A DNA stretch of 58,146 nt, from contig JBAZQS010000004.1 in the NCBI GenBank assembly GCA_041645075.1, positions 1 through 58,146 of the forward strand. Direction: 5' to 3'. Both the position numbers and the translations under genes were made by a program. Under the pieces are notes generated by a model. That model was not told where the DNA came from. It ran no database searches and worked only from the letters and a program-made list of their open reading frames with translations. Shown here piece after piece: positions 1 through 58,146 of the stretch. Source of the DNA: Patescibacteria group bacterium (GTDB taxonomy: Bacteria > Patescibacteriota > Patescibacteriia > 2-01-FULL-39-33). Numbering within the stretch: position 1 is the stretch's first letter; each line of letters begins with the position of its first letter.

Positions 1-1229
1 GTCACGATGGCCGCCGCTTTTTTCATAATCGGCTCCCAATCCGGGTCGGTCATTTCCGCGACCAAGACCTCGCCCGCCTTAAAATCCGGCAACTGGCCGA
101 CATTCTTAATCAACCGAGCCCGGCCTTGGCCAATTTTCACGCCCACGCTGTCACCCGCCAAAAGCAACTTGCCCGCTTGCGTCAAAAAATATTCTTCTAA
201 TACATTGGGGTCTTTTTGCGAGCCGACTGTTTCCGGTCTGGCCTGCACGATAAACAACTGGCCACTCTGGCCGTCTTTGGCCCATTCAATATCCATGGGC
301 CGCTTATAATATTCTTCTATGGCCAAGCCCCATTTAGACAAAATTAAAATTTCCGGGTCGCTTAAAGCATATTTCTTTCTTAAAATTTTTGGCACGATGG
401 CGTTTTTAGTCGGTTGGCCGGGGTCATGGCTATAAATTAATTTTTTGGCTTTGTCGCCTACCTGCCGCGAAATAATCGGCTTAAAGCCGGCCGCTAAAGT
501 TTTTTTAAAAATATAATATTCGTCGGGATTAATCACGCCCTTAACCACATATTCGCCCAAACCATAGGCGGCATTGATTAAAATGACATTGCTATTGCCG
601 CTTTCCGTATCAATGGTGAACATCACGCCCGCCGTGGCCAAATCAGAACGAACCATTTTCTGGACGCAGACCGAGAGGGAAACTTTCTCATGCTTGAATC
701 CTTGGTCAATGCGATAAGAAATGGCGCGGTCCGTAAAAAGCGAGGCAAAACATTTTTTGACCGCGGCTAAAATCGGCTCTTTGCCCCTGATGTTTAAAAA
801 CGACTCTTGCTGGCCGGCAAAAGAAGCGCTGGGCAAATCCTCGGCCGTGGCCGAGGAGCGGACCGCCACGTCAACAAAATTTTGCTCATAATTTTCTGAT
901 AATTTTCTATAATTAGCAATAATAACTGATTGCAAGTCCTCTGGCAACGGCGCGTTTAAAATAATGTTCCTAATTTCCTCCCCCTTTTGATTAAGATTAT
1001 TTTTATTGGTTGATTTTAAAATTTTAAAAATCTCTTTCTTGATTTTCGCCTTTTTTAAAAAATAATTATAAGCCAAGGCCGTGATGGCAAAGCCGTTGGG
1101 AATTTTTAGGCCTTTCTTGGTGAGGTGGCGATACATTTCACCCAGTGAAGCGGTTTTACCGCCCACCAAGCCAATGTCCTTGATAGAGATTTTTTGAAAC
1201 CAAATGATGAGCTTTTTATTTTTTAGCAT
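1..1229 (-). CDS. ppsA: phosphoenolpyruvate synthase (pyruvate, water dikinase), N-terminal ~409 codons; 3' end runs off the window
   Basis: Not in the ORF track because it is open at the window edge. Minus-strand translation from ATG at 1229 gives MLKNKKLIIWFQKISIKDIGLVGGKTASLGEM. Further on it gives VAVRSSATAEDLPSASFAGQQESFLN, PMDIEWAKDG, IVQARPET and TDPDWEPIMKKAAAIVT, which are typical PpsA motifs. Confidence 0.8.
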   Translation of the reverse strand, partial: MLKNKKLIIWFQKISIKDIGLVGGKTASLGEMYRHLTKKGLKIPNGFAITALAYNYFLKKAKIKKEIFKILKSTNKNNLNQKGEEIRNIILNAPLPEDLQSVIIANYRKLSENYEQNFVDVAVRSSATAEDLPSASFAGQQESFLNIRGKEPILAAVKKCFASLFTDRAISYRIDQGFKHEKVSLSVCVQKMVRSDLATAGVMFTIDTESGNSNVILINAAYGLGEYVVKGVINPDEYYIFKKTLAAGFKPIISRQVGDKAKKLIYSHDPGQPTKNAIVPKILRKKYALSDPEILILSKWGLAIEEYYKRPMDIEWAKDGQSGQLFIVQARPETVGSQKDPNVLEEYFLTQAGKLLLAGDSVGVKIGQGRARLIKNVGQLPDFKAGEVLVAEMTDPDWEPIMKKAAAIV

Positions 1230-1242
1230 AGGCGGTTTGAGA

Positions 1243-2739
1243 TTAAATATTCTCCACCTTGATTAAATTGGCCTGGCCTTCATAGCCAAAGGGATGGCCG
1301 GCGACCACAACCACCCGATCCCCTTTTTTTAAAATTTTATGCGCGAGGAGCAATTTTTTAATTTTGCCCAAGAGCCGGTCAAAAGAAGCGGCAAAGGGCA
1401 CGATATACGACTCAACGCCCCAGCTTAGGCCAAGCTGATTAGCGGTTTTGACGGCGGGCGTGATGGCGACAATGGGCACGGCCGGCCGAAAACGGCAAAT
1501 ATTGCGCGCCGTAAAGCCTGAGGTGGTGGCGCAAACAATTAATTTGGCGTTGGCCACATCTTCGGCTAAGTCCTGGGCCATGAAACTTATTATCTGGGTA
1601 ATGGAATTTTGATTTTTAAATTCGTCTTCCTTGGCTTCCTGCTCAATAATTTCTCGGCCCTCAACCTCTCGGGCAATTTTATTCATGACTTGGACCGCTT
1701 TGAGCGGATACTTGCCGGTGGCCGTTTCGCCGGAGAGCATAATGGCGTCCGTGCCGTCTAAAATCGCGTTGGCCACATCAGAAACCTCGGCCCGAGTCGG
1801 CAAGGGATTGCGAATCATGGAGTCAAGCATCTGCGTCGCCACAATGACCGGCTTGCCGGCCTTGCGGCACTCATCAATAATTTCTTTTTGAATCAAGGGC
1901 AAGTCCTCAAAGGGCACTTCAATGCCCAAATCGCCTCGGGCGATCATAATGCCATCGGCCGCTTCCAAAATTTTCTTAAAATTTTTCACGGCGCCGGGGC
2001 GTTCAATCTTGGCGATAATCCGAGTGTGGACCCCGCTAATCTTGCCTTTGGCTTCGGGTTTTTTTAAATTATATTTTTTTTCGGCCTGATGATATTTTTT
2101 TTCCAAAAGAAAAATCTTTCGGCGCAAATTAATAATGTCTTTGGCTTCTTCAACAAACGACAGGGCGATGAAATCAAGATTATTTTTTATGCCGAATTCA
2201 ATATCGGCCAAGTCCTTTTTGGTAATGGGCGCGCATTTGATCACTGATTTGGGAAAATTTATGCCTTTATGCGATTTGATAATGCCGCCGGTTTTCACTT
2301 GGCATTTAATCGCTTTATTTTTAACGCCGGTGGCCGTTAATTCTATGGTGGCATCGTCAATTAAAATCGGGTCGCCTTTTTTGACGTATTTATAAAGATT
2401 GGCATATTGAATTGGCACATAGAGGCGCGTGGCCTTGCTGGGCGCTGAATAATTTTCCGGCGCCAAGAATACTTCTTCGCCCCGCTTAACGGCCAAGCCG
2501 TCTTTGGCCACCTGGCCGATGCGAATCCTCGGTCCCTGTAAATCCTGCATAATCGCCAATTTGACCTTTAACCGGGCGGCCACTTTTCTCAAATTATTAA
2601 TCAGCTTTAAATGGTGGTCGTAAGTGCCGTGGGAAAAATTAAGCCGCGCCACATTCAAACCGGCTTTAATCATTTTTTCCATGGTGGTTTTTGCTTCCGA
2701 AGACGGACCGATGGTCGCCACAATTTTGGTTCGTTTCAT
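1243..2739 (-). CDS. pyk: pyruvate kinase
   Basis: KIVATIGPS, NFSHG and MIARGDLGIEVP motifs; 498 aa with a Lys-rich internal insert. Confidence 0.9.
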   Translation of the reverse strand: MKRTKIVATIGPSSEAKTTMEKMIKAGLNVARLNFSHGTYDHHLKLINNLRKVAARLKVKLAIMQDLQGPRIRIGQVAKDGLAVKRGEEVFLAPENYSAPSKATRLYVPIQYANLYKYVKKGDPILIDDATIELTATGVKNKAIKCQVKTGGIIKSHKGINFPKSVIKCAPITKKDLADIEFGIKNNLDFIALSFVEEAKDIINLRRKIFLLEKKYHQAEKKYNLKKPEAKGKISGVHTRIIAKIERPGAVKNFKKILEAADGIMIARGDLGIEVPFEDLPLIQKEIIDECRKAGKPVIVATQMLDSMIRNPLPTRAEVSDVANAILDGTDAIMLSGETATGKYPLKAVQVMNKIAREVEGREIIEQEAKEDEFKNQNSITQIISFMAQDLAEDVANAKLIVCATTSGFTARNICRFRPAVPIVAITPAVKTANQLGLSWGVESYIVPFAASFDRLLGKIKKLLLAHKILKKGDRVVVVAGHPFGYEGQANLIKVENI

Positions 2740-2759
2740 AAAATAAATCCGGATAAAAA

Positions 2760-3086
2760 TTATAATTTAATCTTTTTCACAATATCCTTGACAATCGGTA
2801 TTTCCCAATATTCGCCCTGCAGGGTTTTGAAGAAAGCCAAAAGCGACACCACGACCAACAACAGCCAAAACAGCCAGCCGATTATGGGAATCCAAAAAAA
2901 TAAAGAGCCGACCAATTCAATCACGAATAAAACCAAGCCCTGTTTCGCGTGGGCGCTGGCAAAGGGACTGCTTTTCTTAAAGAGCAAGGGAATGAGGCAC
3001 AAAACCCACAAATAAGAAATGGCGGCGACAGTTTTGTTGTCCTCTATGTCTTTTTGTTCAAAAACTTTTTTTGTCTCTTCTGGCAT
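2760..3086 (-). CDS. small membrane protein (DUF4870-like)
   Basis: 108 aa with 2-3 hydrophobic helices and an HAKQGLVLF-type motif. The family assignment is from memory only. Confidence 0.5.
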   Translation of the reverse strand: MPEETKKVFEQKDIEDNKTVAAISYLWVLCLIPLLFKKSSPFASAHAKQGLVLFVIELVGSLFFWIPIIGWLFWLLLVVVSLLAFFKTLQGEYWEIPIVKDIVKKIKL

Positions 3087-3109
3087 ATTATTATTTTAAA
3101 TAATTAATT

Positions 3110-3142
3110 GAGACGGTTATAAAATAGTTTCATAACTATCTC
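3110..3142. repeat. GAGAT-family hairpin (both arms, short form)
   Basis: GAGACGGTTATAAAATAG..CATAACTATCTC between two minus-strand genes. Confidence 0.55.
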
Positions 3143-3561
3143 ATTTTTAAACGGAAAATATAAACAACGGAAATGCTCACCAAAACGCCGAGCAAAACAA
3201 CCAAAGTGGTCTCGGTAATAAGATTAAAAAATTTCCAAATTTTCACGCCGGTAAAAAACCGGAATAAAGAAACGGCCAAGCCAATGATAAATCCGGCCAA
3301 AGCGCCGGCCAGGGCGGCGACCGCCGGACTGTTACCGAAATTTTTAAACACCCGCCAGCCCAAAAAAGCAAAAACAAAAAATCGGAAAATCCACATGATA
3401 ATTTCCATTTCATCAAATAAAAAACCGCCGGCCGAAACACCCGCTCGCCAGCGAAAAATAATTTCTAACAACAAGGCGGCCGCGACCGGCCATTTAAGAA
3501 AAGAAAAATAAATCGTAAAATCTATGGGCTCCCAAATTTTTGAGGCGCTGTTGTTAATCAT
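3136..3561 (-). CDS. hypothetical integral membrane protein
   Basis: 141 aa with about 4 hydrophobic segments and no recognisable motif. Confidence 0.45.
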   Translation of the reverse strand: MINNSASKIWEPIDFTIYFSFLKWPVAAALLLEIIFRWRAGVSAGGFLFDEMEIIMWIFRFFVFAFLGWRVFKNFGNSPAVAALAGALAGFIIGLAVSLFRFFTGVKIWKFFNLITETTLVVLLGVLVSISVVYIFRLKMR

Positions 3562-3622
3562 GACTCTATTATAGCAGAAAAACCTCTACCGGCAAAATCA
3601 AAAAACACAAAAAGCCGCCGAT

Positions 3623-5830
3623 TTACAATTTCTTTCGCTTCAGCAACAGTGAATTAACCACCACCGAAACACTGCTTAACGCCATGGCCAAACCGGCAAA
3701 CTCGGCCCGCAACAACCCTAAGGCGGCAATAGGAATGCCGACGCTATTGTAAAATAAAGCCCAAAACATATTCTGTTTGATTTTGGCCAAAGTTTGCCGG
3801 CTTAGTTTAATCGCTTTAATCACATCTTGCAAATCATTTTTGATTAAAATAATGCCGCCGGTTTCAATGGCAATATCCGTGCCGGCTCCCATGGCAATGC
3901 CTAAATCCGCTTGGGCCAAAGCCGGCGCGTCATTAATGCCGTCGCCGACCATGGCCACCACCACCCGCCGCGGGCGGAAATTTTTCAATTCTCCTTGTTG
4001 CAGTTTTTTTATCTCTTTGGCTTTGTCCTCCGGCAGAACTTCGGCTAAAACCTCGTCAATGCCGACTTGACGGGCAATCGCTTGGGCGGTGCGCTGATTA
4101 TCACCGGTAATCATAATGGTTTTAATTTTTATTTTCTGCAATTGCTTTATGGCCGCGGCGGTCGTCTCTTTTAAAGTATCGGCCACGGCAATCAGGCCGA
4201 CGACATTTGAATCAATCGCGGCCACCATCACGGTTTTTCCTTCATTTTCTAAGCGGCTCTTATCTTCTTTAATATTAGCGGCCACGGCAATATTAAATTG
4301 CGCCATTAATTTTTCCGTGCCCACTAAAACATCTTGGCCCGTCACTTCGCCTTTGACGCCATGACCGGCAATGGCGGCGAAATTAGTCACGGACAATAAT
4401 TCTAAATTTTGTTCTTTAGCTTTTTTAACAATCGCTTCGGCCAAGGGATGCTCGGAGCGATTTTCCAATGAAGCCGTTAATTGTAAAATCTTATTTCGCG
4501 TTTGGCGTTTGGCGTTTGGCGCTTCAATAATGTCCGTAACTTCCGGTTGCCCCTTGGTTAAGGTGCCGGTTTTATCAAAGACAATGACTTGAATCTTATT
4601 AGCCGCTTCCAAGGGCTCGCCGCCGCGAATCAAAATGCCATTTTCCGCGCCTTTGCCCGTGCCCACCATAATGGCGGTGGGCGTGGCCAAGCCCAAAGCG
4701 CAAGGACAAGCAATCACCAATACCGCCGTAAAAGCAAGTAAAGCCGTCACAAAAGGCGAGAGAACCAAAAAATACCAACTGATAAAAGTAATCAAGCCCA
4801 AAGCGATAACCGCCGGCACAAAATAACCGGAGATTGTGTCCGCAAATTTCTGAATCGGCGCCTTACTGGCTTGAGCGTCTTCAACCACTCTGATAATTTG
4901 CGCCAAGACCGTGTCTTTGCCCACTTTGGTCGCCTTAAACTTAAAACTGCCGGTTTTATTAATGGTGGCGCCAACCACCGAATCCCCGATTTTTTTCTCC
5001 ACCGGAATGCTCTCGCCGGAAATCATTGACTCGTCAACACTGGAATAACCTTCCATCACTTGGCCGTCAACCGGAATTTTTTCGCCCGGCCGGACCATGA
5101 CCAAATCGCCGGGCGCCACTTCTTGAATCGGCACGTCAATTTCTCGGCCGTCCCTGACGACCCGGGCGGTTTTGGCTTGCAGGCCCATTAATTTTTTTAT
5201 GGCTTCGCCGGTTTTGCCTTTAGCCCGCGCCTCCAGCCACTTGCCCAAAATCACAAAAGTGATAAGCAAGGCCGAGGTCTCATAGAATATTTCACCCTTA
5301 ATTAAATAAGTGGTGGCCAAGCTGTAAAAATAAGCGGCGCTGGTGCCAATGGCGATTAGCGTGTCCATATTGGCCGTCTTGTTTTTAAACGCAAAATACG
5401 TGCCGCGGTAAAACCGCCAGCCAAAATAAAACTGAACAAGGCCGGCTAAAAGCGACTGGATAATTTTGCTTTGAAAAGAGGTATCGCGCAAAATCATGCT
5501 TAAAACCGCCACCGGCAAGGTCAAAATTAAACTGAAAATAAATATATTTCTTTCTTTTTTAATTTCTTTTTCGCGAAGGCCTTGGGCTTGATCAAGGGCC
5601 TCTTCGGTTTCGGTTACCGCCGCCGCCTCATAGCCACTGTCTTTGACGGCCGCGATAATTTCTGGCTCCTGGCCGACCTCGCCCTCACATTGAACAACGG
5701 CTTTCTGGGTGGCAAAATTAACCGTAACGTTTTTCACGCCCGGCAATTTTTTTAAATTATTTTCAATCGTTAAAGCGCAGGAAGCGCAATGCATGCCGGA
5801 AATATTGTAAGTGGTTTTTTTGTTTTCCAT
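3623..5830 (-). CDS. copA: copper-translocating P1B-type ATPase
   Basis: N-terminal HMA motif GMHCASC, CPC in a transmembrane helix, DKTGTLT phosphorylation site, GDGINDAP. Confidence 0.9.
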
Positions 5831-5854
5831 GTTTATAGCTTATTTATAATCATC

Positions 5855-6223
5855 TCATTCTACTATCAATTTGCCCTGATACATGCCCATATCGCAGGCA
5901 AAAATAAATTCGCCTTTCCCTGTCGGCGTAATTTCTATGGTCACGGTCCGACCCGCCGGCAATTCCCGCCGAATTTGCCAATCGGAAAAATTAACAAAGC
6001 GCGAGCACTCATTATCCTCTTGCCGAGTAAAATTAATCCTGATGGGTTCGCCCAGCTTGGCGCGGATAATATTGGGCGAATAGACCCCCTTGACGATAAC
6101 GTCAAAAACCTGGCGGCCGCCGCTTTCTTTGGCCGCGACCCCGGTTTGATTTTTAGTATACCAAAGCCACAGCCAAAAAAGAACGGCGACCATAATAATT
6201 AAAATAATGCCGATTAGTTGCAT
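5855..6223 (-). CDS. membrane-anchored cupredoxin-like domain protein
   Basis: N-terminal TM helix and C-terminal EFIFACDMGMYQGKLIVE (Cys/Met/His-type ligand region). It lies immediately upstream of copA, a common pairing. Confidence 0.6.
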   Translation of the reverse strand: MQLIGIILIIMVAVLFWLWLWYTKNQTGVAAKESGGRQVFDVIVKGVYSPNIIRAKLGEPIRINFTRQEDNECSRFVNFSDWQIRRELPAGRTVTIEITPTGKGEFIFACDMGMYQGKLIVE

Positions 6224-6242
6224 AAAAATTTTTAAATTAAAA

Positions 6243-6596
6243 TTAACAGCAATATAATTTATCCGGCATTTCCCCCGCCTTTATTTTGCCAAAAGGATTG
6301 CCGTATTTTCTGATGTTGGCAATCATCTCTTTATTGGCTTCGGTTTCTAGGCCCAACGCCACCATTTTCTGCCGGATGCTTTCTATTTCTAAATCATAAC
6401 CCAAGGGACAAATCACCCGGCAAGCGAGGCAAACCGTGCAGTGAGTATAAAATAATTCAGCCAATTTTTCATTGTCCTTTAAAATGGCCTTGCCTCTGGG
6501 CGAGACACTCTCATGCCTGACGAGCTTAAAAAATTCACAGGTCTCGCGGCATAATCCGCAACGGCTGCAGATATTTTTCTTTTTCTCTTCTGTCAT
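6243..6596 (-). CDS. 2x[4Fe-4S] ferredoxin-type subunit (GlcF N-terminal-like)
   Basis: Two Cys clusters, CSRCGLCRETC and CTVCLACRVICP. It overlaps the upstream gene by 4 nt. Confidence 0.6.
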   Translation of the reverse strand: MTEEKKKNICSRCGLCRETCEFFKLVRHESVSPRGKAILKDNEKLAELFYTHCTVCLACRVICPLGYDLEIESIRQKMVALGLETEANKEMIANIRKYGNPFGKIKAGEMPDKLYCC

Positions 6597-7759
6597 ATGA
6601 CTTTCCCCCGGTTAAATATCCCACTGGGGTCAAATTTATTTTTTAAGTCCCGCCGATATTTTAATTCAAGATTATCTAAAAATTGTTTCTTTTTCAAGCC
6701 GATGCCATGCTCACCGCTTACTTTTCCGCCCAATTGATTTACTAAAGCATACATTTCTTTTATTTTTTCTTTTTCCTCGGGTCTAAAATGGGGATGAAAA
6801 ATACCAACGCCAATGTGCCCGAAAACCGGCACGGCGTTTTTTGAAAACCAATCCAACATTTCTTTGACGCCGGACTCGGGCACTAAGGGGTCTTCAATAA
6901 TCGGATAACCGCTGCCAATCATTATGGGCGCGATGCCTTCTCTTTTATGCCAAAATTTTAACACCTCAACCTCGCTCTTATTAGGCCCCTCAATTTCCGC
7001 AAAAAGATAATATTTTTCTTCTAAACCCAGGCGCGAAGCGATCAGGGGAGAAATAAATTCTAAAGAAAGTAGGCCGGGAATTTTTTTCCAATTTCCAACC
7101 ATCGCCAATAAGTCGGCCACGTTATTACCGCTGGCCATAATCACATAGGTCTCTTCAATTTTATTAACGAGTTTTAATTTCATTTTTACCATTAAGCCAT
7201 TTAATCCTTCCGAGCCGACAATTTCTTTTATTTCATCGCCACTGATATTAATGATTTCGCCATTACCGTCCACCAGCCATAATTCCTCAACCCAATCGGA
7301 CATCCGGCCGAATTTTAACGACCAAATCCCGGCCGCATTGGTGGCGGCCATTCCGCCCAAAGTACAAACCGAGTGGCTGCCGGGAATCACGGGAAAAACT
7401 AAATTATATTTTTTTAAAAATTCATTAAGCTGATCTAAAACCACCCCCGGCTGGACCATGGCCGTCTTATCGTTCTCATTAACTTCAATAATTTGATTCA
7501 TTTTGGAAAAATCAATCACCAGGGAATTTTGCGGCACGCAACCGCCCACCAGTCCGGTACCGGCGCCCCGAGCCGCCAAATCAAGGCCTGATTTTTTTGC
7601 CTCCTCAATCACTTGAATAACCTCATCAATTGATTCCGGCCAGACGCAAAGCGCGGCCGAACCAACCACCCCGGAGGCGTCCGTGGAACAAGCCAGCAAG
7701 TCCTCATTATTATAAGAGGACTGGCAGTGGTTTAGTTTTTTAATTAATTCCGACACCAT
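6593..7759 (-). CDS. FAD-binding oxidoreductase (GlcD / D-lactate dehydrogenase family)
   Basis: FAD_binding_4-like region (ARGAGTGLVGG) and C-terminal GEHGIG motif. At 388 aa it is shorter than typical GlcD. Confidence 0.75.
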   Translation of the reverse strand: MVSELIKKLNHCQSSYNNEDLLACSTDASGVVGSAALCVWPESIDEVIQVIEEAKKSGLDLAARGAGTGLVGGCVPQNSLVIDFSKMNQIIEVNENDKTAMVQPGVVLDQLNEFLKKYNLVFPVIPGSHSVCTLGGMAATNAAGIWSLKFGRMSDWVEELWLVDGNGEIINISGDEIKEIVGSEGLNGLMVKMKLKLVNKIEETYVIMASGNNVADLLAMVGNWKKIPGLLSLEFISPLIASRLGLEEKYYLFAEIEGPNKSEVEVLKFWHKREGIAPIMIGSGYPIIEDPLVPESGVKEMLDWFSKNAVPVFGHIGVGIFHPHFRPEEKEKIKEMYALVNQLGGKVSGEHGIGLKKKQFLDNLELKYRRDLKNKFDPSGIFNRGKVI

Positions 7760-8445
7760 ATTAATTCTGATAATTCTAAAACCGCCAGATCACTGGGGGC
7801 ATTTTCCTTAAACTGAAGGTAGCACAATGGGCAGGGGCTGACCAATTTTTTCGTCTTGACTTGCGAGAGCACGTTGTTCGCCACTTTATTGGCCAAATCA
7901 GGATTATTGGTTTTAACCCCGCCACCGGCCCCGCAACACCGGCTCTTATCCAGGGCGCAAGGAAATTCAGCAATCTGATAGCCCATGTCCTTTAAAATTT
8001 TACGCGGTTCTTGATAGATGCCATTATATCGGCCCAAATGACAGGGGTCGTGATAAGTAATGGGTTGGGCCGACGGCCAAGCCGCCTTAATTTTTGAAAC
8101 TTTTTTAACTAATATTTCTGTTATGTGCTCAACTCTAAGGCCATAGTTATTCTTGAATATATTAAAACAGGCCGGGCAATTGGTAATAATTTTTGTGACA
8201 TTGTATTTTTTAAAAATGGCCAGATTTTTTTCTTTTAAATCAGCAAAGTCCTGCAAATAGCCGGCTTTAATCACCGGACTGCCGCAGCATAATTCCTTAT
8301 CCGGCAACATTATAAAATCAACGCCAATTTGGCGCAAAATTTTTTCGTACCGGCTTTGAATGTCGGGCAAAACCGTTTTAGTCAAACAACCGGGATAATA
8401 CAAAGTATTGCCGCCGATTATTTTCGCCATCACTTTTTTAAACAT
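7744..8445 (-). CDS. CCG-domain (Fe-S)-binding protein (GlcF C-terminal / LutA / HdrD-like)
   Basis: Two cysteine-rich CCG-type repeats: YYPGC..CCGSP..NCPAC and YHDPCHLGR..RCCGAGGG..PCPLC. Confidence 0.7.
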   Translation of the reverse strand: MFKKVMAKIIGGNTLYYPGCLTKTVLPDIQSRYEKILRQIGVDFIMLPDKELCCGSPVIKAGYLQDFADLKEKNLAIFKKYNVTKIITNCPACFNIFKNNYGLRVEHITEILVKKVSKIKAAWPSAQPITYHDPCHLGRYNGIYQEPRKILKDMGYQIAEFPCALDKSRCCGAGGGVKTNNPDLANKVANNVLSQVKTKKLVSPCPLCYLQFKENAPSDLAVLELSELIWCRN

Positions 8446-8454
8446 CTTAATTTT

Positions 8455-8754
8455 TTAACTACTTCGGCAAAATTTATTATGCAGCCAAGCCACCAATCCG
8501 GCTCCGATATAAGTATAAATTACGGCTTGCAACAAACCGGCGATAAAACCGCCAAAAGTTAATCTCACATCAGCGCCTTTTTCTAAATTAACCAAATGAA
8601 CCAACGAACCAAAAAGTTTTAAAGCCAAATCAGGCCACAAAGCCACAAAAACGGCGCAAAGCAGATAAATTACTCCGATCACGCCGGCCGCCGATAAGGC
8701 AAAACCCTGAACGTTAATTTGGCAATAATGTTTTTCGTTTTCCATAATTTTCAC
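8455..8754 (-). CDS. small membrane protein, unknown function
   Basis: 99 aa with 2-3 hydrophobic helices, 9 nt from the downstream gene. Confidence 0.45.
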   Translation of the reverse strand: MKIMENEKHYCQINVQGFALSAAGVIGVIYLLCAVFVALWPDLALKLFGSLVHLVNLEKGADVRLTFGGFIAGLLQAVIYTYIGAGLVAWLHNKFCRSS

Positions 8755-8800
8755 CCCCTTTATTAGAACCGGGTATTTTAGAAATATTTATTTAACCTCA

Positions 8801-8977
8801 TTAATGGCAACAACCGCCCTTTTTGCTGATTTGACTTACGCCGGCAATCTGGTTTTGTTCTTCATATTTTTTTAAACAGTTTTCCGAACAAAACTTTTCG
8901 CCGTAGCGGGAAATAAAACTTGGGGTGGCGGCCATACCGCAAATAGGACATTTTTTCTGCCTAAATAATTGAAACAT
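8801..8977 (-). CDS. small TRASH/YHS-like Cys-rich metal-binding protein (58 aa, below the ORF-track cutoff)
   Basis: Hand translation gives MFQLFRQKKCPICGMAATPSFISRYGEKFCSENCLKKYEEQNQIAGVSQISKKGGCCH. It has the CPxCGM...C..C pattern plus a C-terminal GGCCH, and fills a gap in a tightly packed operon. Confidence 0.5.
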   Translation of the reverse strand: MFQLFRQKKCPICGMAATPSFISRYGEKFCSENCLKKYEEQNQIAGVSQISKKGGCCH

Positions 8978-8990
8978 ATTTTATTTTATT

Positions 8991-9230
8991 TTATTTATTA
9001 ATTTCCTTTTTGATTTCTTCAAATTCTTTTTTGGTAATTTCACCCCTGGCATAACGTTGTTTTAAAATTTCTAACGGTTGGCCGCCGTTATTATTCTGAC
9101 CGCCAGTCGTTAATGCCTTAATCAACCAAATAATGGCGGAAATCACCAAAACCCAGAAAAAAACCATAAAAAACCAGCCTAGAATCATTGAACTCAAACT
9201 AAAACCGTAATCAAATGGCAGACCCATCAT
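8991..9230 (-). CDS. SHOCT-domain membrane protein
   Basis: N-terminal TM helix and C-terminal LEILKQRYARGEITKKEFEEIKKEI (SHOCT-like). Confidence 0.6.
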   Translation of the reverse strand: MMGLPFDYGFSLSSMILGWFFMVFFWVLVISAIIWLIKALTTGGQNNNGGQPLEILKQRYARGEITKKEFEEIKKEINK

Positions 9231-9408
9231 AAAATATTTCTCCTGACCGGCCAGCGGTTTTGGCGGCCGGATAAATTATTAATAATTTTAAGCATTTCCA
9301 CTCTGGTATTATAACAAGTTAAACAATAATATCAACCCCAGGGTAAATCCTCAAAGTTCAACCGAGCGCCTTTAACGGCGAGCGATTGCTTGGAGCGATT
9401 TTTTAATT

Positions 9409-9924
9409 TTACGGTCCGAATGGCTCCGGCGATCTGTTTTTATTGGCCTTAATAAAGTTCATAATAGCTGTCTCGTCAAATTGCTCAAGTTTCTGCAATC
9501 TGCCCCACGAGGCGAGGGCAATATGAGCGTCGTTTGCCCGCCGAGGCGTCACAATAATTTGGGAATTGGCTCGACCGATTTTTTCTAACGCCACTTTGGT
9601 CGCGTCATCAATTTCTTTGTAGGAAATCCAGACGCCGCCGTGCTCAAGATTATGTACCACCTGCTCATCGGGTAACTCGGTCTGATAGACCCCCCAATTG
9701 GCGGGTTGCGCATAGTGCCAGCCCGAGGTGGGAGGGTTGGAATTATAGGCCGGATGAGAGGCGCCGACAGAGATATGTTGTACGCCTAAAATAGGATGGG
9801 CCTGGCCTGGCCATTCTTGTCCGCCTGGTTGGCGCGACCAGATAATTAAACCATAAACGACTCCGATTATGGCCATGGGGCCGATAATCCACCACATCGT
9901 TTTTTGAATTTGATTTTTAGCCAT
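9409..9924 (-). CDS. DUF3105-domain exported protein
   Basis: N-terminal TM/signal anchor and the HNLEHGGVWISY motif typical of DUF3105 (from memory). Confidence 0.6.
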   Translation of the reverse strand: MAKNQIQKTMWWIIGPMAIIGVVYGLIIWSRQPGGQEWPGQAHPILGVQHISVGASHPAYNSNPPTSGWHYAQPANWGVYQTELPDEQVVHNLEHGGVWISYKEIDDATKVALEKIGRANSQIIVTPRRANDAHIALASWGRLQKLEQFDETAIMNFIKANKNRSPEPFGP

Positions 9925-10004
9925 AATTTTTTTATTTTGGGATATTAATTTATTTTTTGACCTTTAATTTTTGCAGATAATTATAAATACTAAGCGCGGC
10001 CTTG

Positions 10005-11270
10005 CTAAGTGAGCCAAATTAAAATAAGCAGGCCCAGAATTAACATGGTTAAAGCCGAAATTAGCCGCATCGTCTTGCTTTCCGACTGTTCCCATTGAGT
10101 TAAATGTTTAACCGCGACTTTATTGGCCGCCAAAAGCAAAATAATAATCAACGGCGCCACGAACATTAAATTATATAACAGCAGATAGCCGATACCGCCC
10201 CAGTAAGTGGTCTTGACCGCTAACAGGCCGATAATCGCCACATAGATGCCGCCGGAACAGGGAAAAGTGCATAAGCCGACCAGAAAGCCAAGAATAAACG
10301 CGGCCGGCAAAGTTGATTTATAAACCCACTTTTGAATTGTCTCTTTGCTATTGTGGGGAATCCGCAGTTTAATCGGAAAGCGCGGAAATAACTGGCCGAT
10401 TAAATTAATGACGCCCAAGCCAATGACTAACCAAGCGCCTAATTGAGCCATAAAATGCGGCGAATTGGTAAATAAAATTGCTTTTAAAAGACCAAAACCA
10501 ATCAGCAAATAAGCCAGATAAATCGCGGTGATATAGACCAAGCCCATTTGCCAAATCGCGGCGCGAGTTCTGCGCAAACTGAAAAGAAAAGCGATAAAAA
10601 AAAGCAAAACCGCGAAGGCGCAAGGATTAATGCCGTCTAAAAAGCCCGAAACCAAGACCACCGGCAATAAATTTTGGTATTTATTAAACTGATTTTTGAC
10701 TTTTTTAGTCAAAGATAGCTGGTCTTTGTTTTTTTCCAAATCAGTCAAATATTGGCCGATGGGCGCGTCAATCGGATAAGTCCTAATTTCGCCAGCGAAA
10801 TCATCGGCCCAAGCCGGTATGGCCCAAACCTGATAGGTCGTCGGACTGCCGTGCATTTCATCTTGATAAACAATCAGCCGTTTAAACTTTTGGCTATTTT
10901 CCGGCAAAAAAAGGTCTTTGATAATTTGCTCGGGAATATGGCCGGCTAAAATATATTGGTCGCCGATAAAAGTCATAATGTGGCTTTGCAAAGGCAAAGG
11001 CACGCCCAATTCAGTCATCAATTCATTTAATTCCGGCCGATTGCTCCGTTGGTTCAAATAGTCCTTTTTAACAAATTCGGTTATTCCTTGCTGGGTTAAG
11101 ACCTTTGGCAAATCATTATTAATATAAGCCGCGCACATGCCGCAGGCCTCGTTATAATAAATCAGGGCCTGGCTCTTGTTTAAGTGAGCGCTATGCGCCG
11201 AAACCAAAACCGGCGCGGCTAATAAAAACAGGGGGGTTAAAATTAAAAGACCAAAATTTTTTTTAATCAT
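10005..11270 (-). CDS. CcdA/DsbD_2-family thiol-disulfide transporter with N-terminal exported CGMC domain
   Basis: Signal peptide and YYNEACGMCAAY in a ~190-aa exported domain. The TM core has GINPCAF and TFPCSGG cysteines, as in CcdA/DsbD. Confidence 0.65.
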   Translation of the reverse strand: MIKKNFGLLILTPLFLLAAPVLVSAHSAHLNKSQALIYYNEACGMCAAYINNDLPKVLTQQGITEFVKKDYLNQRSNRPELNELMTELGVPLPLQSHIMTFIGDQYILAGHIPEQIIKDLFLPENSQKFKRLIVYQDEMHGSPTTYQVWAIPAWADDFAGEIRTYPIDAPIGQYLTDLEKNKDQLSLTKKVKNQFNKYQNLLPVVLVSGFLDGINPCAFAVLLFFIAFLFSLRRTRAAIWQMGLVYITAIYLAYLLIGFGLLKAILFTNSPHFMAQLGAWLVIGLGVINLIGQLFPRFPIKLRIPHNSKETIQKWVYKSTLPAAFILGFLVGLCTFPCSGGIYVAIIGLLAVKTTYWGGIGYLLLYNLMFVAPLIIILLLAANKVAVKHLTQWEQSESKTMRLISALTMLILGLLILIWLT

Positions 11271-11286
11271 AAATTTTAATCATAAA

Positions 11287-11793
11287 TTAAATTGAGGCCG
11301 GTCGGCCTTGATTGGTAATTTTAATATATTTAGACCATAAATAAATTATGCCGCCGAGATTAAATAAAATGCTGAATAAAAAAATATAGGGTTGATAGGC
11401 CCCGGCCAAAACCGCCAGACCGCTTAAGCCCAAAATAGGCAAAAAATTAGTTAAATGATGCAGGCAACAAGCAATCATGGTGGTGGTTGACACGCCGCCC
11501 GAAGCGGCCACCATTCCTCCGCCTTGTTTGATTTTTAAATGAATTAAACGAAAAAGAAACAACTGGAAAGCAAAACCAAAAATTAAAGGTAAAATAAAAT
11601 ACCAGCGGCTCTTAAAAAAATACCAGGGCGCGAGCAAACTCCCCATGCCTAAGGCCTGGACCGCGTAAAAAACCGCGCTAATCCCCAAGGCGCCAAAAAT
11701 TCCCCAAAAAAGCGGAGATGGGTTGCGGTTGCTCGCCGGCTTAATGGCTTCAATATTGTCTTTTGTTAAATTGTCTTTTACTAAAAAATTCAT
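11287..11793 (-). CDS. integral membrane protein with CC-LHH motif
   Basis: 168 aa with about 4 TM helices and the motif TTMIACCLHHLTNF. It overlaps the upstream gene by 4 nt (ATGA). Confidence 0.5.
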   Translation of the reverse strand: MNFLVKDNLTKDNIEAIKPASNRNPSPLFWGIFGALGISAVFYAVQALGMGSLLAPWYFFKSRWYFILPLIFGFAFQLFLFRLIHLKIKQGGGMVAASGGVSTTTMIACCLHHLTNFLPILGLSGLAVLAGAYQPYIFLFSILFNLGGIIYLWSKYIKITNQGRPASI

Positions 11794-12242
11794 TGGATAT
11801 TGAAAGTAAAATTTATCGTCTCGGTCAAACCCACGATTAATTGGCCGGAAAGTTCGCCGGTAAAAGTCATTATGGCTTGAAGATGATGGCCGCCGCTTTC
11901 GGCATTTAACATTTGATAATCGCTTGGTTTTTGTCCGGCCAAACTTGACCGTTCCTCGATTGTAAAAGTTGATAAATCATAAATATGGTTATTCAAGGAT
12001 AAGTCAATGATGGTCTGGCCATTTTCCTTTCGGACCTGGTCAATGGTAACTTCAATGCCGTCTTTGGCCAGGGTCAAGGGATTGGGAACCGACTCTCGGT
12101 TATCAGCTATGGCCTCATTGGCGTTGGTGACAATCGTGGTTTTTTTATTATTCTGATTAAAAAGACCGGCCCATAAAGCGATAACGGCGATGAGCAGGAC
12201 AAGGCCTGATAAAATTAAAATCATAATAAATTTCTTTTTCAT
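11790..12242 (-). CDS. exported hypothetical protein
   Basis: 150 aa with an N-terminal signal anchor and a beta-rich-looking remainder. Confidence 0.5.
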   Translation of the reverse strand: MKKKFIMILILSGLVLLIAVIALWAGLFNQNNKKTTIVTNANEAIADNRESVPNPLTLAKDGIEVTIDQVRKENGQTIIDLSLNNHIYDLSTFTIEERSSLAGQKPSDYQMLNAESGGHHLQAIMTFTGELSGQLIVGLTETINFTFNIQ

Positions 12243-12257
12243 GGTATTTTTAAAAAA

Positions 12258-12758
12258 TTAAACCGCCGGCGGTTTGACCGAGCAGGTTAAATTTTTAATA
12301 ATATTTTTCAGGGTTAAAAAAATAGCCAAAGCCAAAAAAATTAAACTCAAGGCCTTAATTTCTAAGCCCTGAAAAGGCAAAGAAAATAAAGCCAAAGGGA
12401 ATCCCATTAGCGCCAATAACGGCGCCCCGCAAGACGGACAGCCGGAAGCTAAGATTCCGCCGGCGGCCCCGCCCAGAGCGGCTAACCGACTGGTGGCGGT
12501 GTTTTTGCTTCTGATTAATTGATAATGAAAAATTAACAGGGATAAATAAAGACCGAAGAAAACACTGATAACTAGACCGAAAAAAATTGAAACCGCCGTG
12601 TAAAATTGACCGTTCATATCGGCATAAACCAATAAACTTTTTTGATAAACATTAACCACGGTCAAGTAATAACTGATGAGGCCAAAAATTAACGCGGTTA
12701 TTAGGGCGATGGCCGAATACCTTTTTCGCTTTAAAATCAACCAGATAATTTTGAGCAT
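12258..12758 (-). CDS. integral membrane protein with CPSCG motif
   Basis: 166 aa with about 4 TM helices and the motif ILASGCPSCGAPLLALMG. Confidence 0.5.
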   Translation of the reverse strand: MLKIIWLILKRKRYSAIALITALIFGLISYYLTVVNVYQKSLLVYADMNGQFYTAVSIFFGLVISVFFGLYLSLLIFHYQLIRSKNTATSRLAALGGAAGGILASGCPSCGAPLLALMGFPLALFSLPFQGLEIKALSLIFLALAIFLTLKNIIKNLTCSVKPPAV

Positions 12759-12772
12759 ATATCAAAGTTCAA

Positions 12773-13291
12773 TTATTTGACTACATTGGCGGTAATAATC
12801 AAAGCGCTGGCCGCATTATTTTTGCCGTCATCGTTGGTAGAAAAATTAATTTGACGGGTAATTTGACCGGTCGCGTCCGGACCATGGGCGTTGGGGTCAA
12901 AAATCACTTCCAAATTCGCGCTCTGGCCGGGCGGCAGTTTCGTTGACCAAAAAGCGGGGTTGGTCCCGTGACCGGACATGCCAAAAACCGGACTTTTTTC
13001 GCCCTTAATTTCTAAAACAACCGTGGTGCACATACAAGAGGTGCTGATATTGGAAATTTTTAAATCCGCGTCGCCTTCATTTTTTAAAACAAAATTCTTT
13101 TTCACCAAGCCCCGAGCCATAGAAACATCGCCAAAATCATAACGGGTGGATTCAATGACTAATTTTGCCGTTCCGGCCTGACCGGAATCGGAATTTAAAT
13201 TAGCGACCACGCCTACGGTAATGCCCCCGACAAGGAGAACCACGGCGCTAATAATTAAAATTTTCAAGCGATTATTGTTTGTTTGAGCCAT
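12773..13291 (-). CDS. DUF1573-domain exported protein
   Basis: Signal anchor; an FGDV...N.G...L.I..ISTSCMCTT pattern, as in DUF1573 (ASH/Ig-like fold). Confidence 0.65.
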   Translation of the reverse strand: MAQTNNNRLKILIISAVVLLVGGITVGVVANLNSDSGQAGTAKLVIESTRYDFGDVSMARGLVKKNFVLKNEGDADLKISNISTSCMCTTVVLEIKGEKSPVFGMSGHGTNPAFWSTKLPPGQSANLEVIFDPNAHGPDATGQITRQINFSTNDDGKNNAASALIITANVVK

Positions 13292-13299
13292 AAATTTTT

Positions 13300-13318
13300 G
13301 AGATGGTTACAAAACTAT
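13300..13318. repeat. GAGAT-family motif (single arm)
   Basis: GAGATGGTTACAAAACTAT is identical to the left TIR of the 177-bp element. It lies 8 nt upstream of the 13291 start codon. Confidence 0.55.
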
Positions 13319-13319
13319 T

Positions 13320-13829
13320 TTATTTTTTAATAACCTTGGCCCGAAGTTCAACTTCGGCCTCGGGCTTTTGGGAATCGTTAGATTTAATATAAACCACGCG
13401 GACAATTTCGCCCAAATCCATATCGTCTTGGTGAACCGCCGGGTCAAAAGTTACCGACATTTCCGCGCTTTGGCCCGGAGCGATAATTTTGTCATTTTCG
13501 GCCATGGTCGCTTTGGTGCAACCGCAAGAAGTTGAAAGACGCAAAATTTCTAAGGGCTGGTTGCCGGCATTGGCAATGGTAAAAGTTTTTTGGGCAATCT
13601 CGCCGTAAATTACCGTACCCCAGTCAAAAGCGGCGGGCGTAATTTGAATGGCTGGTCCTTGGCTTAAATTTTGATTGGCGGAATTTTCATTGGCCTCTGA
13701 ATTGTCCGTTGAGTTCAGGTTGTTAACCGCGGCCGCCTGATTATAGGTGCGATAAATACCCAAAGCCAAAGCCACTAACACGACTAAGGCCAAAAAAAAT
13801 AAAATAATTTTATTAGACATATTTTTCAA
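13320..13829 (-). CDS. DUF1573-domain exported protein (paralogue)
   Basis: FDWGTV...NAGNQPLEILRLSTSCGCTKA, the same architecture as 12773-13291. Confidence 0.65.
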   Translation of the reverse strand: MKNMSNKIILFFLALVVLVALALGIYRTYNQAAAVNNLNSTDNSEANENSANQNLSQGPAIQITPAAFDWGTVIYGEIAQKTFTIANAGNQPLEILRLSTSCGCTKATMAENDKIIAPGQSAEMSVTFDPAVHQDDMDLGEIVRVVYIKSNDSQKPEAEVELRAKVIKK

Positions 13830-13859
13830 AAGTTAAAAAGATGAGGTAATAAAATTATT

Positions 13860-14735
13860 CTATTGAGCCGGTGCCGCATTAGCCGGCGGCGGCGGTTGAA
13901 CTGCGGTAGCCGGTTGAACTGCGGTATTGGTAATTAGATTATAATAGACCCCCATCTGTTTAACGCCCTCGCGAAAAACATAGGTTCCGTCGCTTTCAAC
14001 CGTGCCGACTTGAGACCAAATACTTTTAAGCGCCGGATAGGCCTCAACATCGCCCTTTAAAATAAAAGTCGGCAATAATTTAATTTTATATTTATCAACC
14101 AATTTCAGGCCATCGGGCAGGGTGGCGTCCACCACTTGGCTGTTATCAGTCAAAATCCCAAAACGCGGCAAAATTTGCTCATGCTCGGTCACATCATAAC
14201 AGGTCGGGCATCGCTTATCGGCGATTAAAATTAACTCAACTAAACCCTTGATTTCGCCCGAACTGACCAAAAGGTAGGGGGCGCTGACATTTCTTAAAAT
14301 AAAAGTGTCACTATTTTTAATCTCGCCGATTTTTGTCCACAAATTTTTAAGGCCCTCGCTTTTATTAAGCTCGCCCTTCACAATAAGAGCCGGTATTTTG
14401 TCAATCTGATACTGACTGATTAAGGCCTTGGCTTCCGGACTGGCCGAATCAATGTTTCTTTCTGATTTGGTCTTAATGTTTTCTTTTTTGATTAAATCAA
14501 TAATCGGCGTCAGACCGGCGCATTGTTGGCAGTTGGCGTCAATAATGGTAATTAATTCTAAATCGGCCGGCCGAGCCGCTTCTCTGGTGGCCGCTAATTT
14601 TTTACTTAATAACCAATCAGTCCGCCCCCCAACCACCACGGCCACGCTCAAGCTGATAAAAATTATCAGTCCCAAACCAAAAATCAACCAGGTCTTGATT
14701 TCCATATTTAATTCTTTAATCGGGCGCTTTAACAT
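13860..14735 (-). CDS. membrane-anchored double thioredoxin-like protein
   Basis: N-terminal TM helix and two CxxC motifs (CQQC, CPTC), each followed by similar sequence (KIPALIVKGE / LLPTFILKGD). Pro/Ala-rich tail. Confidence 0.55.
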   Translation of the reverse strand: MLKRPIKELNMEIKTWLIFGLGLIIFISLSVAVVVGGRTDWLLSKKLAATREAARPADLELITIIDANCQQCAGLTPIIDLIKKENIKTKSERNIDSASPEAKALISQYQIDKIPALIVKGELNKSEGLKNLWTKIGEIKNSDTFILRNVSAPYLLVSSGEIKGLVELILIADKRCPTCYDVTEHEQILPRFGILTDNSQVVDATLPDGLKLVDKYKIKLLPTFILKGDVEAYPALKSIWSQVGTVESDGTYVFREGVKQMGVYYNLITNTAVQPATAVQPPPPANAAPAQ

Positions 14736-14755
14736 AAAATTAAAATAATATAAAA

Positions 14756-15040
14756 TTAGCAGCCACCCACCATATTGGGTAGGTTTTGCACCTGGCCGGG
14801 CAAAGCATTGCCGCTGGGGCTACCGGCCGCGTCCGCGGCTTTAATCACGGCTCCACCTTTGACTTTGCTGTAAATCGTGGCGGATTGCACGGCCTGAATC
14901 ACGGAAAAAACCGTTAAAACGACCAAAACCGCGCTCACCATAGAACTGCCGAATTTTAGCCGATGCTTGCTTTTTTTATTCAAATGCAACCCATCTAAAA
15001 TTTCCGTTTTGATTTTTTCTAATTCCGATTTTGGTTCCAT
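14756..15040 (-). CDS. small membrane-anchored protein ending in LPNMVGGC
   Basis: 94 aa with one TM helix. The C-terminus QVQNLPNMVGGC is shared with the upstream neighbour. Confidence 0.5.
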   Translation of the reverse strand: MEPKSELEKIKTEILDGLHLNKKSKHRLKFGSSMVSAVLVVLTVFSVIQAVQSATIYSKVKGGAVIKAADAAGSPSGNALPGQVQNLPNMVGGC

Positions 15041-15079
15041 GTTTTTGTTTATTAATAATTATTTATCCGTAATTAATTT

Positions 15080-15832
15080 TTAACAGCCGCCCACCATATT
15101 GGGCAGACCTTTAATATCCGAGGGTAGCGGCGCGCTTTGACTGCCTTTGCCATAATCGGGTAGTTTCATGCCTAAAAGCAGTGAGGCGACATCGGGCGTA
15201 AAATTAGCGCCTTGCAATTGGCTGGTTATTTTTTGAATCATTTGTTTGGGAAAATACAGCCCTTTCCAGCGCGCCAATTCCCGCAGCATTTCATCGTCGG
15301 TATATTCACTATTGTGATTTTTAATCAGATAAGCCAATAAGCCGCGCATGGCTTGGGAATGAGCGCAACCGCAAGCGGCTTGGCCATCCTCCCGAATTAA
15401 TGAGGTGGCGCCGCAGCAATATTCGCAAGCAATTTTTAAACCGATATTAATATAACGTTGCAAATCCTGGTCCGCCAAGACGATTTTTTGACTGCCATAA
15501 GTGGGGTCAAACTGTTTTATCACATTCATGGCCGGCTCAACCTGGTCAAAAGAAACGGCTAACTCCGCGCCGTAAATTTCGGGCGTTCCTTGAGCCATGG
15601 CTAATTTAATGGCGTCTTGAGAAATATCGCCGCTTAAAGCGACGCCACTGCCCCCGCCCGAACCAAGCGCGCCCGCAATTTTACTAATGGGATTGTTGCT
15701 AAGGCCAAGATTTTTATAAATTTTACCCAAAATAATTTGGTTAATCCCGAAAGAGAACAATAAAACAATTAACAAAACGAGATTAACGACCGCTAAAGAA
15801 GCTCGGGCCGGTTGCTGGCTGGAGAAAAACAC
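15080..15832 (-). CDS. membrane-anchored Cys-cluster protein ending in LPNMVGGC
   Basis: 250 aa with an N-terminal TM helix, the cluster CEYCCGATSLIREDGQAACGCAHS and the C-terminus KGLPNMVGGC. Confidence 0.55.
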   Translation of the reverse strand: MFFSSQQPARASLAVVNLVLLIVLLFSFGINQIILGKIYKNLGLSNNPISKIAGALGSGGGSGVALSGDISQDAIKLAMAQGTPEIYGAELAVSFDQVEPAMNVIKQFDPTYGSQKIVLADQDLQRYINIGLKIACEYCCGATSLIREDGQAACGCAHSQAMRGLLAYLIKNHNSEYTDDEMLRELARWKGLYFPKQMIQKITSQLQGANFTPDVASLLLGMKLPDYGKGSQSAPLPSDIKGLPNMVGGC

Positions 15833-15866
15833 AAATTTTAAATTATTATTAAATTAAAAAATAAAT

Positions 15867-15887
15867 CCTACTATGCAGTGTAGTAGG
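15867..15887. promoter_or_regulatory. candidate BlaI-type operator (CCTACTA-N7-TAGTAGG)
   Basis: Perfect 7-7-7 inverted repeat 35 nt upstream of the 15832 start codon, in the only >100-nt gap of the cluster. Confidence 0.4.
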
Positions 15888-15938
15888 AGAATTAACCTTT
15901 GTCAAATTTACTTATCCACAGGTTTAAAAATTTTAGAA

Positions 15939-16982
15939 TTACTCACAACTGGTCATGGGCGAGCGATAGCTATTCTGGCATTCATGGCTGGCCGGCAGCG
16001 CCAAACACTGGCGCGAAGAGGCCTGAATTTCCACCAGCGGGCAAGAATTAACATCGACCCCATAAGAATAAGAGGAGGCGTCCAAAGGCGAGAATAAAAC
16101 AAAAAATACGGGCAGAGTTAAAAGCAATAATAAAGCAAAAACAAAATAGCGAGAAAAAATCCGTAAAGGCAGGTGGTAGCGGCGATCGGCTAATTTATTA
16201 ATCCTTTCTTCGGTGATTAAGCCAAAAAAGGAAAGCGCCAAATGCCCTTGAACTATTTTATTTTCTTTTATCTTTATTATTTTGTACAGGGCCCGGGCTA
16301 AGGGAATTTGACTTTTAAGGCGAGCGATGGCTTTCTCATCGGCGGCTAATTCGGAGAAAATCAAATATTGTTTGGTTAAAAATTTTAAACCCGGAAAAAA
16401 GAAGCAAGCCCTATTAATGACCTTGACCATAAAAAGCCGACGGGGCTCGCCCACCAGCGCGTGGTGCCGCTCATGGCTTAAAACCGCCATTAATTCTCGG
16501 ACGGTGAGTTCTTTAACTAAAGCGGAAGAAAGGCAAATCTTTGGTTTAATGAAGCCAAAACAAAAAACTATTGGCTGCTCACTGGCGATTTCCACCAAAC
16601 GATCATTGAGTTTCAACTTTTCCGCCACGGATTTTAATTTTAAAGATAACTGTGGTTTTTGATTTTTCAATTGGCTTTTGACAAATTTAGCGGTGGCCAG
16701 ATTCAAGTGGATAATCTTAAACAAAAACAGGATTAAAAGACTAAAAATGCCAAGGGTTAAAATAATAATCCCGCTAAAAATTAAAGGATGGTTGGCAAAA
16801 ATAAAATGATGAGCGCAGCCGCACGCCATCTCTAATCGGCCGGCCAGCGATCTAACGGCGGCCATGGCTGGGGGCAGAAGTTTGATAAAAATAAAAATAA
16901 TTATCGCTAAAAAACTTAAACCTAAAATTAAAATTTGGTAAAAAATCAAATTCGCTTTTTGGTTTAAATTAATTTGCCTCAT
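15939..16982 (-). CDS. BlaR1/MecR1-type M56 (M48-like) zinc-peptidase sensor
   Basis: Multiple TM helices and the HEXXH motif LSHERHHAL. It follows a BlaI-family gene by 18 nt. Has a CGCAHH motif and a Cys-rich C-terminal tail. Confidence 0.7.
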   Translation of the reverse strand: MRQINLNQKANLIFYQILILGLSFLAIIIFIFIKLLPPAMAAVRSLAGRLEMACGCAHHFIFANHPLIFSGIIILTLGIFSLLILFLFKIIHLNLATAKFVKSQLKNQKPQLSLKLKSVAEKLKLNDRLVEIASEQPIVFCFGFIKPKICLSSALVKELTVRELMAVLSHERHHALVGEPRRLFMVKVINRACFFFPGLKFLTKQYLIFSELAADEKAIARLKSQIPLARALYKIIKIKENKIVQGHLALSFFGLITEERINKLADRRYHLPLRIFSRYFVFALLLLLTLPVFFVLFSPLDASSYSYGVDVNSCPLVEIQASSRQCLALPASHECQNSYRSPMTSCE

Positions 16983-17000
16983 AGATTTTTAACGAGTTAA

Positions 17001-17405
17001 CTAACGGCGGGCCAAGACCTTTTTTAATTTTTTTTGCCATTCGGCTAATTTTTTTGAGTCGCTGGTTTCCAAAAAATCAATAAATTGAGCCACCCCCACT
17101 TCGCCAAAAGTCCTGATTAAATTAGTCACCGCCTTTTTTGAAGTGGCCGCCAAAAAATCTTCCTTGCCTTGGGCCGGATGATAAATATAAGCCCCGTCAT
17201 CATTGAGTCGGCGCTTCAAAATGCCTTTTTCAAACAAACGCGACATTACGGTCATAATAGTGGTATAGGCGATTTTTCGGCTCTTTTTTAAACGGCTAAA
17301 AACTTGGCGCACCGAGACCTGGTTTAATTCCCAAATCACTCCCATCACATCGGCCTCTAAGGTGCCCAAGGGCTGTTTTAATTGTTCAATCTTATTTATT
17401 TTCAT
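17001..17405 (-). CDS. BlaI/MecI/CopY-family winged-helix repressor
   Basis: 134 aa. LEADVMGVIWELNQVSVRQV...YTTIMTVMSRLFEKG is the typical Penicillinase_R fold. There is no C-terminal CxC metal site. Confidence 0.8.
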   Translation of the reverse strand: MKINKIEQLKQPLGTLEADVMGVIWELNQVSVRQVFSRLKKSRKIAYTTIMTVMSRLFEKGILKRRLNDDGAYIYHPAQGKEDFLAATSKKAVTNLIRTFGEVGVAQFIDFLETSDSKKLAEWQKKLKKVLARR

Positions 17406-17429
17406 AAATATTTTTAATACAAGTAATTA

Positions 17430-17449
17430 TACTACACTACATAGTAGTA
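17430..17449. promoter_or_regulatory. candidate BlaI-type autoregulatory operator (TACTAC-N8-GTAGTA, inner ACTAC-ATA-GTAGT)
   Basis: Inverted repeat 25 nt upstream of the repressor start codon. It shares CTAC/GTAG half-sites with 15867-15887. Confidence 0.4.
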
Positions 17450-17500
17450 ATTTACCTGAAAAAAATAACCGTGTCAAGAGCGGCTTGTCAAGCGTAAAAA

Positions 17501-17527
17501 TAGGGACCAGCCGCGACCCGTCCCTAT
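17501..17527. terminator. bidirectional intrinsic terminator after groEL
   Basis: The ATAGGGAC ... GTCCCTAT stem is flanked by an A-run on one side and a T-run on the other. Confidence 0.6.
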
Positions 17528-17540
17528 TTTTATAAAATAT

Positions 17541-17600
17541 TTTTTCATGCCATAGGCAGATCCCATGCCAGAGGCAGGCGCAGCGCCTCTAGCGGAAAAT
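17541..17600. repeat. short repeat module in the groEL 3' UTR (second copy inside the GT4 gene at 21672-21709)
   Basis: TTTTTCaTGCCATAGGCAGAtCC ... GCGGAAAAT is shared with 21672-21709. This copy carries an extra 28-nt hairpin (AGAGGC..GCCTCT) nested in the middle. Confidence 0.55.
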
Positions 17601-17601
17601 T

Positions 17602-19245
<1,644 letters not shown>

Positions 19246-19301
19246 TTATTTATATTTTTATTTTTTATTATAACTTTCAGTAATTTTGTTATTGAAAATT
19301 T

Positions 19302-19577
19302 TTACTCAATTACCGCCAAAATATCCTCATAATTTAATATTTTGTATTCCTCTTCATTGATTTTAAATTCCTCGCCGGAATATTTGCCGAATAAAATCTT
19401 TTGCCCGACCTTAAGGCCGAGCTTGGCCACTTTTTCGCCGTTGCCAATATCTAAAATTTCGCCCTCGGCTTTTTTCTCTTTGTCAACCGTATCGGGCAGG
19501 ACAATGCCGGATTTGGTTATTTCCTGTTCTTTGGCCGGCTTGACCAAAACCCGGTCGCCAATTGGTTTGATGCTCAT
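19302..19577 (-). CDS. groS: co-chaperonin GroES
   Basis: 91 aa, IKPIGDRVLVKP...GIVLPD. Confidence 0.95.
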   Translation of the reverse strand: MSIKPIGDRVLVKPAKEQEITKSGIVLPDTVDKEKKAEGEILDIGNGEKVAKLGLKVGQKILFGKYSGEEFKINEEEYKILNYEDILAVIE

Positions 19578-19614
19578 AATTTTTATTTCCTTATTTATTA
19601 AATGGGTTTATTAA

Positions 19615-19763
19615 TTACTTTGAATTACGAAACTCCTTCTAAACCCCCTCCCCTTTATAAGGGGAGGGTTGGGGAGGGGTAAAAATATCAGAAAAAGCAT
19701 TAACCCCCTCTTGGTCTCCCCCTTATTAAGGGGGAGAAAAATGAGTTTCGTAATTCAAAGTAA
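19615..19763. repeat. 149-bp MITE-like composite palindromic element in the groES 5' UTR
   Basis: 21-nt perfect terminal inverted repeats (TTACTTTGAATTACGAAACTC / GAGTTTCGTAATTCAAAGTAA). They enclose two G+C-rich hairpins: CCCTCCCCTT-TAT-AAGGGGAGGG and TCTCCCCCTTA-T-TAAGGGGGAGA. Confidence 0.75.
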
Positions 19764-19774
19764 ATGGGCATTTT

Positions 19775-19801
19775 TTAGCACTCTACAATTTAGAGTGCTA
19801 A
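19775..19801. promoter_or_regulatory. CIRCE operator (HrcA binding site)
   Basis: TTAGCACTC-N9-GAGTGCTAA, a perfect match to the CIRCE consensus, just downstream of the predicted -10. Confidence 0.9.
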
Positions 19802-19817
19802 ATAGGTTCTTTTGTAT

Positions 19818-19845
19818 TTTATAATAATGCCTTTATAAATGTCAA
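19818..19845 (-). promoter_or_regulatory. sigma70-type promoter of groES-groEL
   Basis: The minus strand reads TTGACA-16 nt-TATAAA directly upstream of CIRCE. Confidence 0.65.
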
Positions 19846-19925
19846 GCACTTTGGTATACCCCAACGCCAAGCATTGGGGTTTGACGCAGGATTTAGTTTC
19901 CAAAATTTTCATAGGTAAATCGCTA

Positions 19926-19949
19926 CCCCGCCTCTCGTGAGAGGCGGGG
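19926..19949. terminator. G+C-rich hairpin downstream of ORF 20061-20792
   Basis: CCCCGCCTCTC / GAGAGGCGGGG, 11-bp arms. No clear T-run follows, so it may be a stability or processing hairpin. Confidence 0.4.
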
Positions 19950-20060
19950 CGATTGTATAAACCTAATTTTAATTATAAATTAAAACACCGCCTTCATCAA
20001 TTTGAATAGATAAAAGCGGTGCGGATTCAGGGTTAAAAGGTAAAAAGGTACAAGGGTAGA

Positions 20061-20792
20061 TCAGGAAACTACGGAACGAGCGCGCGAACCGAAATGGGCA
20101 CCAGACGGGCGGGAGTAGTCGACGTGGAACCTGCCGTTGTGCCAGTAAGCGCTGGGGACATCGCCACCGGCATAACGCGAACCGGCGCAAAGCGTCAAGT
20201 TCTTGACGTCCAAGTGCTTGCCGGTCTCGCTAAAACACTCCAACTCCAGAACCAGCCGTTCCATTAGGGTAATACCCTTGTGGTTCTCACTGGCGAGCGT
20301 GTTGGCCGACTTGCCCTTGTTTTCCTCGTCGGCTTCCGCCCGATCCCTGACCCAGATGACATATGTTTCCGTTGCCAGCCGGTCATTGGTCGAGACCGCT
20401 TTGTCCAGGTCATCCACATAACGCCAGCAAGGGAAATGCTTGGCGCACATGTCATAGACCTGATTGGGCGTCAGACTTTTAGCCACCACAATGAGGCGGT
20501 CAAAGCCGGGCTGCTGTTCGGGAATTTTGAGATTGGACGGGTCCAGCTCAAGGCCGAAATATTCTTGGTAGAACTTTTTCCAGGAGGCGAGCTGATCGGC
20601 CAAATCAATGCCCGGCAGCAACAGCGCTTCACTTAAAACCCTCTCCAGATCCTTGGCATTGCCGATCCAGCCCTGGGCCGTGGTTGAATCCATTTTCTTC
20701 CAAATTTTGGCCAGGGCCTTGATAACCGCGGTCACGAACTCCGCAAATTGCGGAATAACATCCAGGACATTCCCATTGGTTTTCATGAGCAT
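20061..20792 (-). CDS. hypothetical protein (compositionally atypical orphan)
   Basis: 243-aa ORF, visibly G+C-richer than its neighbours, with no motif I recognise. Several spurious overlapping ORFs on both strands are typical of G+C-rich coding DNA. Confidence 0.5.
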   Translation of the reverse strand: MLMKTNGNVLDVIPQFAEFVTAVIKALAKIWKKMDSTTAQGWIGNAKDLERVLSEALLLPGIDLADQLASWKKFYQEYFGLELDPSNLKIPEQQPGFDRLIVVAKSLTPNQVYDMCAKHFPCWRYVDDLDKAVSTNDRLATETYVIWVRDRAEADEENKGKSANTLASENHKGITLMERLVLELECFSETGKHLDVKNLTLCAGSRYAGGDVPSAYWHNGRFHVDYSRPSGAHFGSRARSVVS

Positions 20793-20910
20793 TTCCCTTC
20801 TTTTTTGAATGTTCTGCCGGTCCTAAGACCAGCCGTTTACCCCATAAATTGAGGTAATTAACATGATTATATCATACCTAACTAATTCTGTCTATAGTTT
20901 AAAAAATAAT

Positions 20911-22317
20911 TTATCTAAATTTAGATAATGTTATAATTTTTTTATATAACTCCAAATACTTTTTTGCCTGAATTTCTATGGTAAATTCTTGCTCGCATTT
21001 TTCTCTGGCCCGTGAACATAAATTTTGATAATTTTCATAATCCAAATCCAAAACCCACTTGATTCCACTCGCTAAATCCTCAACTTCAAACGGCCGGGCC
21101 AGATAACCGCTTTTTTGATGCTCAATCAGATCGGGCAAACCGCCGATATTAAAAGCGACCACGGGCGTGCCGCAAGCCAATGACTCCAGAACCGTATTGG
21201 GCAGATTATCCTGAATTGACGGCGCCACTAACACATCAGCGGCGCTGTAAACAATTGACAAGGCGATGTCGTCATTAAATTTGCCGAGATAATAAATGGG
21301 ACAGTTTAAGCCAATTTTTTCTTTTGGTTTAGAGGCGCCAAAAATTGCCAAACAGACCCCTCCCCAACCCGTTCCAGGGCAGAGCTGAATGCTCTCAGGG
21401 TCGCATTCATCTACGCTCGTCTTCGCCTCGCTTCTGCCCGTCTGATTACAGACCCCTTGTAAAGGGGAGGGAGAGTTACGGGAACACAAACAATCAATGG
21501 CGGATTTTAAATAGGAAAATCCCTTGCGCGGATTATCCAGTCCGTTCATCGCGCCAAAAAGAATAATTTTTTTATCCAACGGCAGATTTAAAATATTTCT
21601 GGCGATATTTTTATCCAGCGGCTTAAATATTTTCGTATTCACGCCGTAAGGAATGGTACAAATAGGATAATTTTTTCTGCCATAGGCAGACCCGCCTTTG
21701 GCGGAAAATAAATAACTTTCTTGAGCGCATTTAGTCAGCCACCGGCTGGGCGCGACCATGGTTAAATTTTTTAGATTTTTTAAAACTTTTTCTTTTCGGC
21801 GCCAAACCCACTTATCTACATCAAGGCCTGTTTGATTTTTCGGCCTATTGCCCCGATTATACCCCTCCCGATATCTTATATCGCCTTCAGCCACATAATG
21901 CTCGGCGCCGCAAAACGGCCACATATCATGAAATGTCCAGACAATGGGACAATTTATTTTTTTAAAATCCTCGGGCTTCATATAACCGCGATTAAACCAA
22001 TGGACATTGACAATATCGGGATTAATTTCGCGAAGTCGGCCGAAATCAACCGAGGAAATCACGGCCGGCGACTTAAAGGGGTCTTCTTTTTTAAATAATA
22101 AAAATCTGGCCGCGTCTTCTATGGCCGGACCGGCCAGTTGATTTAAAAATTTTTTCCATTTTGTTTCCGGACCCAAAACCGCCAAGTCATCGCTGAATTT
22201 TTTTTGGACCATCATCCGTGATTCTATTCCCAAATCAATAAGGCCACGATGCAAATTATAGGCGGGCTTTGAGGCCCCGCCTTTTATATCCGAGGTGCTG
22301 ATGATGATTATTTTCAT
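20911..22317 (-). CDS. family-4 glycosyltransferase carrying in-frame repeat insertions
   Basis: C-terminal GT-B motif NTVLESLACGTPVVAFNIGGLPD. The ~40-aa segment NSPSPLQGVCNQTGRSEAKTSVDECDPESIQLCPGTGWGGVC is encoded by a repeat element. Confidence 0.75.
   Translation of the reverse strand: MKIIIISTSDIKGGASKPAYNLHRGLIDLGIESRMMVQKKFSDDLAVLGPETKWKKFLNQLAGPAIEDAARFLLFKKEDPFKSPAVISSVDFGRLREINPDIVNVHWFNRGYMKPEDFKKINCPIVWTFHDMWPFCGAEHYVAEGDIRYREGYNRGNRPKNQTGLDVDKWVWRRKEKVLKNLKNLTMVAPSRWLTKCAQESYLFSAKGGSAYGRKNYPICTIPYGVNTKIFKPLDKNIARNILNLPLDKKIILFGAMNGLDNPRKGFSYLKSAIDCLCSRNSPSPLQGVCNQTGRSEAKTSVDECDPESIQLCPGTGWGGVCLAIFGASKPKEKIGLNCPIYYLGKFNDDIALSIVYSAADVLVAPSIQDNLPNTVLESLACGTPVVAFNIGGLPDLIEHQKSGYLARPFEVEDLASGIKWVLDLDYENYQNLCSRAREKCEQEFTIEIQAKKYLELYKKIITLSKFR
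21355..21475. repeat. ~120-bp nested G+C-rich palindromic element inside the GT4 ORF
   Basis: An outer CCCC..TT/AAGGGG-type module (as at 19650-19680) is interrupted by a core that is the reverse complement of 52320-52393: GACGGGCAGAAGCGAGGCGAAGACGAGCGTAGATGAATGCGA ... GCATTCAGCTCTGCCC. Confidence 0.75.
21672..21709. repeat. short repeat module inside the GT4 ORF (copy of the groEL 3' UTR module)
   Basis: TTTTTCTGCCATAGGCAGACCCGCCTTTGGCGGAAAAT. It encodes SAKGGSAYGRK in the host frame. Confidence 0.5.
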
Positions 22318-22332
22318 TTTAATTTAATCGCC

Positions 22333-23841
22333 TTAACTTTCAAAATCAACTTGCCTGAAAACAAACGCAAGGCCTATCCACCAAATCATAATGCCAACAT
22401 ATTGCGTCCAAAGATAATGGTCAAACAAGCCAATCAGGCCCAAAGCTGGCCACAAAACCAATCCCGCCAAATTTTTATTTTTAACGGAAAATATTATGGC
22501 GTAAAAATAAAAAAATAAAAAAATAAAAAAGCCGATAAGGCCCAGCTCCGCCCAAACCAACAAAAAAATGTTGTGAACGGGCTGGTATTCATTGGTTTTT
22601 AAATTTGGATTTTGCTTATATAAATACCAAGTATAATTGCCCAAACCCGCGCCCAACAACCATTTATCTTTGATAATTTGTTCCGCCCCTTTCCTTAAGT
22701 CCGCTCTCCGGGCCAAGCTAATCCGCTCTAAATTTTCCCGGGCGGAAAAACGGGTGAACAATAACGGCCAATAAATTACTGATAAACAGCCAATCAATAT
22801 TATAATAGACGCGGTAATCTGCCATAACTCTTTTAAATATAATTTTTTAGCCGAACCCGGCTCGGGTTTTAAATATAGAGAGATGGTGGCAAAACTATTT
22901 TGTTGCGAAATTTTTGACTTTTTGAGCGAGACAAGGAGGGCCAGTAAAAAGATATGAGCCGTAGCAGCAGCTACGGTGAGAATCTTTTTGCGCCAGCCCG
23001 ACGAAGTCGCAGCCAAAAAGGACAAATTGCAGCAAAAATAGTTTTGCCACCATCTCAAAATATAGGCGAATAGGAAAATCAAATAGCCGACGCCCGCGCC
23101 CAGCCAAGCCGAACGGGAAAAGCTGAAAAAAATTCCGGCCGAAATAATTAAAATCAAGGCGATCAATAGTAATTTCATTTTCGGCTTGGCTAAATAATAT
23201 TTAAAATAAATAATCAAAGCCAAGAAAAAACCAAGCAACAAAAAACCGCCTAAAATATTCGGGTGGGGAAAACTGCCATACGGCCTTAACCAGAAACCGC
23301 TTGCTTCAATGACTACCGCTCCGACATCGCCGGGCCGATGGCCGGCCAAGCCCAGCCATTTGTTGGCCGCGACGGCTTGAGACAAAAATTGCCCAATGGC
23401 TAAAACCGCCTGAACCGCTCCGGCCGAAACGAGCGCCCAGTTTATTTTTTTTATATTAAATTTAAAATTTAAAATCAAAAAAAATAAAATAATGCCTTCG
23501 GCCAATTTAAACCACCAATAAAATGCCAGCGGTTTATCGGCGCTCCAAAAAATTGACAGAGAGGCCCATAAGAAAAAAATCCAAATCGCCAATACCGCCA
23601 ATAATTTTTTCCTATTGATTGACTTTAAATCAATTGAATATTTTCTGGCTCCGGCCCAGACGATTAACTGTAAAATCAAAATCAGCCACAAAATAATTTC
23701 CGACCCATACAAGCCATATGTGCCATATTGCCATTTACCGCCATTTAACATACCCTCCCGCCAAATCCAAACCGTCTGCCAGGGCAAAAAAAATAAAAAT
23801 AATAAAAACAGATATTCAATGACTTTTTTAATCTTGGCCAT
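22333..23841 (-). CDS. O-antigen ligase / Wzy_C-family polytopic membrane protein with in-frame repeat insertion
   Basis: More than 10 TM helices and the FSFSRSAWLG motif. Residues RWWQNYF...NSFATIS are encoded by a 177-bp TIR element. Confidence 0.65.
   Translation of the reverse strand: MAKIKKVIEYLFLLFLFFLPWQTVWIWREGMLNGGKWQYGTYGLYGSEIILWLILILQLIVWAGARKYSIDLKSINRKKLLAVLAIWIFFLWASLSIFWSADKPLAFYWWFKLAEGIILFFLILNFKFNIKKINWALVSAGAVQAVLAIGQFLSQAVAANKWLGLAGHRPGDVGAVVIEASGFWLRPYGSFPHPNILGGFLLLGFFLALIIYFKYYLAKPKMKLLLIALILIISAGIFFSFSRSAWLGAGVGYLIFLFAYILRWWQNYFCCNLSFLAATSSGWRKKILTVAAATAHIFLLALLVSLKKSKISQQNSFATISLYLKPEPGSAKKLYLKELWQITASIIILIGCLSVIYWPLLFTRFSARENLERISLARRADLRKGAEQIIKDKWLLGAGLGNYTWYLYKQNPNLKTNEYQPVHNIFLLVWAELGLIGFFIFLFFYFYAIIFSVKNKNLAGLVLWPALGLIGLFDHYLWTQYVGIMIWWIGLAFVFRQVDFES
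22880..23056. repeat. 177-bp TIR element, genic copy (in frame in the O-antigen-ligase-like ORF)
   Basis: GAGATGGTGGCAAAACTAT ... ATAGTTTTGCCACCATCTC termini and a central CGTAGC-N4-GCTACG hairpin. Homologous to 28695-28871. Confidence 0.85.
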
Positions 23842-24766
23842 TGATTAAATGATTAATTTTTAATTTATAGTTTCGTTCAAATCCGCGGCTGCGATTGCTA
23901 TCGTGGAGTTTCAGCATTTGGCGGTTGATAATTACATCCGTGCTTTCATTTTTATCTTTTTTATCTTTCATCGCCTTCAGGCCCTCGGGTAAAATAAACA
24001 TTTGGAATTTTTCAAAATACTTTTCGGGGATAACGCCCGCGATTTTTTCTAAAATTGTTTTTATCAAACCCCGGCTTGATTTTATTTTGCGGCGACAATT
24101 TATTTGATAGGGAAACCAGGCCGGAAATTTTTCTTTGAGCCAGCGATTGGCCTCAAAAAACTCCCGGCCGATATTATCTTCCTCATAAATAAAAATAAAT
24201 TGGGCGGTACCGTAGCCATAAAAATTTTCATTGTCCGGGGATATGGCGGAGCTTAAATTCAATTTATCGCCGGCGACAAAATAACTGACGCAAATTTTAT
24301 CCCGAGAATTTTTTTTATCGGGCCTGAGATTGAAAAATTTTAAAAAAGAATTGATAAAAAAGCGACCGGACCATATTCTTCCTTGCTCGGCAATAATAAA
24401 TAAATCAACATCGCTTTCCGGCTTAGTATTGCCCAAGGACAGGGAGCCATAGACGGCGATGCCTCTAATCCAGGGCAGAACTTTCAAAAATTTAATCACC
24501 CTGATCGCCTTTTTAAATTTACCAGGCGATAAGCAATAGGATCTGAGTTTTTTATCAACCAAAAAGTCCCGGCCGGCCAAAAAATAAAAACCGTTTTTAC
24601 GGCCAATAATCCCCTCTCTTTTTAAATGGTCTAAGGCCTTCTTTAATTCTATTGGCGCCGTCAAAAAATCCAGCCACTCATGCAGGGCGAAAAAAGTAAG
24701 GGGATATTCTAACATATCAAAATAGGCAGTCGCCTTTAATATAGATTTTTCCAAGTCATTAATCAT
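23828..24766 (-). CDS. nucleotidyltransferase-domain protein (Pol-beta superfamily)
   Basis: VYGSLSLGNTKPESDVDLFII motif. It overlaps the downstream ligase gene by 14 nt. Confidence 0.5.
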   Translation of the reverse strand: MINDLEKSILKATAYFDMLEYPLTFFALHEWLDFLTAPIELKKALDHLKREGIIGRKNGFYFLAGRDFLVDKKLRSYCLSPGKFKKAIRVIKFLKVLPWIRGIAVYGSLSLGNTKPESDVDLFIIAEQGRIWSGRFFINSFLKFFNLRPDKKNSRDKICVSYFVAGDKLNLSSAISPDNENFYGYGTAQFIFIYEEDNIGREFFEANRWLKEKFPAWFPYQINCRRKIKSSRGLIKTILEKIAGVIPEKYFEKFQMFILPEGLKAMKDKKDKNESTDVIINRQMLKLHDSNRSRGFERNYKLKINHLINGQD

Positions 24767-24785
24767 TTTATGGCTATTGTTATAT

Positions 24786-24807
24786 GAGATAGTTACAAAA
24801 TTATCTC
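24786..24807. repeat. GAGAT-family motif (single arm plus short closing CTC)
   Basis: GAGATAGTTACAAAATTATCTC, 20 nt upstream of the 24766 start codon. Confidence 0.5.
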
Positions 24808-24945
24808 AATATAAATTTACCACAACATGGGGCGTCTGGCAAAATCCAATCCTTGTCATCATGCCTAAAATATTCTATAATAAAAAACGTTCAGCCATAG
24901 CAAAAACATATTAGTTTTCAACTAAAAAAATTTGCCGCTAAGCTG

Positions 24946-26250
24946 TTGTCTTTTACCATCAAGGCCTTTAACCTCGCCGGCCGTTTTTCGGGCGGGCTAT
25001 TGGCGATTATTAAAAAAATCCTTTGGCCGGCTATAAAATTTATTTTAAAATTCCTGGTCGTGCCGATCTATGGCCGGTATCTTTGGTTTAAAAATAAAAT
25101 TTCAAAAAAAGCGGCCAACCCCCGCGAAAAAATAATTTTAATCTTTACCAATCGGTACATTGTTCATATTTTAATTATCGCCATCGCCTTGGGCGTGGTG
25201 GCGTCAAATCTGCTCGCTTATGAAAAAAGCGAGGACTACGGACGCGGCGCCTTAATCAATAAATTCATCCAAATTGAAGATATAGAAACCATTGAGGACA
25301 CGGTTGACGCCCAGAATATTTCACAAATTAATAATTACCAGGGCGAGGGTTCGCTCTTGACTAGCAACGCTTTCACCGAAGCCCAACGGAAAGAAGAGCA
25401 AGTTGCCAGCGAGCAAGATGGTTTGGGTCTGGCCATGACCCAGGGCGGCAATACTTTAATCAAACCGGAATTAGCCAGCACCGAATCGGCCAAAATCGGC
25501 AGTAGAAGCGTCAAGGAATATGTGGTTAAAGAAGGAGACGCGGTGAGCGCCATTTCCGACCGATTTAATCTTTCGGTTGAAACCATACTGTGGGCCAATA
25601 ATCTGACGATCAGGTCTTATATAAAACCAGGTCAAAAATTAATTATCCCGCCGGTGGACGGCGTCTTGCATAAAATCACCAAGGGCGACACCATCGCTAA
25701 AATCGCCAAAAAATATCAAGCCGTGGAAGCCCAAATCAGAAACTTTAATTATATGGATGACGCTTCGTTGGCGGTCGGCGATATTATTATAGTGCCGGGC
25801 GGAAAAATTATCGCCGTCCAACGGCCGCAATATGCCGGATCTCAAACCACCGTGTCAAGCGGAGCGGTTCCGCCGCTGCCGGCTGGCAGTACCATGTATT
25901 GGCCAAGTGTTTGCCGCCGAATTACCCAATATTTCCGTAACTGGCGCCACACGGGCGTTGATATTGCCTGCGCGGTTAATTCTGAAATTAGGGCCGCCCA
26001 AAGCGGCGTAGTCAGCCGTGTTCAATACAGCCGCGTCGGGTATGGAAACAATATAACAATTAACCATGGCAGCGGCAAACAAACTCTGTATGGCCACTTG
26101 AATAAAATCTATGTAACCGCCGGGCAAACCGTAAGCGCCGGGCAGGTTATCGGCTCAGAGGGCTCAACGGGCCGTTCAACTGGTCCGCATTTACATTTTG
26201 AAGTGCTCATAAACGGAGCTCGCGTTAATCCGTTAAACTATGTCAGGTAA
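24946..26250 (+). CDS. LysM-domain M23 family peptidoglycan endopeptidase
   Basis: Two LysM-like repeats (YVVKEGDAVSAISDRF, HKITKGDTIAKIAKKY) and the M23 motifs HTGVDIA and GSTGRSTGPHLHFEV. The TTG start is from the track; the true start is uncertain. Confidence 0.8.
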   Translation: MSFTIKAFNLAGRFSGGLLAIIKKILWPAIKFILKFLVVPIYGRYLWFKNKISKKAANPREKIILIFTNRYIVHILIIAIALGVVASNLLAYEKSEDYGRGALINKFIQIEDIETIEDTVDAQNISQINNYQGEGSLLTSNAFTEAQRKEEQVASEQDGLGLAMTQGGNTLIKPELASTESAKIGSRSVKEYVVKEGDAVSAISDRFNLSVETILWANNLTIRSYIKPGQKLIIPPVDGVLHKITKGDTIAKIAKKYQAVEAQIRNFNYMDDASLAVGDIIIVPGGKIIAVQRPQYAGSQTTVSSGAVPPLPAGSTMYWPSVCRRITQYFRNWRHTGVDIACAVNSEIRAAQSGVVSRVQYSRVGYGNNITINHGSGKQTLYGHLNKIYVTAGQTVSAGQVIGSEGSTGRSTGPHLHFEVLINGARVNPLNYVR

Positions 26251-26254
26251 AAAT

Positions 26255-27781
26255 TTATTCTATTCTCGGCCGATATTGCAAGCTCTCGGCCAAATGCTCG
26301 GTTAGAATTTTTTCGCTGCCCGCCAAATCAGCAATGGTTCTGGCTAATTTCAAAATCCGATGATAAGCGCGCGCCGATAAATGAAGCTTGTCAACCGCGC
26401 TCCGAAGCAGGCCCTTTGACGGCTCGTCTAAAACGCAATATTTTTTAATTTGCTGGGAATTCATTTCTGAATTATCAATAATATTGACGCCTCTAAATCT
26501 TTGCTCCTGAATATCGCGCGCCCTCTGTACCCTTTCTCTGATTTGTTTAGAACTTTCCGACGGCTGATCGCTTTCTAATTTTTCAAATTTAACCCGCGGG
26601 ACTTCTATGTGCAAATCAATTCTATCTAATAGCGGCCCAGACGCTCTTTTTTGATATTTAATAATCTGCATGGGGGCGCAGACGCATTCTTTGTCCGGGT
26701 CGGAAGAAAAGCCGCAGGGGCATGGGTTCATGGCGGCCACCAAAATAAATCTGGCCGGAAATTTTAAGGTGCCGGCGGCGCGCGAGACGGAAATAATTCC
26801 ATCCTCCAGTGGCTGGCGCAAATTTTCTAAAACCACCTTGGGAAATTCTAAAAATTCATCCAAAAATAAAACACCGCGATGCGCCAAAGATATTTCGCCC
26901 GGCCGCGGCCAAGCGCCACCGCCCACCAAAGCCACGCCCGAAGCCGTATGGTGGGGCGAACGAAACGGCCGATTAGTAATCAAGGGCTGGTTAATCGGCA
27001 ATAAGCCGGCGGCGCTGTAAATCCTGGTGACTTCCAAACTTTCCGCCAAAACCATTTTCGGCAAAATAGAAGACATGGCCTTAGCCAGCATGGTTTTGCC
27101 CGCGCCGGGCGGGCCGGACATCAGCAAATTGTGCGAGCCGGCGGCCGCGATTTCCATGGCTCTTTTGGCCTGCTCCTGCCCTTTAATGTAAGCCATGTCG
27201 CCCTCAAAAAATTCCGGCTCAAAATAATCGCCTTCATTTTTAAGATAAGCGCCGATTAATTCCACCCCCTTTAAGTGTTTGGCCAATTGCTCAAGATTTT
27301 CCAAGGGGAAAATATTTATATCATCTACCAAGGCCGCTTCGGCCGCGTTATCTTTTGGCAGAAATAAATTTTTAATACCCCGGTTTCTGCACATCAAAGC
27401 CACGGATAAAATGCCGTTAACCGGCCGCAAATTGCCGTCAAGCGCCAGCTCGCCGACAAATAAACTTTCATTTATATTATTGTCGCCAAGGCCCAATTGA
27501 TTCGCTTGTTTTAAGCAAGCCACGGCAATGGGCAAATCAAAATAAGTACCGCTTTTATGCAAATCGGCCGGCGCTAAATTAATGGTCACGTTGCCTCGTG
27601 GAAATTCCAAAGAAGAATTCCTGACCGCGCTCCGAACACGGCTTTTTGATTCGTCCACGGACTTGTCGGCCAAGCCGACAATAAAAATGCCGATATTGCC
27701 GTGAGGTGAATTATCGGCTTCCACTTCCACCAACTCGCAATCCAAACCAATTACGGCCGCGGCTAAAACTTTTGAAGACAT
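26255..27781 (-). CDS. comM: YifB/ComM-family Mg-chelatase-like AAA+ ATPase
   Basis: Lon-protease-like N-terminal domain, Walker A GPPGAGKT, and a length of 508 aa typical of the family. Confidence 0.85.
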   Translation of the reverse strand: MSSKVLAAAVIGLDCELVEVEADNSPHGNIGIFIVGLADKSVDESKSRVRSAVRNSSLEFPRGNVTINLAPADLHKSGTYFDLPIAVACLKQANQLGLGDNNINESLFVGELALDGNLRPVNGILSVALMCRNRGIKNLFLPKDNAAEAALVDDINIFPLENLEQLAKHLKGVELIGAYLKNEGDYFEPEFFEGDMAYIKGQEQAKRAMEIAAAGSHNLLMSGPPGAGKTMLAKAMSSILPKMVLAESLEVTRIYSAAGLLPINQPLITNRPFRSPHHTASGVALVGGGAWPRPGEISLAHRGVLFLDEFLEFPKVVLENLRQPLEDGIISVSRAAGTLKFPARFILVAAMNPCPCGFSSDPDKECVCAPMQIIKYQKRASGPLLDRIDLHIEVPRVKFEKLESDQPSESSKQIRERVQRARDIQEQRFRGVNIIDNSEMNSQQIKKYCVLDEPSKGLLRSAVDKLHLSARAYHRILKLARTIADLAGSEKILTEHLAESLQYRPRIE

Positions 27782-27794
27782 AAATTAAAAAATA

Positions 27795-28256
27795 CTATTT
27801 TATGGCTTTCTGTTTTTTCAAATTTTTTATCAAAAGGCCGAAAACCCCAATCACAATCATCGTGTCCGCTAAATTAAAGACGGCATAATATTTCAAGTCA
27901 ATATAATCAATCACCTGGCCGCCGTAAAGGCGGTCTAAAAAATTAGAAAAGGCGCCGGCGACAATCAAGCTCAAGAAAAAAATATAAAAATAATTTTTCT
28001 TTTGATAATAAGCGATTAAAAACCAAATCAGCCCCGCCAAAACCAAAATATAAAAAATCAAGATAAGATAAAAATTCAAAGGCAGACCAAAAGCAATCCC
28101 CGGATTAAGAGATAATTTCAATTTAAGCCAATCGCCAAAAACAAAAAACTCTCCGGACGCGGGGAATCTTTTAAAAAATATTTTTAAGACGCGGTCAATA
28201 ACAAAAAATAACAAAGCGAAAAAATTTATGGCAAAAATTCTTTTGTCCCAGCGCAT
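27795..28256 (-). CDS. lspA: lipoprotein signal peptidase II
   Basis: 153 aa with 4 TM helices and the FNLAD motif. Confidence 0.8.
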   Translation of the reverse strand: MRWDKRIFAINFFALLFFVIDRVLKIFFKRFPASGEFFVFGDWLKLKLSLNPGIAFGLPLNFYLILIFYILVLAGLIWFLIAYYQKKNYFYIFFLSLIVAGAFSNFLDRLYGGQVIDYIDLKYYAVFNLADTMIVIGVFGLLIKNLKKQKAIK

Positions 28257-28257
28257 A

Positions 28258-28629
28258 TTATTTTTCGCGGTTAAGCGCTTTTTTGCAGGCCAGGCAAAGA
28301 ATTGATTCCGGACTTATTTTTAAAACCTCAAGTTCAATTTCCTTTTGACAGCGGTCGCAAACGCCGTATTTATCTTCGGCCATTTTGGCCAAGGCCCCGT
28401 CTATATTATAACGTTCTTCCTCTAATTTTTTTTCAAAAGAAAAATTGGTGGAATAATCGGCCACTTCGGTCGCGTTATCTTCCATGGAATTGCCGTAATT
28501 GGGAAAATCGGCGTCATAATTGTCCGGCTTGCCCTCGGCGCGATGGCCGATGCTTTCCAATTGTTTTATAATTCCTGACCGGCGCTCTTTTAGCCGATTT
28601 TTTAAATCTTCTAAAATTAATGTTTCCAT
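28258..28629 (-). CDS. TraR/DksA-family C4 zinc-finger protein
   Basis: C-terminal CDRC...CLAC four-Cys zinc finger preceded by a coiled-coil-like region. Confidence 0.7.
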   Translation of the reverse strand: METLILEDLKNRLKERRSGIIKQLESIGHRAEGKPDNYDADFPNYGNSMEDNATEVADYSTNFSFEKKLEEERYNIDGALAKMAEDKYGVCDRCQKEIELEVLKISPESILCLACKKALNREK

Positions 28630-28694
28630 AAAAATTATTATTTAAATTAATTTTTTTAAAGTAATCAGCCGCCAAGGCGACTGATTTATTAATT

Positions 28695-28871
28695 GAGATG
28701 GTTACAAAACTATTTTATCTATAAATTTAGGACTTTTTGAGCGAGACAAGGAGGGCAAGCGAAGAGATTTGAAGCGTAGCAGTAGCTACGGTGAAAATCT
28801 TTTCGCGCCAGCCCGACGAAGTCGTAGCCAAAAAGGACAAATTTAGAGAAATATAGTTTTGTAACCATCTC
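28695..28871. repeat. 177-bp TIR element, intergenic copy
   Basis: GAGATGGTTACAAAACTAT ... ATAGTTTTGTAACCATCTC termini. The same internal organisation as 22880-23056. Confidence 0.85.
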
Positions 28872-28915
28872 ATTGTCATAACTATATCAAAAAAATAAAT
28901 AAAGTGAAAGTGTCA

Positions 28916-28973
28916 ACCCCGTTAAATGATGCTTTGCCTCAATTCCGCTGAAAGCGGAATTATTTAACGGGGT
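28916..28973. repeat. two-tier hairpin
   Basis: Outer stem ACCCCGTTAAAT/ATTTAACGGGGT, a 13-nt 5' bulge, and an inner stem AATTCCGCT-GAA-AGCGGAATT. Confidence 0.5.
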
Positions 28974-28989
28974 CAAGGGGTAATTTAAG

Positions 28990-29261
28990 CAAAATTAAAG
29001 AGGCGCAAGAACCTTGCCTCCTGTTATTATATAAAATAATTTAGTGAGTGGTCTTACGCCCTTGATTCAGGCCTGGGATCGTTCCGTGTCTCACCCTTTG
29101 TGGGTAATGGCGAAAATCGCTCTCAAGCTTAATCTCTTTGTAAAAGAACGGCCTTAACCCAGTATCGGTGCGGTGCAAACCACTTTCTTTGGAGTTTGAA
29201 CAGCACCCAAAACGGCTTTACGAAAATACTGAGTAAAAAGCAGGGATTTACTATAATTTTT
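28990..29261 (-). ncRNA. candidate ~270-nt structured non-coding RNA of unknown class
   Basis: The minus strand has an extended -10 (TGTTATAAT, plus-strand 29268-29276) and a terminator (GAGGCAAGGTTCTTGCGCCTC + TTTAATTTT, 28991-29020). I could not find an ATG in the interval. It has local stems (GGTGC..GCACC, CAAAC..GTTTG, GTGAG..CTCAC) and is G+C-richer than its flanks. Confidence 0.35.
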
Positions 29262-29485
29262 GGCTGAATTATAACAAATTTCTGCCTTTTACCCTAACCT
29301 TTAGAATTCTTATCTCAATTTACTATAATATAAGTATATCACAATTTTTAGCGAAAGTCAAGATATAAATTTGTCTAATTTAAGCAATAAACCATTATTA
29401 CCCTTTATTTTATCCACTTTTTTTATTTGGGTTTTGCTGAATTTATCCACTACTTATACACATTTGTTTAAATTTAAACAAATTA

Positions 29486-30853
29486 TTATTTTAATAAAAT
29501 TTCTTTTCCCCCGGCCTCCAAATAATTAAAAGGCATGATATATTTCCAAAAGCCGGCGCCGGGCAAAAGGCCGGTCTTAATCCTCAAATAATCGGCTGAT
29601 GGGGCAGCCGGGCTAAAGCTTGTCCCGTGCCACGACACGGGATCAAAAAATTCTTCATTGTTTGTTATCTCCAGCTTGCGATCCTTAATTTTATAAGCCA
29701 AATAAAACACCTGGTCCGGAGCATAAACAAACCGTATGCCATGACGGTCAATAAATTCAAACCGGTTTAGGTCCGGCACCATCTCAATGATTTTTGTGCC
29801 GTCGGATAGGGCGACCTTTTTCTCCTTGGGATATTTCCGCGCGATAATTAATTTTAGGGTTTGCTCTATTTTATCAATGTCGTCTTGATTGAGGCCGCCG
29901 CTCAAAGAAAAAGATAAATAAAAGTCATAATCGCTAAAAATCCAACCACGATTATCCGGTTTTCTTCTGGCTAAAAACAAAATCTGGCTATTAACAAATT
30001 TATCCGCCAGCCCAATAGAAAACTGGCTGTTAAAAATTTTTAAATAACCCGGAAAAATTAAATCATCTTTTTCCGAAACCTGTTTTAGATTATTTTGCCA
30101 GCCGGAAATTATCTGGCCCAAACGGCCGGTGGAAAAAATCAAATCATAATCGCCGGCCACGTCAGGAACCGCGCCTTGGCAGTTCTGGCATTTTTTATGG
30201 GAAAATATTTTAACGGCATTTCTTTTTATCCGCGCGCTTAAATAAAAATTGCCGTCCGGCTCGACCAATAAATTACGCCCTATAGATAGCATTAAATCCT
30301 GTTTGAAATAAGCAAAAAAAATCGGGGAGCCGTATAAATTAAGCGAATTGAAGTTTGAGAATTTGCCTTTAGTTTCCCTTAAGATTTTATTTTTCTTATT
30401 GCTGACAAAATCCCCGATCAAATTACCATCAGCCGGCGCCAAGACAATATCTCGGCTTAAAAATTTAAATATCTTGCTCCGAACTTTTAAATATTTTTTA
30501 ACATTTTTGGGGCGGTCGGTCCTGATTAAAAAACTAAAGGCCAATTTGTCGTCTTTAACTTGCCCGACCACGGCCACTTCTCTTTTGATATCGCTAATTT
30601 TAAAATCGGCCAAGCCGCCATCGGCCAATATTAGGGAAAGCAAATCATTAAAGCCGGCCGAATCCTTGGCCGTGGGCAAGCTGAAATGAGCGTAAAAAAC
30701 CGCCTCGTTCGGCGCATACTTGATGAGCGTGTCGGCGAAATACCGCTGCCAAAAAGAAATTATAAAAATTACCAATAAAATAATTCCCGCCGCGGATAGG
30801 GCGATGGCCCGGCCGCAACGGGAATTATTTATTTGTTGCCAATATTTAAGCAT
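29486..30853 (-). CDS. hypothetical membrane-anchored protein
   Basis: 455 aa with an N-terminal TM helix and no recognisable motif. Confidence 0.5.
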   Translation of the reverse strand: MLKYWQQINNSRCGRAIALSAAGIILLVIFIISFWQRYFADTLIKYAPNEAVFYAHFSLPTAKDSAGFNDLLSLILADGGLADFKISDIKREVAVVGQVKDDKLAFSFLIRTDRPKNVKKYLKVRSKIFKFLSRDIVLAPADGNLIGDFVSNKKNKILRETKGKFSNFNSLNLYGSPIFFAYFKQDLMLSIGRNLLVEPDGNFYLSARIKRNAVKIFSHKKCQNCQGAVPDVAGDYDLIFSTGRLGQIISGWQNNLKQVSEKDDLIFPGYLKIFNSQFSIGLADKFVNSQILFLARRKPDNRGWIFSDYDFYLSFSLSGGLNQDDIDKIEQTLKLIIARKYPKEKKVALSDGTKIIEMVPDLNRFEFIDRHGIRFVYAPDQVFYLAYKIKDRKLEITNNEEFFDPVSWHGTSFSPAAPSADYLRIKTGLLPGAGFWKYIMPFNYLEAGGKEILLK

Positions 30854-30878
30854 GGGATATTTTTTCCCCTAAATTTCT

Positions 30879-33137
30879 TTACCGTCGCTTCATAAAACCG
30901 AAACGACCTCTGGAGCCGCGGTCATAGCGATGGCTATTATTATGACTATTGAAGCTATCACGGCCGCCGCGGCCGGCTTTGGGGTCATTGTTTGGGTCAT
31001 AGGCCGGGTCGGTCTGCCGCATAGACAGATTTATTCTGTTTTGGCTGTCAATTTCAATGACCTTGACTTTGACTTCATCGCCGATATTAACCACGTCCGT
31101 TACTTTTTCCACGCGGTTTATAGCCAATTCGGAAATATGAACCAAGCCGTCTTTGCCGGGCAATATTTCCACAAACGCGCCGAAGTCCATTAGGCGGACC
31201 ACTTTGCCCGTATAAATTTCCCCGACTTCAACTTCTTTGGTTAATTGCTCAACCCATTTAACGGCGCGGGCCGCGCCTTCGGCATCGGAACCAGTAATCA
31301 TCACTAAACCGTCATCATCAATATCAATTTTAACATTGCACTCCTCAATAATTTTATTGATTATCTTGCCGCCCGTGCCAATGACATCCTTAATTTTTTC
31401 CGGTTCTATTTGCAAAGTAACGATGCGAGGCGCGTAAGGCGATAATTCCTTGGGCTGACTGATGGTCTGTGCCATCTGGGCTAAAATTTCCCTTCTCGCT
31501 TCACGAGCTTGGGTCAGGGTGTCTCGGCATATTTGCAAACTTAAGCCCTTGGTCTTGGTATCCATCTGAATCGCGGTAATCCCGTCTTGGGTGCCGGTGA
31601 TTTTAAAATCCATGCCGCCTTCGCCATCTTCCAAATCCTGCAAATCGGTAAGCACTTTGTATTTGTCGCCGTCCGAAGCCAAGCCCATGGCAATGCCGGC
31701 CACCGGTTTTTTAAGCGGCACGCCCGCGTCCATTAAGGACAAACTGGAACCGCAGGTGGGAGCCATGGATGACGAGCCATTTGACCCCATGACTTCAGAC
31801 ACGACTAAAATTGTGTAAGGAAATTCTTCCTTGCCGGGCAAAACCGGCATCAGGGCTTTTTCGGCTAAAACGCCATGGCCGATTTCTCTCCGGCCCGGAC
31901 CGCGGAAATTGCCCACCTCGCCGAAAGAATAAGACGGACAATTATAAAAATGCATATATCTTTTCTGCGTATCGTTTTCCGTAATTTCGTCAAGCGTCTG
32001 GGCATCGCCCGGCGCGCCCAAAGTGACAATGGACAAAACTTGGGTTTCACCGCGGCTAAATAAAGCGCTGCCATGAGTGCGAGGCAATAAGCCGACCTCG
32101 GACGCGAGTGGCCTGATTTGATTGAGCCGCCTGCCATCCACGCGCAAGTCCTTCTCTAAAATCGCTTTTCTGGTCTCGTCTTCCAAATAGGCCTCAAATT
32201 TATTTTTTACATATTCAATAATTTCCTCGGGCTTGCTTTCGGCTTTTAATTTCTCCACAAATTCATCTAATAAAACTTTGGCGATTTCTTTTCTTTCCCG
32301 CTTGGTGCCAATGGGCTGATTGAATAAATATTTATCAATCTGGGGCGCGAAAAATTTCTTGGCTTCATCAAAAACCGCTTTCTTTTCCGCTAACGGCGCT
32401 TCGCCGCTTGCCTGCGCTTCTTCGATTAACAAATTTTCTTCCTGCTTGACCAGACCGACCTGGCTTCTAATGGATTCAATGAAAGCCAATAACGGCTTGG
32501 CCTCTTTGATGCCAAATTCAAGGGCTTTAAGCATATCCTCTTCACTCACTTCACGGCCCTGGGCATCAACCATTAAAACCTTGTCGTCTTTTACGGAAAA
32601 AATCAATTGCAAATCAGATTGCTCTAATTGCTTAACCGTCGGATTGATAATAAGCTTGCCGTCAACTCGGCCGACGCAAATGCCGACTAACGGCCCGAGC
32701 CAAGGAATATCCGAGAGATGCAGGGCCAAGGCGGCGGCCGTGATGGACAGGGCGTTAAACAAATTTTCTTCATCATAAGAAAGGGTGGTAATCACCACCT
32801 GAACTTCATTTCGCAGTTCCTGATTGAATAACGGCCTAAGGCCGCGGTCAATCATCCGCGCGTCTACGACCGAAGAATCGCTCGGCCGGCCTTCCTTTTT
32901 AACAAAACGAGAGCCCTTAATTTTTCCGGCGGCATACATTTTTTCCCTCACCTCAATCATCAAGGGGAAAAAATCAAGGCCGGGTTGCGTCTCCTTGCTC
33001 ATCACGGCCGTGGCCAAAACCAGGGTGTCGCCGTAGCTGACTAAACAGGCGGCGTTGGTTTGCTTGGCCACCTTGCCGATTTCCACTTTGAGTTTGCGGC
33101 CGGCAAATTCCAATTCGAACTTTTGTTCCTTAAACAT
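30879..33137 (-). CDS. pnp: polyribonucleotide nucleotidyltransferase (PNPase)
   Basis: Two RNase PH domains (GSSSMAPTCGSSLSLMDAGVP), KH and S1 domains, and an Arg/Gly-rich C-terminal tail. Confidence 0.95.
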   Translation of the reverse strand: MFKEQKFELEFAGRKLKVEIGKVAKQTNAACLVSYGDTLVLATAVMSKETQPGLDFFPLMIEVREKMYAAGKIKGSRFVKKEGRPSDSSVVDARMIDRGLRPLFNQELRNEVQVVITTLSYDEENLFNALSITAAALALHLSDIPWLGPLVGICVGRVDGKLIINPTVKQLEQSDLQLIFSVKDDKVLMVDAQGREVSEEDMLKALEFGIKEAKPLLAFIESIRSQVGLVKQEENLLIEEAQASGEAPLAEKKAVFDEAKKFFAPQIDKYLFNQPIGTKRERKEIAKVLLDEFVEKLKAESKPEEIIEYVKNKFEAYLEDETRKAILEKDLRVDGRRLNQIRPLASEVGLLPRTHGSALFSRGETQVLSIVTLGAPGDAQTLDEITENDTQKRYMHFYNCPSYSFGEVGNFRGPGRREIGHGVLAEKALMPVLPGKEEFPYTILVVSEVMGSNGSSSMAPTCGSSLSLMDAGVPLKKPVAGIAMGLASDGDKYKVLTDLQDLEDGEGGMDFKITGTQDGITAIQMDTKTKGLSLQICRDTLTQAREARREILAQMAQTISQPKELSPYAPRIVTLQIEPEKIKDVIGTGGKIINKIIEECNVKIDIDDDGLVMITGSDAEGAARAVKWVEQLTKEVEVGEIYTGKVVRLMDFGAFVEILPGKDGLVHISELAINRVEKVTDVVNIGDEVKVKVIEIDSQNRINLSMRQTDPAYDPNNDPKAGRGGRDSFNSHNNSHRYDRGSRGRFGFMKRR

Positions 33138-33268
33138 AATTTTTCCTTTCGGTTGAATCGGGCCAAGTAATTTTATTTGAAAATAGCCAGCCTCTTGCCC
33201 ATTACAACAGACCGCTTACTTTCAAATAATCCATTACCCGCGCCCAGATCAACTAATTATTTATTTAT

Positions 33269-33301
33269 GAGATAGTGATAAAATAATTTTGTCACTATCT
33301 C
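33269..33301. repeat. GAGAT-family hairpin in the pnp leader
   Basis: GAGATAGTGAtAAAAtaaTTTTgTCACTATCTC, about 15-bp arms, abutting the stop codon of the NYN gene and ~130 nt upstream of the pnp start. Confidence 0.7.
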
Positions 33302-33807
33302 TATTTTTTAATAATTAAAAATTTTCCTTTATCACTGGACAGGTCTAAAAAATCATCCGCCGCCTCAATTAATTTTGTGGAGGTAGTTTTGCCAAAAGCC
33401 GCCACCTCAACCATACAGCCCTTATTAACTCTCAAATATTCAATCAAGGGCACATAGTCGCCATCGCCCGAAAGCAAAATAATACTGTCCAAACGGTCGG
33501 CTAAAGTAATCGCGTCCACGGCCAAGCCCACATCCCAGTCCGCTTTTTTGGTGCCGTCCATAAAAATCTGCAAGTCCTTGCTTTTTAATTCAAAACCGGA
33601 TTTTATCAACGCGTCAAAAAAATGCTCTTCTTCGGCGCTGTGGGATTTAATGACATAAGCAATGGCCCTGATTAACTGGCGGCCATCGGTCACCGCCTTT
33701 AAAATTTCCTTAAAATTTATCCGGGCGCCGTACAGATTCTTGGCCGAATGGTACATATTGGACACATCAACGAAAACGCCGACTCTTTGATTTTTGTATT
33801 TGAACAT
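33301..33807 (-). CDS. NYN-domain (LabA/DUF88-like) putative ribonuclease
   Basis: VGVFVDVSNMY ... ILLSGDGDYVPL motifs. Confidence 0.7.
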   Translation of the reverse strand: MFKYKNQRVGVFVDVSNMYHSAKNLYGARINFKEILKAVTDGRQLIRAIAYVIKSHSAEEEHFFDALIKSGFELKSKDLQIFMDGTKKADWDVGLAVDAITLADRLDSIILLSGDGDYVPLIEYLRVNKGCMVEVAAFGKTTSTKLIEAADDFLDLSSDKGKFLIIKK

Positions 33808-33859
33808 AATTATTGTTTTTTCTCCCCATTCTTAAGGGGGTTTAGGATATAACACAAAA

Positions 33860-33875
33860 GGGGAGAAAGCTCCCC
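33860..33875 (-). terminator. intrinsic terminator after rpsO
   Basis: The minus strand reads GGGGAG-CTTT-CTCCCC followed by TTTTGTGTT. Confidence 0.6.
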
Positions 33876-33884
33876 TGTCTAAAA

Positions 33885-34244
33885 TTAGCCGGCTGGTTTT
33901 TCCCCACTTGCTTCTTCAATTTCAATTCCCCCCAGCTCTGCTTCTAAAATTTGCGGGATGTCTTCTTCTATTTTTTTTATAATTTTTATCTTAAGTTTCT
34001 TAACTAAATCAGTAAAACTCTCGGGGTTTTCTTTTTCTAAATATTTTAATAATCTACGGCGCTCCGCCACCTTGCGCAATAAACCGCGGCGCGAAGAATA
34101 ATCCTTCTTATGCTCTTTCAAATGTGCCGTGAGGTTTTTAATCTCTTCGGTTAAGAGCGCGATTTGCACTTCTGAAGAACCGGTATCGTTTTCGTGGGTA
34201 GCAAATTTTTTAATAATCTGCTGCTTCTTTTTTTTATCAATCAT
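33885..34244 (-). CDS. rpsO: 30S ribosomal protein S15 with acidic C-terminal extension
   Basis: [48 protein letters not shown]; about 30 extra C-terminal residues. Confidence 0.9.
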
Positions 34245-34443
34245 ATTTGATTCCTGCCGCGAAATTCCCAGTATTCGTCCAAATCGCTTATTAGCTAATG
34301 TGGGCAGAAACCAAGAATAGCGCCTTAATTATTACATCTGCTATCTTATGATAAATCTTTTAATTTGTCAATGAATAAATGCTTGATAGAAATTAATATT
34401 GATTAATAGATTTCGGGTTACTGTTTTTGTTTACCGGCTTGCC

Positions 34444-34587
34444 CTAATAATTAAGGCTGCTGCCGTAAGCCACTAAAACCCAGATCCAGGACAAGACGGA
34501 AAAAATAATTAGAAATACCAACCTCCACCAATCTTCTTTTCTCATCACCCGCTGAAGCATTGATTGACTTTTTTGTTTTTCGGCCAT
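34444..34587 (-). CDS. possible 47-aa single-TM micro-protein
   Basis: Hand translation gives MAEKQKSQSMLQRVMRKEDWWRLVFLIIFSVLSWIWVLVAYGSSLNY. No homology support. Confidence 0.3.
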   Translation of the reverse strand: MAEKQKSQSMLQRVMRKEDWWRLVFLIIFSVLSWIWVLVAYGSSLNY

Positions 34588-34658
34588 AATTTTTAAAATT
34601 AAGTAATTAATAATATATTGAATTATTATAACACAAAAATTGGATAATAAAAAAGAAG

Positions 34659-34696
34659 CCCCGCCTCGACGTTACGTCGGGGCGGGATTATTTTTT
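34659..34696. terminator. bidirectional G+C-rich terminator
   Basis: The CCCGCC(T)CGACG-TTA-CGTCG(G)GGCGGG stem is flanked by an A-run and a T-run, downstream of ORF 34724-35227. Confidence 0.55.
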
Positions 34697-34723
34697 AAAA
34701 ACATCTTGGGGGGGGGCAAGGCA

Positions 34724-35227
34724 TTAATCCCCAGCCGAGTCCGAACCAGTTTTCGGCATACCGCAATTGGGGCAGACCGTGGCTTCGCGAGAAGAGTCAA
34801 GATAGCCGCAGTGGGCACACGCCCGAAACCGATAACTCCGCTTGAGAAATTCCACCCTGACAGAAGGTGGGATTTGGACTGGCGAATTTATCGGCGCCTT
34901 ATTGGGCGGAGAGCGGCGCGGCGGCTCGCCTCCTCGCCTCGATTCGGCGAAGCGGGGATTCGGCGAAGCGGGCGGTCCGAGTGGCGGCAAAGTCATAACA
35001 CTATAATGATTTAAATCATGAATAGTGCTTCTGATATGAACCTGACCCGCCCGGCGAAAAATGCCATAAAGTTTTCGCGAAAGTTCATCATAGGAGTCGC
35101 CGGGAAATGCCCGCCACATGGCGCTTTGGCGAACCTGATAACCTCGCTTTTTTAAAAACCCCTGGAGCCACTGGATCATCTCTTGCTTGGTGATTCTGAC
35201 CATTTTCTCACCTCTTTTTGAATTCAA
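34724..35227 (-). CDS. hypothetical protein with C-terminal zinc ribbon and repeat-encoded Pro/Arg-rich linker
   Basis: CAHCG...CPNCG ribbon. The central PPLGPPASPNPRFAESRRGGEPPRRSPP is encoded by tandemly duplicated G+C-rich module DNA. The ORF is visibly G+C-rich. Confidence 0.45.
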   Translation of the reverse strand: MNSKRGEKMVRITKQEMIQWLQGFLKKRGYQVRQSAMWRAFPGDSYDELSRKLYGIFRRAGQVHIRSTIHDLNHYSVMTLPPLGPPASPNPRFAESRRGGEPPRRSPPNKAPINSPVQIPPSVRVEFLKRSYRFRACAHCGYLDSSREATVCPNCGMPKTGSDSAGD

Positions 35228-35327
35228 TAGTATAAGACAACGTCGGATTTTTAACTAGAATGAAAATTTATTTAAAGAACGTTTTTACTTAAAATCATTA
35301 TACCACACAATATTATCTTTGTCAAAT

Positions 35328-35831
35328 TCATTTATATTTTTCCTGTTTTATTTTGCTCTTATCAAAGTCCTCCTCGCTGTGCTCTGGCGCTTCATTGGCG
35401 GGAACGCCCAGAGGCATCAGGCATAAAACCCGATATTCCTCGGGAATATTCAAAAGATTCTTAACTTCTTTCTCGGCCTTGTCATTACCTTTGATTTGAA
35501 TCCAGCCGCTGCCCAGCCCCTGTTCAGTCGCCTCAAGCCAAATATGTTCGGCGATAATAGAGCAATCTTCAACCCATTCCTTGCTTTCCTGCTCATGGCC
35601 AACCACCACGATTATGATATTGGCATTGGCCGCGTGCGTTGACCAGGGCGTGGTCTTGGATAATTTTTCTTTGGTCTGGGGGTCTTTAACGATAACCAAA
35701 TCCCAAGGATAGGCGGCATTGGCCGACGGCGCATACATGGCCGCCATAATAATCTCATTTAATTTTTCTTCCGGAATATTTTCCGCCAGGTATTCTCTGA
35801 CGGATCGGCGTTTTTTTATGGCTGGAATCAT
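35328..35831 (-). CDS. nitroreductase-family protein
   Basis: 167 aa, KKRRSVREY...APSANAAYPW pattern. Confidence 0.75.
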   Translation of the reverse strand: MIPAIKKRRSVREYLAENIPEEKLNEIIMAAMYAPSANAAYPWDLVIVKDPQTKEKLSKTTPWSTHAANANIIIVVVGHEQESKEWVEDCSIIAEHIWLEATEQGLGSGWIQIKGNDKAEKEVKNLLNIPEEYRVLCLMPLGVPANEAPEHSEEDFDKSKIKQEKYK

Positions 35832-35931
35832 GGATTTAATTTTTAATTTTTAAAAAATAGTAGGTTATGCGGTTATAAATAATTTATATACTGCTTGGGG
35901 GAATATTAGCAAAATAGCAGCCAAAAATCAA

Positions 35932-35960
35932 TTGACTTTTTAAATAAAATCTGTTATTAT
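35932..35960 (+). promoter_or_regulatory. sigma70-type promoter of the tRNA cluster
   Basis: TTGACT-17 nt-TATTAT, ~45 nt upstream of the first tRNA-derived sequence. Confidence 0.55.
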
Positions 35961-36005
35961 TGATTTTGATGTTTCTTGTTAAAAATGTCTAACTATAAAA
36001 AATTT

Positions 36006-36055
36006 GTCCGCGTAGCTCAGTGGATAGAGCAGTAGCCTTCTAAGCTATTGGTCGT
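36006..36055 (+). pseudogene. outer tRNA-Arg(TCT) 5' portion (positions 1 to ~50); its 3' acceptor strand is at 36206-36215
   Basis: 50 nt identical to the first 50 nt of the complete tRNA at 36096-36168. The T-arm is replaced by a 20-nt inverted repeat (36056-36075 / 36186-36205). Confidence 0.7.
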
Positions 36056-36095
36056 CCCCCACCATTTGCTCTCATAAATAAAATCGCTTGCTCTT

Positions 36096-36168
36096 GTCCG
36101 CGTAGCTCAGTGGATAGAGCAGTAGCCTTCTAAGCTATTGGTCGTAGGTTCGATTCCTACCGCGGACG
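36096..36168 (+). tRNA. tRNA-Arg(TCT)
   Basis: Hand-folded cloverleaf: GTCCGCG/CGCGGAC acceptor, GCTC/GAGC D-stem, anticodon loop CTTCTAA, T-arm GTAGG-TTCGATT-CCTAC; 73 nt. Confidence 0.85.
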
Positions 36169-36233
36169 CGAACCGCAGGCGAAAAATGAGAGCAAATGGT
36201 GGGGGACCGCGGACGATATTGTGCTGGCGATTG

Positions 36234-36307
36234 GCGCCCGTAGCTTAGCTGGATAAAGCGTTGGCCTCCGAAGCCAAAGATCGTGCGTTCAAATCGCGCC
36301 GGGCGCA
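36234..36307 (+). tRNA. tRNA-Arg(CCG)
   Basis: GCGCCCG/CGGGCGC acceptor, anticodon loop CTCCGAA, T-loop TTCAAAT; 74 nt. Confidence 0.85.
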
Positions 36308-36318
36308 TAAAAATTTAT

Positions 36319-36390
36319 GGTGACTATAGTTTAACGGTAGAACAGCGGGTTGTGATCCCGCTAGCGAGGGTCCAACTCCCTCTAGTCACC
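36319..36390 (+). tRNA. tRNA-His(GTG) with encoded G-1
   Basis: G-1 opposite C73, acceptor GTGACTA/TAGTCAC, anticodon loop TTGTGAT. Confidence 0.85.
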
Positions 36391-36407
36391 CAAACAAACA
36401 AAAATCA

Positions 36408-36440
36408 CCCCGATGTCACGTCGGGGTAATTTTTGTTTTG
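36408..36440 (+). terminator. intrinsic terminator after the tRNA cluster
   Basis: CCCCGA-loop-TCGGGG followed by TAATTTTTGTTTT. Confidence 0.6.
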
Positions 36441-36554
36441 ATAAAATTTCATTTCTAAACGGTCATTTTTAAATAAAAAAGAAAGGCGGGCTTGTTCAAA
36501 TGCCTGCCTTTCTGATATATGAATTTGATTGTTGTTAACTCCTATTATTAGATA

Positions 36555-36589
36555 CGCAAAAAATAGCCGGTTTATTTCAAACCGGCTAT
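36555..36589 (-). terminator. intrinsic terminator overlapping the end of the CapA-like gene
   Basis: The minus strand reads ATAGCCGGTTT-GAAAT-AAACCGGCTAT followed by TTTTTTGCG. Confidence 0.55.
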
Positions 36590-37692
36590 TTAATATTGAT
36601 GATTTCTGATTTTAAATTCATTCTTTTTAAAATTTCCTCAATTTCAATTTTATCCTTAACAATTTGCGGTTGGCCATAATCATAAATATGAATAGGAATA
36701 ATTTCTATTTTTTCTAAATTTTTATCTTTAAAATAGGCCTTGGCAATCGCGCCTTGCTGGGTTTCCCGCGACCACATCTGGTCAAAAACCAAATTGCCGA
36801 GCGAATATAAAATCGGCTTGCCCTGGTAAATTTCCGTGGTCTGGACCCAATGCGGATGATGGCCAATGACCAAATCCGCGCCCGCGTCAATTACGGCATG
36901 AGCAAAGTCCTTTTGCTGTTTATTCGGCGAGGCGATATATTCGGTTCCGGCGTGCATTTCAACGATTAAAATATCCACTTTCTTTTTAAACTCGCTCACA
37001 TCTTTTTTCGCTTGCTCAATGTTCATGTTAGCGATGCCCGCCACGCTGCCAGTCGCCACATACAAATCAGCCAGATAGCCGTAGCCCAAAAAACCAAACT
37101 TAAAGCCATTGGCTTCTATAATCTTGCCTTGACGCGCTTCGGTAAAATTTTTGCCCGCGCCCACATATTCAATCTGATTTTTTGCCAATAGATCAAAAGT
37201 ATCTAACATGCCATTCTGCCCCTTATCGCCAAAATGATTGTTGGCTAAGGTTATTAAATCAATGCCCGCGTCTTTTAATCCGCTTATAGCTTTCGGGTCG
37301 GCGTTGAAAGCAAATGAGCCGGTGAGCACGGTGTGGTCGCCGCCGTAAGTGAACGGCGATTCCAAATTAACGGCCGCGATATCAGCGTCCTTAAAAATTG
37401 AGGCCACATTTTTAAACGGCCAAAAAAAATCCTGATACTTAACCATTTTCTGGCCCACCACCCGCGACAGCATCACATCGCCGCCGAAAACCAAGGTGGT
37501 TTTTTTCGGCACAACAGGCGCGGGTGATAATTTATTGGTGGAGGTCGGCGCCAATTCATTTTCGCCCAAAATCTTTTCCGCGATTTTTTGAGTAGCCGCG
37601 GGCGCGTTAATAACTTTTACCGCCCAAAAAATCCCTAAAATTATGATCAGGGCCAACGCCAGCCAAAAATAAATTTTTTTATTGATTTTCAT
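36586..37692 (-). CDS. CapA-family (PGA_cap metallophosphatase-like) exported protein
   Basis: Signal anchor, GGDVMLSR, NLESP, ANNH and GHHPH motifs. Confidence 0.75.
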   Translation of the reverse strand: MKINKKIYFWLALALIIILGIFWAVKVINAPAATQKIAEKILGENELAPTSTNKLSPAPVVPKKTTLVFGGDVMLSRVVGQKMVKYQDFFWPFKNVASIFKDADIAAVNLESPFTYGGDHTVLTGSFAFNADPKAISGLKDAGIDLITLANNHFGDKGQNGMLDTFDLLAKNQIEYVGAGKNFTEARQGKIIEANGFKFGFLGYGYLADLYVATGSVAGIANMNIEQAKKDVSEFKKKVDILIVEMHAGTEYIASPNKQQKDFAHAVIDAGADLVIGHHPHWVQTTEIYQGKPILYSLGNLVFDQMWSRETQQGAIAKAYFKDKNLEKIEIIPIHIYDYGQPQIVKDKIEIEEILKRMNLKSEIINIK

Positions 37693-37792
37693 GCTACTTT
37701 AAGTCCAGAATCTAACCTATTTATAACATAAATTTAAAAAATTTAAATCCCCGTCCCGACATTCGTCGAAACGGGGAATATTTTTATTCTTT

Positions 37793-40700
37793 TTAACCAC
37801 ACCACTCCCTGGCATTCTGAAACATTTTAAGCCAAGGCGAGGCCTTTAAATCATTTTTCCAATTCTCGGACATATAATGCCACTGCCATTTTAGGAACGC
37901 GCGTTCCGGATGAGGCATCATGGCCAAATGCCGGCCATCACGCGAGCAAAGAGCGGTAATACCATCGGGCGAACCGTTGGGATTAAACGGATATTTTTCC
38001 GTTGCCATCCCACATTCGTCAACATAAACCAGCGGCGTCAAATATTCACTTTGGATGGCGTCAAGCAATTGAGCGTCTGGACAGAATAAACGCCCCTCGC
38101 CATGCGCCACCGGAATACCCAGCACCGAATTTTCCAGGCCCTTAAGCATAATGGCCGGACTGGGCAGGATTTTGACGGTTGACCAACGCGATTCAAAACG
38201 TTGAGATAAATTACGAATGAATCGCGGCTGATCCTCTTCGGCCAAACCCTTAAATGGTACCCAGCCGAGCAAAGCCATTAATTGACAGCCGTTACAAACC
38301 CCGAGCGAGAAAATATCGGGCCGTTCGTAAAAGCCGTCAAACATTTCCTTTAATCGTGAGTTGAATTTCACCACGCCGGCCCACCCCTTACCGCTGTCCA
38401 AAACATCGGCATAGGAGAAACCACCGACAAAAACCACGCCCCGGAATTGATCAAGGGTGGTCACGCCGGCAAGCAGGTCGGTCATAGTAACGTCCCAAGG
38501 TTCAAAACCGGCCGCAAAAAAAGCTGAGGTCATTTCACGGTCGCCATTACTGCCCTCCTCACGAACAATTGCCACCTTTAGTTTTTTTCCGCCAAACACG
38601 GCAAAATTGGTCGGCTGGGGCGTAAAGCTCAAAAAGTAAACTGAATTATCCCAGCCATGGCAGCGAGCCTGCTCTTTGGCCACGACTGGATTCATTTGTT
38701 CTTGTTCTAATTGGTCGCTGGTCGCTTCCCACCAATTCAGCAACTCCGAAGTTTCTCTGGCCAATAACGTATTACCATTTTGGCGAATGACCACCTTTTT
38801 TAGTAAGGTGGTTTTTCCCAAAATTGCAAAGACTAATCCTTTTTGCGCCAAAATCTGCTTAATGATTTTCTCGTTTTGGGGCAAGTATTCAATCACCCAG
38901 CCCACTTCCTCGGAAAACCATTTGGCAAACGAATTAATCCCGCTACGCAAACCGAGATTCACGCCGCAGTTTCCGGCCATGGCCATTTCCACCACCGTGG
39001 TAATCAACCCGCCATCACTGCGGTCATGCTGGGCCAGAATCAAATCCTCCTCAATCAAAGTTTGAATCGCCTTAAACGCTTCCGCCAAATATTGTTCATC
39101 CCAAACATCCGGACAATCATCGCCGATCTGACCCAAGGCCTGCGCCAAAGCCGAACCGCCCAAACAATTATGGCCACCGGATAAATCAATCAGCATTAAC
39201 TTGCTTTTGCCAGGATATTTGATATCAGGCGTCACTTTTTTGGTAATATTGGGCATGGTGACATAGCCGCTCACCACTACTTGGCCCGGCGCTTTCACAA
39301 TTTGGTCGTCAACTTTGGCGGCCATAGTCAAACTGTCTTTGCCGCCATCCGCGGCAATGCCCAGCTTAATCATTAAATCGCGCAAGGCCACGGCCGCATC
39401 ATACATTTCCGGCCCCTCGCCTGGTTGTTTGGCGGCCCACATCCAATTGACCGAACATTTAATATCGGACAAGGAAGTGATTAACGCCGAGGCCATATTG
39501 GTCAACATTTCGGCCACGGCCATGCGCGCGCCGGCCCGGGGATTGACCAACATTTTAATCGGCTGTTCGCCAATGGCAATGGCCGCGCCGCTTTTGTCAA
39601 AATGACTTTGCGCCACGACAGCCACGTCGGCGACCGGCAATTGAAGCGGCCCGCAACATTGTTGTTGGGCAATAAGCCCAGTCACGCTGCGGTCCACTTT
39701 TCTCACCAGAAATCCTTTGGACCCGACCGAGGGCAAATGGAAAACTTTTTCCAGGGCCTCGCCAAAAGTCAGGGATTCTGGAATAACGAGCGGTTTTAAA
39801 ACCCGCTTCACGCGATTGGCTGTGAAAGTTTTTTTGGGCATTTGGTCTAAAATTTTTTTCAGGTCAAGGTCAACCGGCGTGGAATCATCTTGACTGTCAT
39901 AAACCGTAATTTTCCCATCACCGGTAATTTCACCCAACACTTCGCAATTGACTCGCTCACGACGGCAAATGGCTTGAAACTGCTCAAGCCAAATTGGATA
40001 AATAAGTAGCGCGTTTCTCTCCTGATACTCGGCGCTCCAAATTTCCAAAACCGACAAAGTTTTATCGCCAATGATAATTTTTCTGATATCAACACGGCCG
40101 CCGGCCGGATTGACTAATTCGGTCAACACGTTACACGGCCCGCCCGCGCCTTGGTCATGGATGCTTAAAATCGGATTCCGGTCACCCATTTCAATACAAG
40201 CGCGGATGACCCGATTCATTTTTTGTTCCATTTCGGCATTGCCGCGCTGAACCGCGTTGAAATCAAGCGCCGCTTCATTGGCGCCGGAAATCATGCTGGA
40301 AGCGGCGCCCCCGCCCACACCAATGCGATAAGCCGGACCGCCGATTTGGACAATCACCATGCCTTGGGCCGGCTCTTCTTTTTTCAAGTGGCGATGGTCA
40401 ATTTGACCGACACCGCCCGTGAACATAATCGGCTTAAGCCATTCACGACGCTCACCGTTCGGCAGAGTTATGCCGAAAGTTCTGGTGAAACCCTGGATGA
40501 CCGGTTCGCCGAATTCATTGCCATAACGCGACGCGCCATTGCTTTCCTCAATGAGGATTTTGCGAGGCAATGCCAAGTTGTAGGGATAATTCCAACCCGC
40601 CACTTCGCCGGGAATCGGATAATCGGCCAGATTTAAATTGCCCACGCAATAACCGGCCGTGCCCGCGATTACCAAACCGCCGCGACCGGTGGCTTGAATA

Positions 40701-41611
40701 TCGCGAATCCGTCCGCCCGTGCCAGTTTGCGCGCCCGGTTCAGGCGCCACCCCGCTCGGGAAGTTGTGTGTCTCCGCGGTAAAGATAATATCGTAAACGC
40801 AATGCCTGAATCCAAGTTTTGAGCATGTCCCTGGTAAAGTCGGCAAAATTGTCCGAACATCGCAACCGGAAATAGCGCTGGAGTTGTCGCAAAAGGCCAA
40901 CACGCTGTTGCCGGGATTGGCCTTAAGCGTTAACATGATAATTTCAAACAAGGTCTCGGACATCTTTTGGCCGTCAAAAACCATTTGGCCGCGGAAATAT
41001 CCATGGCGGCAATGTTCGCTGTTAGCCTGGCCCAGTTGGAAGCATTCCACGTTGGTCGGATTGCGGCCCAAATCTTTGACGAATAGGTTGTAATAATAAT
41101 TCACATCCCACTCATCCATGCCCAAACCCATTTCCCGGTTTATTCTTTGAAGCGCGCTAATGCCTCGCTCTATTAGTGGCACCTGATAAACTTGTTCCGG
41201 CGCCAATCCGGTTTCAAAATTTTCCAGCGGCCGCGGATAAACCGTTTCGGTCATCCGATCGTGATTTTCCGCGATAAATTGTTCCGCCGTCTCTTGAAGG
41301 TTGGGCGGCAAAACCAATCGCCGTGAACGCTCAAGGCGTAGAACTTTTTTCAAGCCGCAAGCGTGGCAAATAGAAACCGCGTTACTGGAAAAGGCAGTTT
41401 CAAAATTCAGCCGCGGCCCAATTTCCACAATCGGCCCGCCTAATCCCGCCCGCTCCAGAAACGGCCGTGGAGCAAAATTTTCCGGCTCAAAAGTTTCCGC
41501 CAAAAGCCATTTTAATATGGCCAACTCCTCGGCGGTAAGCGGCGAACTGGTTTCAATGTTGAAACAGTGCTCAAATCCACCATTAATTCTTCGATAAAAT
41601 CTTTCCATCAC
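37793..41611 (-). CDS. purL: phosphoribosylformylglycinamidine synthase, large single-chain type
   Basis: 1272 aa with a PurS-like N-terminus, duplicated AIR-synthase-like core and C-terminal glutaminase (GVCNGCQ, HPE). Visibly G+C-richer than the backbone. Confidence 0.9.
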   Translation of the reverse strand: MMERFYRRINGGFEHCFNIETSSPLTAEELAILKWLLAETFEPENFAPRPFLERAGLGGPIVEIGPRLNFETAFSSNAVSICHACGLKKVLRLERSRRLVLPPNLQETAEQFIAENHDRMTETVYPRPLENFETGLAPEQVYQVPLIERGISALQRINREMGLGMDEWDVNYYYNLFVKDLGRNPTNVECFQLGQANSEHCRHGYFRGQMVFDGQKMSETLFEIIMLTLKANPGNSVLAFCDNSSAISGCDVRTILPTLPGTCSKLGFRHCVYDIIFTAETHNFPSGVAPEPGAQTGTGGRIRDIQATGRGGLVIAGTAGYCVGNLNLADYPIPGEVAGWNYPYNLALPRKILIEESNGASRYGNEFGEPVIQGFTRTFGITLPNGERREWLKPIMFTGGVGQIDHRHLKKEEPAQGMVIVQIGGPAYRIGVGGGAASSMISGANEAALDFNAVQRGNAEMEQKMNRVIRACIEMGDRNPILSIHDQGAGGPCNVLTELVNPAGGRVDIRKIIIGDKTLSVLEIWSAEYQERNALLIYPIWLEQFQAICRRERVNCEVLGEITGDGKITVYDSQDDSTPVDLDLKKILDQMPKKTFTANRVKRVLKPLVIPESLTFGEALEKVFHLPSVGSKGFLVRKVDRSVTGLIAQQQCCGPLQLPVADVAVVAQSHFDKSGAAIAIGEQPIKMLVNPRAGARMAVAEMLTNMASALITSLSDIKCSVNWMWAAKQPGEGPEMYDAAVALRDLMIKLGIAADGGKDSLTMAAKVDDQIVKAPGQVVVSGYVTMPNITKKVTPDIKYPGKSKLMLIDLSGGHNCLGGSALAQALGQIGDDCPDVWDEQYLAEAFKAIQTLIEEDLILAQHDRSDGGLITTVVEMAMAGNCGVNLGLRSGINSFAKWFSEEVGWVIEYLPQNEKIIKQILAQKGLVFAILGKTTLLKKVVIRQNGNTLLARETSELLNWWEATSDQLEQEQMNPVVAKEQARCHGWDNSVYFLSFTPQPTNFAVFGGKKLKVAIVREEGSNGDREMTSAFFAAGFEPWDVTMTDLLAGVTTLDQFRGVVFVGGFSYADVLDSGKGWAGVVKFNSRLKEMFDGFYERPDIFSLGVCNGCQLMALLGWVPFKGLAEEDQPRFIRNLSQRFESRWSTVKILPSPAIMLKGLENSVLGIPVAHGEGRLFCPDAQLLDAIQSEYLTPLVYVDECGMATEKYPFNPNGSPDGITALCSRDGRHLAMMPHPERAFLKWQWHYMSENWKNDLKASPWLKMFQNAREWCG

Positions 41612-41755
41612 TCCCTCGCTTTCTTTAAATTGGTCTTAAATTTTCAAGGTTCTTGGCCTTATCTAAACATAGGCCAACTAAAAAGTCAATCAATAAACAA
41701 AAATAGAAACGAGAATTAACTCATCTCTATTGCTGATTTTAAAAATTATTTTGAA

Positions 41756-42382
41756 TTAATTTCTTATTAATTTTCTCTGCCTCAAATGCCGATAAACATA
41801 AGCGGCAATGGCCAAAATAATCAAAGCCGCGATGAGTAAATCAAAATTATGCAATTTTTCTCTAATCAGCGCCCAATTATTTCCCATCTTCACTCCCAGC
41901 CAAGCAAATAAAATGCTCCAAGGCAGGGCGCCGATAAAAGTATAAAAAGAAAATTTCTTAATGTCCATTTTTGCCACGCCCGCCGGAAAAGAAATATAGG
42001 TCCTGACCACCGGCAATAATCGGCCGAAAAAAACCGTGGCCTCGCCGTAATTTTTAAACCATCGGTCGGCCAAATCCAGGTCATGTTTGGAAATCAAAAT
42101 ATATTTGCCGTATTTATCCAAAAGCGGCCGCCCGCCTTTGTGGCCAAGCCAATAAGCCAAAAGTGAACCGGCTAAATTTCCCATGGTCCCGACAAAAACA
42201 ACGGGCCAAAAGCCCATTTTTCCCGCCACCACCAAAAAACCGGAAAAGGGCATTATGACTTCCGAGGGCATGGGAATACCGGCGCTTTCCACCAGCATTA
42301 ATAAAAATAATCCGGCATAGCCGGTGGCCTCAATCACCTTAACCACGATATTGGCGAGAAAGTTGATGAGAGTGAAAATCAT
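41756..42382 (-). CDS. DedA-family membrane protein
   Basis: VESAGIPMPSE and FFGRLLPVVRTYISFPAG motifs. The start is moved to Met44 of the track ORF (ATG at 42382), because the longer form overlaps the divergent gene. Confidence 0.7.
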   Translation of the reverse strand: MIFTLINFLANIVVKVIEATGYAGLFLLMLVESAGIPMPSEVIMPFSGFLVVAGKMGFWPVVFVGTMGNLAGSLLAYWLGHKGGRPLLDKYGKYILISKHDLDLADRWFKNYGEATVFFGRLLPVVRTYISFPAGVAKMDIKKFSFYTFIGALPWSILFAWLGVKMGNNWALIREKLHNFDLLIAALIILAIAAYVYRHLRQRKLIRN

Positions 42383-42421
42383 AATTAGATGTTGGTAATT
42401 AACCTTTTTATTATAGCATAT

Positions 42422-42439
42422 GAGATGGTAATTTATCTC
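42422..42439. repeat. GAGAT-family mini-hairpin between divergent genes
   Basis: GAGATGGTAATTTATCTC. Confidence 0.4.
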
Positions 42440-42490
42440 AGACCGGATCCCATCTTCCAAAAAAACGAAAAAAATGCTAATATATAGCAT

Positions 42491-44080
42491 ATGAGTATCC
42501 CCACCAATCAAATAGAATGGCTGTTAGATATCTATGGCCATGATGATGGAAAGCGCGCTCCCAAAGATGTGGAAAAAATAAATCTGAGCCAGCTTATTTC
42601 CAAGCTCGGTTTTTTCTATGAAAAATTCCGAAACGCCATTGATTATAATGAGGAGCATCTGGTGCGACGCAATTCTTTAGAAAGATTTTTGCGGCGCCAT
42701 ATTTTATTTTTACAGGAAAAAAGGCCGCAAAAAATCAGCGAGTCGCTGATTAATGAATTCATCCGCGCCAGATATCTACCCAATGATACTCTGCCGGAAA
42801 CCGTCATCAATGAAATCGCCACCACCTTAGAAAAATATCTGATTATCATCAGCTACGTGAACGGCCATAAATTAAACAGCGCCGGCCAATTAACCGATTG
42901 GCTGGTCAGCATCGGCTCATGCGAAATTGACGAACAATTGATTCCGATGGAAAAAGAAATGGCCATGGTGAATTTTATGTATTCCCATTTGGTTGATAAT
43001 CTGACTTTTTTAAAAACTAACATTGAAGAAAAAGAAAAAAATCTGCAAATATATATCGCCACTCTGCGCACCCTGCTCAAGGCCGACCCCGCTACTTTGC
43101 GCTATCGGCTCTTAAAACTCTATCTGCCCAACTGGAACCGATTGGACCAAGAGGGCATTAGGGAATTTTTAGGCAATATTGACCTTATAAAAAATAAAAT
43201 TGAGGCGCATCTTAGGCATCCGATCGGTTTTCAATTGGCCCATACCGCCCGCGGCCAATCCGTATTTTTTACGATTCTCAAAGAAGTGATGCAAAAAAAT
43301 CAGGCGCCATTGCCGGAAATTTTCAACGACCCGGAAAAATTGGCAAAAACCGTGGAAGAGGTCTGCCTTAATAATTATCATCGCATCAGAGGCAAACTCA
43401 TCGGCAGCATATCCAGGGTGATTATTTATATTCTCTTTACTAAAACAATCTTGGCTTTTATTCTTGAACTGCCTTACGACTATTTTATTGTCCAGCAAGT
43501 AAATTGGCGCGCTTTGGGCATTAATGTCGCTTTCCATCCTCTCTTAATGTTTTTCGTGGCCATGACCATACGGGTGCCGGGCGCCAAGAATACCCAAATC
43601 ATCATCCAGGAGATAAAAAAAATCGTCTATGGCGAAGAAAGAAAAATTCTTTTCAAGGCCAAAAAATTAATGAAAATCGGATCGGTTAGCTACCTAATTT
43701 TTAATACGCTCTATGCCATTATGTTTGCCATTTCCTTTGGCATTGTGGTTAGCGCTTTGAAAATGCTGCATTTCAATATCTTAAGCGGTATTTTATTTAT
43801 TTTCTTTTTAACCATCGTCAGCTTCTTCGGCTTCCGCCTGCGCAATTATGCCAAACAGCTTTCGGTTATTCCCCGAAAAGATAATTTCCTCAACTTTGTC
43901 GCCGATTTTTTAAGCTTGCCCATTATCCGCGTCGGCCAATTTTTCTCCACTAATTTTTCCAAAATAAATATCTTCCTTTTCATTCTGGACTTTATCATTG
44001 AAACGCCGTTTAAAATGCTGGTGGAATTCTTGGAAAAAGCGGTTTCTTTTATTAGGGAAAAGAGGGAAGAGATAGAATAG
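42491..44080 (+). CDS. hypothetical protein, soluble N-terminal half plus multi-TM C-terminal half
   Basis: 529-aa ORF with no recognised motif. Confidence 0.5.
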   Translation: MSIPTNQIEWLLDIYGHDDGKRAPKDVEKINLSQLISKLGFFYEKFRNAIDYNEEHLVRRNSLERFLRRHILFLQEKRPQKISESLINEFIRARYLPNDTLPETVINEIATTLEKYLIIISYVNGHKLNSAGQLTDWLVSIGSCEIDEQLIPMEKEMAMVNFMYSHLVDNLTFLKTNIEEKEKNLQIYIATLRTLLKADPATLRYRLLKLYLPNWNRLDQEGIREFLGNIDLIKNKIEAHLRHPIGFQLAHTARGQSVFFTILKEVMQKNQAPLPEIFNDPEKLAKTVEEVCLNNYHRIRGKLIGSISRVIIYILFTKTILAFILELPYDYFIVQQVNWRALGINVAFHPLLMFFVAMTIRVPGAKNTQIIIQEIKKIVYGEERKILFKAKKLMKIGSVSYLIFNTLYAIMFAISFGIVVSALKMLHFNILSGILFIFFLTIVSFFGFRLRNYAKQLSVIPRKDNFLNFVADFLSLPIIRVGQFFSTNFSKINIFLFILDFIIETPFKMLVEFLEKAVSFIREKREEIE

Positions 44081-44094
44081 TTTTTCCTGAAATA

Positions 44095-45315
44095 TTATTT
44101 TAATTTCACAAATTGTTTTTTGCCTCTTTGTAAAATCATTTCCTCTTTAATTTCAACTCGCAAATCAATACTGTTGATTAATTCATCATTAATTTTTATG
44201 GCGCCCTCTTTTATAAGACGGCGCATTTCGTTGTTGCTGTTGGCTAAACCGGCTAAGACAAATAAATCCAAGACGCCGATTTTACCCTTATTCAATTTAT
44301 CTTTATTAATTCTTACTTCTGGAATTTCAACTGGTTTTTGGTGTTCCTGAAAAACCCGTTTGAAATTTTCTTCAGCTTCTTCCGCCGCTTTTCCGCCCAA
44401 ATAAATTTTTACCGCCTCATAAGCCAATTTCATTTTTATATCGCGCGGATTAACCAGGCCCAAGGCCAGCTGGTCTTTGACTTCCAGCAAGGTCTCTTCC
44501 GAAATATCGGTTAAAATCTCAAATGAAGGCATAATCCTTTCATCGGGCCAACTCATTATTTTGCCGTACATATCGGCTGGCGAATCAACCAAAGTAATCG
44601 CATTACCCTCGGACTTGCCCATTTTTTTGCCGGTTGGGTCTTCAAGAAGTTTCATGGTAAGGACAAATTTTTCTTTATTTTTCATTTTCTTCATCAGGGT
44701 GCGGCCGGCCAGCATATTAAAGGTCTGGTCATTGCCGCCAATTTCCATATCCACATCCATGGTCACACAGTCATAGGCCTGAAAAATCGGATACAAAAAT
44801 TCATGGACATGGATTTCTTTGCCCGCTTTAATTCTCTCCTGAAACATATCTCTTTCCAATAATCGGGAAACGGTAAAATAAGAAGCGAGTTCCAACATAT
44901 CGGCCGGCTTCAGTTTATTGGTCCATTTTTCATTATGCAAAAAACGGATATTGGATTTAGTGGTGTCCAAAATCTTGCCAATCAATTTTTTGTAATCTTT
45001 AGCATTATTTAAAACCTGCTCTCGGCTTAGTGGCTGTCGGGTAGACAATTTATCGGTGGGATCGCCAATAGTCGCGGTGAAATCGCCGATTAAAACAATC
45101 ACTTCGTGCCCCAGGTCCTGAAATTGCCGCAACTTTCTCAAGACCACCCCATGGCCGAGATGAAGCTGGCCCGTGGGGTCAATGCCATTATAAATCCGCA
45201 ATTTCTTGCCAGACATTAAGACATTTTTAAGCGACTCTTTGTCGGGATACACATTTTCCACGCCGCGAGTTAAAACTTTTTCAATTTGTTTTTCGTCGGT
45301 GATTATTTTTGACAT
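44095..45315 (-). CDS. tyrS: tyrosine--tRNA ligase
   Basis: HLGH (HIGH) and KMGKS (KMSKS) motifs and a C-terminal S4-like domain. Confidence 0.9.
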   Translation of the reverse strand: MSKIITDEKQIEKVLTRGVENVYPDKESLKNVLMSGKKLRIYNGIDPTGQLHLGHGVVLRKLRQFQDLGHEVIVLIGDFTATIGDPTDKLSTRQPLSREQVLNNAKDYKKLIGKILDTTKSNIRFLHNEKWTNKLKPADMLELASYFTVSRLLERDMFQERIKAGKEIHVHEFLYPIFQAYDCVTMDVDMEIGGNDQTFNMLAGRTLMKKMKNKEKFVLTMKLLEDPTGKKMGKSEGNAITLVDSPADMYGKIMSWPDERIMPSFEILTDISEETLLEVKDQLALGLVNPRDIKMKLAYEAVKIYLGGKAAEEAEENFKRVFQEHQKPVEIPEVRINKDKLNKGKIGVLDLFVLAGLANSNNEMRRLIKEGAIKINDELINSIDLRVEIKEEMILQRGKKQFVKLK

Positions 45316-45329
45316 AAATATAAATTAAT

Positions 45330-48002
45330 TTATTTTAAATTATTTAATTGCTGATTTAATTTTTCTAATTTATCTTTGGTGATTTTCATTTTTTCTGTTT
45401 CGCCATTTATCACTGCTTTAGGGGCGCGACTGGCAAAATTTTTGTCGTCCAATTTTAATTCAAGGCCTTTAATGTATTTTCCCGCTTCGGTTATTTCTTT
45501 TTGTAATCTTTTTTTCTCGGCTTCCATGTCAACTATGCCGGCCAGAGAAATATAAATTTCTATTCCGCCGACAACCGCGCCAATGCTATTTTCCGGTTTG
45601 GACCCCGACGTTACGTCAAGGCGACCCGTCCCTACTTCTATATTACAACGCGCCAATTTTTTAATAATTTCTTTTTGGCTTTCAATTAATTTCTTATTTT
45701 CTTGGCTAATGATCGTCGCGCTGATAAATTTTGCCGGTTCAATTTTGTATTCACTTTTTAGATTTCTGATGGATGAAATCATTTCCTTAATCAAATTAAA
45801 ATTATTTTCGGCCTCTGATTTTTTATTTTTTTTCGCCTCGGGCCAATTTGAAACCATTAAAAAACTATTATCCAAATTTTTCCAAATCTCTTCGGTGATA
45901 AATGGACAAAATGGATGCCATAACTTTAAAACATTTTGCAAAGCATATAACAATATCTCATCTTTATTGCCCTCAATTTTGGCAATTTCAAGATACCAAT
46001 CGGCAAAATCGCTCCAAGTAAATTCATAAAGAATATCACTGGCCATGGAAAAATTATATTTATCCATCTCTGGCGTGGCCGAATTTATAACCGAATTTAA
46101 TTTAGCCAATATCCATCTATCGGCTAGGGTTTTTGCTTTCGGCGGTTTTTCAATTAATTTTATTTTCTCCACCGACGACAAAATATAGCGGGAAATGTTC
46201 CATAATTTATTGACAAAATTTCTCGCCCCTTCAACTTTCTCTTCATAAAATCTTGAATCGTTGCCCGGCGCCATGCCTTTCAATAAACTCAAACGCAGGG
46301 CGTCCGTGCCATATTTTTCTATAATCCGTAAAGGATCTAAGCCATTGCCCAGCGACTTAGAAAATTTCTTGCCATTTTTATCGCGCAATATGCCATGGAT
46401 ATAAACATCTTTAAAAGGAATATCGTCTAAGGCATAAGTGGTCAGCAAAATCATTCTCGCCATCCAGAAAAATAAAATTTCATAGCCCATCTGCATCCAA
46501 GTCGTGGGATGATATTTTTTCAAGTCCTTGGTTTTATCCGGCCAACCAAGCGTGGAAAATGTCCAAGCGCCCGAGGAAAACCAAGTATCAAGCGTGTCTT
46601 CATCTTGTGTCCAGTCCCCGCCTTTTGGTTTTGTATCGCTTACAATAATTTCGTCGCCGCGATACCAAATCGGAATGCGATGTCCCCACCAAATCTGGCG
46701 GGAAATACACCAATCGCGCAAATTATCAATCCAATGCAGATAAATATTATGGAATCTTTCGGGCGTAATCGTAATTTTTTTTTCTGGGTCGCCCTTATGG
46801 CCAATTGTAACCGCTTCACGCATTAAATCTTTCAAGCATTTATTTCGTCCGGGAATAATTTTATTTACATCAATAAACCATTGCTCCATGGGCAGGGCCT
46901 CCACCACATCGCCAAAACGATCCGAGGTGCCGACATTGTGGTCAACTTCTTCTTCGCTGATATATAAATCATTTTTTTTAAGCCACTTTACAAATTTTTC
47001 CCGCGCCTCTAAAATTGTTAAGCCCTGATATGCCGAACCCGCCTCTTCTGTCATGCGGCCGTCCGCGCCAATCACTTGAACTAAGCCAATGTCTTTATTT
47101 TTCAAATACATTTCATAATCAATGGCGCTATGGGCCGGCGTCACGCCGACCGCGCCCGTGCCATAATTTATATCAACCGCCTCATCGGCAATTATCGTAA
47201 TCACTAATGGCTTTTTGGCGCCCGCTTCGCCGCGAGGCGAGCCGACGTCAACCGTAAATTTTTGGCCGATATATTCTTTATATCTTTCGTCATTTGGATT
47301 AACGGCCACGGCTGTATCGCCCAATTTTGTTTCCGGTCTGGTCGTGGCAATCGGAATCGGAAAATCTTTGGCGTATTTGAAAGTATGGACAACGGTTTTC
47401 TGGTCAACATAAACCAATTCGTCATCCGAGCAAGTTGACTGGCCTTTGACCGACCAATTAATCACCCGATAGCCCCTGTAGATTAAACCATCTTCATACA
47501 TTCGCTTAAATAATTCATTGACCGCCTTTGACCTCGGCTCGTCAAAAGTATAGGCCAAGCGCGACCAATCGCAACTGGTGCCCATTTTTTTAATCTGGCT
47601 TAAAATCACGGCCTTGGAATTTTCCGCGTACTCGCGAACTTTTTCAAGTAATTTTTCCCGCCCCAAGTCCTGACGAGGATTTTTAATACCTTGCTTTTTC
47701 AAATCATCTTCCACTCTGGCTTGCGTCGCCACGGCCGCGTGGTCCGTGCCGGGAACAAGCAAGACGCGTTTGCCTTTCATCCTTTGATATCTAACGGCGG
47801 CATCGATTATCGACTGTTCCAGGGCATGGCCAAGATGAAGAATGCCGGTCACATTTGGCGGCGGCATGGACACCACAAATTTATCCGGCCGTTTACCGGG
47901 CAGATTATCCGGATTAAAAAATCCCGAGTCCTCCCATTTCTTATAAATAGCGTCTTCTACTTCGGCGGCGTTATAGGTTTTCGCTAATTCAATTTTTGGC
48001 AT
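45330..48002 (-). CDS. valS: valine--tRNA ligase
   Basis: PPPNVTGILHLGH and KFSKS motifs and a C-terminal coiled coil. The start is moved to MPKIELAKTYN (ATG at 48002), because the 24 upstream codons look non-homologous. Confidence 0.9.
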   Translation of the reverse strand: MPKIELAKTYNAAEVEDAIYKKWEDSGFFNPDNLPGKRPDKFVVSMPPPNVTGILHLGHALEQSIIDAAVRYQRMKGKRVLLVPGTDHAAVATQARVEDDLKKQGIKNPRQDLGREKLLEKVREYAENSKAVILSQIKKMGTSCDWSRLAYTFDEPRSKAVNELFKRMYEDGLIYRGYRVINWSVKGQSTCSDDELVYVDQKTVVHTFKYAKDFPIPIATTRPETKLGDTAVAVNPNDERYKEYIGQKFTVDVGSPRGEAGAKKPLVITIIADEAVDINYGTGAVGVTPAHSAIDYEMYLKNKDIGLVQVIGADGRMTEEAGSAYQGLTILEAREKFVKWLKKNDLYISEEEVDHNVGTSDRFGDVVEALPMEQWFIDVNKIIPGRNKCLKDLMREAVTIGHKGDPEKKITITPERFHNIYLHWIDNLRDWCISRQIWWGHRIPIWYRGDEIIVSDTKPKGGDWTQDEDTLDTWFSSGAWTFSTLGWPDKTKDLKKYHPTTWMQMGYEILFFWMARMILLTTYALDDIPFKDVYIHGILRDKNGKKFSKSLGNGLDPLRIIEKYGTDALRLSLLKGMAPGNDSRFYEEKVEGARNFVNKLWNISRYILSSVEKIKLIEKPPKAKTLADRWILAKLNSVINSATPEMDKYNFSMASDILYEFTWSDFADWYLEIAKIEGNKDEILLYALQNVLKLWHPFCPFITEEIWKNLDNSFLMVSNWPEAKKNKKSEAENNFNLIKEMISSIRNLKSEYKIEPAKFISATIISQENKKLIESQKEIIKKLARCNIEVGTGRLDVTSGSKPENSIGAVVGGIEIYISLAGIVDMEAEKKRLQKEITEAGKYIKGLELKLDDKNFASRAPKAVINGETEKMKITKDKLEKLNQQLNNLK

Positions 48003-48161
48003 AAAAAATATTTGATTTAATGTCTTAATTCTAATCAATTTGAAAATAATTTTCAAGTTCTTGCTATTTGACAAAAAACATCAAAAACGATAGAGTTGGA
48101 GCACTTACATCAGTAATGCTCTTTTTATAAAGAGTTAAAAAAAATAGGAGGTCTAAAAAAC

Positions 48162-48734
48162 ATGGGAGAGAAAGCGGTTCGAGTCGAAGTAATAATCGGC
48201 AGCGAATCGGACAGAAAAAAAATCCAGCCCTGTCTGGATATCTTATCGAAGCTCGGGATTCCCTGGGCTTTAACTATTGTGTCCTGTCACCGTCACACAG
48301 ATCAATTGGATCGCCATATTACGGAACTGATCGGCGGTGGGGTGAAATTCATCATCGCGGCCGCAGGTATGGCGGCGGATCTTCCCGGATTTCTGACTGC
48401 CAAAGTCAAGGGTCACGGCATTTTGGTTATCGGTGTTGCGCTATCAAGCGCCAATTTTCCCGATGCCATGGACGCCCTACTCAATATCGTGCGGATGCCA
48501 CCCGGCGTACCCCTGGTTTGCGCGGGCATTGATGAAGCCGGCGCAAAAAACGCAGCGCTGTTTGTGGCCGAGGCCTGTGCGGCGCTTAAGGGCCAATTCG
48601 GCCCCAACGAACGAGAATTATCTTTATTCTACAAAAAAATGCAAGCCGAAAAGCCGGTAAGCATTCGTTGCGAACGCGGCGGCGCTGAATTAAATACCGA
48701 AACCCTAGAAACGTGGCATGCACCCCGAAATTAG
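48162..48734 (+). CDS. purE: divergent PurE-family protein (N5-CAIR mutase / AIR carboxylase fold)
   Basis: IIGSESD..., SCHRH (canonical SAHR) and AAGMAADLPG (canonical AGGAAHLPG). AGGAGG RBS. Confidence 0.65.
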   Translation: MGEKAVRVEVIIGSESDRKKIQPCLDILSKLGIPWALTIVSCHRHTDQLDRHITELIGGGVKFIIAAAGMAADLPGFLTAKVKGHGILVIGVALSSANFPDAMDALLNIVRMPPGVPLVCAGIDEAGAKNAALFVAEACAALKGQFGPNERELSLFYKKMQAEKPVSIRCERGGAELNTETLETWHAPRN

Positions 48735-48807
48735 GACGCCCATAAAGGAATACATTTAGTGAAGTAGAATTGAAAATTGAATTCTAAATCCGAAAGGAGA
48801 ACTAATA

Positions 48808-49824
48808 ATGAACGACGTCTTAATGGACATCTCTCTACCGGGCATAAAATGCATCAGAGGCAAGGTTAGGAATAATTTTGACCTCATAAACAGACATCGA
48901 TTAATCGTGGCCACGGATCGCCTTTCCGCTTTTGATGTGGTCATGGCAGACCCAATTCCCCATAAGGGCATGGTCCTGACGCAACTCTCCGCGTTTTGGT
49001 TTGAAAAAATCAAGGAGTCATTCCCCTGGTTGCCGACACATTTCATTACCGCGGATTGGCAGGAAATTATCGAGCTTCATCCGGAAATTAAAGACGCCGG
49101 CGAGGACTTGGACGGCCGAAGTATGCTGGTCCATCACGCCCAACGAGTTTTGCCCGTTGAGGCCATTGTCCGTGGCTATCTTTACGGCTCCGGCTGGAAG
49201 GACTATCTGAAAAGCGGCGAAGTGTGCGGCATCAAATTGCCTGCGGGTATGAAGATGGCCGACTTAATGCCCTTTACCGCATTCACGCCTTCCACCAAAG
49301 CCGAGCAAGGCGAACACGACCAAAACATTCGCCCTGAAGACATGCAACTTGGTGCCAATGAGAAACAAGTCGTCACGGCGATTTCCATTCTACTTTATAC
49401 TTGGGCCAATGCGTTCGCCCAAGCACGCGGCATAATCATCGCCGATACCAAATTCGAATTCGGCACTTTCCCCGACGGCATTTACCTAATTGATGAGGTC
49501 CTAACGCCCGATTCTTCCCGTTTCTGGCCCAAGGACCAATATCAGCCGGGCGATGAACAACCCAGCTTTGACAAACAATTTGTCCGTGATTACCTGGAAA
49601 AGTTGGTTCAAGCCGGTCAGTGGGATAAAAAATCCCCGGCGCCGCGCCTGCCACAGGAGATCATTGACGGCACGAGCAGACGTTATCTGCAAGCTCTGGA
49701 AATACTTACTGGAAAAGGACTTGATAAAGACACGCCTTTTTGCAATGTTTGCGGTGGCATCACTGTACGTATGGGCACCTGCTACAAATGCCTCTTTTGC
49801 GGCAACTCCATGAGTTGCTCATAA
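48808..49824 (+). CDS. purC: SAICAR synthetase fused to a C-terminal Cys-rich zinc ribbon
   Basis: GKVRNNFDL and LIVATDRLSAFD motifs. The last 28 aa are FCNVCGGITVRMGTCYKCLFCGNSMSCS. Confidence 0.85.
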   Translation: MNDVLMDISLPGIKCIRGKVRNNFDLINRHRLIVATDRLSAFDVVMADPIPHKGMVLTQLSAFWFEKIKESFPWLPTHFITADWQEIIELHPEIKDAGEDLDGRSMLVHHAQRVLPVEAIVRGYLYGSGWKDYLKSGEVCGIKLPAGMKMADLMPFTAFTPSTKAEQGEHDQNIRPEDMQLGANEKQVVTAISILLYTWANAFAQARGIIIADTKFEFGTFPDGIYLIDEVLTPDSSRFWPKDQYQPGDEQPSFDKQFVRDYLEKLVQAGQWDKKSPAPRLPQEIIDGTSRRYLQALEILTGKGLDKDTPFCNVCGGITVRMGTCYKCLFCGNSMSCS

Positions 49825-49851
49825 GCTCATTAATTCACTAAATAAAAATCC

Positions 49852-49880
49852 AAGCCATCCAACAAAACGGATGGCTTTTA
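49852..49880 (+). terminator. intrinsic terminator after purC
   Basis: AAGCCATCC-loop-GGATGGCTT followed by TTTAAA. Confidence 0.55.
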
Positions 49881-49999
49881 AACTTCAGCGGATAAAACGT
49901 GGAATCGGCAAATGGGCCAGACAATTGACACTAATTGAAATTTAATATAAGATACTCTATTGGATTCATTTTAATTTTATAATCTCAAAAATATTTCTT

Positions 50000-51151
50000 A
50001 TGGCTTTAACAGCAATCCAACAGACATTTGAGCTGATTAAAAAAAGCAGAGACATTCTTATTATTTTTAAAAAGGACTGGACCGGCGATGCCTTAGCCAG
50101 TTCTTTGGCCTTGGCCAATATTTTAAAAAAATCAGATAAGCAAGTTGATATTGTCTGCCAGGATTTCAAGCCAAGCGCCGCTCTTTCTTTTTTGCCGTTG
50201 CCGTTAATTCTTACCGGCCTGCAAAACCTCCAAAAATTTATCATCAGCATCAAGACGACCGATACTCAAATAGGTGAATTTTTTTATGCTCGCGACAAGG
50301 AAAGATTAAATATTTACCTTACTCCCCAAGAAGGCCAATTTAATGACCGCGACATTTCCACCTCTACTTCGGATTATAAATATGACTTGATTTTTATTAT
50401 TAATTCTCCGGATTTAGAATCATTGGGCGAGGTCTATGACCGTCATCCGGAATTTTTTTATAAAACCGCGAAAATTAATATTGATAATTCAGGCCGGAAT
50501 GAATATTTCGGCAATATTGATTTGGTTAATTTAACCGCCAGCGCCACGGCCGAGATAATTTACGACCTGATAAAAAATATTGAGGAAAAATTAATTGATG
50601 AAGACGTGGCGACTTATCTTTTGGCCGGGATAATTCTGGCCACCAAGAATTTCAAGACGTCGAATGTCACGCCGCAAACCTTAAGCATTGCCAGCTTGCT
50701 TGTGGCTAAGGGCGGACGGCGCGAACAAATTGTTCAAAATTTATATCAAAACCGATTTTTATCTACTTTAAAATTGTGGGGGCGGGTTCTAACACGGCTT
50801 AATCGTGACTTAGGCGGACGGCTGGTCTGGTCGGTAATTTCCGCCTCTGATTTTTTAGAAACCTCAACCGCGCCGGCCGAGCTAATTGATGTAATTGACG
50901 AGCTAATCGTCTCCATGCCCAAAACCGAAGTCGTCGCCTTAATTTATGAAATTAAGGAGGTGAATGGCGCAAAAATAAAATGCCTGCTTTATTCGGCGAA
51001 AAATAATCTTGATTCCCTTTTTATGGCTAAAAAATTCAATCCGGAAGGTAATAAAGAATTAGCCAAATTTTCCTTATCCGATACCAATTTAGCCCAAGCC
51101 GAGCAAATTATAATCCAAGAAATTAAAGGCAAACTTAATCTTGAAAATTAA
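50000..51151 (+). CDS. DHH/DHHA1-family (NrnA-like) protein with degenerate catalytic motifs
   Basis: Overall NrnA-like layout (TGDALASSLALANIL ... GGRRE), but the position of the DHH motif reads IDNSG. Confidence 0.55.
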   Translation: MALTAIQQTFELIKKSRDILIIFKKDWTGDALASSLALANILKKSDKQVDIVCQDFKPSAALSFLPLPLILTGLQNLQKFIISIKTTDTQIGEFFYARDKERLNIYLTPQEGQFNDRDISTSTSDYKYDLIFIINSPDLESLGEVYDRHPEFFYKTAKINIDNSGRNEYFGNIDLVNLTASATAEIIYDLIKNIEEKLIDEDVATYLLAGIILATKNFKTSNVTPQTLSIASLLVAKGGRREQIVQNLYQNRFLSTLKLWGRVLTRLNRDLGGRLVWSVISASDFLETSTAPAELIDVIDELIVSMPKTEVVALIYEIKEVNGAKIKCLLYSAKNNLDSLFMAKKFNPEGNKELAKFSLSDTNLAQAEQIIIQEIKGKLNLEN

Positions 51152-51182
51152 AAAAAAGTGATTTATACTGGATAGAGGTAAT

Positions 51183-51242
51183 GTCGCTCGGGCCAGTAGC
51201 TCCCGCCTCGACTCGCGGAGTCGACGCGAGGCGGGAAGCGAC
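51183..51242. repeat. G+C-rich nested hairpin in an AT-rich spacer
   Basis: Outer stem GTCGCT/AGCGAC, a 13-nt 5' bulge, CCCGCCTCG/CGAGGCGGG, and inner GACTC-GCG-GAGTC. Confidence 0.5.
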
Positions 51243-51417
51243 TGGTTTGTTAAAAAATAATAATAAAGAAAAAAAAATTATGTCTAAACCGGCAAAAAAA
51301 CCGTCTTCTTTAAAAGTTAAAATAAAAGAAGTAAGGTAGGTTTTGTTCTTTTAAAATATTAGTGCTATAATGAACTAATGATTTATTGTTTTATTAAAGT
51401 AATTTAAAGGTTCAATT

Positions 51418-52080
51418 ATGGCGCGTTTTAAAGATAGAGAAAAAGCTTTAGCTCTCAGAAAACAAGAAATGAGCTATAGTCAAATAAAGAAAATCTTGGG
51501 AGTAAGTAAAAGTACTTTGAGTCTTTGGCTTAGGGATTATCCCCTTTCTAAACAAAGAATAAGAGAACTTAGAGATTGCAACGAACAAAGAATTGAACGA
51601 TATCGAGAAACAAGACGCAAAACAAGAGAAAAAAGATTAAAAGAAACTTACGACATTCAAAAAAAATTATTGTTACCATTAACAAAAAGAGAGCTTTTTA
51701 TTGCGGGTTTGTTTCTTTATTTGGGTGAAGGTACAAAATATCGAATTTTTGGATTATCCGTTTCTAACACAGATCCTTCTGTAATCAAATTTTTCATCTA
51801 CTGGCTTAATAAAATTTTATCTGTTCCAAAAGAAAAAATAAACGTACAATTACAGTTATATAATGATATGGACATACAGAAAGAAATTAATTACTGGTCA
51901 ACAATATTAAAAATTCCGTTAAAACAATTTAGCAAACCATACATCAAAGAAACTTCGAGCAAAAGAATAAATCATAAAGGAAGCTTTGGTCATGGCACTT
52001 GCAATGTGCGAATTAATGACGTTAGACTTGGAGAAAAAATAATTATGAGCATAAAAACAATAAGCGATAAATATCAGTAA
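51418..52080 (+). CDS. free-standing HTH + LAGLIDADG-like homing-endonuclease-type protein
   Basis: N-terminal resolvase-type HTH (MSYSQIKKILGVSKSTLSLWLRD) and a LAGLIDADG-like motif (LFIAGLFLYLGEGTK). Very AT-rich. It lies immediately upstream of a disrupted tRNA cluster. Confidence 0.5.
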   Translation: MARFKDREKALALRKQEMSYSQIKKILGVSKSTLSLWLRDYPLSKQRIRELRDCNEQRIERYRETRRKTREKRLKETYDIQKKLLLPLTKRELFIAGLFLYLGEGTKYRIFGLSVSNTDPSVIKFFIYWLNKILSVPKEKINVQLQLYNDMDIQKEINYWSTILKIPLKQFSKPYIKETSSKRINHKGSFGHGTCNVRINDVRLGEKIIMSIKTISDKYQ

Positions 52081-52087
52081 ATTTTGT

Positions 52088-52163
52088 GGGCGTGTAGCTC
52101 AGTGGTAGTAGCACAAACCTTATAAGTTTGGGGTCGCAGGTTCGATCCCTGCCACGCCCACCA
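52088..52163 (+). tRNA. tRNA-Ile(TAT) with encoded CCA
   Basis: GGGCGTG/CACGCCC acceptor, anticodon loop CTTATAA, T-arm GCAGG-TTCGATC-CCTGC, 3' ACCA. There is one D-stem mismatch. Confidence 0.7.
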
Positions 52164-52174
52164 TATAAAAATTT

Positions 52175-52247
52175 GGGCACTTGGCGCAGTGGTTAGCGCG
52201 TTGCTTCGACATAACAGGGGTCGATGGTTCGAATCCATCTATGCGCA
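52175..52247 (+). pseudogene. degenerate tRNA-like sequence
   Basis: Good D-arm (GCGC-AGTGGTTA-GCGC) and T-arm (GATGG-TTCGAAT-CCATC). The acceptor pairs at only 4/7 positions, and the anticodon loop TCGACAT has C at position 33. Confidence 0.35.
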
Positions 52248-52262
52248 TTGAAAAATTAATAA

Positions 52263-52312
52263 GGACGGCTAGCTCAGTTGGTTAGAGCGTCTCGTTGACA
52301 TCGAGGAGGGTC
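52263..52312 (+). pseudogene. tRNA-Val(GAC) 5' fragment (acceptor 5' strand through the anticodon arm)
   Basis: GGACGGC-TA-GCTC-AGTTGGTTA-GAGC-G-TCTCG-TTGACAT-CGAGG. No matching T-arm or GCCGTCC 3' strand lies downstream. The fragment is followed directly by a repeat element. Confidence 0.65.
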
Positions 52313-52319
52313 GCGAAGC

Positions 52320-52393
52320 GACGGGCAGAAGCGAGGCGAAGACGAGCGTAGATGAATGCGAGCAAGTGCGAGCATTCAGCTCTGCCCGGGAAC
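52320..52393. repeat. G+C-rich hairpin module fused to the tRNA-Val fragment (reverse-complement copy inside GT4 at 21355-21475)
   Basis: GACGGGCAGAAGCGAGGCGAAGACGAGCGTAGATGAATGCGA ... GCATTCAGCTCTGCCC. Outer stem GGGCAGA/TCTGCCC, inner stem GAATGC/GCATTC. Confidence 0.75.
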
Positions 52394-52420
52394 ACAAGTT
52401 CAATTCTCATAAAACAATAA

Positions 52421-52494
52421 GGACATTTAGCTCAGTTGGTTAGAGCGTCTCGTTGACGTCGAGAAGGTCAGTGGTTCGAATCCACTAATGTCCA
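52421..52494 (+). tRNA. tRNA-Val(GAC)
   Basis: GGACATT/AATGTCC acceptor, anticodon loop TTGACGT, T-arm AGTGG-TTCGAAT-CCACT; 74 nt. Confidence 0.85.
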
Positions 52495-52555
52495 CCCTGA
52501 AAATCTCTTTAAAAATTAGGGTGCATTGCGCCCTGATTTTTGTTAAAATGAATAT

Positions 52556-54091
52556 ATGAAAGAAATTGAGCAAAAATTAATCAATTGGCAAGAAGCTGTC
52601 CTAAAACAGCCGGCTTTTAATTTTATTAAAAAAATAATTAAACAATTTCCCGAAGCCAATATTTATTTGGTCGGCGGCGCGGTAAGGGATATTATCCTTG
52701 AAAGAGAAACAAAAGATTTTGACTTTGTGGTCGGAAAAATAGAAGCGAAAGACATAGAAAAATTTTTAGCCAAAGAAGGAAAAATAAATTTGGTCGGCAA
52801 AAGTTTTGGGGTGTTTAAATTCGTTCCCGACCCCCTCCTTCACCTCCCCCTTAATAAGGGGGAGGGGGGTGGGGGTTTAGATCCCATTGACATTGCCCTG
52901 CCCCGCACCGAGCACGCGAGTATGACCGGCGGTTATCGCGACTTTGAAATTCAAAGCGACAAAAATTTGCCGATTGAAGAGGACTTGGGCCGGCGCGATT
53001 TCACCATCAATGCTCTGGCTTGGGACATTAAAAATCAAAAATTAATTGATGAATTCGGCGGGATAAAAGATTTAGAAAATAAAATTATCAAAGCCATTGG
53101 CCAGCCCGAGCAAAGATTCCAAGAGGACTATACGAGAATGTTAAGGGCCATTAGATTTTCCTGCCAGCTTAATTTTGAAATAGAAAACAAAACCTTATCC
53201 ACCATCAAAAAAAAGGCGGAAGAAATCAGATCAATACCGAAAGAAAGAATCAATGAAGAATTGACGAAAATCATTATGTCCGATAACGCCGAAACCGGAT
53301 TGCGTTCAATGCAAAAAATCGGCTTGATTAAAATTTTAATTCCGGAACTGGAAGAAGGCGTGGGCGTAGGGCAAAACAAGGAACACATTTATGAGGTGTT
53401 TGAGCACAATATCCGCTCTCTCGGCGCGGCGGCCCAAAAAAAATTCAAACTGGAAATTCGGCTGGCCGCCTTATTTCATGATATCGGCAAACCAATGGCC
53501 AAAGAAGGCGACGGTCCTAATTCTACTTTTTATAATCATGACCAAATGGGCGCTAAGATGACCAAGGAAATCTTAAAACACTTGAATTATCCAAATGATA
53601 TTATAAAAAAAGTCACTCATTTGGTGCGTTATCATATGTTTTATTATGCCTTGGATACGGTGAGCGACGCCGGCGTCAGGCGCTTGCTTAATCGGCTCGG
53701 CCAAGAAAATATTGAGGACTTTATTAATGTCAGAATCTGCGACCGCTTGGGCATGGGCCGGCCTAAGGCCAAACCGTGGAAATTAATTGAGCTGGAAAAA
53801 CGATTCAAAGAAGTGGTCCTGGAACCGATTACGCCGAAAATGTTAAAGATTAACGGCCGGGAAATAATGGCCAGCCAAAAATTAAAACCCGGCCCAAAAA
53901 TCGGCTTGCTCTTGAACGCTATTTTAGGAGAAATTTTAGAAAACCCCGAAAAAAACGATAAAGAATATTTATTAAAAAGAGTTGAAGAATTGAATGAATT
54001 TTCGGATGAAAAGCTAAAATCAATGCATCCGGATATTAAATTTTATGAAGAAGAAAGAAAACGGCTCCTTCATCAAAAAAATAAAAGTTAA
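52556..54091 (+). CDS. cca: CCA-adding tRNA nucleotidyltransferase with HD domain, carrying an in-frame palindromic insertion
   Basis: GGAVRD and RDFTINA motifs and an HD region (LFHDIGKP). The segment PDPLLHLPLNKGEGGGGLDP is encoded by a repeat. Confidence 0.8.
   Translation: MKEIEQKLINWQEAVLKQPAFNFIKKIIKQFPEANIYLVGGAVRDIILERETKDFDFVVGKIEAKDIEKFLAKEGKINLVGKSFGVFKFVPDPLLHLPLNKGEGGGGLDPIDIALPRTEHASMTGGYRDFEIQSDKNLPIEEDLGRRDFTINALAWDIKNQKLIDEFGGIKDLENKIIKAIGQPEQRFQEDYTRMLRAIRFSCQLNFEIENKTLSTIKKKAEEIRSIPKERINEELTKIIMSDNAETGLRSMQKIGLIKILIPELEEGVGVGQNKEHIYEVFEHNIRSLGAAAQKKFKLEIRLAALFHDIGKPMAKEGDGPNSTFYNHDQMGAKMTKEILKHLNYPNDIIKKVTHLVRYHMFYYALDTVSDAGVRRLLNRLGQENIEDFINVRICDRLGMGRPKAKPWKLIELEKRFKEVVLEPITPKMLKINGREIMASQKLKPGPKIGLLLNAILGEILENPEKNDKEYLLKRVEELNEFSDEKLKSMHPDIKFYEEERKRLLHQKNKS
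52829..52876. repeat. G+C-rich palindromic module inside cca
   Basis: CCTCCCCCTTA-A-TAAGGGGGAGG (52843-52865) with C-run and G-run flanks. The core is the same as at 19709-19731. Confidence 0.75.
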
Positions 54092-55031
54092 TCTTGAAAA
54101 CCGGGGCCAGCGGCTTGATAAATTTTTAGCCGAGAAACTGCCCGATTTATCGCGGTCGCAAATCAAAAAACTCATTAAAAATGAGATAATTTCAGTTAAT
54201 GGCAAAAAATCTTCGGTGCATCAATTTTTAAAAGAAGGGAATATTATTGAAATTTCAAATGACAAATTACCAATATCCAAAAAATCAGAAAAATATATCA
54301 TTAAGGCAACCGCTCAACCGCTCGCCGAACCAAAAATTATTGCCGAGGAAAATGATTTTTTAATAATGGAAAAACCGGCCGGACTGCTGGTCCATCCCAC
54401 CGAAAGAAACGAAACCGATACTTTGGTGGACTGGCTCATTGACAAATTTCCCAAACTCAAAAAAATCGGCGAAAATCCAGAGCGCCCCGCCCTGGTCCAC
54501 CGCTTAGACAAAGATGTTTCCGGCTTAATGATTATTCCCAAGACCCAAGAGGCCTTTGATTATTTTAAACGGCAATTCAAAGAGCATAATATCATCAAAA
54601 AATATATCGGGCTGGTTTACGGGGAAATCAAAAGGGACGAGGCGGAAATAAATTTTGCCATTGGCCGGTCGGACAATAAAAAAGGATTGTTCGTGGCTCG
54701 CCCCAAGAGCAAAAAAGAACAATGGGACGATAAAGCCAAAAAAGCCATTACCAATTTCATGGTCCTTAAAAAATTCAAAAATTATACGCTGCTGGAAATC
54801 CAAATCCTCACGGGCCGCACCCATCAAATCCGCGTCCATCTGCTGGCTTATGGCCACCCGATTGTCGGTGATAGATTATACTTTCTTAAAAAATTAAAAC
54901 CGAAAATTAATCTGGAAAGAATTTTCTTACACGCCTATCATTTATCTTTTATGGGGCCGGACAATAGGCCTTATGAATTTAACAGCAAACTGCCCGATAA
55001 TTTAGAATCAATATTAACGGCTCTGAAATAA
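54045..55031 (+). CDS. RluA-family 23S rRNA pseudouridine synthase (RluD-like)
   Basis: N-terminal S4 domain (RLDKFLAEKLPDLSRSQIKKLI) and the catalytic HRLDKDVSG motif. The start is uncertain because it overlaps cca by 47 nt. Confidence 0.8.
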   Translation: MKKKENGSFIKKIKVNLENRGQRLDKFLAEKLPDLSRSQIKKLIKNEIISVNGKKSSVHQFLKEGNIIEISNDKLPISKKSEKYIIKATAQPLAEPKIIAEENDFLIMEKPAGLLVHPTERNETDTLVDWLIDKFPKLKKIGENPERPALVHRLDKDVSGLMIIPKTQEAFDYFKRQFKEHNIIKKYIGLVYGEIKRDEAEINFAIGRSDNKKGLFVARPKSKKEQWDDKAKKAITNFMVLKKFKNYTLLEIQILTGRTHQIRVHLLAYGHPIVGDRLYFLKKLKPKINLERIFLHAYHLSFMGPDNRPYEFNSKLPDNLESILTALK

Positions 55032-55128
55032 CAGTGTCGGTCCTTTAAACTTTTCAAAACTTGCCAAGGGCATATAATTCTGCTAAAATTGATTCAGGTT
55101 TCTATTTTAAAAATTACGACTAACCATT

Positions 55129-55383
55129 ATGGGCTTACCCAGCAAGAAAAGGACAAAAACATCCAAAAGGCAAAGGGCGTCGCATTTTGCCCTTAAAGCC
55201 GTCAAATTAAATGAATGCCCCCACTGCCATAAGCCGGTTTTGCCATACCATGCCTGCGAATTTTGCGGCTACTATAAAGGCCGGCAAATTATTACCATAA
55301 AAATAAAGAAAAAAACCGAAAAGCAAAGAGCGCAGGCAAGAAAACAAGACGCCAGAGAAAAGGAAGCGCCAAAAAACAAATAA
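55129..55383 (+). CDS. rpmF: 50S ribosomal protein L32 with Lys-rich C-terminal extension
   Basis: [18 protein letters not shown] and CPHCHK...CEFCGYYKG. Confidence 0.85.
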
Positions 55384-55387
55384 GAGT

Positions 55388-55825
55388 ATGTCCAATCGGC
55401 ATTTAGCCAGAACCATCGCCGTTCAAACATTATACCAATGGGATTTCAACGGCCAAAAAGACAATGTCTATGACATTTTAGAGCATAATCGCCAAGAATT
55501 TGCCCCGGAATTTGACGATGGCGGTTTTATCAAGCACCTGATTGAGGGGGTGATTAACAATAAAAAAGAGGTTGACGATTATATCGTTAAGTTTGCCCCG
55601 GAATGGCCCTTGGAACAAATCACTATTGTTGACCGCAATATTCTTCGTCTGGGCACCTATGAATTAAAATTTGATGAAGACATTCCCGCCAAGGTGGCAA
55701 TTAATGAGTCCATTGAATTAGCCAAAACCTTCGGCGGCGAGTCATCCGGCAAATTTGTTAACGGCGTGCTCGGCGCCATTTATAAAGAAATTGGAGAAAA
55801 AAAAGTTGACCATAAAGACCGTTAA
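55388..55825 (+). CDS. nusB: transcription antitermination factor NusB
   Basis: [17 protein letters not shown] and [23 protein letters not shown]. Confidence 0.85.
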
Positions 55826-55906
55826 ATCCGGGACGGAAAAAAGCCCGGAAAACCCAGAGCATGAGACGGAAACCAATGATAATTTAACCGAAAAATAATT
55901 GAAGCC

Positions 55907-56605
55907 ATGAAAGATATTGCCAAATTAGAAAAAATTTTAAAGGTAAAATTTAAAAATAAGGACTTACTGATTCAAGCCGTGGTCCATCGCTCCTATTTAA
56001 ACGAGCATCCTGAATTTAAATTAGACCATAACGAACGACTGGAATTTTTGGGCGATGCGATTTTAGAAATGGTGGTGACCGATCATCTTTATAAGCATTA
56101 TCCTAATCCGGAAGGCGAGCTGACCAATTGGCGCGCGAGCTTGGTCAATAGTATTACCCTGGCTAATATTGCCGAGCAATTGGACATTGAGCCGTTTCTT
56201 TATTTAAGCCGGGGCGAGGCCAAGGACAGTAACGCCAAAAGCCGGCAATACATCCTGGCCAATGCCATGGAATCAATTATCGGCGCGATTTATCTTGATT
56301 TGGGCTTAATCGCGGTAAAAAAATTTATTGAAAAAAATATTATCAGCAAATTGAAAGATATTCTGGCCAAAAAACTCTATATTGATCCAAAAAGTTATTT
56401 TCAAGAAGCGGCTCAAGAAAAATTAAGCATCACCCCAATCTACAAAGTCCTCAAATCGTCCGGCCCGGACCACGCAAAAATTTTTGAAATCGGCGCTTAT
56501 CTGGAAAAAGAATTGGTCGCCACGGGCAAGGGCACAAGCAAGCAGGAAGCGCAAACAGAAGCGGCAAAAAACGCGCTCGCCCAAAAAAATTGGCAAATTA
56601 AATAG
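55907..56605 (+). CDS. rnc: ribonuclease III
   Basis: ERLEFLGDAILE signature and a C-terminal dsRBD. Confidence 0.9.
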   Translation: MKDIAKLEKILKVKFKNKDLLIQAVVHRSYLNEHPEFKLDHNERLEFLGDAILEMVVTDHLYKHYPNPEGELTNWRASLVNSITLANIAEQLDIEPFLYLSRGEAKDSNAKSRQYILANAMESIIGAIYLDLGLIAVKKFIEKNIISKLKDILAKKLYIDPKSYFQEAAQEKLSITPIYKVLKSSGPDHAKIFEIGAYLEKELVATGKGTSKQEAQTEAAKNALAQKNWQIK

Positions 56606-56632
56606 CGGCTAAAAAATTTAAATAAAAATCCT

Positions 56633-57673
56633 ATGCTTATTGATAATTTCCTCAAAGAGGCGGTCAAACAAAAGGCCTCTGATTTCCATTTGGTGGCTGA
56701 TATGCCACCCCATATCCGCGTTAATGGCGACTTAAGGCCATTAAACAAAAAACCAATCGGCGCCAAAGAAATAGAGGCCCTGATAAAAGAATGCCTGACC
56801 GACAATTTATTTAAAAAATTTGTCATTGAAAGAGAGCTGGATTTCGCCCATGAAACCCCTGATGGTTCCCGCTTCCGTATAAACATCCACTGGGAAAAAG
56901 GCAATGTCGGTTTGGCCGCCAGAACCATTCCTTCGCAAGTGCCAAGCATGAAGGAAATCGGCATGTCGGAAGTGGTTTATGATCTTTGCAATCTTGACCG
57001 CGGCCTGATTTTAGTGACCGGGCCAACGGGTTGCGGTAAGTCCACTTCCTTGGCCGCGATGATTGATTTTATAAATAAAACCAAGGGCGTTAACATTATC
57101 ACCCTGGAAGATCCGATTGAGTTCGTTTTCAAGCCGATAAAAAGCATCGTCAGACAAAGACAATTAGGCACCGACATCCTGTCTTTTCAAAACGGCCTGG
57201 TCCATGTTCTGCGCCAAGACCCGAATGTGATCATGGTCGGCGAAATGAGAAATTTAGAAACCATTGCGACGACCATTACTCTGGCGGAAACCGGGCATTT
57301 GGTCTTTGCCACCCTGCATACTTACAGCGCGGCGCAAACCATTGACCGTATTATAGACATCTTCCCGCCCTATCAGCAAAATCAAGTGCGCATGCAAATA
57401 TCACTGACCCTTAAAGGCATTATCTCGCAAAAATTACTCCATAGCACTGACGGCAAAAGAGTCGCCGCCAGAGAAATATTAATCAACACTCCGGCTATTT
57501 CCAACTTGATTCGAGAAAATAAAATCGCCCAAATCAAATCCACGATGCAGACCAGCGCCAAGGAAAAAATGATTACCATGGATGTTGCCATTAAAAAATT
57601 ATATGAGGAAGGCGTTATTGCCCGCGAAATCATGGAAGCCAATATCTCGCCTTTTGATAAAATCGCCTATTAG
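56633..57673 (+). CDS. pilT: type IV pilus retraction ATPase PilT
   Basis: Walker A GPTGCGKST and the Asp/His boxes typical of PilT; 346 aa. Confidence 0.85.
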   Translation: MLIDNFLKEAVKQKASDFHLVADMPPHIRVNGDLRPLNKKPIGAKEIEALIKECLTDNLFKKFVIERELDFAHETPDGSRFRINIHWEKGNVGLAARTIPSQVPSMKEIGMSEVVYDLCNLDRGLILVTGPTGCGKSTSLAAMIDFINKTKGVNIITLEDPIEFVFKPIKSIVRQRQLGTDILSFQNGLVHVLRQDPNVIMVGEMRNLETIATTITLAETGHLVFATLHTYSAAQTIDRIIDIFPPYQQNQVRMQISLTLKGIISQKLLHSTDGKRVAAREILINTPAISNLIRENKIAQIKSTMQTSAKEKMITMDVAIKKLYEEGVIAREIMEANISPFDKIAY

Positions 57674-57779
57674 ATTATAAATAAAAAAATCAACCCCGCC
57701 TCTCGCGAAAAGTAGGGTTGATTTTTTTATAATTTTATGATAATCTTAAATTTGTTTAAAACTGAATTAGGCGTTTTAA

Positions 57780-57853
57780 GCACCCGTAGCTCAACTGGAT
57801 AGAGTACTTGGCTTCGGACCAAGGGGTTGCAGGTTCGAATCCTGCCGGGTGCG
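57780..57853 (+). tRNA. tRNA-Arg(TCG)
   Basis: GCACCCG/CGGGTGC acceptor, anticodon loop CTTCGGA, T-arm GCAGG-TTCGAAT-CCTGC. Confidence 0.85.
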
Positions 57854-57857
57854 ATAT

Positions 57858-57899
57858 TAACACTTAACACTTAACACTTAACCATTAACCGTTAACTTA
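57858..57899 (+). repeat. tandem heptamer repeat (TTAACNN)x6 between two tRNAs
   Basis: TTAACAC TTAACAC TTAACAC TTAACCA TTAACCG TTAACTT, followed by two GTTAATTGT motifs at 57909 and 57930. Confidence 0.8.
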
Positions 57900-57944
57900 A
57901 AACTTATTGTTAATTGTCAACTGTCAAAAGTTAATTGTTATCGT

Positions 57945-58017
57945 GGGACGTTAGCTCAGTTGGTAGAGCAGATCCCTCTTAAGGATATGGTCGCAGGTTC
58001 GAATCCTGCACGTCCCA
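57945..58017 (+). tRNA. tRNA-Lys(CTT)
   Basis: GGGACGT/ACGTCCC acceptor, anticodon loop CTCTTAA, T-arm GCAGG-TTCGAAT-CCTGC. Confidence 0.85.
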
Positions 58018-58059
58018 CTTATTTAAAACCCCCTGATTAATCAGGGGGTTTTAAATAAG
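58018..58059. terminator. perfect 42-nt palindrome, bidirectional terminator
   Basis: CTTATTTAAAACCCCCTGAT/ATCAGGGGGTTTTAAATAAG directly after tRNA-Lys. Confidence 0.6.
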
Positions 58060-58146
58060 TGGTGCCTTTTGGTTAAAATCCGAACTTTTTTTGACGAAAA
58101 TCCGGACTGCAAATTCTGACGCTCCGCCCCGCCGCCCGCCTCCGCT

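Follow-up and report, generated by a model that had tools for sequence, protein, structure and literature searches.

The free-standing homing endonuclease SegB of phage T4 brings about intronless homing in a tRNA gene cluster (PMC2330249; PMC13096335). In Caldiarchaeum, a 5′ fragment of tRNA-Thr is followed by a recombinase element and a tRNA (PMC3293823), and archaeal tRNAs are known that carry non-canonical introns or are split (PMC4090602, PMC4033280). We analysed a locus that can be set beside these systems, located in a window of 58,146 nucleotides (the whole stretch of DNA under study) of an ultra-small bacterium of the Patescibacteria, in which a complete tRNA-Arg(TCT) gene lies inside a second copy of itself whose T-arm is replaced by a long helix. 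The original prediction, made from the sequence alone, knew of no described equivalent, and for the literature searched this holds: a full-text search found no description of a bacterial tRNA gene nested in a copy of itself.

The insert, referred to here as the cassette, shares features with each of several known classes. In SegB-type cassettes a selfish unit in a tRNA region is passed on jointly with a tRNA allele of its own, and the resident allele is displaced; an ORF and a tRNA stand in that same relation in a sister-lineage locus (contig L071) and at the tRNA-Ile locus of the window. Unlike SegB homing, however, the tRNA-Arg cassette is ORF-less, no nuclease domain is recognisable in the associated ORF family, and what is left of the resident gene encloses the new copy and its hairpin arms. 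With regard to what defines a homing cassette, occupied and empty alleles are present, and a nuclease gene in or next to the tRNA-Arg cassette is absent. As in genomic islands and prophages, which regenerate the tRNA genes that they enter and leave att repeats, the insert supplies the lost tRNA sequence and partial tRNA copies form direct repeats; in contrast to them, the cassette measures 150 nt instead of kilobases, has no integrase, carries a whole tRNA and not just the 3′ part, and has inverted arms. The 3′ part of the tRNA, which islands repeat at both ends, is repeated here over 10 nt, while the main direct repeat is the 52-nt 5′ part. MITEs and small palindromic elements such as the Rickettsia RPEs are likewise small and ORF-less, end in perfect terminal inverted repeats and are able to sit inside genes. 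Unlike MITEs, the cassette has no target-site duplication and part of its target is deleted, a second copy was looked for in the window, the JGI metagenomes and IMG/VR and not found, and its cargo is a presumably functional gene identical to the target. Archaeal tRNA introns also interrupt the tRNA at non-canonical positions and are closed by a helix of their own two ends, but here there is no bulge-helix-bulge, excision would restore no T-loop, the host is a bacterium and the insert holds a whole tRNA gene. Group I introns in bacterial tRNAs differ in having a ribozyme core; in the Rfam search of 35500-36900 (E up to 1), only tRNA matches were obtained, and the insert is only 150 nt long. Finally, the RNase III stems of rRNA operons resemble the arms in being long perfect leader-trailer helices of a stable RNA in a polycistronic precursor, but relatives do not share the cassette helix, and pieces of the same gene lie to either side of it.

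Anatomy and transcription of the nested tRNA-Arg(TCT) locus

Reading of the sequence together with a repeat search confirmed to the base the layout that had been predicted, in which an outer tRNA is interrupted by two inverted arms, two spacers and a full inner tRNA. The features are as follows.

35932..35960, + strand: resident promoter TTGACT-17-TATTAT with extended TG, ~45 nt upstream of the outer copy
36006..36055, + strand: 5′ part of the outer copy, tRNA nt 1-50 (acceptor 5′ strand, D-arm, anticodon arm, variable loop and first 2 nt of the T-stem)
36054..36075, + strand: left cassette arm, its first 2 nt being tRNA nt 49-50
36076..36095, + strand: left spacer S1
36096..36168, + strand: inner complete tRNA-Arg(TCT), the presumed working gene, with no encoded CCA
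36169..36185, + strand: right spacer S2
36186..36207, + strand: right cassette arm (from the repeat search)
36206..36215, + strand: 3′ part of the outer copy, tRNA nt 64-73, followed by the native flank ATATTGTGCTGGCGATTG
36234..36427, + strand: rest of the transcription unit, with tRNA-Arg(CCG), tRNA-His(GTG) and an intrinsic terminator at 36407-36427

The inner copy is a complete tRNA-Arg(TCT), as had been claimed: ARAGORN called it as Arg-tct and it scored 74.1 bits against the Rfam tRNA model. Its first 50 nt are 100% identical to those of the outer copy (36006-36055 = 36096-36145), and the repeat search extended this direct repeat to 52 nt (36004-36055 = 36094-36145, 100%). When both copies were scored, ARAGORN called the inner one only (36096-36169), and the outer 5′ piece gave a partial Rfam tRNA match of 25.4 bits, below the gathering threshold of 29 bits. 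Of the outer copy, nt 1-50 and nt 64-73 remain and nt 51-63 are missing. Its 3′ end consists of the last 10 nt of the tRNA, ACCGCGGACG at 36206-36215, a repeat of 36159-36168. It therefore retains a D-arm and an anticodon arm and has the long helix in place of the T-arm. The stem, predicted at 20-22 bp, is made of CCCCCACCATTTGCTCTCAT and its reverse complement. G49-T50 and A64-C65 of the outer tRNA prolong the arm helix, and the inverted repeat is thus perfect over 22 nt (36054-36075 / 36186-36207); 110 nt separate its arms. The left and right spacers measure 20 nt and 17 nt, as predicted. In shuffles of the window the expected number of occurrences of the arm 20-mer was 0.00, and, simple palindromes aside, the arm pair is the only perfect one among the inverted repeats of the window whose arms lie no more than 300 nt apart.

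Depending on whether the shared nucleotides are counted, the cassette runs from 36054 or 36056 to 36205 or 36207 and is 150-154 nt long, 73 of its ~150 nt being the inner tRNA. It is flanked by GGTC(GT) and (AC)CGCGGACG and replaces 13-17 nt of the target, that is, the T-arm. A target-site duplication is absent at these flanks. Ordinary transposition does not explain such an insertion, because 13-17 nt of the target are missing and nothing is duplicated.

Folding of the nested locus gave a minimum free energy (MFE) of -111.2 kcal/mol (z = -10). The MFE fold contains the outer acceptor stem, in agreement with the prediction that the outer acceptor strands can still pair, as well as the outer anticodon arm, the 22-bp helix and an additional 8-bp spacer helix. 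The latter pairs 36084-36091 of S1 with 36175-36182 of S2, includes one G-U pair and ends 4 nt (5′ side) and 6 nt (3′ side) from the inner tRNA. With 22 bp plus 8 bp, the mature RNA is surrounded by a leader-trailer helix of about two turns, as in RNase III-type stems, and an rnc gene does lie in the window, as predicted (NERLEFLGDA motif, ~56.0 kb). The conservation among relatives that an RNase III stem should display is not found, plain relatives having no helix. The 22-bp helix is continuous and free of bulges, with no bulge-helix-bulge, and joining of the outer halves would give no T-loop because nt 51-63 are absent. The RNA sequencing runs checked for this organism had only conserved tRNA words in common with it.

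The site at 35932-35960 is the sole + strand promoter-like site ahead of the tRNA operon, and a search for a promoter of the inner copy found none. Because the sole promoter lies upstream of the outer copy, the inner tRNA can be transcribed only through the outer 5′ fragment. The promoter box TTGACTTTTT is also found upstream of tRNA-Arg(TCT) at seven loci of other Patescibacteria (L002, L004, L012, L013, L071, L074 and L136), and the native flank ATATTGTGCTGGCGATTG lies directly 3′ of tRNA-Arg(TCT) in L069 and L071 and in a contig of metagenomic run X11. Over the downstream flank, tRNA-Arg(CCG) and tRNA-His included, the identity to L069/L071, which also keep the promoter box, is 96.2%. The outer fragments correspond to the resident gene, since they have the conserved promoter on one side and the conserved downstream flank on the other. 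The neighbouring ORFs encode a nitroreductase and a CapA-like protein; homologues of the latter occur mostly in other gene contexts, which makes them of little use for synteny comparison. No integrase, nuclease or recombinase gene was found in or beside the cassette, and the insert has no ORF.

Population alleles and relatives of the locus

To be weighed against a mis-assembly, which according to the original prediction would refute the nest, we have Logan unitigs (k=31 graph) from two unrelated metagenomes and an independent contig, and all of them uphold it. Unitigs of a groundwater run (X1), covering 35800-36033, 36026-36123 and 36116-36280, bridged every unique junction with 0 differences. 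A unitig of a landfill run from a different study (X2, 36025-36123) covered the left junction only, also with 0 differences. The unitigs break solely at the expected points, because the 52-nt repeat exceeds k=31. The ENA contig L001, assembled with MEGAHIT, is 99.985% identical over 6.5 kb and has the identical structure. Several samples thus contain the nested structure as real DNA.

A variant of the cassette in run X3 carries 36086 G>A, 36087 C>T, 36088 T>C and 36092 T>C, with the right junction unchanged. Three of these substitutions fall in the spacer helix, and no matching changes are listed on the opposite strand; one further difference, near the right arm, lies close to the contig ends. 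Directly to the left of 36054 this variant has a different sequence, GGGCGGTGGGCCGA, the change lying exactly at 36053/36054. This switch in the X3 sequence speaks for a cassette boundary at 36054. In the X11 contig, the tRNA 3′ end (36168) is joined straight to 36218 with nothing between, an empty right junction whose right side shows 0 differences; this plain allele has four differences, close to the contig ends. Occupied and empty alleles therefore coexist: nested in X1, X2 and L001, variant in X3, and with an empty right junction in X11. The nest is a presence/absence polymorphism among close relatives.

Comparison with the orthologous locus in related genomes, which had been proposed as a check, showed a plain gene in close as well as distant relatives and other insertions in sister lineages. 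All 12 species genomes that share a 24-mer of tRNA-Arg(TCT) have one plain gene, and the inner tRNA is identical in 73/73 nt to the plain genes of L002 and L004. Further loci were collected through the neighbouring nitroreductase, and the similarities that follow refer to the window's nitroreductase. The tRNA-Arg(TCT) gene is plain in L076 (74% aa) and in L136 (72% aa); in L132 (72% aa) neither stub nor nest was noted in the ARAGORN gene calls used for this locus, and the context is different, a CofD-family gene abutting the nitroreductase. At the L071/L069 locus (96.2% nt), the promoter is followed by a GTCCGCG-type 5′ stub, a 217-aa ORF, a different full tRNA-Arg(TCT) (GCCCTTG...) and the native flank. 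The resident stub of L071 (1885-2760, - strand) comprises nt 1 to ~38, being broken at the anticodon loop or just past the anticodon, and leads into the 217-aa ORF, which encodes a helix-turn-helix (HTH) protein. L074 (77% aa) has a stub of nt 1-46, a short hairpin, a GC-rich element of ~110 nt and a full tRNA, and L134 (74% aa) has a 5′ half with a GC-rich D-loop insert and then a full tRNA. The tRNA-Arg(TCT) gene is thus a hot spot at which other insertions, too, have left a 5′ tRNA stub behind, and it occurs in three different states within ~4% sequence divergence. In L074 and L134 the stub matches the lineage's own tRNA, and there local duplication or gene conversion is a possible origin. 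As a separate observation, the D-loop insert of L134 (1199-1375, - strand), which is ~125 nt long and directly upstream of the full gene, contains TAGAAGCGAC and CAGAAGCGAAGCG.

Other tRNA loci and a family of HTH proteins

Related arrangements were found at two other tRNA loci of the window. At the tRNA-Ile locus, a 13-nt stub (~51192-51204, GGGCCAGTAGCTC), taken on visual inspection for the 5′ end of a tRNA, precedes a GC hairpin, and a 220-aa ORF (51418-52080, + strand) ends 7 nt before tRNA-Ile(TAT), which begins at 52088. In contig L079 the counterpart of this stub is GGGCGTGTAGCTC, with a different insert. The 220-aa ORF is homologous to the 217-aa ORF of L071 (39% identity, E 2e-38) and encodes an N-terminal HTH_23 domain and an uncharacterised C-terminal domain with the motif FIAGLFLYLGEGTK. 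The family has more than 2,500 proteins, and all named sources are Patescibacteria. In 4/4 contexts examined (the window, L071, the L079 group and L089), a member lies directly 5′ of a tRNA. Searches of Pfam and NCBIfam detected the HTH and no nuclease domain, and an AlphaFold model (pLDDT 84) had no significant Foldseek match in PDB or BFVD. An assignment of the 217/220-aa ORFs to the LAGLIDADG enzymes, on account of an LYLGEG-type motif, was considered and rejected, being unsupported by Pfam, NCBIfam, a PDB sequence profile and Foldseek; the motif is not evidence, because there is no domain or structural neighbour behind it in this family.

At the tRNA-Val locus (52262-52420), a 5′ stub of tRNA-Val(GAC), whose acceptor reads GGACGGC vs GGACATT in the working gene, is followed by a hairpin, GTCGCGAAGCGAC, a GC-rich element of ~95 nt and then the working tRNA-Val. 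The GC-rich element had no Rfam match. It is homologous to the insert of L074 (0/500 shuffles), the two having in common CAGAAGCGAG...GAGCATTCA.CTCTG.CC.GGAAC. A second nest is present in L079 at 2265-2440, where a complete tRNA-Val(GAC) lies between the arms CCCCCCACCAAT and ATTGGTGGGGGG, in a shell whose whole anticodon arm is replaced. This nest is identical in ten contigs from several groundwater samples, its layout is alike to that of the tRNA-Arg cassette, and the arms of both begin with CCCCCACCA. The likeness in CCCCCACCA is weak evidence, given that C-run/G-run hairpins also occur elsewhere in this genome. The window also holds, at 52174-52248, a degenerate tRNA-Val(GAC)-like gene with 5/7 acceptor pairs, the 5′ part of which, GGGCACTTGGCGCAGTGGTTAGCGC, equals the outer shell of the L079 nest.

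We then consider copies of the arms themselves. No second arm copy was found in the 58-kb window, the JGI metagenome collection or IMG/VR, and a search of the window for the source of the arm and spacer filler gave no match. A single match to the arm 20-mer in the JGI metagenomes was discarded as chance, since the ORF in which it lies is methyltransferase-like and belongs to an unrelated organism whose G+C content is 47-49%. The 54 matches of the arm 17-mer in IMG/VR were set aside as coincidence, nearly all of them being in one conserved phage coding gene. The arm-pair motif CCCCCACCA...TGGTGGGGG had 41 matches in viral contigs of IMG/VR, none with a tRNA between the arms; because of these tRNA-free matches, the motif alone is not diagnostic. 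One likeness was found outside the arms: S1 and the preceding AT match the -35 region upstream of the L089 HTH-ORF in 20/22 positions with one gap, a score reached by 0/500 shuffles. This match hints that the cassette may descend from an ORF-bearing one by deletion.

Origin of the cassette and rival explanations

We favour, with a probability of about 0.6, the explanation that a hairpin-ended cassette of 150-154 nt carrying a complete tRNA-Arg(TCT) replaced the T-arm of a resident tRNA-Arg(TCT) gene and supplies its working copy. Of the three options raised in the original prediction, that of an inverted-end element with its own replacement tRNA fits best: promoter and flank lie outside the outer copy, the right junction exists in an empty form, and other insertions occur in the same gene. 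The option is amended in that the T-arm was replaced, and the absence of a target duplication, and of a second arm copy in the collections searched, speaks against it. An origin outside the resident gene is supported by the empty and occupied alleles, by the different alleles in stub and full copy (L071, tRNA-Val), by the second nest with similar arms and by the S1-L089 match. The inner tRNA is itself identical to the outer fragments, so that its foreign origin is not demonstrable from the sequence, and because no second arm copy was found in the window, the JGI metagenomes or IMG/VR, mobility of the tRNA-Arg cassette is inferred only.

If the cassette arose in this manner, it is probably related to the ORF-plus-tRNA cassettes of the sister-lineage locus and of tRNA-Ile in the window, either as a relative that has no ORF or as a product of deletion; once the resident gene had been broken, recombination or gene conversion would have spread it within the population. 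We infer that the inner copy is the only working gene and is read from the resident promoter. A single precursor would contain, in this order, the outer 5′ piece, an arm, the inner tRNA, the other arm, the outer 3′ piece, tRNA-Arg(CCG) and tRNA-His, and the inner tRNA would be freed by the ordinary tRNA end-processing enzymes. The 22-bp and 8-bp helices probably close the inner pre-tRNA on itself, and the identical outer 5′ piece would thereby be barred from competing for the inner 3′ strand; the arm helix may also be a substrate of RNase III. The outer copy would be a dead shell, because its T-loop is absent. The insertion would be tolerated because the cassette supplies the gene that it destroyed, by a logic resembling that of an intron but through replacement and not splicing.

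A local repair scar, the third option of the original prediction, is a weaker rival that we regard as rather unlikely. According to this explanation, the resident gene broke in its T-arm and was repaired off a sister copy by synthesis that was error-prone, switched templates or folded back, so that the gene duplication and the inverted arms arose in one accident and no mobile element took part. The 100% identity of the inner and outer copies agrees with it, as do the uniqueness of the arms in the window and the JGI metagenomes, the lack of both a target duplication and an enzyme gene, and the stubs that match their lineage's own tRNA (A6 in both copies of L074, GTCCCCG in both of L134), which would fit local duplication. 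Fold-back synthesis, however, would copy adjacent sequence, and the arms and spacers match nothing nearby. S1 resembles the promoter region of an ORF cassette in another genome (L089), the L079 nest repeats the layout with a similar arm start, and in L071 and the tRNA-Val locus of the window the full tRNA is of another allele than the stub, which shows import and not local copying. An artefact of assembly, in the form of a collapsed or chimeric duplication, can hardly be the answer. The 52-nt repeat does exceed common k-mers and breaks de Bruijn graphs, but unitigs with 0 differences run over the junctions in two unrelated samples (both halves in X1, the left one in X2), an independent MEGAHIT contig is identical, and a diverged variant of the cassette comes from a third study (X3).

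It is improbable, too, that the locus is a functional RNA design, either a precursor selected for its long helix as an RNase III-type processing or regulatory stem, or a pair of outer pieces that, held together by base pairing, would serve a function of their own as a tRNA-like RNA lacking the T-arm. Such a design would account for the very stable fold closing the inner tRNA, for the G-U pair in the spacer helix and for the intact acceptor, D-arm and anticodon arm of the outer copy; a helix substitutes a whole tRNA arm both here and in L079, as though by a logic at the level of structure, and rnc is present. Yet close and distant relatives with a plain gene do without it, the three spacer-helix substitutions of X3 lack listed partner changes, and the outer copy falls under the Rfam tRNA threshold. 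A bacterial tRNA without a T-loop would moreover have no elbow, and the elbow is used by RNase P, the CCA-adding enzyme and EF-Tu. The predicted RNase III processing helix may stand as a secondary property of the transcript, but not as the reason why the structure exists, because plain relatives have no helix.

Returning to a cassette that replaced the T-arm, the nested locus looks like one case of largely undescribed small selfish insertions that break tRNA genes while supplying the replacement. New here are the replacement of a whole arm, the T-arm, the occupied, variant and empty alleles in the population, the presence of three different occupants in one tRNA gene within ~4% divergence, and the negative result on LAGLIDADG. 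A more far-reaching proposal, which we put forward as speculation, is an undescribed class of tRNA-gene-specific mobile elements in Patescibacteria that would act by a structure-directed "arm swap". In this process a tRNA stem-loop, in the single-stranded DNA of the gene or in the transcript, would be exchanged for a cassette hairpin whose loop holds a complete replacement tRNA, so that insertion would be neutral without splicing; the HTH-ORF family (>2,500) would provide the missing enzyme, and ORF-less nests would be non-autonomous passengers. If the explanation by a replacement cassette is right, bacteria with tiny genomes and single-copy tRNA genes tolerate selfish insertions in these essential genes, the invader bringing a full spare copy clamped by a hairpin. 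Functionally this would amount to an intron that can do without splicing, a trick not found described in the literature searched, and the large, uncharacterised, tRNA-linked HTH family would be a concrete candidate for a new site-specific DNA enzyme. In practice, tRNA finders and annotators should then expect shells of broken genes, halves present in duplicate and interrupted contigs at the tRNA loci of such genomes, and tRNA alleles may move horizontally at high rates.

Three kinds of repeat were observed in addition to those at the loci described above. Two element copies of ~190 nt, 87% identical to each other, lie at 22873-23063 and 28694-28872 of the window; they have terminal inverted repeats of 23-29 nt and a GC-rich structured core, and are MITE-like or small-RNA-like in appearance. 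At 52831-52875, inside the gene of the CCA-adding enzyme, there is an in-frame C-run/G-run hairpin (CCCCCTCC...CCTCCCCCTTAATAAGGGGGAGG...GGTGGGGG), the G-arm of which resembles the base of the cassette arm. Spacers between tRNA genes at 57854-57944 of the window and at ~1240-1287 of L136 (- strand) are made of short repeats of the TTAAC(A/C) type.
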